64,000 nucleotides of DNA from Candidatus Dormiibacterota bacterium (GTDB lineage Bacteria; Chloroflexota; Dormibacteria; Aeolococcales; Aeolococcaceae), in NCBI GenBank assembly GCA_963709585.1, contig CAVPXI010000006.1, positions 32,001 through 96,000 of the forward strand, in the 5' to 3' direction. Below are positions 1 to 64,000 of this stretch, in pieces. The position numbers were made by a program, and so were the translations under genes. Position 1 is the stretch's first letter. Each line of letters starts with the position of its first letter. Under the pieces are notes generated by a model. That model did no database searches. It had not been told where the DNA came from and worked only from the letters and a program-made list of their open reading frames with translations.

Positions 1-539
1 ATGATGCGTGGATCGGTGGCGAAGTGCGCACCGTCGACGCTCAGGAATGAGTTGAGGTCGGCGGTGCCGCCTGAGATCAGCGTCCCCGCGCGGTTGTACA
101 CGTAGATTGAAGAGTTCACGGTCTCGACGATGTCGCTGGGGCCCACAGCAACGTCCGTATCCGGCGGCGCCACCAGCTGATCGTTGCCGTGAAAGGCGAC
201 GCCGAGCACCTGAGATGCTCCGCCGAACCCGCTGAGCTTGTCACTTGCTGCGATCAACGGGGCGGAGCCCGCGGTCGACCCGCTGCTGCCGAGAGCGCCG
301 GCCTTCCCAGTGGAGTGCAGAGTTGCGGGCGCGCTCGCTGCGCGCTTGATGATGTGAGACCTCGACGAGGCACGCGCCCGGGCCGTCTCTGGAAGGAAGG
401 GCTTGGCGTGTGAAGATGAGGCTGAGGGCGCGTTTGAAGGGGCGGGACTCGCAGCAACGCCGGTTGATCCGATCACCGGGAGCGCCGCAACGATGCTCGC
501 GCAGAAAATCCAGCTAGCCAGCCGACGTCCAACCTTCAC
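1..539 (-). CDS. Secreted hypothetical protein (partial, runs off the window start); PPDTxxAVGP..IVExVN..DPR motif family
   Basis: Manual translation of the minus strand: GTG at 539 with GGAGG 8 nt upstream; signal-peptide-like VKVGRRLASWIFCASIVAALPVIGSTGVAA; then APPDTDVAVGPSDIVETVNSSIYVYNRAG...DPRI; no stop before position 1. Confidence 0.65.
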   Translation of the reverse strand, partial: MKVGRRLASWIFCASIVAALPVIGSTGVAASPAPSNAPSASSSHAKPFLPETARARASSRSHIIKRAASAPATLHSTGKAGALGSSGSTAGSAPLIAASDKLSGFGGASQVLGVAFHGNDQLVAPPDTDVAVGPSDIVETVNSSIYVYNRAGTLISGGTADLNSFLSVDGAHFATDPRI

Positions 540-634
540 GTGCAGCGCCTCCATCCCAGGGTCTCTGTCCCCTTCGACGCGTGAGTGTACGCCGGATGCA
601 CCGATATGACTGATAAAAACGCCGAACTTCTCAG

Positions 635-2512
635 TCAATCGAGACGGAGGCTCAGCGGGGCCGGCCACAGCACGTTCTTGTTGAGATACGGGTCGTCGAT
701 CTGGCCGACGCCACCCCAACGATCGGCGAACGTCCGTGCATCCTGACCGGTCGCGTCCGCGCCGGCTCGGGCCGCCTCACCCCAGGTCATCTCCGCCAGC
801 GGGGTGCAGAGGACGCGGTGCCCGAGAGCAGGCAGGCGGAGACAATAGTCGACGTCCCAGAGCGCGCGCGAGAACCGCTCGTCAAGACCACCCGCCTGGT
901 CGAACACGTCGCGTCTGGTCATCAAGCACGCGCCCGAAACCGCGCTCATCTCCTTGACGACGTGCAGGTGCTGATCGACCGGCCTCGCAAGCCCTAGTCG
1001 ACCGCACACCATGCCCTCGTGGGCAACCGTGCCGTCCGGGTAGCGCAAGCGGAGGCCGACCGCCCCGATACCCGTGCGCTGGCTCAACTCGAGCATGGTC
1101 TCGAGCCACTCGCCGGTGATCACGCGCGTCGACGCGTCGAGCAGCACGACGTGCTCGCCGCTCATCGACCGCACAGCGTTGTTGATCGCCGCCGCTGTGT
1201 TGTCGCCGCCGACCACGGGGATCACCCGGCGGTGCGCATACGTGGAGCGTTGCTCGATGCTCGCGACACAGCCGGCGGCGTCTTCGTCATCTGTCCGCGC
1301 GACCACGATCACGTCCACCGACGGCGTGCCGGCGATCGCGTACCGCGGGATGTAGAGACCGGGACTTGGCCCGAGATCGACCCGCCCCTCGAGACCTCGT
1401 CGCTGCAGCGCATCCGCGACGGCCCGCCGGCCTGCGTCCTGGGCGAGCGGCTTGAAGCCTGCCGACACCGCCGTCGAACCCGGGACCATTCGCCACGCGT
1501 AGAGCACGTCCGGAACATGCCCGATATGCCCTGCCGCCTCAGTGGCGCGAAGCATGAGGTCGTGATCCTGGCTGCCGTCGAAGCCTTCGCGGAAGCCGCC
1601 GACCGCCTTGGCGGTGGTCCGGCGCACGATGGTGAAGTGATTGATGTAGTTCTCGGCGAGCAGGCGGTCCGGTGAGAAATCAGGCTTGAAGGTCGGCGCG
1701 CCGAAGCTCTCGTCGGGAAGCAGCTTGTCCTCGTCGGAATAGACGAGGTCCGCGTCGGGATGCTTGCGCACGTAGGCCGCCATCGAGTACAGCGCATGCG
1801 GCCGCAGCACATCGTCGTTGTCGATGAATGCCACGAATTCGCCGGCTGCCAGATCCATCGCCGAATTCGACGCGGCCGCGATACCACCCTGCTGATCGCG
1901 ATACACGACCCGAACGCGAGGATCCGCTGCCGCGGCGGCGAGCACGGAGCGCACGTGAGGCGCTGTTGACGCGTCATCGGCGATGCAGAGTTCGAGGTGC
2001 GGATAGACCTGATCGAGCACCGATCTGATCGCCGCTTCAAGCCAGCCGCGCTCGGGGTTGTGCACCGGCATGATCAGGCTGATGACCGGCGCGTCAGCGT
2101 CGGCTTCGGAAACGCGGCGCATGGTCGCGAGCTGCGTGGCGTTCGGGGTGTGCAGCGCGAGCCAACGACGGTACTGGCGGCGGCGAGCAGCGGCGGTGTC
2201 GGCCACGCCGATCGCCCTGCGAAGGTCGCGGTCACGGCGGATCAGTCCGGCCAGTGCCGACGGACCGCGGTCGACGAGTGTCAGCGTCCTCGACGCCGCC
2301 TTGTGCAGGGTCTGCTGGCGACGAGACTCCGGGGGCACCACCCGGCGCACCTTGCGGACGACGGACACGGCAATCCGGGCGGATGCGCTGCCGGTGGCAT
2401 CGGCGAGCTCAGCCCGCAACACCTGGAGCTGCGCCTCCAGCTCGGTGATGTGGCGCCGCGCCGCCCGCAACTCCTCGCCGAGCCTGTCGATCTCATCGCG
2501 CGGCGCCGTCAT
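635..2512 (-). CDS. GT2 glycosyltransferase with two GT-A domains and an N-terminal coiled coil
   Basis: ISLIMPVHN, IADDAS, FIDNDD, LVYSDEDK, GSQDHDL motifs; second domain SAVSGACL..DVDYCLR; start trimmed to MTAPRDE. Confidence 0.9.
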   Translation of the reverse strand: MTAPRDEIDRLGEELRAARRHITELEAQLQVLRAELADATGSASARIAVSVVRKVRRVVPPESRRQQTLHKAASRTLTLVDRGPSALAGLIRRDRDLRRAIGVADTAAARRRQYRRWLALHTPNATQLATMRRVSEADADAPVISLIMPVHNPERGWLEAAIRSVLDQVYPHLELCIADDASTAPHVRSVLAAAAADPRVRVVYRDQQGGIAAASNSAMDLAAGEFVAFIDNDDVLRPHALYSMAAYVRKHPDADLVYSDEDKLLPDESFGAPTFKPDFSPDRLLAENYINHFTIVRRTTAKAVGGFREGFDGSQDHDLMLRATEAAGHIGHVPDVLYAWRMVPGSTAVSAGFKPLAQDAGRRAVADALQRRGLEGRVDLGPSPGLYIPRYAIAGTPSVDVIVVARTDDEDAAGCVASIEQRSTYAHRRVIPVVGGDNTAAAINNAVRSMSGEHVVLLDASTRVITGEWLETMLELSQRTGIGAVGLRLRYPDGTVAHEGMVCGRLGLARPVDQHLHVVKEMSAVSGACLMTRRDVFDQAGGLDERFSRALWDVDYCLRLPALGHRVLCTPLAEMTWGEAARAGADATGQDARTFADRWGGVGQIDDPYLNKNVLWPAPLSLRLD

Positions 2513-2639
2513 GGAGCGGAACGCGGCGATCTTGGCGCAGCCATCTCGAGATGCATCGACAGCAGATGGTAGGCGGGGTGCGCGCGATGCGCCGCCGCCC
2601 AAGGTGCTCGAACTCGAGCGGGACGGCTACGATCCCATC

Positions 2640-3590
2640 GTGAGCGACGTCCACAGCCGTCCATCCGTCCCAGCTGGAATCCCGCGCCGCGTCCTCTCCA
2701 GGGCGAGGGAGTCAGCCGTTGCCCTCACTCAACCATCCGCCGACGCGATGGCGGGTTGGTACCTGCGCAGGCTGGGACGGCGCCTGCAGACGACCCCGCA
2801 CGAGGTGCCTCGAGACCTGGTCGCCGCCCTGCGGCCGGTGTTGCAGGCGGGCGTGACCCACCATGACGGCGCTGGGGGATCAGCCCTCGAGGCGCTGGTG
2901 ACCGAAAGCTTCGAGAGGCTTTCCCCGCAGGAATCCGACGGGCAACCCAATCCCGCCGTCCGCGATGCAATCGTCGACCAGTTTCACCGGCTGTTCTACA
3001 ACGACCCCGGAACCTGGCTCGAGACACGCTGGTTGGGCGTTCCGGCGTGGAAATGTCCCCTGGACCTCTGGATCTACCAGGAGATCCTGCAGGAATTGCG
3101 TCCGCAGCTGATCGTCGAATGCGGGACGGCGCACGGCGGCAGTGCGTACTTCCTGGCGTCGATCTGCGATCTTCTCGGAAGTGGCGAGATCGTCACCATC
3201 GACGTCGACGCGAAGCCCGGAAGACCGGTGCATCCACGCATCACCTACATCAAGGGCTCGTCGATCGACCCGGACGTGATCGCGCAGGTGCACGCCCGGC
3301 TCCCGGTCGACGGGAATGTCCTCGTGATCCTGGATTCGGACCATCATGCAGCGCACGTCGAGCGCGAGCTGTCGCTGTACGCCGGCATTGTCAGCGTTGG
3401 TTCGTACCTCATCGTCGAGGACACCAACATCAACAACCATCCGGTCGGACCTCACTTCGGTCCCGGGCCCATGGAGGCGGCGTCAGCGTTCCTCAACAGC
3501 AACGATCAATTCGTCGTGGATGAAGGGAAACAGAAGTATCACCTCACCTTCAACCCGCGGGGGTTTCTGCGACGAGTGTCTCCCCCATGA
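2640..3590 (+). CDS. CmcI/cephalosporin-hydroxylase-family (sugar O-)methyltransferase
   Basis: WLGVPAWKCPLDLWIYQE, IVECGTAHGGS, VILDSDH, YLIVEDT, GPGPMEA; GTG start 6 nt after TACGAT. Confidence 0.85.
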   Translation: MSDVHSRPSVPAGIPRRVLSRARESAVALTQPSADAMAGWYLRRLGRRLQTTPHEVPRDLVAALRPVLQAGVTHHDGAGGSALEALVTESFERLSPQESDGQPNPAVRDAIVDQFHRLFYNDPGTWLETRWLGVPAWKCPLDLWIYQEILQELRPQLIVECGTAHGGSAYFLASICDLLGSGEIVTIDVDAKPGRPVHPRITYIKGSSIDPDVIAQVHARLPVDGNVLVILDSDHHAAHVERELSLYAGIVSVGSYLIVEDTNINNHPVGPHFGPGPMEAASAFLNSNDQFVVDEGKQKYHLTFNPRGFLRRVSPP

Positions 3591-4438
3591 CGGTCGCCGC
3601 CCGCGACAGCACCATCCTCGAGAGTATCCAGCGTCCGCGAAGCGTGTTCCAGCGGAACATCAACCTGGTTCGCGAGCTGTCGATCACCGCGTTCAAACTC
3701 AAATACACGGGATCCGCGCTGGGCTACGTGTGGTCTCTGATCAAGCCGCTGATGCTCTTCGGGATCATGTACCTCGTTTTCAGCATCCTGCTCGGCGCCG
3801 GAAGGAAGGCGTGGGATTTTCCCGTACAGCTCCTGGTGGCGATCGTGGCCTGGACATTCTTCACCGAGGCGACGACGACGGCGATGAACTCGGTTGCGGG
3901 CAACGGCGACCTGATTCGGAAGGCTTACTTCCCGCGCTGGATCCTCGTGGCCGCATCGACGACGAGCGCGATGCTGACCTTCGCAATCAACACAGCGCTG
4001 GTCGTGATCATCACCTTCGCATTGGGTCATCTCGACCTCACGTGGATCAGCCTGCTCGCCCCGCTGTACTACCTCGAGCTCATCGTCCTGGTCCTCGGCC
4101 TCTCGATGCTGCTGTCGGCGCTGTTCGTGTTCTTCAGAGACCTCGGGCACATCTGGGAGATCCTGACTCTCGTTCTTTTCTACGGCTCGGCTGTGGTGTT
4201 TCCCTTCGCGACCATCCAGCAGTACTCGAAAAAGCTCGCTGACATCGCCGGCCTGAACCCAATCGCGCAGATCATCACCGACCTCCGTCACGTGCTGATC
4301 CAGCCCGCGAAGGTGCCTTCCATGGCGTCCATGATCGGGCCACTCGTGATCATCCCCATCGTGCTCAGCGTCGGCGTGTTCATCCTCGGTTTCACCGTCT
4401 TTCACAAGCTCACACCTAGGTTCGCGGAATCGTTGTGA
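3587..4438 (+). CDS. wzm: Polysaccharide ABC transporter permease
   Basis: FKLKYTGSALGYVWSLIKPL, RDLGHIW, NPIAQII; about 6 TM segments. Confidence 0.9.
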   Translation: MTVAARDSTILESIQRPRSVFQRNINLVRELSITAFKLKYTGSALGYVWSLIKPLMLFGIMYLVFSILLGAGRKAWDFPVQLLVAIVAWTFFTEATTTAMNSVAGNGDLIRKAYFPRWILVAASTTSAMLTFAINTALVVIITFALGHLDLTWISLLAPLYYLELIVLVLGLSMLLSALFVFFRDLGHIWEILTLVLFYGSAVVFPFATIQQYSKKLADIAGLNPIAQIITDLRHVLIQPAKVPSMASMIGPLVIIPIVLSVGVFILGFTVFHKLTPRFAESL

Positions 4439-5689
4439 AGCCGGTCGTTGAGGTCTCCAACCTCCGCAAGCGATTTCGCCTGCCGCTCGACAGGAGCAGC
4501 ACGCTCAAGTATCGAGTCACTCACTGGCGGAGCTCCTCTCGGTATCGGGACCTGATCGCACTTCGGGACATCTCCTTTGACATCCCTCAGGGTCAGTTCC
4601 TCGGGATCGCGGGCCCCAACGGATGTGGCAAGAGCACCCTGCTCAAAATCCTTTGCCGGATCTACAAAGCGGACTCCGGGTATGCGCGCGTCAACGGCGA
4701 GTTCTCCGCGTTTCTCGAGCTCGGCGTCGGTTTCAACCCCGAGCTCACCGCCCGCGAGAACATCTTCCTGGGTGGCGCGATGCTCGGCCTCACCCGCGGG
4801 CAACTGCGTGACAAGGTCGACGAGGTCTTCGCGTTCGCCGAGCTGGAGGACTTCGCCGAGCAGAAGCTCAAGAACTTCTCGTCAGGCATGCAGGTCCGTC
4901 TCGCGTTCAGCGTCGCCATCCTCGCGCAGACCGACCTGCTGGTCATGGACGAGGTGCTCGCGGTCGGCGACGCGAGCTTCCAGGAGAAGTGCTTCGACAC
5001 CTTCAGCCGGTACAAGCGTGAAGGCAAGACCATCGTGCTGGTGAGCCACGATCTCGGTTCCCTCGAGGAGTACTGCGACCGGGTGATCCTGCTCAATCAC
5101 GGGGAGATGATCGCCGACGGTCCCGCCGCCGAGGTCACGTCCGCGTACCACCGGATGGTCGCCGACCACGCGGTCGCGGCCGAGCGCGATACCGGGGCGG
5201 AGCTCCGACGCGGTGATCCGAGTCGAGTGGGGCTCACGAGCGGTCGAGTTCGCCTCGGTGAGCCTCATCGATGGCAACGGACAGAATGCCCGTCGCTTCG
5301 ATACGGGTGCACCGATGACCCTCGACCTGCAGCTGCTCGTCCACCGAGACGTCGGTGACGTCGTCTGCGGGATGGCGATTCGCCGCGCGGACGGACTGCT
5401 GCTCGCCGGAACCAATACCTTCCTGGACCACGTCACTGTGTCAACTCACTCGGCGGGACAGGTGATCTCGATCCGCTACGTGATCAACTCGCTGCCGCTG
5501 CTGGCGGGTGGGTACATCGTCCAGGTAGCGCTCGAGGATGTCACTGGGCACTCATACGATCACATCGCTCCGGCGGCGAGCTTTCACATCAACAACATGG
5601 GCGGGCACGTCGGCGTGCTCGAGATGCACGGGCGCTGGCAGGTGGAGCAGGACGTGCCTACGAGTGCCGTTCGCCAGACGGCCGGGTAA
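4435..5689 (+). CDS. wzt: Polysaccharide ABC transporter ATPase with C-terminal carbohydrate-binding domain; +1 frameshift near 5226 (probably a sequence error)
   Basis: GPNGCGKST, FSSGMQVRLAF, DEVLAVGD, VSHD; the Wzt_C-like domain continues in the 5213..5689 frame; removing one base gives PSRWGSRAVEF. Confidence 0.85.
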
Positions 5690-5701
5690 CCACGCGCTGA
5701 T

Positions 5702-6541
5702 TCAGATCGGCGCGCCGGTGACGAAGAAGAGCAGGTGCGCGGGGACGACCCCCATGACCACGCTGATGATCAGCACGTAGAGCATCGCGGTCGCCGGTTG
5801 GTTGGCGCGGATCCGCGCGAAGTGCCTTGTCAGCAGCGCCACGCCGGTGGTGAACACGATCCCGGACCCGACCACGAGCAGCCAGAAGGGCACGGCGTCG
5901 CCCGACCAGAGCAGCTCGCCCCGGACCGTCGATCCCGCGGTGAGCAGCACCAGCACGATCACCGCAGCCTGGATGGCCACGGCGGCGAAGACGATGTCGA
6001 TCGCCCGGCGCAGCGGACGGAATGACAGATTGGGGGCGACCAGGTACCAATGGCCGAGGAGCATCCCGGCAAGCGCGCTGCCCGAGACCAGCGCCGCCGG
6101 GACGAACGCGACGACGGCGGTGCCGACCCCGCCGAGCGAGGGGCCGAAGGCGGCCGCGGCCTTGGCGATGGCCATCGCGCCGAAGCCGATGGTGATCGCG
6201 CCCACCACCCGGCGCGCGACGTCGGTCATCACCGAGCAGAAGAATGCGTAGGCCAGCAGGACGATCGTGAACGCGATCGACCAGTGAAACAGCGATGCCT
6301 GCGCGCCCGGCGGCAGTGCTGCTCCGAGCAGGGCGGTGCCGGAAGGGAGCAGCGCCTCGATGAGCACGTCGAGGGCCATGACCCCGGCGCAGATGAGCGA
6401 GGTGGTGCCCACGAATCCGCGCCCCACCTTACCGACCACATCCACCGCGTAGGCGGCGACCGTCGTGCCCGCGGCAACCTCCAGCAGCACCACCACCGTG
6501 GCGATCGGAGCAAGCGCCGGCAACGAGGTGGGATCGGGCAC
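5702..6541 (-). CDS. Multi-pass membrane protein with GMLLGHWYL motif, function unknown
   Basis: About 8 hydrophobic segments; leaderless GTG 6 nt after TAGGAT. Confidence 0.75.
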   Translation of the reverse strand: MPDPTSLPALAPIATVVVLLEVAAGTTVAAYAVDVVGKVGRGFVGTTSLICAGVMALDVLIEALLPSGTALLGAALPPGAQASLFHWSIAFTIVLLAYAFFCSVMTDVARRVVGAITIGFGAMAIAKAAAAFGPSLGGVGTAVVAFVPAALVSGSALAGMLLGHWYLVAPNLSFRPLRRAIDIVFAAVAIQAAVIVLVLLTAGSTVRGELLWSGDAVPFWLLVVGSGIVFTTGVALLTRHFARIRANQPATAMLYVLIISVVMGVVPAHLLFFVTGAPI

Positions 6542-6588
6542 CGAACGATCCTACGGTTGTGGTGGCGCCGGGCCGAGGGGGAAGCCGG

Positions 6589-7534
6589 TCAGGCCGACGG
6601 CTTGCGCCTGCTGAGCCGATCGACCGTCCGGAGTGCCCTCTGCAGGAAGCGCTGCCTCGAGGTCCCCGGGGGGACAGCCTTGGCGACCGCGCCGCTCATC
6701 CGTATCGCCACTCGCACCGACCGGCGCTCGCTCCAGGCCGCCGTGGACTTCGAGCGCGTGTTCGAGCGCGTCCACGCGTGCCTGCAACCCCGCGAGCTCG
6801 CGCATCTGGTCGACGACCAGCGCATTACGCTCTTGGAGCTCGTGGAGCATCCTCGAGTAGGCGCGGTCGTAGTCGGCGACGACCCGATGCATCGGGTCTT
6901 TGGAGCGCCGGTAGCGCGCGGCCCACGGCGCGATGTAGGCGCCGTCGTAGTCGACGTCGCGGATGAAGCCCTGGCGCGCGAAGCGCTCGGTCCAGTACTC
7001 CTGTGGATGGATATTGGTATGGGTGGGATCGCGGTAGTGCATCGGGGTCGAGGTGAGGATCACCTCGTCGGTGAAGGCACAGAGATTGACGATCGCCCGA
7101 TCGGCGTCCGGGGGCGGCATGTGCTCGACGACCTCGAAGCAGGTGATGACGTCGTAGTGCCGGGCAAACGGCTCGGTGATCGATCCGACCCTGAGAAATT
7201 GCCGGATGTCCTCGCGCGCGTGGTTGACCGCAAACTCGCTGAAGTCGACGCCATCAGCCTCGACACCTCGATCGCGCAGGGCTTCGACGAGCAGCCCGAT
7301 GGCGCAGCCGGCGTCGAGCGCTGTCTTCGGATGGAAGTCCTCGATCAGGCGGTCGGCGATCTTGCCGAAGAAGTCGATCCAGAAGTCGTTTCGCTCGTAG
7401 GCGACGCCGTCCACCGCATAGTGGCCGTAGTAGTCGGCGGCGTAGTCGCTCGCCACCGTGCCCGCGTGAACGGCCGCTCCGTCGCTGCCGTCCGGCGTCG
7501 ATTCGTCGTCGGCCGTGTCCGATGCGCTCCTCAC
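6589..7534 (-). CDS. Class I SAM methyltransferase with C-terminal coiled coil (WbdD-like layout); frameshift near 6749
   Basis: ALDAGCAIG, GVDFSEFA, ITCFEVVEHM; the plausible C-terminus (STAAWSERRSVRVAIRM...) lies in the 6589..6825 frame; GTG start after TAGCAT. Confidence 0.8.
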
Positions 7535-7636
7535 CCCGGCGCATGCTAACACCGGCTCGAACGAGTGGATATCCCTCGGGTGACGGTTTCGCACACCCGG
7601 TTCCAATTCGATTTGGCCCTGCTAGGTTGGGCCGCG

Positions 7637-8344
7637 ATGCCTGACCAGCGATCGCTGCTCCGCGGCCGTCTCGCCAACGCGATCGGCGACGTCGTCGACG
7701 TCGCGTCGCAGCTGGCTCCCCAGGCCACACGGGCGACAGCGCCCGCACCGCCGCCCCCGCCGCTCGAATCAGTTGGGCGGGCGTGGACGCTGGCCGCGGC
7801 CATGGAGCCGGTGCCGGCGCTGATCGTCGAAGGCGTCGACGCGCCGCGCTCCTCTTTCGGACCGATCGCACCTCCGCCTCCCCCTGAACACCACCGTTCG
7901 CGTCTCCCGATCGCGGTCGTCGGATCGAGCTTCATCGTCCTGCTCGCGGTGATCGCGGTCCACCTGCTGACCAGCGGCACGGCGGTCCAGGCTCCGACTC
8001 ACTCCCTCGGGCCGATCTCGCTGACCGGCGTCCGTCCGGTTGCCTCGGCACCTGCGGCGAGCGGCGCCATACCGGTCACCCAGGTGTCGTTCCCCGCCAA
8101 GACGTCTGTCGTCGACATCGAGGTGAACTCGGGGGGAGCCGCAGGGCAGGCGCCGGTTCAGGTGGTGGTGACCGTGGGACAGCCGGCGCAGACCATCATC
8201 GAGAACGCCTACGTGCTCAGTCAGTCCGGGAATACCGTCATTCCGCTGACCGCCCCGGGCGGCGTCTTCGCGCCCGGCGATTACGCGGTCACGATCACCT
8301 ACAAGGGCGCGCTGGTCGGCTCAACGGCTTTCGCGGTCCACTGA
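7637..8344 (+). CDS. Single-pass membrane protein with Pro-rich linker and extracellular beta-rich (Ig-like) domain
   Basis: TM segment IAVVGSSFIVLLAVIAVHLL; C-terminal PGDYAVTITY..F motif. Confidence 0.65.
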   Translation: MPDQRSLLRGRLANAIGDVVDVASQLAPQATRATAPAPPPPPLESVGRAWTLAAAMEPVPALIVEGVDAPRSSFGPIAPPPPPEHHRSRLPIAVVGSSFIVLLAVIAVHLLTSGTAVQAPTHSLGPISLTGVRPVASAPAASGAIPVTQVSFPAKTSVVDIEVNSGGAAGQAPVQVVVTVGQPAQTIIENAYVLSQSGNTVIPLTAPGGVFAPGDYAVTITYKGALVGSTAFAVH

Positions 8345-8359
8345 TGCTCGCGGCGGCGG

Positions 8360-8674
8360 TCAGTGCTCCACCGGAAGGCCGGCGGCCTCCCAGGCGTCGA
8401 GCCCGCCGGTGACGTTGTACGAGTTCGGCCGCCCGAACGCACGCAGGTAGTCGACCGCGCGAGCGCTGCGCCCGCCCATCCGGCAGTGCACGTAGACGTC
8501 GCGATCCGAGGGCACCTCGGTCAGACGGGCGGGCAGATCCCCGAGGGGAATCAACACCGAGCCGGGAATGCGCACGTCGTCGTACTCGGACTTTTCGCGC
8601 ACGTCGATGAGCACGGCGCCATCGGCGAGGGCTTCGCTCGCTGCTTTGGGTGTGACCTCGGCGCTGTCGGACAT
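8360..8674 (-). CDS. Single-domain rhodanese/sulfurtransferase
   Basis: LIDVRE..EY...IPG, active loop HCRMGGRS, GGLDAW. Confidence 0.9.
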   Translation of the reverse strand: MSDSAEVTPKAASEALADGAVLIDVREKSEYDDVRIPGSVLIPLGDLPARLTEVPSDRDVYVHCRMGGRSARAVDYLRAFGRPNSYNVTGGLDAWEAAGLPVEH

Positions 8675-8745
8675 TCGCGGCAGTATAGAGGTGGCGCTGG
8701 CGACTGCCGGGTCCAAGCGCCGGCGAGCCTGTTAGGCTCGTCACC

Positions 8746-10014
8746 GTGAGCACGGTTGCCGCACCGGCGGTGGTGGACTCTCCCTGGCTGAACGCACAGC
8801 GCCAGTTCGACAACGCCGCCGAGATCCTCAATCTCTCATCGGGGTTGCGCGCTGTTCTGCGTGAGGTTCGACGCGAGCTCGTGGTGCGCTTCCCGGTGAA
8901 GATGGACGACGGCAGCGTCCGCATGTTCGAGGGATACCGGGTCCAGCACAACGTGACTCGCGGGCCTGCCAAGGGCGGCCTCCGTTTCCATCCGGCGACC
9001 GACATCGACGAGGTCAAGGCGCTCGCGATGTGGATGACCTGGAAATGCGCGCTCGCCAACCTTCCCTACGGCGGCGCCAAAGGGGGCGTGGCGGTCGACC
9101 CGAGCACGCTCAGCCACCGCGAACTTGAGCGTCTCACCAGGAGGTTCGCCGCCGAGATCAGCGTGCTTGTCGGACCCGAGTCGGACATCCCCGCGCCGGA
9201 CGTCAACACGACCCCCGAGATCATGGCCTGGATCATGGACACGATATCCATGCAGGCCGGCTATTCGGTCCCCGCGTCGGTGACCGGCAAGCCGCTGGAG
9301 ATCGGCGGCAGCGAGGGCCGTCCCAGCGCGACCGGGCGTGGCGTGAACATCATTGCGATCGAGGCGTGCAAGCTGCTCGGGCTGGAGCCGTCGCAGGCAA
9401 CCGTTGCAGTGCAGGGCTTCGGCAACGTCGGTACGTGGGCGTGCCAGCTCATGCACGAGTTGGGCTTCACGGTCTGCGCAGTTTCCGACGTCACCGGCGG
9501 TATCTACTCGAGGGATGGCATCGACATCCACGCACTCCAAGCCTACCGCCAGAAGAATCGCAGCATCCAGGGGTTCCACGGGACGACGCCCGTGACCAAC
9601 ACGGAACTGCTGGAGCTGGACGTCGACGTCCTCGTTCCGGCCGCGATGGAGAATCAGATCACCGCTCGCAACGCTGGCAGGATCCAGGCACGGCTCATCG
9701 TCGAGGCCGCCAACGGGCCGACGACGCCGGACGCCGACAGCATCCTCGAACGCCGCGGGATCACGGTCGTGCCCGACATCCTCGCCAACTCCGGCGGCGT
9801 CACGGTCTCGTACTTCGAGTGGGTCCAGGACCTGCAATCGCTGTTCTGGGAGGAGGACGAGATCAACGTCCGCCTCAAGAAGATCCTCCAGAAGGCGTTC
9901 GGACAGATGTGCGACCAGGCTGACCGGCATCACGTGTCGCTCCGGCTCGGCGCCTACCTGGTCGCCGTCAAGCGGGTCGCCGACGCGACCGCAGTGCGAG
10001 GCATCTACCCGTAG
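8746..10014 (+). CDS. gdhA: Glutamate dehydrogenase
   Basis: GPAKGGLRFHP, WMTWK, GGAKGG, DIPAPDV, VQGFGNVG, PDILANSGGVTVSYFEWVQ. Confidence 0.95.
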   Translation: MSTVAAPAVVDSPWLNAQRQFDNAAEILNLSSGLRAVLREVRRELVVRFPVKMDDGSVRMFEGYRVQHNVTRGPAKGGLRFHPATDIDEVKALAMWMTWKCALANLPYGGAKGGVAVDPSTLSHRELERLTRRFAAEISVLVGPESDIPAPDVNTTPEIMAWIMDTISMQAGYSVPASVTGKPLEIGGSEGRPSATGRGVNIIAIEACKLLGLEPSQATVAVQGFGNVGTWACQLMHELGFTVCAVSDVTGGIYSRDGIDIHALQAYRQKNRSIQGFHGTTPVTNTELLELDVDVLVPAAMENQITARNAGRIQARLIVEAANGPTTPDADSILERRGITVVPDILANSGGVTVSYFEWVQDLQSLFWEEDEINVRLKKILQKAFGQMCDQADRHHVSLRLGAYLVAVKRVADATAVRGIYP

Positions 10015-10040
10015 AGGCGTCTCCCGCCCGCGGCTCGGTC

Positions 10041-11354
10041 ATGAAGCTCTTCAATCGGCTGCGCACTCTGCCGCTACCGGCCGGCACCATCCCGGTCGCG
10101 ATCGGCCTTGGGCTCGCGGGCCTGATGCAGTACGGCTTCCTCGTGGTCGCGGCGCGGGCGCTCGGCACCGCTCGCTTCGCTCCTCTTTCGGTGTTCTGGG
10201 CGCTGCTCTTCGTCTGCGGTCCGGGATTCTTCCTGCCGCTCGAGCAGGAGACCGGCCGGGCGATCGCGGCCAGACGGGTGCGCGGCGAGGGCGGACGTCC
10301 GGTCTTCATGCGCGCGGCATTGCTCGGCAGTGTCCTGGCGGTGGTGTTGATCATCGCCACGCTGGCGGCGGCCGGCCCGATCGACCAGCACGTCTTCAAA
10401 GGAGACCCGGCGTTGCTCGCCGGGCTCGTGGGCGGGTTCGCCGCGTATCTCTGCGAGTTCCTCGCCCGGGGTGCCCTGGCGGGCAACGCTCGCTTCGGCG
10501 CCTACGGGCTCCTGCTCGGCGGCGAAGGAGCACTCCGGGTCGTGTTCGCCGCGATCCTCGCGGTCGTGGGAGTCAAGACCGCCGGTCCCTACGGGATCTC
10601 GCTCATCGTCGCCTCATTCGCGGCGATCGCCCTGGCGACCGCCGGCCGGCGCGGACTGCTCCGTCCCGGCCCGCCCGCGCCGTGGCGGGAGATCACCCAC
10701 GCTCTCGGCTTCCTCCTGATCGCCTCGGTGTTCACCCAGGTGCTGCTCAGCGTCGGCGCGGTCGCCGTGCAGCTGCTCGCGACGCCGGCCGAGCAGACCG
10801 CGGCGGGCAGGTTCCAGTTGAGCCGGATCGTCGCCTACGTTCCGATCTTCCTGTTCCAAGCGGTCCAGTCGGCGCTGCTCCCCAAGCTCTCCACGCTTGC
10901 CACCGGCGGACGCCACCGTGAGTTCCAGGCCCTGCTGACCCGGCTGCTGCTCCTCATGGCTGGTCTGGGCGCGGTCGCCATCGCCGGTTTCACGATCCTG
11001 GGTCCGACCGTGACCCGGATCCTCTTCGGCCACGGATTCGAATTGAGCAACCTCGACTTCGCGCTGCTGTCGGCCAGCTGCATCGGGTTCATCTTCACCC
11101 AGATCTTCGGCTACGTCCTGATCTCCCTCTCCGGCTACCGGCGGGTGGCCCTGGGGTGGACGTGCGGGGCGATCGTGTTCTTCGTGGTGACCGCGGTCGG
11201 CTCGTCACTGTTCCTGCGGGTCGAGCTGGGGCTGCTCTGCGGCGCGCTCGCTTCGTCAGCGGTCATGGCGGTGCTGCTGCTCCCCCTGTTGCGAGCGCGC
11301 GGCGCTATCGAAACGGACCTGCTAATTTCCGATTTGGGAGGCCCGCCCGGCTGA
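10041..11354 (+). CDS. Wzx/MATE-like polysaccharide flippase
   Basis: About 12 TM segments; AARALG, LEQETGR and LLPKLS motifs; sits upstream of sugar-modification genes. Confidence 0.75.
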   Translation: MKLFNRLRTLPLPAGTIPVAIGLGLAGLMQYGFLVVAARALGTARFAPLSVFWALLFVCGPGFFLPLEQETGRAIAARRVRGEGGRPVFMRAALLGSVLAVVLIIATLAAAGPIDQHVFKGDPALLAGLVGGFAAYLCEFLARGALAGNARFGAYGLLLGGEGALRVVFAAILAVVGVKTAGPYGISLIVASFAAIALATAGRRGLLRPGPPAPWREITHALGFLLIASVFTQVLLSVGAVAVQLLATPAEQTAAGRFQLSRIVAYVPIFLFQAVQSALLPKLSTLATGGRHREFQALLTRLLLLMAGLGAVAIAGFTILGPTVTRILFGHGFELSNLDFALLSASCIGFIFTQIFGYVLISLSGYRRVALGWTCGAIVFFVVTAVGSSLFLRVELGLLCGALASSAVMAVLLLPLLRARGAIETDLLISDLGGPPG

Positions 11355-11364
11355 GACTGCGCCC

Positions 11365-12324
11365 ATGGGTGCTCGTGCCCGGATCGCGCTGGTCGGAGCC
11401 GGGGCGATGGGCGCCAATCACGCGCGCGTCATCACGGAGTCCGACGGCGCCGACCTGACGGTGATCATCGACACCGATTCCGAGCGGGTCCGACCGCTCG
11501 CGGAACGGCTCGGCTGCTCCTTTGCCGAGGATCTCGACGCCGCCGCCGGATGCGACGCCGCCGTGATCGCGACCCCGACCGCCTTTCATGCGATCGCCGC
11601 GCGGGCCTTGCTCGAGCTCGGAAAGCCGATCCTCGTCGAGAAGCCGGTGACGCCCGACCTCGAGACCAGCCGGGCGCTGGTCGCGTGCGCAGAGCGCCGG
11701 GGCGTGCCCCTGATGTGCGGCTTCGTGGAGCGCTTCAACCCGGTCGTTGCCACCATGCGCAGCCTCCTCGACGAGGATCCGGTCCACATCGTAGGGCTCC
11801 GCCACTCACCGGAGACGCCACGAAGCACCCTGAGCGTCGTCTTCGATCTGCTGATCCACGAGATCGACCTCGCGCTGACCTACATGGGCGGGGCGAGGCC
11901 GTCTCGCGTCTGCGGCGCCACCAGCGCGGCGGGTCGCGAGTCGATCATGGAGGTCGCCGACTGCCTGCTCCAATTCCAGAGTGGGGCGATCGCGACCCTC
12001 TCTGCCAGCCGGGCGAGCCAGCGCAAGGTGCGTACCCAACTCGTCGCCACGTCGACTGCGCTCTACGACATCGACCTCCTCCGCCAGGACCTGACCGTCT
12101 ACCGGCATCGAGCCCACGCCCAAGGGGTCGGCGTCGGCCAGGCCGCCGGGTATCGAGCCGAGACCGTGATCGACATCCCATTCGTCCGCCATACCGGCGA
12201 GCCGCTCGCGCTCCAGTTCGCCCACTTCCTCGATCTGGTGTCGGGTCGCGCCGACGCATGTGCGGAACGCAACTCGATTCTTCCGGCTCACGAGGTCGCG
12301 GCTGCGATCGAGGAGTGCTCGTGA
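11365..12324 (+). CDS. Gfo/Idh/MocA oxidoreductase (WbpB/GnnA-like nucleotide-sugar dehydrogenase)
   Basis: VGAGAMG, ILVEKP, GFVERFNP, DLLIHEID. Confidence 0.85.
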   Translation: MGARARIALVGAGAMGANHARVITESDGADLTVIIDTDSERVRPLAERLGCSFAEDLDAAAGCDAAVIATPTAFHAIAARALLELGKPILVEKPVTPDLETSRALVACAERRGVPLMCGFVERFNPVVATMRSLLDEDPVHIVGLRHSPETPRSTLSVVFDLLIHEIDLALTYMGGARPSRVCGATSAAGRESIMEVADCLLQFQSGAIATLSASRASQRKVRTQLVATSTALYDIDLLRQDLTVYRHRAHAQGVGVGQAAGYRAETVIDIPFVRHTGEPLALQFAHFLDLVSGRADACAERNSILPAHEVAAAIEECS

Positions 12325-13067
12325 GCGACCCGACCGTCACCTACGTCATCCCGGTCCACAACCAGATCGCCAACGTACGAAGGACCGTTCGCCTGCTGGT
12401 CGCGCGCCTTGGCCACCTTCCCGGGTCGGAGATCATCCTCGTGGAGAACGGGTCGACCGACGGATCCGGCCCGCTCTGCCTCTCGGTGGCGGCGTCGGTC
12501 GACAGCGACGAGGTGGCCGTTCGGGTCACCACCTCGGCGAAGGGCATGGGCTTCGCGTGGCGCCGGGGGATCGCCATGGCCCGCGCTGACACCCTGGTCC
12601 TGACCGCGGCCGACCTGCCCTTCGGCTTCACCGATCTCGACGGCTACCTCGGCCTCAGCCCGCGCCCGGCCCTCGTGATGGGGTCGAAGACGCATCCCGA
12701 GTCGCAGATCGAGGCGCCGGCGGTCCGGCGCGCCATGTCGGCGGGATTCGGCCTGCTGCGCTCCGGCATCATCGGGCTCGACGTCGACACCCAGGGCACG
12801 GTGCTCATCCAGCGCTCGCTCGCCCATGCATTGTTGCCGCGCCTGCGCGCCGGCGATTACCTGATCGGCGCCGAGATCAATCTCTGGGCCGTGCACGAGG
12901 GAGTCACGCCGGTGGAGGTCCCGGTCGTCTACACGGCGTCCGGGCATTCCACGGTGTCCCCACTTCGCGATTCGGTGTCGATGGCGGTGGGCCTCGTGGC
13001 CCTGCGCCGGCGGCTCGCCGAGGAGCGGCGCCCGCAGCGGCATGCCGGCGAGGTGGCGGCATCGTGA
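12321..13067 (+). CDS. GT2 polyprenol-phosphate glycosyltransferase-like protein
   Basis: YVIPVHN, VENGSTDGS, KGMG, TAADL, DTQG, EVPV; GTGA overlap with the upstream gene. Confidence 0.8.
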   Translation: MSDPTVTYVIPVHNQIANVRRTVRLLVARLGHLPGSEIILVENGSTDGSGPLCLSVAASVDSDEVAVRVTTSAKGMGFAWRRGIAMARADTLVLTAADLPFGFTDLDGYLGLSPRPALVMGSKTHPESQIEAPAVRRAMSAGFGLLRSGIIGLDVDTQGTVLIQRSLAHALLPRLRAGDYLIGAEINLWAVHEGVTPVEVPVVYTASGHSTVSPLRDSVSMAVGLVALRRRLAEERRPQRHAGEVAAS

Positions 13068-14188
13068 CCGCCGTCCACGCCCCGGCTGAGCCTCGGATCC
13101 GGATCTCCGCACCCCATCTGGGCCGGGAGGTCGAGGAACTGGTCCTTTCGGTGCTCCGCAGCGGCCACCTCGCCCAGGGGCCGATGGTCGAACGATTTGA
13201 AGCGCTCTGCACGGCGATGGCCGGCACCGCGCACGCGATCGCGGTGAGCAACGGGACGGTCGCGCTCGACGCGGCGCTGGCCGTGCTCGAGATCGGTCCG
13301 GGCCAGGAGGTGATCACGTCCCCGTTCACCTTCGCGGCAACCATCAACGCGATCCTGCGCAGTGGGGCGTCGGTTCGTTTCGCCGACATCCGCGAGGACT
13401 TCACGATCGATCCGGCGTCGGTCGCCGCGTTGATCGGGCCGGCGACGGCGGCGATCATGCCAGTGCATCTCTATGGGCTCCCCGCCGACATGCGCCCGCT
13501 CATGTCGCTCGCCGCCTCGCACCGGCTGTCGGTGGTCGAGGACGCCGCTCAAGCGCACGCCGCCGACATCGACGGCCGTCGCACCGGCGGTTTCGGCCTG
13601 GGCTGCTTCTCGTTCTATGCCACCAAGAACGTCACCAGCGGCGAGGGCGGCTGCGTCACCACCGACGATTCGATGCTCGCCGAGCGACTCAGGGTGCTGC
13701 GCAACCAGGGGATGCGCTCCCGGTATGATTACGCCATGATCGGCCAGAACTGGCGGATGACCGACGTGGCCGCGGCGATCGCCATTCCCCAGATGGAGCA
13801 CCTCGACGAGATCGTCAGAGCGCGACGGCACAATGCCGCGGTGCTGACGTCGCTGCTCGAGACCAATCCGGCAGTCACGACTCCGTTCGTGCCCTCCGGT
13901 CGCGGCCATGTCTGGCACCAGTACACGGTGCTGCTGGAGCCGGGGATCGATCGTGACCGCGTCGCGGCGGCGATGTCGTCAGACGGCGTCGATACCGGCG
14001 TGTACTACCCCGCGCTGGTCTGGGACCACGACGCCTACCGCAACCATCCGAACGTGCACCGGGACGACACTCCGGTCGCGCGCGACTCGGCGTTGCGCTG
14101 CCTCTCGCTCCCCGTGCACCCCGGGTTGAGCGCCCACGATCTAGAGCGGGTTGCCGCCAGTCTCGAGCGGGCGCTGATCGCGATCTGA
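13064..14188 (+). CDS. DegT/DnrJ/EryC1/StrS sugar aminotransferase
   Basis: VSNGT, PVHLYG, VEDAAQAH, FSFYATKN (PLP lysine), GEGG, LSLPVHP. Confidence 0.92.
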   Translation: MTAVHAPAEPRIRISAPHLGREVEELVLSVLRSGHLAQGPMVERFEALCTAMAGTAHAIAVSNGTVALDAALAVLEIGPGQEVITSPFTFAATINAILRSGASVRFADIREDFTIDPASVAALIGPATAAIMPVHLYGLPADMRPLMSLAASHRLSVVEDAAQAHAADIDGRRTGGFGLGCFSFYATKNVTSGEGGCVTTDDSMLAERLRVLRNQGMRSRYDYAMIGQNWRMTDVAAAIAIPQMEHLDEIVRARRHNAAVLTSLLETNPAVTTPFVPSGRGHVWHQYTVLLEPGIDRDRVAAAMSSDGVDTGVYYPALVWDHDAYRNHPNVHRDDTPVARDSALRCLSLPVHPGLSAHDLERVAASLERALIAI

Positions 14189-14201
14189 CAGCGGCGCCGC
14201 G

Positions 14202-15510
14202 TCAGCCGGACGCCGTCGAACTCGATCGCCGAGAGCAGTTCGTCACCCTGGTCGGCGGGCCCGACCAGCGCCATGCGCACCTCCCCGATGCCATCGGCGA
14301 TCTGCTCGGCGATCGTCTGCACCTCGGCCGCGGTGACCTTCATGATGGCCTCGGCACGGTCGTCCGGGGTCTCGAGCGGGAGTTCGGCGCGCCAGCGAGT
14401 CCCGTAGAACCGCGCGCTCGCGATTGATGTCTCGGTGGAGCGCAGCAGCCTGCCGATCATCGCCGACTTCGCGGCGGCGAGCTCGTCGGCGGCGACGCGC
14501 TTCGAGGCGATCTTGCGGAACTCCTTGAACGCGAGCCTCGTGGCTTTGCGCGCGTCCTTCGGGCGGGTCGCGGTGGCGATCGCGAACAGCCCGGTGTCGT
14601 CGAAACCGGCGTGGTGCGCGTAGATGCTGTAGACGAGACCGTTGCGCTCTCGAACCGTCTGGAACAACCGCGACGACATGCCACCGCCGAGCACATGGGT
14701 CATGACCGAGAGCTGAGTGCGTCGCGGGTCGGTCGCCGGGATCCCGGGCACGGCGAACACCATGTGCACCTGCGGCTCCTCCTGCGCGGTCACAGGGCGG
14801 ACGTTGGCCGTGTAGCGATCCCCGAGGCCCCATTTGGCCTTGGTGCGGCGACGCGGCTTGCCCCGCGGGATGTCCGCGAGCAGCTCGAGCGCCTGGTCCT
14901 GGCTCATGGTCGCGCCGCCCGCGATGACGAGGCACATCGACTTCGGCGAATAGAACGCACGGTGGTACTCGGTGAGCTGTTCGCGCGTCGCCTTCTCGAT
15001 CACCGCGGGAAATCCGGCAGCGGACCAGGACATCGGCTGGTCACCGCCGAAGGCCACGGTTCCGAGACGGTCCCATATCCAGCCGTCGGGGTCGGCGAGC
15101 CGCATCGACAGCTCCTGGAGCACGACGTTGCGCTCGCGCTCGACCTCCTCGGCTGCGAAGAGAGGCCGGCTGAGCATGTCGCAGATGACATCCGCAAGCT
15201 CGAGCATCGCGGTCGCCGGGCCTTCGGCGAAGTACGCGACTTCCTCGGTATCGGTGTACGCGTTGGTGTTGGCGCCGAGACGATCGATCTCGCGCGAGAT
15301 GATCTTCGTGGTGGGGCGGCGCTCGGTGCCCTTGAAGAACATGTGCTCGAGGTAGTGCGCGAGCCCGGAGGTCTCGGCCGATTCGTCGCGAGAGCCGGCG
15401 CGAACGATGAGGAACACGCCGGAGTTCCGGCTGCTCGAGGGCGCGTTGAGCAGGCTGACTCCGTTGCCGAGAACCGTCAGCTCGGGCCGATAGGGGATGT
15501 TTGCGGCCAT
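14202..15510 (-). CDS. M16 (pitrilysin) family zinc peptidase; true stop probably 14202 via a 1-nt indel (as read, the ORF runs to 14035)
   Basis: GLAHYLEHMFFKGT, NAYT, LGGGMSSRLFQTVRE..GLVYS. Confidence 0.88.
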
Positions 15511-15512
15511 GG

Positions 15513-17350
<1,838 letters not shown>

Positions 17351-17408
17351 CGGAGCCAGTCTATCCGACAAACTCTGTGACCGTGCCCTCCCCAGCGAGC
17401 CCTGCGCG

Positions 17409-18527
17409 ATGAGGGTGGCCATGGATGGGCGGCCGCTCCAGGGCGCGTCCTCGGTGCGCGGGATTGGGAGCTACGAGCGCGGCCTGCTCGCGGGGTTCGG
17501 CGAGCTGGCGCAGCCGCCTCAGGTCAGCCTGCTGCTCTCCGCGCACCAGGAGCTGCCGGCCGAGGTCACGATCGCCCTCCGGCCCGTGGCGCGGCGCATC
17601 CCCGTGGTCCACCCGACGCTCCAGCCGATCGCCGATACGCTCCTGGTGGCGAACGCGCTTCGCGGCACGAACGCCGACCTGTACCACGCGATCGAGTTCG
17701 GACAGCCGTTGCGCACGCAACTCCCGGTGGTGGTCACGGTCCACGACCTGATTCCGTTCGTGATGCCACGCGACTACCCGTGGGTGCGCAGGGCACGGAT
17801 CCTCGGACTGCGCCTCCTCCACCGCGCCGACGCGGTGATCGCCGTGTCCGACTCAACCCGTCGCGACGTCATCCGCTTCACGAGAACGGATCCGGGGCGG
17901 ATCGCCGTGATCCCGGAAGGAATCTCACCCGCGTTCCGTCCCGCCTCCCCTGATGCGGTGCACCGCCTTCGCGACAAATTCCGCCTGCACCGGCCGTTCC
18001 TCCTCGCGGTCGGCACCTTCGACCCGCGCAAGCGCATCGCTGTGCTCGCCGACGTGGTCCGTCGCGTTCGTCGCGACCACGATGTTGCGCTCGTCATCGC
18101 CGGCGATCAGGGGACGTTCACTGGAGCGGTGACCGACGCGCTGGCGCGCGCCGGGCTCGCCGAACACGGTCGCGTGATCGGCCACGTCACCAACGACGAT
18201 CTGGTCGCCCTGTACACCGCTGCTGAGGTATTCGTCTTCACGTCCGCATACGAAGGGTTCGGATTGCCGCCGCTCGAGGCGATGGCCTGCGGCACGCCGG
18301 CGGTGGTCTTCGACAACTCGTCGCTGCGGGAGGTGAGCGGCGGCGCGGCGAGCATCGTGCCCGACGGCGATGCGAACGCCATGGCGGCGGCGATCAACGC
18401 CGTGCTCGACGACCCTGCCGAGCGCGAGCGGCGGCGGTCCGACGGGCTTGCATGGGTCGCGAATTTCACCTGGCCGCGGGCCGCGGCGTTGACCTATGAG
18501 ATCTATCGGTCGGTGCTCGAGCGCTGA
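17409..18527 (+). CDS. GT4 glycosyltransferase
   Basis: RGIGSY, TVHDLIP, DPRKR, YEGFGLPPLEAMACG, FTW. Confidence 0.92.
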   Translation: MRVAMDGRPLQGASSVRGIGSYERGLLAGFGELAQPPQVSLLLSAHQELPAEVTIALRPVARRIPVVHPTLQPIADTLLVANALRGTNADLYHAIEFGQPLRTQLPVVVTVHDLIPFVMPRDYPWVRRARILGLRLLHRADAVIAVSDSTRRDVIRFTRTDPGRIAVIPEGISPAFRPASPDAVHRLRDKFRLHRPFLLAVGTFDPRKRIAVLADVVRRVRRDHDVALVIAGDQGTFTGAVTDALARAGLAEHGRVIGHVTNDDLVALYTAAEVFVFTSAYEGFGLPPLEAMACGTPAVVFDNSSLREVSGGAASIVPDGDANAMAAAINAVLDDPAERERRRSDGLAWVANFTWPRAAALTYEIYRSVLER

Positions 18528-18539
18528 AGGCGCCGAGCG

Positions 18540-20073
18540 CTACGCCTTTTCGGTGACGTGATATTCGAGATACGCGCCGAACATCAGCCGGGTCTGCGCC
18601 TCGAGTGCCGGGATCACGCTGAGCGCGAGTCCCACGACCGGGTACGTGAACAGCTGCAACTCCGCCCAGCGCCTGCGCCACCACGGCCACTCCCTGGGCT
18701 TTGGAGATATCCGATAGTCGACCTGCACCAGGAGCAGGGTGTTGAGCAGCGTAATCGTGAGAATGCTCGCGCTGAGACTGCCGAGCAACGCCGAGGTTGA
18801 CGAGAGACTGTAGTCAAGGTCGATGAAGGCCGGCAGCGCACCCCCGAAGAAGAGGAGCAACGGCAGCGTTGCCCAGGTCAGATGGTTGAAGATGAGATTT
18901 GCATATCGGCGTGCGCGCAGACGCCACGGGATCTCCGGGTGCATCAGCATTCGTGAGGTGACGTAAGGGATGTCGGTTGCTCCCCATGCCCACCGCTTGA
19001 TCTGGTTGTACTGCGACGCGTGGGTTGCGGTGTAGGTGCGTGCGCGTGGAGCGTCGCCATACACAGGGAGGAACGCGGGTCTCGTGTTGAGCTTGCCGCC
19101 GGTGTGGAAGAAGGCCTTCCAGAAGAACCGCGAATCCTCGGGGATCACGTCGGAGTCCCAGTAGCCGACACTGGCCAGCAGGTCGAGCGACATCGAGTAC
19201 GACGAGAACATGACCAGCCGATGCGGATTCTGGTGCAGGAACATCTGCCACTGGGTCGCGGCAGTCGCCATCACGCGCACGGCGGTGGGCACTCGCCAGA
19301 TGTTGTTGAGGAACACGGGAACCGGTTGCCAGATCGAGACCAGTCGATCCTCGGCCGCGCAGAACTGCAGCGTGATGTAGGCGAAGTACTGTGGATGCAA
19401 CCGGAAGTCGGAGTCGAGATCGGTCACCATGGTTCGGGACGGATCGAGACCCAGGTCGTCGCATGCCCCCTTGAGCACCGGTCCGCCATACGCCATGGCG
19501 GCCGACTTCCCCACGACGATTCCGGGGAGCAACGGGTCCTTGATGTGCAGGAACAGCCGGAACGAGTTCTCGAACTCAGCGCGCAGCCGGGCCACGTTCT
19601 CGATGCCGCCGGTGTCGGTCTCGCGGGTGATGATCGCGCAGACGCGGAGATGTGCCGGGTAGTTCTGCGCGGCGAGCGCGGCCACGGTCGCGTGGAGGAT
19701 GTCGTACGAACTCGGTGTAGGTCGGAATAAGCGCGCACTGCACCACCTCGGACGGCTTCGGCGCTCCCTCGGGCAGTGACGCCTCGAGGTCCTCGCATCG
19801 CTGCCACCAGTCGACGGCCTCGGTGGCCTCGAGCGCTTTCAGAGTCTTGCGGACACCTCGCACCGTCACCGTGGTCCGCACCAGCCAGTAGGCGTCGAGG
19901 AGGACGGCACCGACGCCGAGGATCCAGAGCATCCCCGGGTCATTGAGCCTGATCGCGAACGCGGCAACCACCGGGACGAGCAGAGCGAACCACGTGAGGG
20001 CGCCCGGGAGGATTTCAAGGAGCCGCTGCTGGGTATGGTGCGACAGCGGGATCGCCCTGGATCGCGCGATCAT
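18540..20073 (-). CDS. Membrane GT2 (cellulose-synthase-like, QxxRW) glycosyltransferase; frameshift near 19709
   Basis: LEILPGALTW, IPTYTE|SYDILHAT after removing one base, GKSAAM, DLDSD, IPEDSR, QIKRWAWG, C-terminal TM segments. Confidence 0.85.
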
Positions 20074-20111
20074 CTGCACGCAGTCTACCGATCCGTCACA
20101 TACGAGCCTGA

Positions 20112-21512
20112 ATGCCCAAAGAACCAACCGACCCCACCGCCGAAGCCGACCAGGAGCCCGAGACCCCGGCCGCCGAGGTGCCGGAGGGTGACGCAGTCGA
20201 GCTGGACGATACCGACGACACCGACGACATCGCGATCGAGATCGGGGTTGTCGTCGCGGTCGACGAGGACGATGACGATGACGACGACGAGGAGGAGGTC
20301 GTGGCGGTAGCCGCGCCGGTGGTGGTCGCACCTCCACCGCGTCCTTCGCCGACACCCGGGCGACCGCCCGGGGCGCGCGAGGAACCCCCGCCCCCATTCG
20401 GCGTCGGCGAGCGGGTGATCCTCACGTCGAACACCCGCCCGCGCACGGGGACATCGATCGGGGACTACCCGGTCGGCTCCAGGGGAATCGTCGAGACGGT
20501 GTTGAGCCAGACGGCGATCGTTCGTTTCGACAGGCACTCGGACACCAAGGAGGTCGTCGCCTTCACGTGTCTCGAGACGGCCGAGACACCGGACCGCCAT
20601 GCCGAGCTGACCCAGCTCATGGTCGAGCCTGTACGCGTCGGCGATCGAGGTCCGCGGCCCGCCGCCAACGGTGCGGTCGCGCCCTCCGCGGCTGAGCCGG
20701 CGCCGAAGCCGGCTGAAGCAGCGGTCGCGCCTCCGCCGCCCAGGGCCGCCGCGCCCCCCGCCAGACGGACGGAGCCGCATGTCGTGGTTGCGCCTCCGGC
20801 ACCGCGGCCCGAGCCCGCCGCCAAGCCGTCCGCGACGGCATCCTCCCGTGAGGCGAGGACCATGGCCTCCGCGGCACCTGTGCAATCCAGACCCGCACTG
20901 AAAGCGGCCCCGGTGTCCAAGCCGAAGCCGGCTGCGAAGGCTGCCGCCGTCAAACCGGCACCGGCGGCCAAGCCGAAGCCCACCGTCAAGGCCAAACCGG
21001 CGGCCACACCCAAGTCCGCCGCCAGAGTGAAGCCTCCGGGCGCCGTCAAGCCCAAACCGGCAGCCAAAAGCGCCAAGAGCGGAACGAGCCCTGCCAAGAG
21101 CACCACGACGGCGAGGAGCGCCGTTACCGGCAAGAGCACCAAGGCCGGCAAGAGCGCCGCTGCCAAGCGCAGTGCCGGGAAGCGCACCGCTGCTCCGAAG
21201 AGCAGTGCCGCCAAGCGCACTGCGGCCAAGAAGCCCGCTGCCAGCAAGACGGTAGCCAAGAGCAAGACAGCCGCCAAGACGGCGGCCCGATCCGCAGCGG
21301 CCAAACCGGCGCCGAAGTCAGGCGCAAAAGCGGTCGCAAAGCCAGCCGCGAAGGCCAAGGCGACTGCGCCGAAGAGGTCGGCCGCCAAGCCCGCTCCAGC
21401 CAAGCCCGCTCGGTCGTCCGCCGCCAAACGACCGGCCCCCGCCAAGCGATCCCCGGCCACCACGGCCAAGTCAGCCCGCGTCAAACCCCAGGCAAGTCGC
21501 CGAGGACGCTGA
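20112..21512 (+). CDS. Histone-H1-like protein: acidic N-terminus, small beta-barrel (SH3/KOW-like) core, long Pro/Ala/Lys tail
   Basis: DEDDDDDDDEEE run; FGVGERVILT...GSRGIVETV...AIVRFD; about 200 aa of AKP/AAKR repeats with typical GC3-rich codons. Confidence 0.75.
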   Translation: MPKEPTDPTAEADQEPETPAAEVPEGDAVELDDTDDTDDIAIEIGVVVAVDEDDDDDDDEEEVVAVAAPVVVAPPPRPSPTPGRPPGAREEPPPPFGVGERVILTSNTRPRTGTSIGDYPVGSRGIVETVLSQTAIVRFDRHSDTKEVVAFTCLETAETPDRHAELTQLMVEPVRVGDRGPRPAANGAVAPSAAEPAPKPAEAAVAPPPPRAAAPPARRTEPHVVVAPPAPRPEPAAKPSATASSREARTMASAAPVQSRPALKAAPVSKPKPAAKAAAVKPAPAAKPKPTVKAKPAATPKSAARVKPPGAVKPKPAAKSAKSGTSPAKSTTTARSAVTGKSTKAGKSAAAKRSAGKRTAAPKSSAAKRTAAKKPAASKTVAKSKTAAKTAARSAAAKPAPKSGAKAVAKPAAKAKATAPKRSAAKPAPAKPARSSAAKRPAPAKRSPATTAKSARVKPQASRRGR

Positions 21513-21524
21513 TCGGCCCCGGGC

Positions 21525-22250
21525 TTATCCCGCGCGGTTCGCCGCCTCCGGCTCCAGGGACGCGTAGACCCCGCGGTAGGCAGGTGGCAGGAGCTCGGCG
21601 ATTCGCGATCCGATGAGATCGGCCACCGCCTGATCGTCGCGCCGTTCCCCAGGCACCCGCTCGGGTAGCTGGAAGACGGGGCCGAGCTTCAGCCGGATCG
21701 GGACGCGCCGGGGAAACCTGCGGCCCCGAGGAAGGGCGGCTTCAGTCCCCCAGACGCCCACGGGAAGAATGGATGCGCCGGACCGGCGTGCGAGGAACCC
21801 GACCCCCGCTTCGGCCCGGCGCATCCCAGGGGCGGCCGAGCGCGTGCCCTCGAGGAACATGAGCAGCCGGCCACGGCGCGCAAGCACATCGAGCGCCGTC
21901 TTCAGGGCACGGCGGTCGGCGGTGCCGCGGTCGATCGGGAAGCAATTACAGCCCGCGAGGATCCAGGCCACGATCGGGTTGTTGAACAACTCGCGCTTGG
22001 ACATGCAGTAGAGAACCCCCGGACCAAAGCCGCCGAAGATCCACGGATCGATGTTGCTCAGGTGATTGCAGACCACCAGAAGTGGCCCTTCGGATGGAAA
22101 CGACGACATCGGATCGAGCTGGAGCCCGCGACCGAAGAATCCGCGCAGCGAGACCCTGCAGATCAGCGAGACCGCGTGGTAGCGCAATGACCTGACCCCG
22201 TCATCGCGGACGGGGAATCGCTCGGGAAAGCCGGGAATCTCTGCGGTCAC
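21525..22250 (-). CDS. plsC: 1-acyl-sn-glycerol-3-phosphate acyltransferase
   Basis: NHLSNID (HX4D), FPIDRG, FLEGTRS, ILPVGV. Confidence 0.88.
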   Translation of the reverse strand: MTAEIPGFPERFPVRDDGVRSLRYHAVSLICRVSLRGFFGRGLQLDPMSSFPSEGPLLVVCNHLSNIDPWIFGGFGPGVLYCMSKRELFNNPIVAWILAGCNCFPIDRGTADRRALKTALDVLARRGRLLMFLEGTRSAAPGMRRAEAGVGFLARRSGASILPVGVWGTEAALPRGRRFPRRVPIRLKLGPVFQLPERVPGERRDDQAVADLIGSRIAELLPPAYRGVYASLEPEAANRAG

Positions 22251-22302
22251 GAGTATCGATGGTAGGGCGTGCCGCATGGGCGGCAATACAATCCTGGCTC
22301 CG

Positions 22303-22372
22303 GCCCCCTTAGCTCATCGGTAGAGCAGCCGGCTTTAACCGGTTGAGGGAGGTTCGATTCCTCCAGGGGGCA
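22303..22372 (+). tRNA. tRNA, most likely tRNA-Lys(UUU); the anticodon loop is only 6 nt as sequenced; no encoded CCA
   Basis: Acceptor GCCCCCT/AGGGGGC, D arm GCTC/GAGC, anticodon arm GCCGG-CTTTAA-CCGGT, T arm GGAGG-TTCGATT-CCTCC, discriminator A; TACAAT -10 upstream. Confidence 0.8.
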
Positions 22373-22378
22373 GCGTTC

Positions 22379-22632
22379 GTGATCGCATCGGGGGCAACCC
22401 ATCCGCCCAGAGTCGCGAAAGCCTGCTCGAGGCCATTGACTCGCTGCTGAAAGCTGGCGCTGCACAGGGGAGGCTGCGAGGCGAAATCGACGCTGCCGAC
22501 GTGATGTTCGGGATCAGCGGGATCTCCCTGGTCGCCGGCGCGCCCGAACAGCGCGACCAAGCCGGGCTGCTCGACCTTCTCCTGGATGGCCTGCGCTATC
22601 GGCCTTCCGAGGCTCGCGGCCCCGTTTCCTGA
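22379..22632 (+). pseudogene. Truncated TetR-family regulator (C-terminal fragment only)
   Basis: Manual translation SAQSRESLLEAIDSLLKAGAAQGRLRGEIDAADVMFGISGISL...LLDLLLDGLRY; no HTH, begins about 7 nt after the tRNA and has indels. Confidence 0.7.
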
Positions 22633-22672
22633 CCGACCGGCTTAGTCAGCGGCGCCGTGATGAGGGTGGCGA

Positions 22673-23596
22673 CTAACGTGCGCGCAGAGCCGCGACCAAC
22701 CATTCGTACGCCGGAATGAGGCTCGGCGTCTCTGACCAGCCGTTGATAATGCCGACCAGCTGCCAGTAACGCTCGACGCGGCGATCGCTGAACATGACCA
22801 ACTGTTGCATCAACTCGGCGCGATAGCTCGCATTGTCGCTGCGATTCGCTGCTGCCGCAAACAATCTGACAAGATCGGCGACTATCGTCGCCGCTTCGTC
22901 GGATCGTGGATCAACGCCGGCGGCGACCGCTGAGCCTGCTCGCTCCACGACCGCTTGGCCTGCGCGTTGGGTGGCCCCATCGGTGTCGCTCAGACCGGAA
23001 GCAGCGCGCAGACGTGCGCCTTCGGCGGCCATCTCCGTCACCCGCGCACGAAAGTCCGAATCTTGCACAAGACCTGCGAGCTCGATCCAGGCATCGATCT
23101 GTGCGTCTGAAGGCCGCTCCGAGAGGGCCGGCAGGGTCGTTCTCATCCGACTCAGGAACGGGTCGTCGGGCCGGTCGGCGAAGACGGCCCCGAGAAACTC
23201 TTCCATGATCCGGCGGAACTCGTCGACGGACGCGCGTGCGAAAGCTGTCATTCGTTGTACCTCCTCGGGTCGGGATATTCCGCGAGCGATGGCGCGGAGC
23301 ACGGCCCGACGGAGTGCGAGTTGACGGAGATGTAGATCGATGGCATCGGCACGCGCACGCGCGACGTCTTCGAGGCTCGACTGCTGTTCGGCAACGCGCG
23401 CGATGGTCTGGAGATCGATGCCGAGGTCGCGAAGAGCCCGGATCAACTCGAGGCGCCCCAGCGATTGCTCGTCGTAGCGACGATAGCCCGCAGGAGTTCG
23501 CCTTGCTTCCCGGACGAGCCCGATATCCGAGTAGTAGCGAATCGTCTTGACTGGCAGCCCGGTCAGTCGCGACAGCTCTCCGATTGAGACGTCCAT
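22673..23596 (-). CDS. MerR-family transcriptional regulator
   Basis: SIGELSRLTGLPVKTIRYYSDIGL..RTPAGYRRY; long C-terminal ligand domain. Confidence 0.92.
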   Translation of the reverse strand: MDVSIGELSRLTGLPVKTIRYYSDIGLVREARRTPAGYRRYDEQSLGRLELIRALRDLGIDLQTIARVAEQQSSLEDVARARADAIDLHLRQLALRRAVLRAIARGISRPEEVQRMTAFARASVDEFRRIMEEFLGAVFADRPDDPFLSRMRTTLPALSERPSDAQIDAWIELAGLVQDSDFRARVTEMAAEGARLRAASGLSDTDGATQRAGQAVVERAGSAVAAGVDPRSDEAATIVADLVRLFAAAANRSDNASYRAELMQQLVMFSDRRVERYWQLVGIINGWSETPSLIPAYEWLVAALRAR

Positions 23597-23603
23597 ACCC
23601 GAC

Positions 23604-23634
23604 ACCCTGGAGGATCCAGCTACGGGAGAGTCAA
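23604..23634 (-). promoter_or_regulatory. MerR-type promoter with 19-bp spacer, leaderless transcript
   Basis: TTGACT-N19-CAGGGT-N7-ATG of the merR-family gene. Confidence 0.65.
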
Positions 23635-23760
23635 GACGCCCTACCTGGCGAGCGCCGCACGACGCACACCCACGGCATGCGTCCTGTCACAAGCGCTCAA
23701 CAAACGCCCTCTCCGTTGCTGATACGCTGGCTGCAGAGAAGGGGAGTCGTGACGAAAGGC

Positions 23761-24156
23761 ATGGCCAACGCAACGGCGCGGCTTTTGCTCGTGCACTGGC
23801 ATCCCGTCGTGCTCAGAGGGCTGGCAGCCTGCCTCGGTCACGAGCCGGATCTCGAGTTGGTGGGCCTGGCCTCCAGCTGTGAGCAGGCCCTGGACGTGGC
23901 CGCCGAGTTACATCCCGACCTGGTGCTCATCGGCTATTCCACGCCGGTGATGGGCGGTATCGAGGTAACCCGCCGCCTTATCGAAGCCGACCCCGGCACG
24001 CTGGTGGTGCTGATCGGCGCCATGGCCGGCCCCGAACGGACAGCCCGCGCCCTGAAAAGCGGCGCAATGGGTTACGTGTTACTGGAAACGCCGCCCCAGG
24101 AACTCGCCAGCATGCTGCGCGGCCTCGTCCGAGGGAAGGACATCACGCTGCCCTGA
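23761..24156 (+). CDS. Stand-alone NarL-type pseudo-receiver domain protein
   Basis: Receiver-fold pattern HPDLVLI...P.MGGIEVTRRL..GAMGYVL, but the DD, D and K catalytic positions are substituted; no HTH. Confidence 0.75.
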   Translation: MANATARLLLVHWHPVVLRGLAACLGHEPDLELVGLASSCEQALDVAAELHPDLVLIGYSTPVMGGIEVTRRLIEADPGTLVVLIGAMAGPERTARALKSGAMGYVLLETPPQELASMLRGLVRGKDITLP

Positions 24157-24162
24157 GCAACG

Positions 24163-25419
24163 TCAGGCAGAGATCACCTCGACGTCGAGCAGCGACTGCG
24201 CCCTTCGCAACGACGCCTCAACGGCCTCCGGTGTCTCGCCACGAGCGAAGATGAAGCCGAGGTAGCGGTCCCCCTCTGGAAGCGGCCTCACGGGCGCACC
24301 GGAGGGTACCGAGATGGAAACCCCGGTGATGCCCTCGACCGACTCCGCTCGGTCGACGCCACCGACTCCGCGCAGGATCCCCGGTGCCGGTGTGGGCAGC
24401 ATGAACACGCCGGCAGCGCTGTCGACCATGTGGATCGCGCCCAACGGCAACCGACATGCGTCGCGCAGGATGACGTTCTCGAGGGAGCGCACCTGGCCCG
24501 GGGCATCTGATCCGGCAACGCGGATGACCTGCGAGCACAGGCCACCGATAGACCGTGCGGCCACCTCGATGACCACCGCGACATCCCCGGCCATGCGGAC
24601 CTCCGCGTGGACGGGCCCGTGACGCAATCCGAGCGCGGACACCGCAGTGCGCACCGCGTTCACCACCGCGCGTTGCGTCGCGTCATCGAGGCGCGAGGGC
24701 GTGACGTAGACCGTCTCCTCGAAGAACGGACCCGTGAGCGGATCCGGCTTGTCGAACAGGGCGATGACCTCGAGAACTCCTTCGCGCACAAGGCCTTCGA
24801 CGGCGATCTCGACCCCGTCGACGTAGCTCTCGACGATGAGCGGCGGCACCGATCCGTCGTCGCAGATCTCGCGCAGCAAGGACGCGACTCGCTGTACCGC
24901 AACTGTTGCGGCGGCGCGGTCGTCGGCGCGGATCACACCGCGACTCGCGGCGAGATCCACGGGCTTGATGACGCATGGGAGGCCCGCGACGCTGATCGCG
25001 GAGTTGAGCGTTTCGCCGCCCGCACTGACATCGATTTCCGCATACCGTGGTTGACTCAGACCGCTCTCCGTCAAGCATCTGCGGAGCAGCCGTTTGTCTC
25101 GCGTCGCCTGGACCGCGGGCACGGTGTTCCGCTGCATCGTGCCAAGCCGTTCGGCGATGGTCGCCGCGATGACCACCGATCCCTCGTCGACGCCGACGAC
25201 GGCGTCAACTGGCCACTGTCTGGCGAACTCGGCAGCACGTTCCGCCAACTCCGCGGGGTGACGAAGATCGAGGGTGAGGACGCGTCCTTTCATCAGCGCC
25301 GCGAGCGTCGGTGCCTCGTTGGAGGCGACCACGACCTGCAGGCCGAGCTCGCCGGCTGCCTGGAGAAACGCCGTCGCACGATATGTCTCGGTGGGCAGGA
25401 CGAGCATAACCCTGGGCAT
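24163..25419 (-). CDS. ATP-grasp ligase (L-amino-acid-ligase-like), function unknown
   Basis: RDK, PCVIKP, ASRGVIRAD, IVESYVDG.E, GPVHAE, IEVAARSIGG. Confidence 0.85.
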   Translation of the reverse strand: MPRVMLVLPTETYRATAFLQAAGELGLQVVVASNEAPTLAALMKGRVLTLDLRHPAELAERAAEFARQWPVDAVVGVDEGSVVIAATIAERLGTMQRNTVPAVQATRDKRLLRRCLTESGLSQPRYAEIDVSAGGETLNSAISVAGLPCVIKPVDLAASRGVIRADDRAAATVAVQRVASLLREICDDGSVPPLIVESYVDGVEIAVEGLVREGVLEVIALFDKPDPLTGPFFEETVYVTPSRLDDATQRAVVNAVRTAVSALGLRHGPVHAEVRMAGDVAVVIEVAARSIGGLCSQVIRVAGSDAPGQVRSLENVILRDACRLPLGAIHMVDSAAGVFMLPTPAPGILRGVGGVDRAESVEGITGVSISVPSGAPVRPLPEGDRYLGFIFARGETPEAVEASLRRAQSLLDVEVISA

Positions 25420-25472
25420 GCGATCAGCCTATCGCCGTCCGCGGGCGGCGCCGATGCGGTTCGCGCCAGGAG

Positions 25473-25971
25473 CTACTGCCCCCGCACCATGTCCCCTGCC
25501 CGGGACACGCCGGTGTCGAGCCAGTAGTCGACCCAGGTTTCCCGAGTGGCGCCAACGTGGTCGTAGACGGCCTGGGCGGCCAGATTGTCGACCGCGGTCT
25601 GCCAGATCATTCGAACCGCTCCATGCTCCCGGCAGCGCTCGAGGCATCCCTCGATCAGCGCGGAGCCGGCCACGTCCGCGCGATGCGGTCACCACGTACA
25701 GGTCGTTCATCACCCCGACGCGACCCGCGGTCGTTGTCTCCCAGCTCCAGAAAAGGGTCGCGAAGCCGACATCGTGGTCGCCATCGGTCGCGATCAACTG
25801 GACCCCCTCGCGGGTCGGATCGGCGACCAGCGCCCGTGCCATGGACAGGAGCGCGGTATCGGACGGCCGAACGCGGTAGAAGTCGCAATAGCCGCGCATC
25901 AGCGGGAGCAGCCGCTGGACCTCCGCCTCGGTGCTGACGACGCCCACCTCGATCCGACCTATTCCCCGCAT
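25473..25971 (-). CDS. GNAT acetyltransferase; frameshift near 25670
   Basis: GYCDFY, VGFATLF, MNDLYV..SRGRG|xGSALI, WQTAVDN.AA.AVYD. Confidence 0.8.
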
Positions 25972-26094
25972 TGCTCGCCTCCGCGGTTTGCACTGATCTG
26001 GCTGGGCATTCTGCCCCTCTTTTTTGCGCCCTGAGGTCATTGTCGTTCCACACTCGCAACCGGAATTCAACACGAGATCGGCAAAGCTGCTCGG

Positions 26095-28504
26095 GTGAGT
26101 TCGGCAGCCCCGCCAAACCGGCGCGCACTCCCGAGACGCCTCGGAGCGACCTTGCGAACCCCGCGGCCGCTCTGGGTGGTGTACGCCGGCATGGCCACCC
26201 TGCTGACCGCCTACATCATCTCGGTCCTGGTGCGGCCGCCAGGCGACACCTGGCCGTGGATCGACGGCTGGGGCGTGGCCGCTTACGAGGTGGTCCTCGC
26301 CGGGCTGCTGCTGGCGCGTGGGTTCAGCCGGGCTCCCGGGCCGCGCGGTGCCCCTCGTGCTCGGGAGCGCGGTCACCGCCTGGGCGCTCGGCGATGTGGT
26401 GCTGAACTGGGAAACCGCGGGCGGCACGGCGGCGGTGGCAAACCCGTCGCTGGCCGACGCTTTCTACGTGAGCTTCTACCCACTTTTCTACGCGGCGATC
26501 GTGCTCATGCTCCGCAAGGAGATCGGGCGGCTGCTCCCGGCCACGTGGCTGGATGGAGCGATCGCCGGCCTCGGCGCAGCCGCGGTCTGCGCAGCCTTCG
26601 CCTTCCCTGCCGTGTTCAGATCCCTCAGCGCCCACGCCGCGAACCTCACCCAGATCGGGGTGGCGGTGAACCTCGTCTACCCGATCGGTGACGTCCTCCT
26701 CCTCGCCCTCGTCGTCGGCGGCACCGCGATCCTGCCGGGGCGACGTCTGCCCTGGCTGCTGTTCGCCACCGCCTGTGCGGTGAACGGGATCGGGGACACG
26801 TTCAACCTGTTGGGGACTACGCCGTCGTCGTCAGAAGTCGGGGTCGTGTTCAACGACATCGCCTGGCCCATCGCGATCACCCTGATGTCCATCTCGGTGT
26901 GGGTGCCACCGGGTCCTCGCCAGCTGGTCGCGGTCGGCAAGCTCCCTGGCTTCGCACTCCCCGGAGCGGGCGCCCTAGCCGGGCTCGTGATCCTGTTTGC
27001 GGGCGCTGTGCAGCAGCAGGGGACCCAGGGCACTCTGCAGCAGCAGGGGTTCCAGGTTGCCGTGGGTCTTGCCACGATCACCATGCTCGTCGTCGGGTTG
27101 CGCCTCGCCTTGTCGGTCCACGGCCTGCGCGCCTTGACCGAGCAGCGCCATCGCCAGGCGATCACCGACGAGCTCACGGGGCTGGGCAACCGCCGCCAGC
27201 TCACGATCATGCTCGACGCCTTCTTCGAGGACCTCGCCGACCTCTCGACCCCGCCTCGCACCATGGCATTCCTGTTCGTCGATTTGGACCATTTCAAGGA
27301 GATCAACGACTCCTTCGGACACTCCGCCGGGGACGAGTTGCTGAAACAGCTCGGGCCGCGCCTGAGGAGCTCGCTTCGCGCTACCGACGTTCTGGTTCGA
27401 ATCGGGGGCGACGAGCTCGGGGCGGTGCTCGTCGACAGCGACCCGGTATATGCGGCCGGACTTGCGCGGCGCATCACGTGGCTTCTCGAGCAGCCCTTCC
27501 TGCTCAACGGGGTCAGCGTCAATATCAGCGCGAGCATCGGCATCGCCGCCGCGCCTGCAGACGCCACCGACAGCATCGGGCTGATGCGCTGCGCCGACGT
27601 TGCCATGTATAGAGCCAAGCTGACTTGTCAGTCGTACGAGGTGTACACGCCGTCGATCGACGACGGCGGCAACCGTCTCGCGCTCGTCGAGGAGCTGCGC
27701 GCCGCGGTCGAGGGGAAGCGCCTCGTGCTGCACTATCAGCCCCAGGTGGATCTGCGCAACGGCGAGACGGTCGCCGCCGAGGCGCTCGTGCGCTGGCAGC
27801 ATCCGCGCCTCGGCCTGATGCCACCACTCGAATTCCTGCCACTCGCCGAGGAAGCCGGCCTGATGGGACCGCTCACGCGCCTCGTGCTCGAGCAGGCGGT
27901 CGCCCAGTGTGCGATCTGGCGCGCCGCCGGCAGCCGCCTCGCCATGTCCGTGAACGTCTCATCCTCGAACCTGCTCGACCCGGGATTCATCGACGTCGTC
28001 CGCGAGGCGCTCCGTCGCCACCGCGTGCCCGCCTCCGCTCTGATCCTGGAGATCACCGAGACCACGATCATTCGCGACTTCGCCGCCTGCAAGGGCGTCA
28101 TCGAGGATCTCCGCGGTCTCGGTCTCGGCGTGTCGATCGACGACTTCGGATCGGGGTTCACCTCGCTCGCCTACCTCGGCAGCCTGCCGATCACCGAGTT
28201 GAAGCTCGACCGGACCTTCATCGGTGGTCTGAGTTCGCATGGTCGCGAGCAGGACGTCAAATTGGTGCGGGCCACGATCGAGCTCGGTCACGCTCTCGGT
28301 CTGCTCGTCGTCGCCGAGGGCATCGAGACGCTGGCGACGCTGGAGCTTCTGTCCCTGCTCGGCTGCGACCGCGCTCAGGGGTATTTCACCGGCAGACCGG
28401 TCGGAGCCGAGGAGTTCCTGGTCTCGGCGACGGTCCCGACCCTCCACGTCGCGACTCCCGAGCGGGTCGCGCCATATCCCAAGTACCTCCGCACCGCCGT
28501 CTGA
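26095..28504 (+). CDS. Membrane-bound GGDEF-EAL diguanylate cyclase/phosphodiesterase; frameshift near 26331
   Basis: About 10 TM segments, TDELTGLGNR, DLDHFKEIND, RATD I-site plus GGDEL, AEALVRW, IDDFGSG, VAEGIE; the N-terminal TMs are in the 26095 frame. Confidence 0.88.
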
Positions 28505-28698
28505 CGCGAGGGTCGCCTCGCGATGGGGCCTCCTGTGCTGGCTGACCACTGTGATTCGTGCGCGGCGTACAGGCCAACGGCGTGGGATCTGTGCATCGAG
28601 GCTGAAGAACGGCGCGCCCTCCTCTGACAGAGTTCCGTGCAAGGCGAAGTGTCGCTGCGCATGTACATCAGCAGAGTTGTTAGAGGTGAGGTATCGCA

Positions 28699-30102
28699 AT
28701 GCTGTCGACCCTGAACCCGGATCCAAGCTGGCTGAACTCCGGCGACACCGCGTGGCAACTCACGTCGGCGACGCTGGTCGGGATCATGAGCATCCCCGGC
28801 CTCGCGATCCTGTACGCAGGGTTGATGAAGCGGAAATTCGCCGTCAACTCTGCGCTGATGGTTGTGTACGCGTTCGCGATGACCCTGGTCATCTGGATGT
28901 TCTTCGCGTATGACATGAGCTTCGGGCAGCCGCTGCACGTCGCCGGGGCGGCGACGACGTTCGTCGGGATCCCACACCCGGTCGCCGGAGCGAGCGACCT
29001 CGAACAGCAGGCGAGCATCCCGCTGCTCACCGGACTGATCCCGGCCCTGCGGTTCCCGATGTCATCGCTCGTCTATTTCCAGTTCGTGTTCGCGACCATC
29101 ACGGTGATCATCCTGGGCGGTGCGCTGCTCGGGCGCATCAGCTTCAAGGCGTGGGCGCTCTTCGTCCCGCTCTGGATCACGCTGGTGTACTCGGTTGGAG
29201 CTTTCAGCCTCTGGGGCGGTGGATGGCTCGGCTCCCTCGGCGCCGTCGACTACAGCGGTGGCTACGTCATCCACGTCGCCGCAGCGGTGTCCGCGTTCGT
29301 TGCCGCTGCCGTGATCGGTCCGCGGATGCTGAAGGATCGGCAGAACAACACGCCGAGCAACATCATGCTGGCCGTTGCCGGAGGAGGACTGCTCTGGCTC
29401 GGCTGGAGCGGCTTCAACGGCGGTGATCCGTACTTCGCCAACGCGGACGCGTCGGCGGCGGTGCTCAACACCCACCTGTGCACCGCGACCGCGCTGCTGA
29501 CCTGGATGATCATGGACATCTTCTTCCTGAAGAAGCCGACCATCCTCGGCATGATCAGCGGAATGATCGCGGGCCTGGTCGCGATCACCCCTGGAGCCGG
29601 TTACGTCAACGCTTACGCGGCATTCGCCATCGGCATCGGCGCCGGAGTCCTTCCGTGGCTTTCGATGAACCTGCTCGGCAAGACGAAGCTCTTCACCGGC
29701 AGGGTCGACGACACGCTTGGCGTCTTCCACACGCACGGGGTTGCCGGAGCGTTCGGTGGGCTCATGACCGGTGTGCTCGCGTCGCCGAACATGATCGTGT
29801 ACGTGGGAACCGCTGGCACTGCGTCGGTCGCCGTGACCGGCCTGGTCTACGGCAACGCCAAACAGTTGCTCCTTCAGGCGATCGCGCTCGGTTTCATCAT
29901 CGTGTACGACGCTGCGGCCACCTTCGTGGTGATCAAGCTCGTCGGCCTCATCGTGCCGCTGCGCATGACCGACCGGGAGCTCGAGGTTGGAGACCTGCTG
30001 CTCCATGGTGAGGTGGCGATCGACATGGAGCCACCTGAGGAGGTCATGTCACTCAACGGCCACCTGAGTTCGATGCCGGTGGAGGCTGGCTCACCGGTTT
30101 GA
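28699..30102 (+). CDS. amt: Ammonium transporter (AMT2/MEP-alpha-like)
   Basis: GDTAWQL, FQFVFA, DYSGGYVIH, LWLGWSGFNGG, GLVAITP, DDTLGVFHTHG; RBS GAGGTGAGG. Confidence 0.95.
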   Translation: MLSTLNPDPSWLNSGDTAWQLTSATLVGIMSIPGLAILYAGLMKRKFAVNSALMVVYAFAMTLVIWMFFAYDMSFGQPLHVAGAATTFVGIPHPVAGASDLEQQASIPLLTGLIPALRFPMSSLVYFQFVFATITVIILGGALLGRISFKAWALFVPLWITLVYSVGAFSLWGGGWLGSLGAVDYSGGYVIHVAAAVSAFVAAAVIGPRMLKDRQNNTPSNIMLAVAGGGLLWLGWSGFNGGDPYFANADASAAVLNTHLCTATALLTWMIMDIFFLKKPTILGMISGMIAGLVAITPGAGYVNAYAAFAIGIGAGVLPWLSMNLLGKTKLFTGRVDDTLGVFHTHGVAGAFGGLMTGVLASPNMIVYVGTAGTASVAVTGLVYGNAKQLLLQAIALGFIIVYDAAATFVVIKLVGLIVPLRMTDRELEVGDLLLHGEVAIDMEPPEEVMSLNGHLSSMPVEAGSPV

Positions 30103-30125
30103 GGCGAGCCGTCAGTCAGTAGCAG

Positions 30126-30989
30126 TCAAACCCGGAGACCGTCAAGCACCTGCAGGGCGGTCTCCGGGTTGACGAACGTCGCGGTCCCAACCTGAATCGC
30201 GCTGGCGCCGACAACGAGGAAATCCCGGGCCGACGCCGCGTCGACAATGCCCCCGATGGCGATGACCGGAATGCGAACGGCATCGCACACCGCGGCGACG
30301 GCGGCCAGCGCCAGCGGCTGGATGGCAGGACCGCTGAGTCCTCCGGTGCCGAGCGGCAGGACGGATCGCCCGGTTGCGCGATGGATCTTCTTGCCGATGT
30401 ACGTGTTCACCGCCGACACCGCGTCGGCGCCGGCATCCTCAACCGCCCGAGCCACTGCGGCAATGTCGGTGACGTTCGGGCTCAGTTTCACGATCACGCA
30501 GCGCTCGGTGACCGCGCGCACCGCGGCAACGAGTTGAGCGGCGGCCACCGGATCGCGCCCGAAATCCAGTCCCTGGGCGATGTTGGGGCACGAGATGTTG
30601 AGCTCGATGCCGGCGACCTCCGCGACTGGTTCGAGGACTTCGGTGCAGTGCACGTAGTCATCGACGGAGCCACCGGCGATGTCGACGATCACCGGGATCG
30701 ACCATCCTCTCCACCGCGGCGCGTACGCGGCGGCCACGACCTCGACCCCGGGGTTCTGAAGACCGATGCTGTTGAGCATCCCGCCGCCCGTCTCGGCGAC
30801 ACGCGGCGGTGGGTTGCCCTCGCGCGCGTGCACGGTCGTGCCCTTCGTGTACAGCGCGCCGAGGCGGTTGATGTCGATCAGCTGGTCGAGCTCGAACCCG
30901 TACCCGGCGGTCCCGCTCGCCAACCCGACCTGGTTCGGCAATGTCAGGCCGCGTCCGAGATCAACGCGGTCGATGCCCTTCTCGCTCAC
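30126..30989 (-). CDS. pyrD: Dihydroorotate dehydrogenase, family 1B catalytic subunit
   Basis: ASGT, GNPPPR, NSIGLQNPG, ELNISCPN, VKLSPNV, GGLSGPAI. Confidence 0.95.
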   Translation of the reverse strand: MSEKGIDRVDLGRGLTLPNQVGLASGTAGYGFELDQLIDINRLGALYTKGTTVHAREGNPPPRVAETGGGMLNSIGLQNPGVEVVAAAYAPRWRGWSIPVIVDIAGGSVDDYVHCTEVLEPVAEVAGIELNISCPNIAQGLDFGRDPVAAAQLVAAVRAVTERCVIVKLSPNVTDIAAVARAVEDAGADAVSAVNTYIGKKIHRATGRSVLPLGTGGLSGPAIQPLALAAVAAVCDAVRIPVIAIGGIVDAASARDFLVVGASAIQVGTATFVNPETALQVLDGLRV

Positions 30990-31830
30990 GCGACGTCGGC
31001 CCCGGGGAGCGCGCCGAGCCCGTCCCAATCGACATCGCGCATGGGCATCACCGGACCGTCGGTGCAACAGAGCCGCCAGATCGAGGCCCCATCCTCACCA
31101 AGCACCGGCAGCGCGCATCCGAGACAGGTGCCGAACCCGCAGCCCATCGGTGCCTCGAGCGATGCCTCCAGCGTCGGCGGCAGCCCGGCTCCCGACTCGA
31201 CCAGTGCCCGCATCACCGCGCCGAGCATTGCGTTCGGTCCGCACGCATACAGCGCCGACGGGTGCGAGCTCAACGCCTGACGGAGCAGGTCCGTGACCGG
31301 GCCGTGGTGGCCGCGAGTGCCGTCATCGGTCGCCTCGGCGACGACCGGGACCGCGGGACGCGCAAATCGCTCGGCAGGGTAGAGGCGGGTGGCGGTACGC
31401 GCCCCGTTCAAGACAAGAATGTCTTCAACGCCACGGCGGCGCAGCTCGTTGATGAGCAGTGGGAAGGGAGCGCAGCCCAGGCCGCCGGACACGCACACCA
31501 CCGATCCGGCGTCGACCACGCTGAACCCGTGTCCGAGCGGCCCCAGGGTGTCGAGCGGATCGCCCGGCTGCAGCTCCGAGAGCAGCCGCGTTCCCACACC
31601 GACCGCTTCGAAGATGAAGCCGCAGGTGTCGTCCTGTGTCCACGCAATGCTGAACGGGCGTCTGAGCAGCGGCGTGGCGCCCTGACCGCAGCGCAGCTGC
31701 GCAAATGTTCCCGGCGTGGCCGCGGCCGCGAGATGCGGCAGCCGCGCGACCAACTCGAGGAGTCCACCCCCTAGCCGTTCCACCACGAGCACCTCGCCAG
31801 TCTCGAGCGCGGCCCTGCGCAGATCCGCGG

Positions 31831-31834
<4 letters not shown>
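30986..31834 (-). CDS. pyrK: Dihydroorotate dehydrogenase electron-transfer subunit
   Basis: LRRPFSI, GPLGHGF, ACGP..M, [2Fe-2S] motif MGCGFGTCLGC...CTDGPV. Confidence 0.93.
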
Positions 31835-36466
<4,632 letters not shown>

Positions 36467-36474
<8 letters not shown>

Positions 36475-37810
36475 GGGTGACCTGCTCGGAGGTGATCGGC
36501 ACACGCGCCAGGTTCCGATGGATGACCCGTCCGCCGGCCATGGTGAGCAGGACCGTGCCCCGGAGGGTGGCGCCGAGGAGCGGTGTGTTGCGCGACCGCG
36601 ACTGCAATGGCTTCTCGCCGACGGTCCACTCCGTGTTCGGGTCGAAGAGCGTGCAGGTCGCCAACTCGCCGATCCGCAGACGCGGCTCGGGGACACCGGA
36701 CGCCGGTCCGAGAATCCGATGGGGCCCGACGGTCAATCGCTCGACGAGCGTCGCCAGCCACTCCCCTCCCATTCCACCGATGGTGATACAGGTCGCGAGG
36801 GCGGTCTCGAGTCCGATCATTCCCGGCGCCGCCTCGTCGTACGCGAGTGACTTCTCGGCGGCACGATGGGGCGCGTGGTCGGTCGCGACCGCCTCGATGA
36901 CCCCTTCGCGCAGCGCACGCACGAGCGCGTTGCGATCGCGCTCCGATCGCAGCGGAGGGTTGACTTTGCGCAGCGCCTGGGGATCCGGCTCCTCCGCGAC
37001 CGGGAGCCACATCGACAGGTGGTGGGGTGTGACCTCCGCGCTCACAGTCAAGCCCTGATGACGCGCACGCCGCAGCGATGCAACCGAGCCTTCGGCGGAC
37101 AGGTGCTGGAGGTGCAGGTGTCCGGATCGCGCGTGTGACAGCGCGCGAATCGCGAGATTCACTGCGCGGGTCTCGGATTCGGCGGGGCGGATGGGACAGC
37201 GCGTCACCGCCCCCTGGGTCGCGTTGGCCTGCGCGATCATCTCCTCGTCCTCGGGATGCACGAACACGGCGCGAGACAGATGCGCTGTTTCGGCAAGCGC
37301 GATCGCGAGCTGACGAGGGGAGACAGCGTTGCGTCCGTCGTCGCCGACCGCGACCGCTCCCGCCTCGACGCACTTGCGGATGTCGACCAGTTCGGCGCCC
37401 TCGAGCCCGCGCGTGAGCGCGGCGATCTGCAGGATCGACACCGGCAGCGCGTTCGCGGCGAGTCGCGCTTCCGCGACCCGCTCCGGTGTGTCGATCGGCG
37501 GTGATGTGTTGGCCATCGCCACGACATAGGCGTATCCGCCCGCCGCCGCCGCCCGCGCGCCGCTCGCGAGCGTCTCGGCATCGTCGTCGCCGGGCTCGCG
37601 GAGGTGGGCGTGCACGTCGATGAACGCCGGGCAGAGCACGCACGGATCAGCGCCGGGAGCCGGGGTCAGGTCGATGACCGGCACCCCGGCCGCGTCGATG
37701 TGGTGATAGATGGCAAGGATCTTGCCGCCGTCGAGCCAGACGTCCTGCCCGGCGGCGTCCAGGCGGCCAAGCGGATCGATGACGCGCACACCGCGCAGGA
37801 TCGCGTTCAC
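36467..37810 (-). CDS. pyrC: Dihydroorotase
   Basis: DVHAHLREPG, MANTSP, HLQHLS, EVTPHHL, KVNPPLR, ATDHAPH. Confidence 0.95.
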
Positions 37811-38385
37811 GGACGCACGCTGCGGCGCAACCACGCGCCGTCGACACCATCGACCTCGCGCAGGCGCACGAAGACGCGATCACCGAGTGCAGTCGGAACG
37901 TTCTTGCCGACATAGGTGGCGCGCAGCGGCAGCTCGCGATGGCCCCGGTCGATCAGCGCGAGCACCTCGACGGCGGCGGGACGTCCGCAGTCGACCAGGG
38001 CGTCGAGCGCCGCCCGAATCGTCCGGCCGGTGAAGAGCACGTCGTCCACCACGATCACCACCGAGCCGTCGATCCGCGGCGCGCAGCCGCCATCGACCTC
38101 GTCGAGGGCCGAATGCGGCGCCGCCGGGCGCGGGCGGTCATCGCGATGCGCGCTCGGGTCGAGTGCGGCCACGGGTGGGGCCGTGTGACCCAGGTTCGCG
38201 AGTTGGCGCGCCACCGCGCGAGCCAGCGGGACACCGCGGGTGGGGATGCCCACGAGCACCACGCTGTCCAGCGCCGGATGGCGCTCGGCGATCTCGTGCG
38301 CGAACCGCACGGTGATGCGCTGCACCGCGGCGGCGTCGAGCAGCTGCGGACTGTCGTCGAGCGGGTGCGCGAGGCCGGTCACCAC
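37807..38385 (-). CDS. pyrR: Pyrimidine regulator / uracil PRTase
   Basis: AHEIAE, GIPTRG, VVDDVLFTGRTIRAAL, DRGHRELP, VGKNVPT. Confidence 0.93.
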   Translation of the reverse strand: MVTGLAHPLDDSPQLLDAAAVQRITVRFAHEIAERHPALDSVVLVGIPTRGVPLARAVARQLANLGHTAPPVAALDPSAHRDDRPRPAAPHSALDEVDGGCAPRIDGSVVIVVDDVLFTGRTIRAALDALVDCGRPAAVEVLALIDRGHRELPLRATYVGKNVPTALGDRVFVRLREVDGVDGAWLRRSVRP

Positions 38386-38392
38386 GGCTCCG

Positions 38393-39322
38393 TCATGCGA
38401 GCAGCATCTCGAGCAGCGCCATCCTGATGGCGACGCCGTTTGCCGCCTGGCGGAAGTAGGCTGCACGCGGATCGGCATCCACCTCCGGCGCGATCTCGTC
38501 AACCCGCGGCAACGGATGCATCACGATCGCGGTCGCGGGCAGCTGTCGCATGATCGCTCCGTCGATGCGGATCGCAGTCCGGGCCTGCTCGTACTCGAGG
38601 GGATCGGTGAAGCGCTCCTTCTGCACCCGCGTTTGGTAGACGACGTCGACGTCGTCGAGCACGTCGGTGAGCTGTTCGGCGAGCCGGCACTCGACCCCTC
38701 GAGCCTCGAGCCGCTCGAGGATGTCGCCGCCCACCTGGATCACCGCCGGGGCGACAAAGGCAAGGCGCACCCCGGGGTAGAGCGCGAGCAGCAGGGCGAG
38801 CGAACGCGCGGTCCTGCCGAAGCGAAGGTCGCCGCAGAAGGCGACGCGCACCCCCTCGACGTGTCCGAGCTCGCGCTCGATGGTGTAGAGGTCGAGCAAG
38901 GCCTGGGTCGGATGCTCGCCCGGCCCGTCCCCCGCATTGACGACCGGTACCGAAGCGACACTCGCCGCTCGCGCCGCGGCGCCGGCCTGGTCATGGCGCA
39001 GCACGATCAGGTCGGCGTACGTCGACACCATGCGCACCGTGTCCTCGAGCGTCTCGCCCTTGATCGCGCTCGAGAACGCGTGCGCCGCCTCGGTCCCGAT
39101 CACCGAGCCGCCGAGCCGGAGCATCGCCGATTCAAAGCTCAACCGGGTCCGCGTGCTCGGCTCGTAGAAGAGTGTGGCCATGACCCGGTGCGCGAGGCGG
39201 TCGTCACGCACCCCGGCCAGGGCGGTGGCGCGCCGAAAGATGACGTCGAGCAGCTCGCGATCGAACTGCTCGGCGGTGATCACGTGGCCGAGCATCCGGT
39301 TTGGCGCGGTGGTTGCCGTCAT
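38393..39322 (-). CDS. pyrB: Aspartate carbamoyltransferase catalytic subunit
   Basis: FYEPSTRTRLSF, KGETLEDT, NAGDG.GEHPTQALLD, RVQKER, MHPLPR. Confidence 0.97.
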   Translation of the reverse strand: MTATTAPNRMLGHVITAEQFDRELLDVIFRRATALAGVRDDRLAHRVMATLFYEPSTRTRLSFESAMLRLGGSVIGTEAAHAFSSAIKGETLEDTVRMVSTYADLIVLRHDQAGAAARAASVASVPVVNAGDGPGEHPTQALLDLYTIERELGHVEGVRVAFCGDLRFGRTARSLALLLALYPGVRLAFVAPAVIQVGGDILERLEARGVECRLAEQLTDVLDDVDVVYQTRVQKERFTDPLEYEQARTAIRIDGAIMRQLPATAIVMHPLPRVDEIAPEVDADPRAAYFRQAANGVAIRMALLEMLLA

Positions 39323-39329
39323 GGCGCTT

Positions 39330-39415
39330 CGCCCTCCAGCCCGGGCGGGTTCGGGCAAGGGCGGCCGCGCGGCGGCTCTGCGATCCCTTGCCGGCCTCTC
39401 CGGACCTGCTTGAAG
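39330..39415 (-). promoter_or_regulatory. PyrR-binding RNA element (pyr leader attenuator)
   Basis: The minus strand reads CTTCAAGCAGGTCCGGAGAGGCCGGCAAGGG, matching the PyrR binding-loop consensus, followed by the complementary CCCTTGCC and a hairpin covering the GGAGG RBS. Confidence 0.85.
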
Positions 39416-39452
39416 TGGATGCGTTTCGCGGACTCTACCTTAGAGTGTCGTC

Positions 39453-39677
39453 ATGGCACTCGGTGATGCGGGCAAGCTGCTCCTGATCGCCGGCGCGGTG
39501 ATCCTGGTCCTCGGTGGCGTGCTCGTGCTCCTGACGCGCATCGGGGTCACCCAGCTGCCGGGGAGCATCTCGGTGAGCAACGGCAGCTTCTCGTTCTTCT
39601 TCCCAGTGGCGTTCTGCGTCGTGGTCAGCGTGGTGCTGACCTTGGTCATCAACCTGATCCTCCGTCTGCGTCAGTAG
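39453..39677 (+). CDS. DUF2905-like small membrane protein
   Basis: GKLLLIAG...LPG.I....F.FFFPVA.C...SVVLTL. Confidence 0.8.
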   Translation: MALGDAGKLLLIAGAVILVLGGVLVLLTRIGVTQLPGSISVSNGSFSFFFPVAFCVVVSVVLTLVINLILRLRQ

Positions 39678-39687
39678 CGGGCCGGCG

Positions 39688-40611
39688 ATGACCGACGCCT
39701 CGTCGAAGGATCTGACCATCACGCCCGACGGCGCATTCTCCCTGTCGGCAGCGGCAAGCTTCGGGTTCGGTCCGAACACGGGGCGACCCAGGCCGGACGG
39801 AAACTCGATGTCGCTGGCATTCGTCGCCGACGACCTCGTGCATCATGCCGCCGCGTCCCTCACACAGGATGCACAGGGCGTGGTCCATTGCCGGGTCTTC
39901 GGTGAGGCGGACCCCGGTCAGGTCGTCGACCAGGTGCGCCGGGTGCTCTCGCTGGACCACTCCGGGTCGGCGTGGGCCGAGGTCGGTGGCCGCGATCCCG
40001 TGATCGGCCGGCTCCAGACCGAGCTTCCCGGGCTGCGTCCGGTGCTGTTCCATTCACCCTACGAAGCGGCCGCGTGGTCGATCCTTAGCCAGCGCAGGCA
40101 CCGGACCCAGGCGACCGCGGTGCGAAAGCGGCTCTCGGCTGCCCACGGCCGGGTGTTCACGCTGGCGAGTGGCGACCTCGAGGCCTTCCCCACACCGGCT
40201 GCGCTGCTCGGGGTCGATTCCTTTCCCAGCCTGGAGCCGCAGCGCATCGACCGCCTCCACTCGGTCGCTCGCGCCGCCCTCGAAGGATTGCTCGACCCGG
40301 CCCGGCTCCTCGCCATGGCGCCGGAGGAGGCGATGGCAGCGCTGCAACAGCTCCCCGGGGTCGGGCCGATGTACGCCGGGTTGATCCTGCTGCGATCCAC
40401 CGGGGCGACCGACATCCTCACGCTCGGCGAGCCGCGCCTCGCGTCCTACATCAGCCACTTCTACGGGCTGGCCACCACCGCTAATCGTGAACAGATCTCG
40501 ACACTCGCGGAGGCCTGGCGCCCCTTCCGAACCTGGGCGAGCGTGCTCATCCGCGTCGCCGGCGACCGCGACGGGGTGGCCTGGGGGTCTCAGACCGGCG
40601 GCGGCAGGTAG
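39688..40611 (+). CDS. AlkA-like HhH-GPD DNA-3-methyladenine glycosylase
   Basis: PGLRP, PYEAAAWSILSQ, FPTP, HhH LPGVGP, AEAWRPFRTWA. Confidence 0.85.
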   Translation: MTDASSKDLTITPDGAFSLSAAASFGFGPNTGRPRPDGNSMSLAFVADDLVHHAAASLTQDAQGVVHCRVFGEADPGQVVDQVRRVLSLDHSGSAWAEVGGRDPVIGRLQTELPGLRPVLFHSPYEAAAWSILSQRRHRTQATAVRKRLSAAHGRVFTLASGDLEAFPTPAALLGVDSFPSLEPQRIDRLHSVARAALEGLLDPARLLAMAPEEAMAALQQLPGVGPMYAGLILLRSTGATDILTLGEPRLASYISHFYGLATTANREQISTLAEAWRPFRTWASVLIRVAGDRDGVAWGSQTGGGR

Positions 40612-41057
40612 CGGCCGCGGGCGATCCGTCCGCCGGACACGTCGAACGCCCACGTCCCCCCCTTGGCCCACTGCATGCCGCCGCGCATCGGCACGTGGGC
40701 GTCGGCCAGGCTGGTCACGATCGACGCCATGACGTCACCGTGGGTGCAGAGGACCGACCCGGGGGTTGACGCGAGCTCGGCCAGGGCCCATCCCGGGTCG
40801 GCGCCCTCGGCAAGGCGATCGTCCTCGTGCACGCGGATGCCGAGCGCCTCAGCGAGCGGCGCGACGGTCTCCACGCAGCGGACGTATGAGCTCGACGTGA
40901 CAGCGCGCGTGCCCGGTCCGAGCAAGCGCACCAGGGCGGCTGCCTGGAGCCGTCCCGCCGCGGTCAGCGGCCGGCCGCGATCCGGCGCAGTCCAGCGCTC
41001 ACGTGACCCCGCCTTGGCGTGGCGGACGAGGAAGCTCGTGTGCTCATCGCCAGGCAC
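40590..41057 (-). CDS. SixA-like histidine phosphatase (start uncertain)
   Basis: LVRHAKA, RPLT..GR.QA, SS..RC.ET, LCTHG, KGG. Confidence 0.85.
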   Translation of the reverse strand: MPGDEHTSFLVRHAKAGSRERWTAPDRGRPLTAAGRLQAAALVRLLGPGTRAVTSSSYVRCVETVAPLAEALGIRVHEDDRLAEGADPGWALAELASTPGSVLCTHGDVMASIVTSLADAHVPMRGGMQWAKGGTWAFDVSGGRIARGRYLPPPV

Positions 41058-42501
41058 CGGACCACCCTTGCTCGACGCGCTTCCAGACCGCCGGCCACCC
41101 GCGGCGAGCCTGCTCCGCGGCGTCGCGCTGGAGCGCGACAAGCTCCCCGGCGGCGAAGAGCGCCGTCTCGTGAACCCGGGGTGCGGCTGACCGTTCGCGC
41201 AGCCAGGCCTCGGCAACCACGGCATCGTGGAGCTCGCCGAGCACCTCCTGGAGGGCCGCGACCTCCCGCGCGAACTTCGCCGCGTTCTTCCCCGTCGCCG
41301 CCGCTGCAGCCTCGGCCGCGTAGCGGCACCGCTTCGCGCGGATGCGCAGGTCGTGGAGCTGCTCGTCGGGCACGTCGCCACCCGCGGCGATCGCGCCCGA
41401 CTTGAGCGATCGCCAGGGCTTGCGCACCAGCCCGGGGAGCACCTCGCGCGCCGGGGACGACGCCATCTCGGTGAGGACGGGGGTCCGGGCGGCCGCGACC
41501 AGGTGGTCGATCACCTCGATGTACCGGTCGGCGTCGATCGCGACGAGGAGATGGCGGCGAGCGGAGCGCACCTGCCCGACCAGCGGAGCGACGATCGCCA
41601 GCGCCGATCGGCGGTCCGAGGCCGGAAGCGTCGTGGCTGCCGCTTTCAGGCGATCGCGAAGTACCTCGGCGTCGCGGACCCTGCCGAGCTCGCCGCCGAC
41701 CCAGCGAAGATCGTCACGCAGTGCTTCGGCCCACGCCTCGTCGAGGAGGGGCCGGAACGTGCGCAGATCGCTGCGCAGACGGCGGGTGGCGACGCGCGCC
41801 TGGTGGACATCCTCGGCGTCGACTCCGAGCCGGACACCCGGATCGTGACGGAGGAGGCGGATGACCGACGTGCTCAGGGCGCGCCGCACCACGTCCCCGG
41901 CGGTCGCCGCACCGCCGAGGGTGACCGAGGCGATCTCCGGCGGGGGTATGCCCACGAGCCCGAGGGCTCGCGCGACCGAGGCTCGGGGACGCGCCGGCTG
42001 GGCGCCCGCAGCCTGGTACCGAGCGGCGATAAGGTCGAGCACCGGGCCGTTGTCGCTGAACAGGTCGATCTCGCGAAACCGCTGGGTGATCCGAGGACCC
42101 GAGTACACCGAGACGGTGTCGTCGACGAGACGTGCGATCACCGCCCCCTCGGCGTCGAGCAGCACGGTCTCGCCGGTCACGGTGACCAGACGGGCGACGA
42201 GCTCGACGGGCGCCCGGCGCGCATAGGCGCGAACCAGCTGGAGCGCCCGTTCCGGGGGACGCTCCGCAGCGCCCTCGAAATGCAGCTCGGCCCCGTCCGG
42301 CGCGGCCATCCCTTCGCTCGTGGCGGGCAGCCGCAGGACCCAGCCCGGGTCCGCCGAGTGCTCCAACGAGACGCCCCAGCGCGCCAGGCGGAGGTCGGCG
42401 GTGTCCCAGTGCGTGGTCCGCTGCCTTCGCACCGGCTCGGCGACGACCGCAGCGGAGGCGTCGAGGCCGTCGAGGGGCTCCGGCGAGAACGTGATCGGCA
42501 C
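41044..42501 (-). CDS. CYTH plus CHAD domain polyphosphate-binding protein (start uncertain)
   Basis: WDTADLRLAR, DDTV, FREI; CHAD VHQARVATRRLRS, LGRVRDAEV, LHDLRIRAKRCRY, LQEVLGELHD. Confidence 0.88.
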   Translation of the reverse strand: MPITFSPEPLDGLDASAAVVAEPVRRQRTTHWDTADLRLARWGVSLEHSADPGWVLRLPATSEGMAAPDGAELHFEGAAERPPERALQLVRAYARRAPVELVARLVTVTGETVLLDAEGAVIARLVDDTVSVYSGPRITQRFREIDLFSDNGPVLDLIAARYQAAGAQPARPRASVARALGLVGIPPPEIASVTLGGAATAGDVVRRALSTSVIRLLRHDPGVRLGVDAEDVHQARVATRRLRSDLRTFRPLLDEAWAEALRDDLRWVGGELGRVRDAEVLRDRLKAAATTLPASDRRSALAIVAPLVGQVRSARRHLLVAIDADRYIEVIDHLVAAARTPVLTEMASSPAREVLPGLVRKPWRSLKSGAIAAGGDVPDEQLHDLRIRAKRCRYAAEAAAAATGKNAAKFAREVAALQEVLGELHDAVVAEAWLRERSAAPRVHETALFAAGELVALQRDAAEQARRGWPAVWKRVEQGWSGAWR

Positions 42502-42544
42502 CTCGAGACGGAGCCCGTGCGCAACTCGGCCCCCGCCGCAGTGG

Positions 42545-44659
42545 TCACTTCGCGACGCGCTCGACCGCGAGCCGGTGCAGCTCCTCCTGGGCATCGAGAC
42601 CGCATACGGTCGGGACCTTGTGCCAGCTCCCGTCCGCCTGAAGCTCGGAAGCAAGCACATCGTCGGCGAGGAGCACCTCCACGACCTCGGCGAGCCGTGC
42701 CTGCAGGCGGGGGTCGATCACCGGCACCACCGTCTCGATTCTCCCGTCGAGGTTGCGCCCCATCAGATCCGCCGACCCGATGTACCAGCGGTCGTCGCCG
42801 AAGTGGTAGATCCGGGAGTGCTCGAGGTAGCGCCCGACAAGCGAGCGCACCCAGATGTTCTCGGACATCCCGGCGATCCCCGGACGCACCCCGCAGGAGC
42901 TGCGCACGATGAGGTCGATCCGCGCCCCGGCGCTCGACGCCGCATAGAGCGCTTCGATGACTTCGGGGTCAATGAGGTGGTTGCACTTGATGATGATCCG
43001 GCCGGTGCCGTGAGTCTGGGTGCGAATGAGCTCGACGATCCCGCTGCGCAACGTGACCGGGGCCACGAGCAGGCGCCGGTACTGACGCTGGCGGCTGTAG
43101 CCGGTCAGATAGTTGAACAGGTCGGTCAGGTCCTCACCGAGCTCCGGGTCGGACGAGAGCAGGCCGATGTCCTCGTAGAGGCGGGCGGTCTGTTGGTTGT
43201 AGTTCCCGGTGCCCATGTGGCAGTAGCGGCGGATCCCGGTGCCGGTGCGTCGGACGACCAGCGTGGCCTTGGCGTGCGTCTTGAGGCCGACCACGCCGTA
43301 GACGACGTGGACGCCTGCCTTTTCGAGCTCGGCCGCCCAGGTGATGTTCGCCTCCTCGTCGAAGCGGGCCGTCAACTCGACGAGCGCGACCACCTGCTTG
43401 CCGGACTCGGCGGCGCGGATGAGGGAGCGGACGATCGGGCTGTCCGGACCCGAGGTTCGGTACAGCGTCTGCTTGATGGCGAGCACGTCGGGATCGCTCA
43501 CCGCCTGGTCGACGAAGGCCTCCACGCTGCTCGCGAAGGACTCGTACGGATGGTGGACCAGGACGTCTCCTGCGTCGATCGCGCGGAAGATGTCCACCTC
43601 GCCCTCGTCGCCCGGGGGCTTGGCGAGAGCCGGCGGGATCACCGGGGCGGGAAGGCGCTCCTTGAGATCGGGCCGGTTCAGCTCGTACAGGCCCCACAGG
43701 CCGCTGAGATCGAGGGGCCCGGCGACCGTGTAGACGTCCTCGCCGGAGAGCTCGAGCTCGCGCATCAGCAGCCGCTTGACCTCCTCGGACATGGTGTCGT
43801 CGATCTCGAGGCGCACGACCTGAGGCGAGCGGCGCCGGCGGCGGAGGTACTCCTGGACAGCGGTGCGCAGGTCCTCGGCCTCCTCCTCCTCGAGCGCCGG
43901 GTCGGCGTTGCGGGTCACCCGGAACGGGAATTGACCGATAACTCGCATGCCGGGGAACAACCGATCGAGGTGCGCGGCGATCACCTGCTCCACGGGGACG
44001 AAGCGTTCGCCGTCCGGCATGACCACGAATCGAGGCAGGAGCGGGGGAACCTTGACGCGTGCGATCCGCTGCTCGCTGCCTCGGGGCGCGCCCACGACGA
44101 CGGCCAGGTTCAGGGACAGGTCGCTGATGTAAGGGAACGGATGCGCCGGGTCCACCGCGAGCGGCGTGAGGACTGGGAAGATCCGCTCCTCGAAGACCGA
44201 GTCGACGTTCTCGCGGTCGCCAAGGTCGAGCGAGCCGTAGTTCGAGAAGCGGAGTCCGACCTCACCGAGACGTTCCACGATGGCCCGGAACGCGCGCATC
44301 TGCCGGGCTGTGAGGTCGATGGCGCGACGCTGGATCTCGGAGAGCTGCTCGTCCACCGTCATCCCGTCGGGGCTCAGCGCGGCAACACCGGCTCGACGCT
44401 GCTCGATCAGTCCGCCGACTCGGACCTGAAAGAACTCGTCGAGATTGCTGCTCGAGATGGCGAGGAACTTCGCCCGCTCGAGCAGCGCACGCGCGCTGTC
44501 CTCGGCGAGCTCGAGCACGCGGGTATCGAAGTCGAGCCAGCTGAGGTGCCGGTTGATGTACCGATGCCGGCCGCCGAGGTCGGCGGCATGGTTGGGTCCC
44601 CGATCCCGGACTCGACCCGGTGCCTCGTCGCGCGCCCGCTCACGCTCGGAGAGCGCCAT
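42545..44659 (-). CDS. ppk1: Polyphosphate kinase 1
   Basis: SNLDEFF.VR, HPFPYIS, HHPYESF, ELTARFDEE.N, KTHAK, TGNYN, RYLEHSR, GSADLM.RN. Confidence 0.97.
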   Translation of the reverse strand: MALSERERARDEAPGRVRDRGPNHAADLGGRHRYINRHLSWLDFDTRVLELAEDSARALLERAKFLAISSSNLDEFFQVRVGGLIEQRRAGVAALSPDGMTVDEQLSEIQRRAIDLTARQMRAFRAIVERLGEVGLRFSNYGSLDLGDRENVDSVFEERIFPVLTPLAVDPAHPFPYISDLSLNLAVVVGAPRGSEQRIARVKVPPLLPRFVVMPDGERFVPVEQVIAAHLDRLFPGMRVIGQFPFRVTRNADPALEEEEAEDLRTAVQEYLRRRRRSPQVVRLEIDDTMSEEVKRLLMRELELSGEDVYTVAGPLDLSGLWGLYELNRPDLKERLPAPVIPPALAKPPGDEGEVDIFRAIDAGDVLVHHPYESFASSVEAFVDQAVSDPDVLAIKQTLYRTSGPDSPIVRSLIRAAESGKQVVALVELTARFDEEANITWAAELEKAGVHVVYGVVGLKTHAKATLVVRRTGTGIRRYCHMGTGNYNQQTARLYEDIGLLSSDPELGEDLTDLFNYLTGYSRQRQYRRLLVAPVTLRSGIVELIRTQTHGTGRIIIKCNHLIDPEVIEALYAASSAGARIDLIVRSSCGVRPGIAGMSENIWVRSLVGRYLEHSRIYHFGDDRWYIGSADLMGRNLDGRIETVVPVIDPRLQARLAEVVEVLLADDVLASELQADGSWHKVPTVCGLDAQEELHRLAVERVAK

Positions 44660-45333
44660 CAGCCGAGCTCCTCGATCGCGCCGGAGTTGAGGAAGACCAG
44701 GTCCTCCGCGATGTTGGTGACTCGATCGGCGATGCGCTCGAGATGGTGGGCGATGAACACGAGATTGGTCGCCCGGAAGACCGTGGTGTTGTCCTCGGTC
44801 ATCATCTGGATCAGGTCGTCGAACAGCCGGTGGTAGATGCGGTCGACCCGGTCGTCGCCGGCGGCGATGCGACGCGCCTGGAGGACGTCGCGCGAAACCA
44901 CGGCGGCGAGGATGCCGCGCACCTGGTCGCTGCAGTAGGCGGCCATCTTGGGGACATCGACGTAGGTCTCCAGGGGCGGCAGATCAGCCAGGTTGCGGGC
45001 GAGCTTGGCGATGCTCACGCAGTGGTCGCCCATGCGCTCCAACTCCGAGGACATGTTGAGCAAGCCGATGATCTCGCGAAGCTCGCGCGGCTGCGGGCTC
45101 TGGTTAGCGATGAGCGAGAAGGAGATCTCGCGCAGCTCGCGCTGACGGTCGTTGACCAGCGCGTCCTCCGCGATGACGCGCGCGCACAGGCTCACGTCCC
45201 GCTCGGCGAGGCCGCTGGTCGCCTGGGTGATGGCGGTATCCACAAGCTCGCCCATCTCCGCGACGATGCTTCGCAGGTGGGTCAGCTCCTCCCCGAGCGT
45301 GGGGTGATGCGGGTGCAGCAATGGCTCGCTCAT
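44659..45333 (-). CDS. phoU: Phosphate signalling protein PhoU
   Basis: ELERMGDH..SIA, DD.VD..Y, HLERIAD..TNIAE. Confidence 0.93.
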   Translation of the reverse strand: MSEPLLHPHHPTLGEELTHLRSIVAEMGELVDTAITQATSGLAERDVSLCARVIAEDALVNDRQRELREISFSLIANQSPQPRELREIIGLLNMSSELERMGDHCVSIAKLARNLADLPPLETYVDVPKMAAYCSDQVRGILAAVVSRDVLQARRIAAGDDRVDRIYHRLFDDLIQMMTEDNTTVFRATNLVFIAHHLERIADRVTNIAEDLVFLNSGAIEELG

Positions 45334-45437
45334 CTCCAAGGACTCTAATGTCCCCTGCGGGCCACCATCACATCCGCCCCGCACCATAGCCATTTCACAA
45401 TCGCTTTGCGCCTCGGGGTCACCGCATACTCGCAGTC

Positions 45438-45647
45438 GTGCAGCGAGTCGCATCGGCGAACTTGGACAAGATCGACGCGGTCGACGGCCTGCGCCGCCAG
45501 GTTGCAACCATCGAGGCGCTCATGTTCGCCTGCGATGCGCCTCCGATCCTGATCACGCTCGTCGAGGACCTCTACCAGTCGATCGACCGTTTGGAGACTC
45601 GGGCCCCCTCGTTCGATCAGCCGCCGTCTCTGCAGAGCGCAGGCTGA
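45438..45647 (+). CDS. Putative small helical protein divergent from phoU
   Basis: GTG 7 nt after CATACT; amphipathic LDKIDAVDGLRRQVATIEALMF...LVEDLYQSIDRLE; overlaps the low-complexity ppx tail. Confidence 0.5.
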   Translation: MQRVASANLDKIDAVDGLRRQVATIEALMFACDAPPILITLVEDLYQSIDRLETRAPSFDQPPSLQSAG

Positions 45648-47118
45648 GGGTTCGCCCCAGGCGGGTGCGGAAGCGGCGGGTCAGGTCGTCGGGCTCCCAG
45701 GTGTAAGGAAGGCCGGTTGAGACCACGACCCGGTTGCGGCGGTCGTCGTAGCGGTAGGTCGGGGGGCCTCCACCGTCGACACGGCGGTCGAGCTCGTCGG
45801 CGAGTTCGAGGATGACCGCGAGCCGGTCGATGCGCTTGATGTCATCTCGGGTGCAGAGCCGCGCATACCGTGGGAGGTTGCTCCGTGCCTTGCCCAGGCG
45901 GGCGAGGGTCGTGGCGATCAGGGCCACCTCGCGGTGGGTGAAGCCCTGGAGGTCGGCCGAGGCGGTCACCCCCGCGGCGTGGCTCCAGCGGTCGTAGTAG
46001 TTGATGCTCTGGCCGACGTCGAGCAGCGTGGTGGCGTGATCGAGCACCTCGCGCATCTCGGCGGGCATGGTCGGATCGGCGACGCCGAGGATGGCTCGGG
46101 TCATCTCGACGCGCCGGGCTGCCCTGTGCTCGTCCCAGGTCGAGAACCGCGATGCCAGCGCGGTCACCGACGCGCGCCGGACCTGCCAGACCTCGGGCAG
46201 CGGCAGGTTCAACTCCGCCAGTGCGATGCCTTCGCGCAGCCCATGCCCGGAGACCATGAGGCTGCGGGCACCCAGTGCGTCCATGGCGGCGATGACCACC
46301 AGCGCGCCGCCGGCGATCGAATCCGCCCGGTCGGTGGAGAGTCCCGGCACGGTGCGCAGCGACGAGCGGTTCCGGGTGGTCAGCCGCGTGGTGAGCTCGC
46401 GGACCTCGCGCCGCTGCAGGACGTACCCGTCGACCCGGGCGATCGGATGGGCGACCGATCGCATGTGGATCTTGGCGAGGTTCCGCACCGTGCCTCCGGT
46501 GCCGACCATGCCGCCGCCCTCGGGAAGGACCGGAACCCCGGCATCGCTCAGGGTCTGACTCACGTGGTCGCGCAGCGCCGCCATCTCCGAGGGTCGCGGC
46601 GGGTCGCTGGCGAGGAACTGGTCGGTCGCGACCAGCGAGCCGAGCTCGAAGGTCCACCAGCGGAGGGTCCGCCGGCGCTCGAAGTAGGCGAGCTCGAAGC
46701 TCCCGCCACCGACATCCACCAGGTAGCCGCTGTCGATCGGCAGGCCGTGGACGGCTCCCAGAAACGCGTATCGCGCCTCCTCCTCGCCATCGATGACCTT
46801 GATCGCCAGCCCGGTGTCGGCCTCCAGCCTGGCGAGCACGCTGTCGCGGTTGGTCGCGGTGCGGATCGCCGCGGTCGCCACCGCGACGGTGCGATCGGCG
46901 CCGGCCGCGGCAGCCACCGCTTGGAAGTCGCGCACCGCGGCAACCGCCTCGGTGATCGCGCTCGCCTCGAGCCGGCCGCGCGCGTCGATGTGGCGCGCGA
47001 GCTGGAGCGACGTTCGCGCGTCGGCAATGATGTCGAGCTGGCCAGATGCGTCAAGGCGCAGCACCGCGATCCGGGCCGAGTTGGAGCCGATGTCGATGAC
47101 TGCGAGCGGAGATTCCAA
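45553..47118 (-). CDS. ppx: Ppx/GppA exopolyphosphatase
   Basis: VIDIGSNS, VATAAIR, GEEEA, DVGGGSFE, GTGGTVRN, RADSI, GLREG; TTG start after GGAGAGG. Confidence 0.92.
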   Translation of the reverse strand: MESPLAVIDIGSNSARIAVLRLDASGQLDIIADARTSLQLARHIDARGRLEASAITEAVAAVRDFQAVAAAAGADRTVAVATAAIRTATNRDSVLARLEADTGLAIKVIDGEEEARYAFLGAVHGLPIDSGYLVDVGGGSFELAYFERRRTLRWWTFELGSLVATDQFLASDPPRPSEMAALRDHVSQTLSDAGVPVLPEGGGMVGTGGTVRNLAKIHMRSVAHPIARVDGYVLQRREVRELTTRLTTRNRSSLRTVPGLSTDRADSIAGGALVVIAAMDALGARSLMVSGHGLREGIALAELNLPLPEVWQVRRASVTALASRFSTWDEHRAARRVEMTRAILGVADPTMPAEMREVLDHATTLLDVGQSINYYDRWSHAAGVTASADLQGFTHREVALIATTLARLGKARSNLPRYARLCTRDDIKRIDRLAVILELADELDRRVDGGGPPTYRYDDRRNRVVVSTGLPYTWEPDDLTRRFRTRLGRTLSLRSAETAADRTRGPESPNGRSTGRGPRRA

Positions 47119-47186
47119 GGCGACCCTCTCCCTGGTCCGTACTCGGTTGGGAGCGGCAAGTATAGGCAGGGCCAACTCCCGGGCCG

Positions 47187-47933
47187 TCAGCGGCTCCCGC
47201 GCACCGCGACGTCGGGCGAGGCCGGCTCGTGTTGCTCGAGGACGCGGTCGAGCCGGTAGCCGACGCCGTAGACGGTGGTGATCCTGAAGGGCAGCGCCTC
47301 GAAGGGCTCGAATTTCTCGCGCAGCCAGCGCACGTGGACGTCGACGGTCTTGCGCTCGCCAAAGAACTTGGGGCCCCAGACGCGCCGGATCAGCTGCTCG
47401 CGCGAATGCACCCTGCCAGGATTGGCGAGCAGGAACGAGAGCAGATCGAACTCCTTCGGTGAGAGGCGCAGGCCTTCCTGGCCCACCCGCACCGACCGGG
47501 CGCCGCGATCGAACCGGAACTCGCCGAACTCCTCGACCTCGACCACACCTCGTTCCTCGATGGCGGGCTGGGCACGGCGGAGCAGCGCCATCACTCGGGC
47601 GGTGAGCTCGGCGAGCGAGAAAGGCTTGGTCATGTAGTCGTCGGCGCCGACGCGCAGGCCGACGATCTTGTCCAGCTCGCTGTCGCGCGCGCTCAATACC
47701 AGGACGGGCGTCGTGGTCTCCTGGCGGAGGATGCGGCACACCTCCAGGCCACCGAGCTCGGGCAGCATCAGGTCGAGCACGATGAGATCGGGGCGCAGCT
47801 CGCGGGCCTTCTCGAGCGCCTCGATGCCGTTGGACGCCTGGCTCACCTGGTATCCCTCGCGCACGAGATTGAAGCGGAGGGTCTCTCGGATGACCTCCTC
47901 GTCCTCGACCACCAGGATGTGCTTGGCTCCCAC
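47187..47933 (-). CDS. OmpR/PhoB-family response regulator (PhoB/RegX3-like by context)
   Basis: VEDE, LDLMLP, GADDYMTKPF, LSPKEFDLL, TVDVHVRWLREK, TVYGVGYR. Confidence 0.92.
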   Translation of the reverse strand: MGAKHILVVEDEEVIRETLRFNLVREGYQVSQASNGIEALEKARELRPDLIVLDLMLPELGGLEVCRILRQETTTPVLVLSARDSELDKIVGLRVGADDYMTKPFSLAELTARVMALLRRAQPAIEERGVVEVEEFGEFRFDRGARSVRVGQEGLRLSPKEFDLLSFLLANPGRVHSREQLIRRVWGPKFFGERKTVDVHVRWLREKFEPFEALPFRITTVYGVGYRLDRVLEQHEPASPDVAVRGSR

Positions 47934-47944
47934 GATACGGGCTG

Positions 47945-47978
47945 AGCCTAGCCACCTCCCCTTTATGGAGGGGTTAAG
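47945..47978 (-). promoter_or_regulatory. Putative Pho-box promoter
   Basis: On the minus strand TTAAC and ATAAA start 11 nt apart, just upstream of a TAGGCT -10. Confidence 0.35.
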
Positions 47979-47984
47979 AAAAGG

Positions 47985-49636
<1,652 letters not shown>

Positions 49637-49640
<4 letters not shown>

Positions 49641-50593
49641 TGGTCAGTTGTTTCCTTGCGGTGCCCGTTGAGGATGCGTTCGGCCAGGGCGTACGGGTCC
49701 ACCTGGCTCAGATCGCCCTCGAGCTCTCGACTCATTGTCCCCTCATGCAGCGCGGTTCGCGCGCGCTCGGCCGCCCGCTCGATCACGATCGCCTCGACCT
49801 CGGCGCGGAGACGTGCGACCCGGCGGCGCTCGAGCTCTCCTGATTCCGCAATGGTGTCGCCGTGACGGTCGATGGCCCCCACCAGTTCGTCAACGCCTTC
49901 CCCGGTCTCCGCAACCGTGGTGAGGACCGGCGGCGACCATCCGGCGCGGATCGCGCCGTGGCGCACGAGCTCCTTGAGATCACGCACGACCTTGGAGGCG
50001 CCGGGAAGGTCGGCCTTGTTGACCACGAAGATGTCGGCGATCTCGAGGATGCCCGCCTTGATGATCTGGACGGCATCGCCAGTCGCGGGTGTGGTGACCA
50101 CGACCGTGGTGTCGGCGGTCTCCATCACCTCGAGCTCGGACTGGCCGACGCCGACCGTCTCGAGCAGGCACCGGTCACGGCCGGAGGCGTCGAGCAGGCG
50201 GATCGCCTCCCGGGCAGCGGCGGCGAGGCCCCCGAGATGCCCGCGGGCGGCCATGCTCCGGATGAAGACCCCGGGATCGAGCGTGTGCCGGACCATGCGG
50301 ACCCGATCGCCCAGGATCGCGCCGCCGGTGAACGGGCTCGAGGGGTCCACCGCGATGACGCCGATCAGGTGTCCGCCGGCTCGCCAGCGCTCGATCACCT
50401 GGTCGCAGAGGGTGCTCTTGCCGCTCCCTGGAGGGCCGGTGACCCCGATCACGCGCGCCCGGCCGGCTCGTTCTCGAACCTGACGGAGAAGATCGGCGAT
50501 GCCCGGGTCGCGATCCTCCACCATGCGGATCGCGCGTGCCAGCGCGCGCGTGTCGCCGGCCATCAGGCGTTCGGCAAGCTGTGCTTCGGACAT
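49637..50593 (-). CDS. meaB: Mutase-associated GTPase chaperone
   Basis: [51 protein letters not shown]. Confidence 0.95.
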
Positions 50594-50673
50594 CGCTCGA
50601 AGTCTACCGGCGCCCCGAGGTCAACCCGGCAACCGTAACCCTGACGTCAGGCGAGTTCGTTATAAAGCCTCAG

Positions 50674-51723
50674 GTGAGACGACAACGCGCCTCGTTGCGC
50701 CGCCATCACGGTCGGCGCAGCCGGGTCTTTCTCGGGTTCCTGATTGCGCTCGGCTTCGTGCTGTCCGGAGCGATCGGCGCGGTGGCGTACTTCATGCCGG
50801 CGATCGTGACCGCATTCCAGGACACGGGACACTCCATCGATCGGAGCTTGCAGTCGCCTCAGGCATCGGCACAAGCATCGGCTGCAGCCTCGGCGTCAGC
50901 GTCTGCAGTGGCGTCGGCACCGCCGGCGGTGGCGCCGCCGGGGAAGCCGTTCACGGTCCTCCTGCTCGGCTCCGACAACGACTCCAAGTTCGGCGGCATC
51001 GTTCTCACCCAGTCGATGATCCTGGCAAGGGTCAATCCGACCACCAGGCAGGTGGTCATGGAATCGATCCCTCGCGACCTGTGGGTACCGCTTTCGACCG
51101 GTGGCAGCGCGAAGATCGATGCCGCCTACTTGCACGGGGGTGCGAGCGCCGCGGTTGCCACGGTCGAGGAGAACTTTCACATCCACATCGACCACTACGC
51201 CTGGATCGGGTTGCTCGGCCTCGTGAACCTGATCAACCAGGTTGGGGGCATCGACGTGGTTGCGACCAATCCGGTCATGGACGACTTCTATCCGGCCGAC
51301 CTGAGCGGAAAGAATCCCTATGCGTATGAGCGGGTCGCCGTCCTGCCCGGTCCCCAGCACATGAACGGCATGCAGGCGCTGATGTACGTGCGATCCCGTC
51401 ACGGTGATCTGCGCAGCGACTTCGGCCGTTCCCAGCGTCAGCAGCAGGTGCTGCTCGCCCTGCGAGCCAAGGCGAAACTGCTCGGGATCGCCGACCTTCC
51501 TGACATCGCGACCGCCATGGCCAACGACTTCTCCACCGACATGAGCATCGGTGAGATTGCGTCGCTGCTGCCGATCGCGAGCAGCGTGCAATTGCAGAAC
51601 GTGCGCCAGGTCATCCTCGCGTCCCCGTACACGTCGACGGGAAAGCTCGACAACCAGGACGTGCTGCTGCCGAACTGGAATCTCATCCTCCCGGAGACGC
51701 ATCTGTACTTCCCCGCGGTCTGA
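50674..51723 (+). CDS. LCP (LytR-CpsA-Psr) family glycopolymer transferase
   Basis: N-terminal TM, VLLLGSD, SIPRD, KIDAAY, YVRSR, SDFGRSQRQQQV. Confidence 0.9.
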   Translation: MRRQRASLRRHHGRRSRVFLGFLIALGFVLSGAIGAVAYFMPAIVTAFQDTGHSIDRSLQSPQASAQASAAASASASAVASAPPAVAPPGKPFTVLLLGSDNDSKFGGIVLTQSMILARVNPTTRQVVMESIPRDLWVPLSTGGSAKIDAAYLHGGASAAVATVEENFHIHIDHYAWIGLLGLVNLINQVGGIDVVATNPVMDDFYPADLSGKNPYAYERVAVLPGPQHMNGMQALMYVRSRHGDLRSDFGRSQRQQQVLLALRAKAKLLGIADLPDIATAMANDFSTDMSIGEIASLLPIASSVQLQNVRQVILASPYTSTGKLDNQDVLLPNWNLILPETHLYFPAV

Positions 51724-51732
51724 GGGCCAACG

Positions 51733-52818
51733 ATGAGACGCGCGCTCACCGTCATCGTGCTGCTCGCGCTCATGGCCGGATTCGGGGTCGGCGTGAACCG
51801 GCTGATCGCGTCGAGAAAACACCCGATCCCAAGTGAGGCGACGGTGTTCAGCCCCACGGCAGAACGGCCCAAGGTGGTGCTCCCGGGCACGCTGTACCTG
51901 GCGCAGAACGGCGACGTCTACCGCCTCAGCGATGGATTCTTCACCGACCTCCACCTGTCGACAGGATCTGGACAGTGGATGCAACCCGCGTACGTTCCCA
52001 ATTCGCAGGATATCGTCGCCGTGCTTCGCGCCGCCGAGTACTCGAACCTCTACCTGCTGAACAACCAGGGCTTGATCATCCGCCGGCTCAGCAACAACGC
52101 ATGGACGCGTACCAACCAGATCTTTCTCAACCACTGGATGTTCTTTCCGCACATGGGCGCCGACGGCAACACCATCTTTTTCAGCTATGACCAGCCCAAG
52201 GACTCGGCGACGTACGCCGTCGACTTCTCGGTGTGGTCCGGGACACTCGACGGGAAGCTCGCCGCCACGCAGCTGAGCAACTCCAACAACTTCACCGGTG
52301 GCGACGTGAATCCCACGCCGATGGCCAACGGCGACGTCATCTACTCGAAGTACGCGATCGGCGGTGGCAATGCGTTCTCGCAGATCGCGATACAGGTCAA
52401 GCCGCGTGGCCGGACCATCCTGCTCACGACGCCCACCCAGGATTGCGGGCAGCCGGCGCCATCACCCGACGGCACCAAGGTGGCGATGATCTGCATCGGC
52501 GGCACCGGCCTGCAGAGCACGCGCCTGGAGGTCGCGACCTTGAGCGCCGGTAAGCCTGGGGCGGCGGTGACCATGGGGCTGCCGGAAACCCTGGTCAACA
52601 ACTGCCTGTGCGCGGCCCCGGTGTGGGCGCCGGACGGCAGCGGGCTCGTCTACTACAACACCGCCGATGCCACGGGACACTTCGAGCTGTGGTGGATCAA
52701 GGGCGCGTTGGGCGCCACGCCGTCGGCGCCACTACAGGTGACCACAAACCTCGACTTCGACGCAAGCTCGCCGCCGAGCTGGTCGCCGCTGAGCAGCGTC
52801 CCGGTGATGGCCCGGTAG
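51733..52818 (+). CDS. Membrane-anchored TolB/PD40-like beta-propeller protein
   Basis: N-terminal hydrophobic anchor; repeats MQPAY, QPAPSPDG, APVWAPDG, PPSWSP. Confidence 0.75.
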   Translation: MRRALTVIVLLALMAGFGVGVNRLIASRKHPIPSEATVFSPTAERPKVVLPGTLYLAQNGDVYRLSDGFFTDLHLSTGSGQWMQPAYVPNSQDIVAVLRAAEYSNLYLLNNQGLIIRRLSNNAWTRTNQIFLNHWMFFPHMGADGNTIFFSYDQPKDSATYAVDFSVWSGTLDGKLAATQLSNSNNFTGGDVNPTPMANGDVIYSKYAIGGGNAFSQIAIQVKPRGRTILLTTPTQDCGQPAPSPDGTKVAMICIGGTGLQSTRLEVATLSAGKPGAAVTMGLPETLVNNCLCAAPVWAPDGSGLVYYNTADATGHFELWWIKGALGATPSAPLQVTTNLDFDASSPPSWSPLSSVPVMAR

Positions 52819-52843
52819 CTCGCGCGGCAACCGGCAAAGAGAA

Positions 52844-53884
52844 CTAGTAGAAGACCTGGGCGAGCTCGTACAGCTCGCGAGGTACCCGCCGCTGCTCCGC
52901 GACGACGTCGGCGATGCTGGCGACATCGACCATCCCGCCAATCACCACGGGCATCTCGCCGAACAATCCCTCGACGACGAGGTCGTATGCCTTCGCCCCG
53001 ACACGCGTCGCCCAGATTCGGTCGTAGGCGGTCGGCGAACCGCCGCGCTGCACGTGTCCCAGCACCGTCGCCCGAGTCTCGTGCCCGGTGCGCTCCTCGA
53101 TGATTCGAGCGAGGTTCTCGCCAACCCCGCGACGCGAGAGCTGGACGTGGCCGAACGCATCCCGTAAGCCCGCCGCATCGTCTTTTGACTGCAACCCGTC
53201 CATCTCGACGCCCTCGGCGACGACGATGATGCTGAAGTCGCTCCCCGCGTTGCGTCGCACCTCGAGATGGGCGACAACCTCGTCGACGGTGACGTCGAAC
53301 TCGGGGATGATGATCATGTCGGCGCCGCCCGCGAGACCGCCCATGACCGCGACCCAGCCGGTATCACGACCCATGACCTCACACACCATCACGCGGTGGT
53401 GCGACGACGCTGTGGTGTGCAAACGGTCGAGCGCTTCGGTGACCACGCTCACCGCGCTGTCAAACCCGATGCAGTAGTCGGTGATGCTGAGGTCGTTGTC
53501 CATCGTCTTGGGGACACCGACCACACGCGCGCGCTCCTCGGCCAGGCGCGCGGCGACGCTCAGCGTGTCGTCGCCACCGATGGCGACCAGGGCGTCGAGG
53601 CGGAGGCGCTCCATGTTGTGCAGGACCTCGTCCAATCCATGGTCGAGCTTCATCGGATTCACACGCGAACTGCCGAGCATGGTGCCGCCGAGTTGCAGGA
53701 TGCCGGAGAGCTTGGAACGCTCCAGCGTCATCACATCACCCTCACCGATCAGGCCCGCCCACCCGTTGCGGATTCCGAACAGTGAATCGCCGGCCGCGAG
53801 CGCGCGTCTGCCGATCGCGCGGATCGCGGCGTTGAGGCCTGGTGCGTCACCGCCGCCGGTCAGGACGGCAATCCTCTGTCCCAC
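52844..53884 (-). CDS. pfkA: 6-phosphofructokinase with PPi-dependent signature
   Basis: TGGGDAPGLNA, GGDDT, PKTMDND, EVMGR, LGHVQRGG. Confidence 0.92.
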   Translation of the reverse strand: MGQRIAVLTGGGDAPGLNAAIRAIGRRALAAGDSLFGIRNGWAGLIGEGDVMTLERSKLSGILQLGGTMLGSSRVNPMKLDHGLDEVLHNMERLRLDALVAIGGDDTLSVAARLAEERARVVGVPKTMDNDLSITDYCIGFDSAVSVVTEALDRLHTTASSHHRVMVCEVMGRDTGWVAVMGGLAGGADMIIIPEFDVTVDEVVAHLEVRRNAGSDFSIIVVAEGVEMDGLQSKDDAAGLRDAFGHVQLSRRGVGENLARIIEERTGHETRATVLGHVQRGGSPTAYDRIWATRVGAKAYDLVVEGLFGEMPVVIGGMVDVASIADVVAEQRRVPRELYELAQVFY

Positions 53885-53907
53885 TCTTCGCCCTATGTTC
53901 TGCGGAG

Positions 53908-55465
53908 CTAGTGACCAACCCCGGGATCGCCGAGGAACGCCTGCTCTTCGGCGCTGCCGAGTATGACGGTCACGCCCCCGGCCGGGGCAGCCGCGGGCGT
54001 TGCCGGCGGGGTCGTCGCCGCCGCGGTGGGGGCGGGCTCGGTGGTGACGCTGACTCCGAAGTAGGCGGCCAGCCACTGTGCGGCGGCGGTGTCCGTTCCA
54101 CCGCTGTTGTCGATCACCTGGGTCGCGGCCTGCGTGGGCGCTTTGCCGCCGGCTGCCGTGGCGAACCCAACCATGTGCATCAGCGACGCCCAGCGAGTGG
54201 TTGCGTCGTTCTTGCGCCCGCTGGCATTGACGAAGGTGACCTGCGCGCCGTCAGCGAGCGCCGCGGGCGTCGGAAGGACGTCCTGGACGAAATGCGAGAT
54301 CGAGTTGAAGCTCTGATCGTTCGCGAAGAGGTAGTAGCTGCCGCAGCGAGTTCGGATACCCGCAGTCGTACAGGAAGTTGGTGTCGTCGATACTGATGTG
54401 CTCGATGGACGCGGGGTTCACGCCATTCACGAGTCCGTAGAGGGATTCGGCGTCACCGATGCTGAGATCGGTAAGCACATTGTTGCCAAGTGCGTTGAGG
54501 ACATCCGGGAGCTTGCCGATCCCGCCGACGCTCTCGATCTGCGATTTGAGCGCAACGATGATCTGCTGCTGCCGGCGGCTTCGGGCGAAGTCCGATCCCT
54601 GCCCATTGTTCCCATGGCGCGACCGAGCGTAGATCAGCGCCGTCGCTCCGTTCATGTGCTGCATGCCCGCCTTGAAGCGAACGGTCATGTACCCGCAGTT
54701 GCCAAGGTCGCACTCGCCGGCGGGGTACTGATAGTCCGTGAAAGCCGCCGGGACATCGACATTGATGCCGCCCACCGCGTCGACGGCTTGCTTGAACGCG
54801 TTGAAGTCGACGCCCACGAAATAGTTGACGCCGATCCCGAGAAGATGCGCGATCAGCGGATCCGCGACCGCAGCGCCCGCGTCCACCGCGCTCGCGGGCT
54901 GCGGTCCCTCACCGAGCATGCCCGCCGCATACGCAAAGTTGATCCGCTGCTCAGTCGACTTGCCGTTGCTCAGAGGGATGGTCACATACCAGTCGCGCGG
55001 GATCGAGATCTCCGCGATCTGGGGCGGGCGGCCCTGAAGGGGCTGGATCGAGATGACCATGATCGAATCGGTGAGGAAGGCGCCGGAATGCTGATTGCCG
55101 CCATATCCATAAAGGACGAGGTTGATGCGCTGGTAATGCTGGGCGTGCTGTTCGACGGACGAGCCGCCGCCGCCCTGGAGCGCGCCGATCACCGCACTGA
55201 TCGGGTTGGTGTGGAAGGTCTTGGCGAGTGCGAGCGAGAGACGCACACCGTAGACGCCACCGGTGACGAGCAGCAGGGAGAACATCACGATCGTCGAAAT
55301 CACGGCGCGCTTTCGCGTGAGCCAGTTGGGCACGGCGTTGTACCGGGACCGGCGGCGCCGGCGGACCGATGTGCTGCTGATTGTTGCCATAGTTGAGGTG
55401 TTGCTCTCGACTTTCCGAACGGGTGTACCGGCCGCCGCGAGGACGGTGCGGGGCCGGCGCGCCAC
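53908..55465 (-). CDS. LCP family protein with LytR C-terminal domain; frameshift near 54351
   Basis: AGGAGG RBS, TM segment, LTDSIM, SIPRD, RINFAY, YARSR, SDFARSRRQQ; the C-terminus (..VTVILG) is in the 53908 frame. Confidence 0.85.
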
Positions 55466-55601
55466 GGTGCGCTCCTCCTAAGGGGAACGTTGCTGGCAGC
55501 GTCTGGTTACCCGCCGCGAGGCACAAGGGTACCCCACGCCCCGCTGAGGCGGCGCCGACAATGGCATCATCAGCGGCCACAAGCGGGACGGAGGAGAGAG
55601 G

Positions 55602-56567
55602 GTGCGGGCGCAGCAGGTTCAGGGCCTCGAGGGTCCATCCGGCCTCCGTATGGTCGAGGTCGACGAGCCGGAGGATGCAGCGCGTGTGGTCATCGACGTC
55701 GCCGCCGCGGGCGTGAGCTTCCCGGATCTCCTGCTCACCCGTGGCGAGTATCAGATGAAGCCACCACTCCCGTTCGTGCCGGGGGTCGAGGTTGCCGGTC
55801 GTGTCCGCTCCGCGCCCGCGGGGTCGGGGTTCAGCGCGGGCGACAGCGTCATGGCCTTCACGATGCTGGGTGGCTTCGCGGACGTCGCCCTGGCCGAACC
55901 GGCGTTGACCGTCGCCATTCCGAGCGGGCTGACCGTCGAAGCCGCCGCCGGATTCGTCATGAACTACCACACCGCGCACTTCGCCCTGGCGCGCCGGGGA
56001 CGCGTCCTTCCGGGCGATCGGGTTGCGATCCATGGGGCGGCGGGCGGGGTCGGCACCGCCGCGATCCAGGTCGCTCGCGGCCTCGGTGCGGAAGTCATCG
56101 CCATCGCCGCGGGCCCCGACAAGATGCACATCGCCGAACGTGCCGGTGCGCATCGGGTGCTCGACGCCGAGGGCGACTGGGTCGCCGCGCTGCGCGCGCA
56201 GAACGACGGCCTCGGTGTCGACGCGATCCTGGACCCGGTCGGCGGGGAACGCTTCGACCAGAGCGTTCGCTGCCTTGCACCCCAGGGCCGGCTCATCGTG
56301 GTGGGATTCACGGACGGGCGGATTCCAAGCCTGCAGGTGAACCGTGTCCTGCTGCGCAACATCGATGTGGTCGGCGCCGCGTGGGGTGCGTTTCTCGCCG
56401 TCCAGCCCTCGCTCTTCGCGGAGACCCAGCGGGCTCTCAACGCGATGATCGAGACGGGCACGGTCGCGCCCATCGTCGGCGCGACCTATCCGCTCGAAGA
56501 GGCGCCGGCAGCTCTCAATCTCCTGGGTCAGCGGCGGGCGCGGGGCAAGGTCGTCCTCACGATGTGA
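55602..56567 (+). CDS. NADPH:quinone oxidoreductase (MDR family)
   Basis: GVSFPD, PFVPGVEVAG, HGAAGGVG, DPVGG, GKVVL. Confidence 0.9.
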   Translation: MRAQQVQGLEGPSGLRMVEVDEPEDAARVVIDVAAAGVSFPDLLLTRGEYQMKPPLPFVPGVEVAGRVRSAPAGSGFSAGDSVMAFTMLGGFADVALAEPALTVAIPSGLTVEAAAGFVMNYHTAHFALARRGRVLPGDRVAIHGAAGGVGTAAIQVARGLGAEVIAIAAGPDKMHIAERAGAHRVLDAEGDWVAALRAQNDGLGVDAILDPVGGERFDQSVRCLAPQGRLIVVGFTDGRIPSLQVNRVLLRNIDVVGAAWGAFLAVQPSLFAETQRALNAMIETGTVAPIVGATYPLEEAPAALNLLGQRRARGKVVLTM

Positions 56568-56595
56568 TGCCGGCGCGGCCGGACGGCGGCGACGG

Positions 56596-57744
56596 TCAGT
56601 TGCGCAGCAGGTCTCGAGCGATGACGACGCGCTGGATCTGGCTCGTTCCCTCGTAGATCTGGGTGATCTTGGCGTCGCGCATCATCCGTTCGACCGGGTA
56701 CTCGTTGACATACCCGTAGCCGCCCAGGATCTGGACCGCGTCGGTGGTGACCTTCATCGCGGTGTCCGCCGCGAGCAGCTTCGCGATCGCGGCGAAATGA
56801 CCCACCTCCGGGCTCTTGTCGTCGATGAGCTGCGACGCCCAGTAGACCATCGCCCGAGCGGCCGCGGTCTGCGCCTCCATGTCCGCGACCATGAACTGGA
56901 TCCCCTGGAACTCCGCGATCGCCTTGCCGAACTGCTTGCGCTCCTTGGCATATCCGACCGCGTAATCGAGGGCGCCCTGAGCGATGCCGAGCGCTTGTGC
57001 GGCCACCCCAGGCCGGGACCGGTCGAGCACCTGCATCGCGATCCTGAAGCCGTCGCCCTCATCGCCGAGGAGGTTCGCCGCGGGGGTCACCACTTCGTCG
57101 AAGTGGAGCTCCGCGGTGTTGCTGCCGCGAATGCCGAGCTTGCCGTGGATGGTGTTCGCCGCGAAGCCCTTGAGATGCTGCGCGTCCTCGAGCACGAACG
57201 CGCTCACCCCCTTCGCCCGCTCATCGGGATCGGTCTTGGCAAAGACGGTGATGGTGTCGGCGATCCCACCGGCGGTGATCCAGATCTTGCTGCCGGTGAT
57301 GACGTACTCATCGCCGTGGCGCTCGGCGCGGGTCTGCATCCCCGCCGGGTCGCTGCCGGCCCCGGGTTCGCTGAGCGCGTACGCGCCGAGCTTCGCCCCG
57401 CTCGCCAGCTCCGGGAGCAGCCGTGCCTTCTGCTCATCCGTCCCGGCGATCATCAGCGGATACCCGCCGAGCCCCTGCACGACGAGGATCAGTGCGCTCG
57501 TCGCGCAGACTTTGGCCACCTCCTCGATGGCGACGTTGAGCGTCAACGCACTTCCGGAAAGGCCGCCGTACTCGGGCGGGAAGGGCAGCGCGAAGAGATC
57601 GTGCTTGCGGAAGACATCGACGACGTCCCACGGGAATTCGCCGGTACGATCGATCTCCGCGGCACGGGGCGCGATGCGGTCGCGAGCGATATCCCGCACC
57701 GTGTCGCGGATCATGGTCTGCTCGTCGTTGAGGCGGATGTCCAT
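56596..57744 (-). CDS. Short-chain acyl-CoA dehydrogenase
   Basis: ALSEPGAGSD, GSKIWIT, KLGIRGS, ERKQFG, ILGGYGY, RDAKITQIYEGTSQIQR. Confidence 0.95.
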   Translation of the reverse strand: MDIRLNDEQTMIRDTVRDIARDRIAPRAAEIDRTGEFPWDVVDVFRKHDLFALPFPPEYGGLSGSALTLNVAIEEVAKVCATSALILVVQGLGGYPLMIAGTDEQKARLLPELASGAKLGAYALSEPGAGSDPAGMQTRAERHGDEYVITGSKIWITAGGIADTITVFAKTDPDERAKGVSAFVLEDAQHLKGFAANTIHGKLGIRGSNTAELHFDEVVTPAANLLGDEGDGFRIAMQVLDRSRPGVAAQALGIAQGALDYAVGYAKERKQFGKAIAEFQGIQFMVADMEAQTAAARAMVYWASQLIDDKSPEVGHFAAIAKLLAADTAMKVTTDAVQILGGYGYVNEYPVERMMRDAKITQIYEGTSQIQRVVIARDLLRN

Positions 57745-57775
57745 GCGGCTGCTGATGCTACCAAGCCAACCGGGA

Positions 57776-58895
57776 TCAGTCGTTGAGGAGATGGCGGGCG
57801 ATGACCACGCGCTGGATCTGGTTCGTCCCCTCGTAGATCTGGCACGCCTTGGCGTCGCGGAAACGCACCGCGGCGGGATGGTCGTCGACGCCCGACTCCG
57901 GGGCGCACATGTCGACCGCCGACTGCGCCACCGCAACACACGTGTCGGTCGAATACAGCTTTGCGATGGCGGCGTCGAGGGTGACGCTCCGGCCGGCATC
58001 CACGAGCGCCGCCGCGTATCGAGTTCAGCTGGCGGGCGGCGACGGTGCGAACCTCCATGTCCGCCAATGCCTCGGCGTCCACCTCCACTCCCGCGTCGCG
58101 GCGGCGGCGCGATGACTCGATGGCGGCATCGAGCGCTCCTTGGGCGATGCCCACGGCCTGCGCCGAGATACCGACCCTGCCGCCGTCCAGTGCCGACATC
58201 GCGACGGTGAACCCGGTTCCCTCATCGCCGAGGCGGTTCGCGGCCGGGACGCGCACGGTGTCGAGCACGAGCTCGGCCGTCCAGGAACCATGCAGTCCCA
58301 TCTTCGCGAGCGGTGTCCCGGCCGTGACCCCGGGCAACGCGGACTCGACCAGAAAGGCGCTGACACCGTGCGTGCCCTCGCCGGTGCGTGCCATGACGAT
58401 GTAGAGATCGGCGTCGCCGGCACCGGTGATGAAGGTCTTGGCTCCGTCGAGAACGTAGGTGTCGCCGTCGCGCACGGCGCGGGTCCGCATCGCGATCGCA
58501 TCGCTCCCCCCGGCGGCCTCGGTCAGTGCGAAGGCCGCGAGCCATTCGCCGGAGGCGAGCCTGCGCAGATACCGCGACTTCTGGTCATGGTTGCCGAAAA
58601 CAAGCAGGGGCTCGGTGCCGACCGACAGATGCACGTCGAGGATCACCGCGCAGCTGGCGTCAGCGCGCGCAACCGCCTCGATGAGCAGGATGAAGTCGGC
58701 GTGGTTCCCACCGGCGCCGCCGAAGGCCTCGGGCGTGAGGATGCCCGCAAGCCCGGCTTCGCCCGCCGCCTCGACGATTCGCTTGGGGGACGGACCGTTC
58801 CCGCGCGCCATCGCCGGCGCGATCGGTGTGATGGCCTCGTTGACAAAGCCGGCGATGCGTGCAGCGAGCCCCGGGTGGTCGATGTCAGTCGACAC
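57776..58895 (-). CDS. Acyl-CoA dehydrogenase (divergent); frameshift near 58024
   Basis: ALTEAAGGSD, GAKTFIT, KMGL.GS, RDAKACQIYEGTNQIQR in the second frame; lacks the usual R.QFG and GG.G motifs. Confidence 0.82.
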
Positions 58896-60060
58896 GGACG
58901 AGGGTGGCCTCTCCCTGCGCGATGCCGCTGCAGATCCCGACGGCTCCATATCCGCCGCCGCGCCGGCGGAGTTCGTAGAGCAGCGTCATGAGAATCCGCG
59001 CGCCACTGGCGCCGATCGGGTGCCCGACCGCGATCGCGCCGCCATTGACGTTGACGCGGTCCGGATCCACCTCGAGCATCCGCGTGCTCGTGATCGCCAC
59101 CGCCGCAAACGCCTCGTTGATCTCCACCACCTCGAGCCTGCCCGTATCGACCGCCCCGCGAGTCTTAGCAAGCGCGGCTTCGACGGCGAGCGCGGGCACC
59201 GTTGCCAGGTACGGGTGCTCCGCGGCCGATTCCCCGTAGGTGAGCCAGGTTCCGAGTGGCGCAAGCCCCTCGGCGCGGGCCCGTTCCGCACTCATGAGCA
59301 GGACGGCGGTGGCGCCGTCATTCATCCCGGGTGCGTTGCCGGCGGTGACGGTGGTGCCGTCGCCGAAAGCGCCTCGGAGCGCGACGAGCTTCTCGATGGT
59401 TGTGTCGGCGCGGGGTTGTTCATCACCTCCGACAGAGGAGCCGTTCACGCTCACCGGGACGATCTCGTCGGCGAACCAGCCTGCCGCGAGCGCCGCCTGG
59501 TAACGCATCTGCGAGCGAAGCGCCCACGCATCCTGCTCCTCACGCGTGACCCCGAGCTCCGACGCGACATCGCTCCCGTGCACGCCCATCAGCACGCCGT
59601 CCACGGGACAGCAGAGTCCGTCGCGCATCATGCTGTCGACGGCGATCCGATCCCCGAAGCGGCTGCCGAAGCGCTGGTCCTCGAGCAGGTACGGAGAGCG
59701 CGACATCGACTCCATACCGCCGGCCACGACCACGTCCGCCTCGCCGGAGCGGATGAGCAGCGCACCGAGGTTCACCGCTTTCAGCGCGCTCGCACAGACC
59801 TTGTTCACGGTGAAGGACGACACGCTCGCCGGAAGCCCGGCGCGCAATCCCGCCTGGCGCGATGGCACCTGTCCCTGTCCGGCGGCGAGCACCATCCCCA
59901 TGATCAGCTGATCCACCGCACTGGGATCGGTGCCTGTCCGCTCGAGGACCTCTCGAATGACCCGCGCGCCGAGGTCGACCGCCGGCACCGATGCGAGCCC
60001 GCCGCCGAGCTTGCCGAAGGGTGTGCGCGCCGCCGCGACGATCACCGCATCAGTCGCCAC
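58885..60060 (-). CDS. Acetyl-CoA C-acetyltransferase (thiolase)
   Basis: RTPFG, NKVCAS, GGMESMS, NEAFA, GHPIGASGAR, ICSG. Confidence 0.95.
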   Translation of the reverse strand: MATDAVIVAAARTPFGKLGGGLASVPAVDLGARVIREVLERTGTDPSAVDQLIMGMVLAAGQGQVPSRQAGLRAGLPASVSSFTVNKVCASALKAVNLGALLIRSGEADVVVAGGMESMSRSPYLLEDQRFGSRFGDRIAVDSMMRDGLCCPVDGVLMGVHGSDVASELGVTREEQDAWALRSQMRYQAALAAGWFADEIVPVSVNGSSVGGDEQPRADTTIEKLVALRGAFGDGTTVTAGNAPGMNDGATAVLLMSAERARAEGLAPLGTWLTYGESAAEHPYLATVPALAVEAALAKTRGAVDTGRLEVVEINEAFAAVAITSTRMLEVDPDRVNVNGGAIAVGHPIGASGARILMTLLYELRRRGGGYGAVGICSGIAQGEATLVRVD

Positions 60061-61228
60061 GATCGCCCTCCAGAACCTCGAACGGGCGGAGCAGGTGCCG
60101 CGCGATCAGGATGCGCTGCACCTCGCTGGTTCCCTCGCCGATCTCGTTGATCTTGACGTCGCGATAGAGGCGGGCAACCGGTGACTCCTCCATGAAGCCC
60201 ATGCCTCCGTGGATCTGGACTGCCTGGTTGGCGCACGCAGTGGCGACTTCGGATGCGTGCAGCTTCGCCATCGATGCATACGGCACGGGGCTGCGACCCG
60301 CATCGATCGCTGCGGCCGCGCGCCAGGTCATGATCCGAGCCAGTTCGATCTGCGTCCCCATGTCGGCGAGCTTGAACTGGGTCCCCTGGAAGGTCGCAAT
60401 CGGCACGCCGAACTGGCGTCGCGCCGCCGAGTACGCCAGCGAGGCATCAAGGCAGGCCTGGGCGACGCCGACCGACAGCGCCGCGATGGCGACGCGGCCG
60501 CTCTCGAGTATCTGCAGGAATTGAGTCAATCCCTGGCCGGGGGTGCCAACCAGGTTGTCGAGCGGAACCCGGCAATCCTCGAAGATCAACTCTCGCGTAT
60601 CGGACGCGTGCCATCCGAGCTTGCGGTACTTGGGAGCCTGCGAGTACCCGACGGTCCCCCGCTCGACAGCGACGGTGCTGATCTGCTTGTGGCCGTTATG
60701 GGAGCCTGTGACGGCGGTGATGGTCACCCCCGCGCTGATGTCGGTCCCCGCGTTGGTGATGAACGCCTTGCGGCCGTTGATGACCCATTGATCGCCGTCG
60801 CGGACTGCGCGCGTCTGTGTGGCGGCGGCGTCCGAACCGGCGTCGGGCTCGGTGAGCCCGAACGCCCACAGCCGCTCTCCGGCCATGAGCGGCGCGAGCC
60901 AGCGCTGCTGCTGTTCTCGGGAGCCGAACTGGACGATCGGCGAGATCCCCAGCGAGACCGCCGCCTCGAGCGTGATCGCGCAACTCGCGTCGGCTCGAGC
61001 GATCTCCTCCATGGCGAGGCAATACGAGATGAAATCGCCTCCGGCTCCGCCGATGTCCTCGGGAAACGGGAGCGCGAACAGGCCGAGCCTGGCCATCCCG
61101 GCGACGAGGTCGTAGGGAAACTCCCCTGTCTCGTCGTAATGGGCAGCCGCCGGCGCGATCTCCGCCTGGGCGAAGTCGCGAACCACGTCGCGAATGTGAC
61201 GTTGCTCGTCAGTGAGATCGAAGTTCAC
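60050..61228 (-). CDS. Acyl-CoA dehydrogenase (branched/short chain)
   Basis: GLTEPDAGSD, KAFITN, KLGW.ASDT, RRQFG, IHGG.GF, EIGEGTSEVQR. Confidence 0.93.
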   Translation of the reverse strand: MNFDLTDEQRHIRDVVRDFAQAEIAPAAAHYDETGEFPYDLVAGMARLGLFALPFPEDIGGAGGDFISYCLAMEEIARADASCAITLEAAVSLGISPIVQFGSREQQQRWLAPLMAGERLWAFGLTEPDAGSDAAATQTRAVRDGDQWVINGRKAFITNAGTDISAGVTITAVTGSHNGHKQISTVAVERGTVGYSQAPKYRKLGWHASDTRELIFEDCRVPLDNLVGTPGQGLTQFLQILESGRVAIAALSVGVAQACLDASLAYSAARRQFGVPIATFQGTQFKLADMGTQIELARIMTWRAAAAIDAGRSPVPYASMAKLHASEVATACANQAVQIHGGMGFMEESPVARLYRDVKINEIGEGTSEVQRILIARHLLRPFEVLEGDRGD

Positions 61229-61284
61229 TCCAACCTAACGGTAGCGCGGCGGGATGGGCTGCAGGCAGGGCGGGGCACGCGCCC

Positions 61285-62169
61285 TCAGCGGGGGTTGGTG
61301 CCCAGCCTCGCCGCAGTCAGGCGCACGACGTCCTCGATGGTGTCGGCAATCTGCGCACCGGCGGCCGTGAGCGCGTCGAGCTTGTTCTGTGCACTGCCGG
61401 TGGTGCCGCTGATGATCGCGCCGGCGTGGCCCATGCGTTTGCCGGGCGGCGCGGTGCGTCCGGAGATGAACGCGATCACCGGCTTGTCGAAACCCGTGTC
61501 GCGAATCCATGCTGCGGCGGTCTCCTCGTCGGAACCACCGATCTCGCCGATGAGCACGACCGCGCGTGTCTCCGGGTCGTCGGCGAAACGCTGGAGGACG
61601 TCCGGAAAGCTGAGGCCCATCACTGGGTCGCCGCCGATGCCGACCGAAGTGGTCTGGCCCATCCCCGCCTCGCCGAGACCCTGGATCACCTCGTAGGTCA
61701 GCGTCCCGCTGCGGCCGACGATCCCCACAGGGCCGGGCGTGTTGATGTGGTTGGGGATGATGCCGACCTTGCACTGATCAGGGGTCACGATTCCGGGGCA
61801 GTTGGCTCCGAGCAATTGGTGGCCGCTGCGAATCACGAAATCGCGCGCGCGGATCATGTCGTGCACCGGGATCAACTCGGTGATGCAGACGGTCAGCTCG
61901 ATCCCCGCCGCCGCCAACTCCATGATCGCGTCCGCCGCGAATGCCGGCGGCACGAAGATTCCCGAGACATCCGCCCCGGTTGCGGCGACAGCATCGGCGA
62001 CCGTGTCGAAGATCGGCACCCCATCCTGGTCGGTACCGCCCTTGCCAGGAGAGACACCCGCGACGATGTTGGTCCCAAAGGCGCGCATCTGTCCCGTGTG
62101 GAAGCTGCCTTCGCGCCCGGTAATGCCCTGGATGAGCACGCGGCTGGATCCGTCGACAAGCACGCTCAC
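61285..62169 (-). CDS. sucD: Succinyl-CoA synthetase alpha subunit
   Basis: [34 protein letters not shown] (phospho-His). Confidence 0.96.
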
Positions 62170-62239
62170 GACGGGTCCCCGATGGGGAGGTCAGCGGCAC
62201 GAACAGAGGTGGCAGCGCCGCAGCCCACGACGCGCCCCC

Positions 62240-62367
62240 CGGTGGGGAGGGTGTGGGCGGAGGCGGGCCATCTCGCAGCCGGGGCTACCCCCCCCGGCGA
62301 GAGTGAGGGGCGGAACGGCGAAGGCGTTCCGACCCCGTGCCCGCCGTAGCCCACACCCTCCCCGCCG
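62240..62367. repeat. About 128-bp branched palindromic element between sucC and sucD
   Basis: Outer arms GGTGGGGAGGGTGTGGGC / GCCCACACCCTCCCCGCC, then GGCGGGC/GCCCGCC, and two inner hairpins TCTCGCAGCCGGGG..CCCCGGCGAGA and GGGGCGGAACG..CGTTCCGACCCC. Confidence 0.85.
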
Positions 62368-62389
62368 CGCTCAGCGCCCCCACCGCAGT

Positions 62390-63580
62390 TCATGCGCTCC
62401 CCTCCCGCCGCGTCAGCGCGACGATGGTCTCGGCCGCACCGGTCGCGGTCGTAGCCGGGACGATGCCGGCCGCCTCGAGCAACCGCCGTCCCTCCTCTTC
62501 CATGGTGCCGGTCATGCGCACCACCAGCGGCTTGGTGATGTGCAGCTGGTCCCGCGCGGCTATGATCCCGCGGGCGACCTCGTCGCCACGAGTGATGCCG
62601 CCGAAGATGTTGATGAAGACACCGCGCACCTTCGGGTCGAGGAGCACCATCTCGAGCGCGTTGCGCACCCGCTCGGCGTTGGCGCCGCCGCCGATGTCGA
62701 GGAAGTCGGCGGGCTCGCCCCCGTGTTGTTTGACGAGGTCGAGCGTGTTCATGGTCAGGCCGGCGCCGTTGCCGATGCAGCCGATGTCCCCGTCGAGGTG
62801 CACGTAGGTGAGCCCGCGCTTACGCGCCTCGACCTCGAATGGATCGTCGCCACTGCGACCGTCCTCGCCGGTCTCGTCGCGAGCGAGCTCTTCGGCGATG
62901 TCCTTGTGCCGCGAGTCGGCGTTCTCGTCGATCTCGAGCTTGCCGTCTGCGGCGACGAGCATGCCGTCCGGCGTGAGCACAAGCGGGTTGATCTCGCACG
63001 TCAACGCATCGAGCGACGTCGCGACCTCGTAGAGACGAGTGGTCAGGATCACGAGTGTGCTCACCAGCTTGGGCACCCGGTCGCGAAGCTCGGGCGCGTG
63101 CGCGAGCCCCGCAAACGCCAGCTGGCGGATCTCATACGGGTGCGGCCCGGCGAACGGATCGGGCCACAGCTTGGCGATCCGTTCGGGCGCATCCACGGCG
63201 ACCTGCTCGATCTCCATCCCGCCCGCGGCCGAGAAGATGATCACCAGGCGGCGGCGATCGCGGTCGAGCGTGATCCCGAGGTAGAGCTCGGCGTCGATGG
63301 TGAGCCCGGTCTCGCACCAGACGCTCCGCACCGGGTAGCCGCGAATGTCCATGGCCAGAATCCGCGCGGCTTCGCGCTGCGCCTCCTCGGGGGTATCGAC
63401 GACGGCGATGCCACCCGCCTTGCCTCGTCCGCCGATCGGCACCTGTGCCTTGATTGCGACGCGACCGAGCTCGCGAGCGGCCGCCGCCGCCTCCTCAGGG
63501 GTCCGCGCCAGCCGGCCCGACGGGACCGCGATCCCGGCCGTTGCGAATCGCTGCTTCGCCTGGTACTCCAAGAGCTTCAT
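62390..63580 (-). CDS. sucC: Succinyl-CoA synthetase beta subunit
   Basis: LLEYQAK, KAQV..GGRGKAGG, EINPL, GNGAGL, FLDIGGG, NIFGGI. Confidence 0.96.
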   Translation of the reverse strand: MKLLEYQAKQRFATAGIAVPSGRLARTPEEAAAAARELGRVAIKAQVPIGGRGKAGGIAVVDTPEEAQREAARILAMDIRGYPVRSVWCETGLTIDAELYLGITLDRDRRRLVIIFSAAGGMEIEQVAVDAPERIAKLWPDPFAGPHPYEIRQLAFAGLAHAPELRDRVPKLVSTLVILTTRLYEVATSLDALTCEINPLVLTPDGMLVAADGKLEIDENADSRHKDIAEELARDETGEDGRSGDDPFEVEARKRGLTYVHLDGDIGCIGNGAGLTMNTLDLVKQHGGEPADFLDIGGGANAERVRNALEMVLLDPKVRGVFINIFGGITRGDEVARGIIAARDQLHITKPLVVRMTGTMEEEGRRLLEAAGIVPATTATGAAETIVALTRREGSA

Positions 63581-63596
63581 CGGCGGGCCTGATGGC

Positions 63597-64000
63597 TCAT
63601 CGACGAGGAGCGACGCGGTCCAGCTCCTCCAGGTCGGCCGCGCTCGGGCGCCACCGTCCGGCGCGAGCGTTGGCGCGCACCTGTTCCGGTGATGTCGCGC
63701 CGGCGATCACCGAGACGACCTGTGGCTGGGCGGCGAGGCCGCCGATGGCGACGTCGAGCAAGGACATATCGCGCTCGCGCGCGAAGTCCTCCAGTGCCTC
63801 GACGATGTCGAAGTTGCTGTCGGTCAGCCATCGCGACGCTCCGGCTCCCGGCGCGGTGGCGAGACGGGTGCCCGGAACCGGCGGCAGGCCGCGGCGATGC
63901 TTCCCGGTGAGCAATCCGTTGGCAAGCGGCGTGTACGGAATCATCCCGACGTCGAAGTGGGCGCATGCGGGGATGACAGCCTCCTCGACGGACCGATCGA
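63597..64000 (-). CDS. Aldo/keto reductase (partial, C-terminal part)
   Basis: GMIPYTPLANGLLTGK, SVIAGATSPEQV..N. Confidence 0.85.
   Translation of the reverse strand, partial: DRSVEEAVIPACAHFDVGMIPYTPLANGLLTGKHRRGLPPVPGTRLATAPGAGASRWLTDSNFDIVEALEDFARERDMSLLDVAIGGLAAQPQVVSVIAGATSPEQVRANARAGRWRPSAADLEELDRVAPRR

Follow-up and report, generated by a model that had tools for sequence, protein, structure and literature searches.

The genes for the two subunits of succinyl-CoA synthetase, sucC and sucD, are separated in the window (the whole 64,000-nt stretch of DNA analysed here) by a large palindrome, and a short open reading frame crosses this palindrome from one gene to the other. The question is what such a frame is for, and whether its significance lies in the peptide, in the RNA structure or in the passage of ribosomes. 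The junction as first described is confirmed. The earlier note had reported a 75-codon ORF that bridges the two genes through an ATGA and a GTGA overlap, and this ORF is present both in the sequence and in the ORF list (Table 1). Its ATG (62393-62391) shares the nucleotides TG with the stop codon of sucC, and its TGA (62168-62166) shares TG with the GTG start of sucD. The left arm of the palindrome supplies another start in this frame, GTG at 62354-62352. Of the flanking genes, sucC has full-length tblastn matches at 88-97% identity in relatives, and the GTG start of sucD matches the aligned ATG or GTG start (M-S-V-L) in 29 relatives.

Table 1. Features of the sucC-sucD junction, in window coordinates.
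Feature	Position	Strand	Remarks
sucC, succinyl-CoA synthetase beta subunit	62390-63580	minus	396 aa; stop TGA 62392-62390; from ORF list
Outer, older left-arm remnant	62395-62406	minus	In last sucC codons; pairs with 62185-62196
Relay (bridging) ORF	62166-62393	minus	75 codons/aa; from ORF list
Core palindromic element	62240-62367	minus	Three-way junction: outer stem and two hairpins
Outer stem, left arm (5' in mRNA)	62339-62367	minus	SD-like G-rich motif, then in-frame GTG
First inner hairpin	62307-62335	minus	Arms 62307-62317 / 62325-62335
Second inner hairpin	62271-62302	minus	Arms 62271-62284 / 62289-62302
Outer stem, right arm (3' in mRNA)	62240-62268	minus	C-rich complement of left arm
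Outer, older right-arm remnant	62185-62196	minus	About 20 nt upstream of sucD
Direct duplication of right-junction sequence	62164-62190 vs 62223-62250	minus	Spacing 59-60 nt (about 20 codons)
sucD, succinyl-CoA synthetase alpha subunit	61285-62169	minus	294 aa; GTG start 62169-62167

The branched palindrome of about 128 bp that the earlier note placed in the gap holds up as a three-way junction of about -100 kcal/mol. Its outer arms are 29 nt each and 86% complementary. The start codon in the left arm is GTG in the window and ATG in most relatives, and the window copy is oriented "forward" relative to the sense strand of sucCD. The first inner hairpin is the most conserved part of the family and contains the 21-mer used for exact-match searches. 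Folded as sense-strand RNA, the 132-nt core reaches -99.7 kcal/mol (z -5.9, equalled by none of 200 shuffles), and as antisense RNA -104.4 kcal/mol (z -9.1). Pairing extends past the 128 nt, with the older arm remnants joining the end of sucC to the region upstream of sucD; the whole junction of 261 nt folds at -171.2 kcal/mol (z -4.8). The second inner hairpin contains the C8 run (G8 in the sense strand, 62288-62295). The length of this run is confirmed by a contig from another study that covers 62054-62304 with 0 gaps, and the run stays in register across an alignment of 94 element copies. The read runs were Logan contigs, which break at the repeat, and none spans the whole gap; the RNA run stays within 62000-62200, where it is a metatranscriptome contig of 151 nt (about 62050-62200) that may be DNA carry-over. 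The G3+ tracts, to which the earlier note had also drawn attention, found no support as a feature in their own right. The left arm in the window fits a G-quadruplex pattern of G3+ tracts whose loops measure 1, 3 and 7 nt; a loop of 13 nt is present in the family consensus, so that a quadruplex is not a family feature. An Rfam scan of 61900-62700 (E up to 10) returned chance-level hits only, the best of them to miRNA models and far below the thresholds of these. A scan for consensus promoters and terminators found none, and 61900-62700 contains 0 sites resembling an intrinsic terminator (a G+C-rich hairpin followed by a T run).

The element is a low-copy dispersed repeat of about 126 nt, with 3 copies in its own genome and, by BLAST, 1-10 copies per genome in 32 of 36 relatives of the genus. 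Searched with a covariance model, 14 of 31 genomes belonging to the family contain it, against 0 of 109 genomes from four other families of the class; over the BLAST and covariance searches together, relatives have 1-13 copies per genome. In the species collection the 21-mer core has 57 exact matches, every one of them a Dormibacterota MAG. The repeat family is restricted to a single family of soil Candidatus Dormibacterota. Copies adjoin the 3' ends of genes; they also occur between convergent genes and, in another genus, upstream of divergent genes. The context of the copies was taken from a 1.5-kb survey, since 270-nt flanks had mislabelled two known purSQ copies as divergent, and gene calls around the other copies came from a home-made codon model.

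The terminal inverted repeats of 29 nt around a short non-coding core are kept in 94 copies, and turnover is visible as nested copies, tandem copies and one solo-arm scar. Tandem or partial arrays occur only in L161 and L165; the window holds a single 128-nt unit. A MITE/REP-like palindromic non-coding repeat is the best explanation of the element. The search of its own genome (88.8% complete) gave the 3 full copies and otherwise short chance matches, with no parent insertion sequence bearing the same ends. The RAYT/Y1 transposase (PF01797) was found in neither its own genome (0/1) nor the genus (0/41); the control search for RAYT was positive in 6 of 14 known genomes. As to a target-site duplication, ATGA or GTGA stands on both sides of the element. 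The old tail of sucC lies to the right of the element in L071, L068 and L083 and to the left in L085 and L077. By sequence comparison, the two ends of the ORF look like copies of the ancestral sucC-stop/sucD-start junction that now flank the insertion.

Empty and filled versions of the same site can be compared directly. Of 27 readable sucC-sucD junctions, 23 are filled (the window and 22 relatives) and 4 are empty, and in these 4 genus relatives the genes meet in a 4-nt ATGA/GTGA overlap. In the sister family the junction is ATGA in 3 of 5 genomes and a 1-nt gap in 2 of 5. The filled or empty state changes 4 times on the flank tree. The earlier note had taken the palindrome for a mobile repeat domesticated by a relay ORF. 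The dispersed copies, together with the empty and filled orthologous sites, bear out the repeat; the pattern speaks less for domestication than for a survival limited to insertions and indels that left the old signals in frame.

The bridging frame itself is retained in relatives. All 23 filled junctions, 22 of 22 among the relatives, have a frame that runs uninterrupted from the sucC stop codon up to a stop codon overlapping the start of sucD. The relay start lies in an NTGA overlap in 18 of the 23 and at an arm ATG or GTG (+8 to +35) in 4. L068 is without a usable start codon: no canonical start precedes +83 in its relay frame, and its ATGA opens a frame that overruns the sucD start. A second junction behaves alike. 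Between purS and purQ an element or a scar is present in 30 of 30 genomes, and in 29 of them the relay frame is open and stops at the purQ ATG or 2-3 nt short of it; the interrupted frame is in L162, an assembly also frameshifted in purS. Over both junctions 52 of 53 relay frames are open, and both overlaps, with the upstream stop and with the downstream start, are found in 18 of 23 sucCD and 24 of 30 purSQ junctions. The frame survives inversions, with both orientations found at one orthologous site for sucCD and for purSQ. It also survives a duplication spaced by about 60 nt, tandem copies (100 and 121 codons) and a 52-nt scar. In the window the direct duplication of the right junction accounts for a step in gap length from 154 to 214. 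In L070 a 1-nt deletion within the element is offset elsewhere, and the frame still reaches the TGA at sucD. The family's other genera have 7 adjacent co-directional copies; in 4 of these a frame is open across the whole gap and ends in NTGA on an independently predicted start. A second stop-free frame exists in 14 of 22 sucCD and 19 of 28 purSQ junctions; openness alone is thus weak evidence in DNA of 70% G+C, where a second frame is often free of stops.

For the phase of the gap, total lengths were used, the right spacers at sucCD being too diverged to align. Among 16 distinct lengths at sucCD, 11 are 1 mod 3, 5 are 0 and none is 2; among 16 at purSQ the counts are 13, 3 and 0. The phase of 1 mod 3, which joins both overlaps, thus accounts for 24 of the 32 classes, and 2 mod 3 for none. 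A rough binomial on distinct lengths gives p 0.0085 for sucCD (calculated before the 277-nt class was added) and p 0.0001 for purSQ, values that overstate the case because the genomes are related. The 8 classes at 0 mod 3 need an arm start 5 to 98 nt past the upstream stop; because this start lies inside the arm, they are without stop/start coupling at the upstream end. Six convergent-site controls have residues 1, 0, 2, 2, 1 and 2, with no bias. On the flank tree the exact length changes 16 times and the phase 5 times. Indels in the left spacer of the sucCD gap include clean ones of 39, 9 and 6 nt and one of 1 nt. Between convergent genes, where translation is not expected, openness and phase are relaxed: the frame from arm to arm is open in 42 of 45 copies read on the translated strand vs 25 of 36 strand-readings of convergent copies (Fisher p 0.007), and the arm-to-arm length is a multiple of three in 39 of 45 translated vs 11 of 18 convergent copies (p 0.04). 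At a site where an A would create a stop in inverted translated copies alone, TCA occurs in 0 of 9 such copies (1 has TTA) vs 9 of 36, a trend in the expected direction that is not significant. This pattern suggests that the phase and openness of a meaningless frame have been kept by selection in about 30 species and at two junctions.

The explanation we favour, with a probability of roughly 0.7, is that the element landed in the sucC/sucD overlap and that translation of the relay frame keeps the two genes coupled. The palindromic repeat would have inserted into the ATGA shared by the sucC stop and the sucD start, leaving a start-plus-stop overlap on either side. A frame of 75 codons, meaningless in itself, would then open at the left ATG, traverse the hairpin from end to end and close on the right TGA. 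Ribosomes ending sucC would restart on the relay frame or initiate at the SD-plus-start signal of the left arm. They would melt the -100 kcal/mol structure on the way and terminate on the start codon of sucD. Termination-reinitiation coupling of the subunits would be kept in this manner because the relay ribosomes terminate at the sucD start. A further effect of translation may be that the hairpin cannot serve as a terminator or roadblock within the operon.

Other readings place the function elsewhere. That the 75-codon ORF encodes a real small protein is hardly credible. The middle of the peptide (…GHGVGTPSPFRPSLSPGGVAPAAR…) is conserved in forward copies, but this follows from the conserved nucleotide structure, and inverted copies yield a wholly different, unrelated peptide with the frame still open. 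Towards both termini the peptide is freely variable, in length as well as in sequence, and a Pfam search of the 75-aa peptide found no family. Codon log-odds for the ORF are -0.59 per codon vs +0.26 to +0.39 for the genes on either side; the comparison as a whole gave -0.59 and -0.48 per codon vs +0.16 to +0.39 for flanking genes. The three codon positions of the ORF have a G+C content of 0.69/0.77/0.70, a profile unlike that of genes. The earlier note's impression that the peptide is nonsense is thereby substantiated by the codon score of -0.59 and the lack of a Pfam match, and selection looks to act on translation rather than on the peptide. The element might instead be a functional RNA kept by the host, such as an intercistronic stabiliser, a processing site or a protein-binding motif, with the ORF as a side effect. 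Occupancy of the same operon junctions in 30 of 30 genus genomes at purSQ and 23 of 27 at sucCD speaks for it, as does the very strong covariation in the alignment: 94.0% of cells are paired vs 84.9% in shuffles, 29 of 51 pairs changed on both sides (reached by 0 of 500 shuffles), and the covariation score is 0.240 vs 0.087 shuffled and 0.04-0.07 for slid partners. Yet sucCD and purSQ each have both orientations at one orthologous site, and the transcribed strand has 16 G·U vs 21 A·C, unlike typical functional RNAs. Since G·U is not in excess over A·C and both orientations occur, upkeep of the palindrome at the DNA level is just as likely as a function of the RNA. Copies between convergent genes or, in another genus, upstream of divergent genes, the turnover by nesting, tandem copies and scarring, and the absence of an Rfam family also argue against this reading. 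It further leaves the rule of three unexplained, and we regard it as unlikely.

The remaining alternative is that the open frame and its overlaps arose by chance in G+C-rich DNA around a neutral, selfish insertion. At about 70% G+C, stop-free frames of 50-100 codons are common, and two of the three forward frames of the element are intrinsically open. Conservation of the Met-Ser N-terminus dictates the TGA on the sucD start, and the ATG at the sucC stop survives from the old junction. What makes this reading rather improbable is the phase. Chance does not predict that 24 of 32 gap lengths fall on 1 mod 3 and 0 of 32 on 2 mod 3 while convergent controls are unbiased, nor that the 1-nt deletion in L070 is compensated elsewhere. 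The frame also stays open through inversions, the duplication of about 60 nt, tandem copies and the 52-nt scar, whereas between convergent genes closed or out-of-phase copies are commoner.

Against the relay explanation, a purine-rich stretch lies 5-9 nt before the sucD start in most junctions, and sucD might for this reason initiate on its own. A stronger version, in which the repeat is an orientation-independent, portable coupling cassette built for operons and the host may set subunit ratios by relay efficiency, is possible but doubtful. Each arm carries an SD-like G-run followed by ATG(A), and the left ATG and the right CAT lie a multiple of three apart, which leaves one codon phase open on either strand alike. 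Such a cassette could enter stop/start overlaps of -4 or -1 between subunit genes of a single complex, as at SucCD and PurSQ, without breaking the coupling.

If the relay explanation is true, the element is a second, independent case of a repeat that survives in operons by being translated, here in an uncultured phylum. The junctions would offer a test bed for the passage of ribosomes through a -100 kcal/mol structure and for how far termination-reinitiation coupling can be stretched (52-361 nt). They also carry a warning for annotation: in G+C-rich MAGs, what is listed as "hypothetical small ORFs" may be relay frames rather than genes.

Among known systems, MITEs and REPINs share with the Dormibacterota element its short, non-coding form, its terminal inverted repeats and long stable hairpin, its intergenic position near gene 3' ends and its presence/absence polymorphism. 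REPINs are REP doublets moved by RAYT transposases, with copy numbers of tens to hundreds. The Dormibacterota element differs in that its genus is without a Y1/RAYT transposase (0 of 41 genomes) and its own genome without a parent IS, in having no clear target-site duplication beyond ATGA, and in having very few copies, whose orthologous positions are long-lived. Palindromic elements of Rickettsia, among other repeats, are described as fused in frame to host genes (PMC3184786). They resemble the present case in that a palindromic repeat is tolerated because it can still be translated; however, sucC ends before the repeat, and a separate ORF bridges to sucD.

Coupling of subunit genes of one complex through stop/start overlaps (ATGA, TGATG) is described in PMC6728339 and PMC10666635. 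Ancestrally, the sucC/sucD and purS/purQ junctions belong to this class, and the relay ends reuse the overlaps, but here the overlaps are separated by 52-361 nt of putatively translated filler with a very stable structure. The closest known case is the MIRU of mycobacteria (Supply et al. 1997). According to passages in PMC12548453 and PMC3184786, it is an intergenic operon repeat with a small ORF that overlaps the flanking stop and start (-4 nt); sites occur empty and filled, and the repeat is tolerated, it is thought, because coupling is kept. The likeness, drawn by description, covers the operon repeat, the small ORF with its ends in the flanking stop and start, and the empty and filled sites. 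MIRU is, in those passages, a 40-100-bp unit in tandem arrays, whereas the Dormibacterota element belongs to another phylum and is a single three-way palindrome of about 126 nt. It occurs in both orientations, each translatable from the SD-plus-start signal of its left arm, and also between convergent genes, at 1-13 copies per genome. Upkeep of its frame is seen across about 30 species and two junctions, and this comparative evidence goes beyond what the MIRU passages in PMC12548453 and PMC3184786 give.

The gap between sucC and sucD in the window is occupied by a palindromic element, which is crossed in full by a small relay ORF. The start codon of the relay ORF overlaps the stop codon of sucC, and its own stop codon overlaps the start codon of sucD. 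The 132-nt core of the element folds into a three-way junction, with -99.7 kcal/mol (z -5.9) for the sense strand and -104.4 kcal/mol (z -9.1) for the antisense strand. The additional arm pair listed in the table is an older pair that surrounds the intact element.

Features of the sucC-sucD junction in the window
Feature	Position	Strand	Remarks
sucC	62390-63580	minus	396 aa; TGA stop 62392-62390
Relay ORF, 75 codons	62166-62393	minus	ATG 62393-62391; TGA 62168-62166
sucD	61285-62169	minus	294 aa; GTG start 62169-62167
Outer arms of the element, inverted repeats, 29 nt	62240-62268 / 62339-62367		
Inner hairpins of the element, two	62271-62302 and 62307-62335		
Additional arm pair	62185-62196 / 62395-62406		Carries pairing into the final sucC codons and about 20 nt upstream of sucD
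Direct duplication of right-junction sequence	62164-62190 vs 62223-62250		Spacing 59-60 nt

The gene coordinates, both overlaps, the inverted repeats, the fold, the arm pair and the duplication show that the earlier note described the palindrome and its bridging ORF correctly in every detail. The C8 run, flagged there as a possible miscall, is matched without gaps by a contig from a run of another study, spanning 62054-62304. The G3+ tracts of the left arm in the window (62339-62367, sense strand) fit a G-quadruplex pattern with loops of 1, 3 and 7 nt. As a trait of the family the G-quadruplex was rejected; the consensus of the element family does not fit, one loop being 13 nt.

The element is present in three copies in the same genome (3.52 Mb in 24 contigs, 88.8% complete): between sucC and sucD, between purS and purQ, and beside a parA-like gene. 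The purS-purQ copy is 96% identical to the window copy over 128 nt, and the third, which follows a 98-aa ORF adjoining the parA-like gene, is 84% identical. BLAST found the element in 32 of 36 genus relatives with 1-10 matches per genome, copy numbers being lower bounds since the element breaks short-read assemblies (contigs end inside or beside it in L074, L088, L089, L057 and L050). Only weak partial matches were found in the sister family, in 2 of 24 genomes. A covariance model built from 94 distinct copies was positive for 14 of 31 genomes belonging to the same family, spanning 6 genera, and for none of 109 genomes drawn from four further families in the class. Exact matches to a 21-mer from the core number 57 in the species collection, and by title all of these are Candidatus Dormibacterota, Dormibacteraeota or Dormibacteria MAGs. 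The element matches no Rfam family, and no Y1/RAYT transposase was found in the 41 genus genomes.

The setting of 86 copies was surveyed with 1.5-kb flanks, using a home-made codon-log-odds gene caller; its training set was the long ORFs at these loci, and it recovers sucC, sucD and the genes beside them. Copies lie 0-25 nt downstream of a stop codon. They occupy four kinds of site: sucC-sucD, purS-purQ, the interval from the 98-aa ORF to a DUF503 gene, and, as the fourth, convergent gaps together with a small number of further co-directional pairs. In the window's genus no copy lies between divergent genes; in another genus of the family 4 of 20 copies do. Diverged copies there (L259, L263, L265 and L268) lie upstream of divergently transcribed genes, at distances of 83-183 nt. 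A given orthologous site can carry the element in either orientation. The third copy of the window's genome (L003 1501-1627) lies 4 nt past the 98-aa ORF, which has no Pfam family, and no gene was called downstream of it. At the equivalent site in relatives, the frame crossing the element stops 3-9 nt ahead of the DUF503 start.

SucD was detected in all 41 genus genomes. Thirty loci were fetched, and 27 were readable after L074, L088 and L089, truncated by contig ends, were left out. Four sites are empty (L067, L072, L081 and L087), with a 4-nt stop/start overlap; the other 23 are filled, their gaps measuring 117-277 nt. In the sister family sucC and sucD show the ATGA overlap in 3 of 5 cases and a 1-nt gap in 2 of 5; judged from these sequences, the tight overlap is the older state. 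The empty sites are scattered on the tree of flanking coding DNA and need four state changes, and exact gap length needs 16. The closest relative of the window (L062), with flanks 95% identical, has a 121-nt gap and different arms; thus the junction turns over fast. Its orthologous copy is only 89% identical to that of the window, against 96% identity between the sucC-sucD and purS-purQ copies within the window's genome, a contrast that suggests conversion within the genome or re-insertion.

The last sucC codons of the empty sites are retained on the right flank in L071, L068 and L083 (compared with L067) and on the left flank in L085 and L077 (compared with L087 and L067). Since the old sucC tail lies on the right in some lineages and on the left in others, each end of the relay ORF looks like a copy of that old junction. 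A single junction can accumulate tandem or nested copies, as though newer ones had inserted into or beside older ones: L161 has two in tandem, L165 has two partial and one full copy in 87-nt steps, and L079 and L073 have several additional remnants of the right arm. L073 also has a frameshift within sucC, which, like that in purS of L162, is probably an assembly homopolymer error.

In all 23 filled sucC-sucD junctions a frame free of stops extends from the sucC stop codon as far as a stop overlapping the sucD start, NTGA in 22 and TAATG in one. The frame starts with an NTG overlapping the sucC stop in 18, and with an ATG or GTG of the left arm at +8 to +35 nt in four, three of which are inverted copies. 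In L068, whose copy is the most degenerate, canonical starts are absent ahead of +83, and the frame opened by its ATGA overruns the sucD start.

The purS-purQ junction was read in the same way. Of the 41 genomes, 40 have a detected purQ, and 30 of the loci were fetched. Their gaps measure 52-361 nt, versus 2-7 nt in the sister family, and every one contains the element, copies of it in tandem, or a solo-arm scar of 52 nt. In 26 the frame remains open from the purS stop up to a stop codon with one base in common with the purQ start (TGATG, TAATG or TAGTG), in three it ends 2-3 nt ahead of that start, and only in L162, the assembly with the purS frameshift, is it interrupted. In the window's own genome the gap (L002 1316-1711, element at 1501-1628) carries a 105-codon relay frame whose start overlaps the purS stop (GTGA) and whose stop falls on the purQ start (TGATG); its 185 nt of non-element spacer are likewise stop-free. 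The 52-nt gap of L169 is the scar, with the arms joined and the core gone; phase is preserved there, the relay frame having 18 codons.

A frame linking both overlaps requires a gap of 1 mod 3. The distinct gap lengths with residues 1, 0 and 2 number 11, 5 and 0 at sucC-sucD and 13, 3 and 0 at purS-purQ; the stop-to-stop distances at a convergent site with the element have residues 1, 0, 2, 2, 1 and 2. The relay frame stays intact through inversions, the duplication spaced by about 60 nt, an internal 42-nt deletion and tandem copies (100 and 121 codons), and in L070 a 1-nt deletion within the element is compensated downstream. The arm-to-arm frame is open on the translated strand in 42 of 45 copies and on their opposite strand in 35. 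Between convergent genes, 25 of 36 strand-readings are open (Fisher p 0.007 against the translated strand). The length from arm to arm is divisible by three in 39 of 45 copies versus 11 of 18 between convergent genes (p 0.04), these p-values being rough because the genomes are related. The direction is alike in all of these tests.

The peptide itself does not resemble a gene product. Codon log-odds per codon are -0.59 for 17 sucC-sucD and -0.48 for 26 purS-purQ relay ORFs, compared with +0.16 to +0.39 for flanking gene segments, and G+C by codon position (0.69/0.77/0.70) is unlike that of genes. The peptide matches no Pfam family, and inverted copies encode an unrelated one. Thus selection, if anything, would act on translation and not on the product.

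The palindrome shows strong covariation. In the 94-copy alignment, paired cells amount to 94.0% versus 84.9% when shuffled. Both sides have changed in 29 of 51 pairs, a number reached by none of 500 shuffles, and the covariation score is 0.240 versus 0.087 after shuffling and 0.04-0.07 when partners are slid. Counted on the transcribed strand, G·U (16) does not outnumber A·C (21). With this lack of G·U excess and the two orientations, upkeep may occur at the DNA level, through arm-to-arm conversion or template switching, beside or in place of selection on the RNA.

The earlier note interpreted the element as a mobile repeat whose relay ORF is translated and preserves coupling. The genomes compared bear out that it is a repeat and that the frame is kept up, and translation and coupling are what we infer from them. 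Ribosomes finishing sucC would initiate again at the ATG of the overlap, or at an SD-like G-run and start in the left arm, and would translate across the hairpin, melting it. Termination of the relay frame on the sucD start would then lead to termination-reinitiation, just as for the ancestral ATGA. Being translated may also keep the hairpin from serving as a terminator or roadblock, and may prevent Rho recruitment by untranslated C-rich RNA. No canonical terminator or promoter is predicted at the sucC-sucD junction.

The portions of the literature available on Dormibacterota elements and on palindromic repeats with translational coupling hold no description of such an element. The principle of a relay ORF on an intergenic repeat is already known from the mycobacterial interspersed repetitive units (MIRU), for which ORF ends overlapping the adjacent genes, 4-nt direct repeats and empty sites are reported (PMC12548453, PMC3184786). 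The present case is a MIRU-like relay ORF, overlapping the flanking genes, on a palindromic repeat. It differs from MIRU in that the element is a long three-way palindrome, present as a single copy, in either orientation and also at convergent 3′ ends, and it adds another phylum and comparative evidence.
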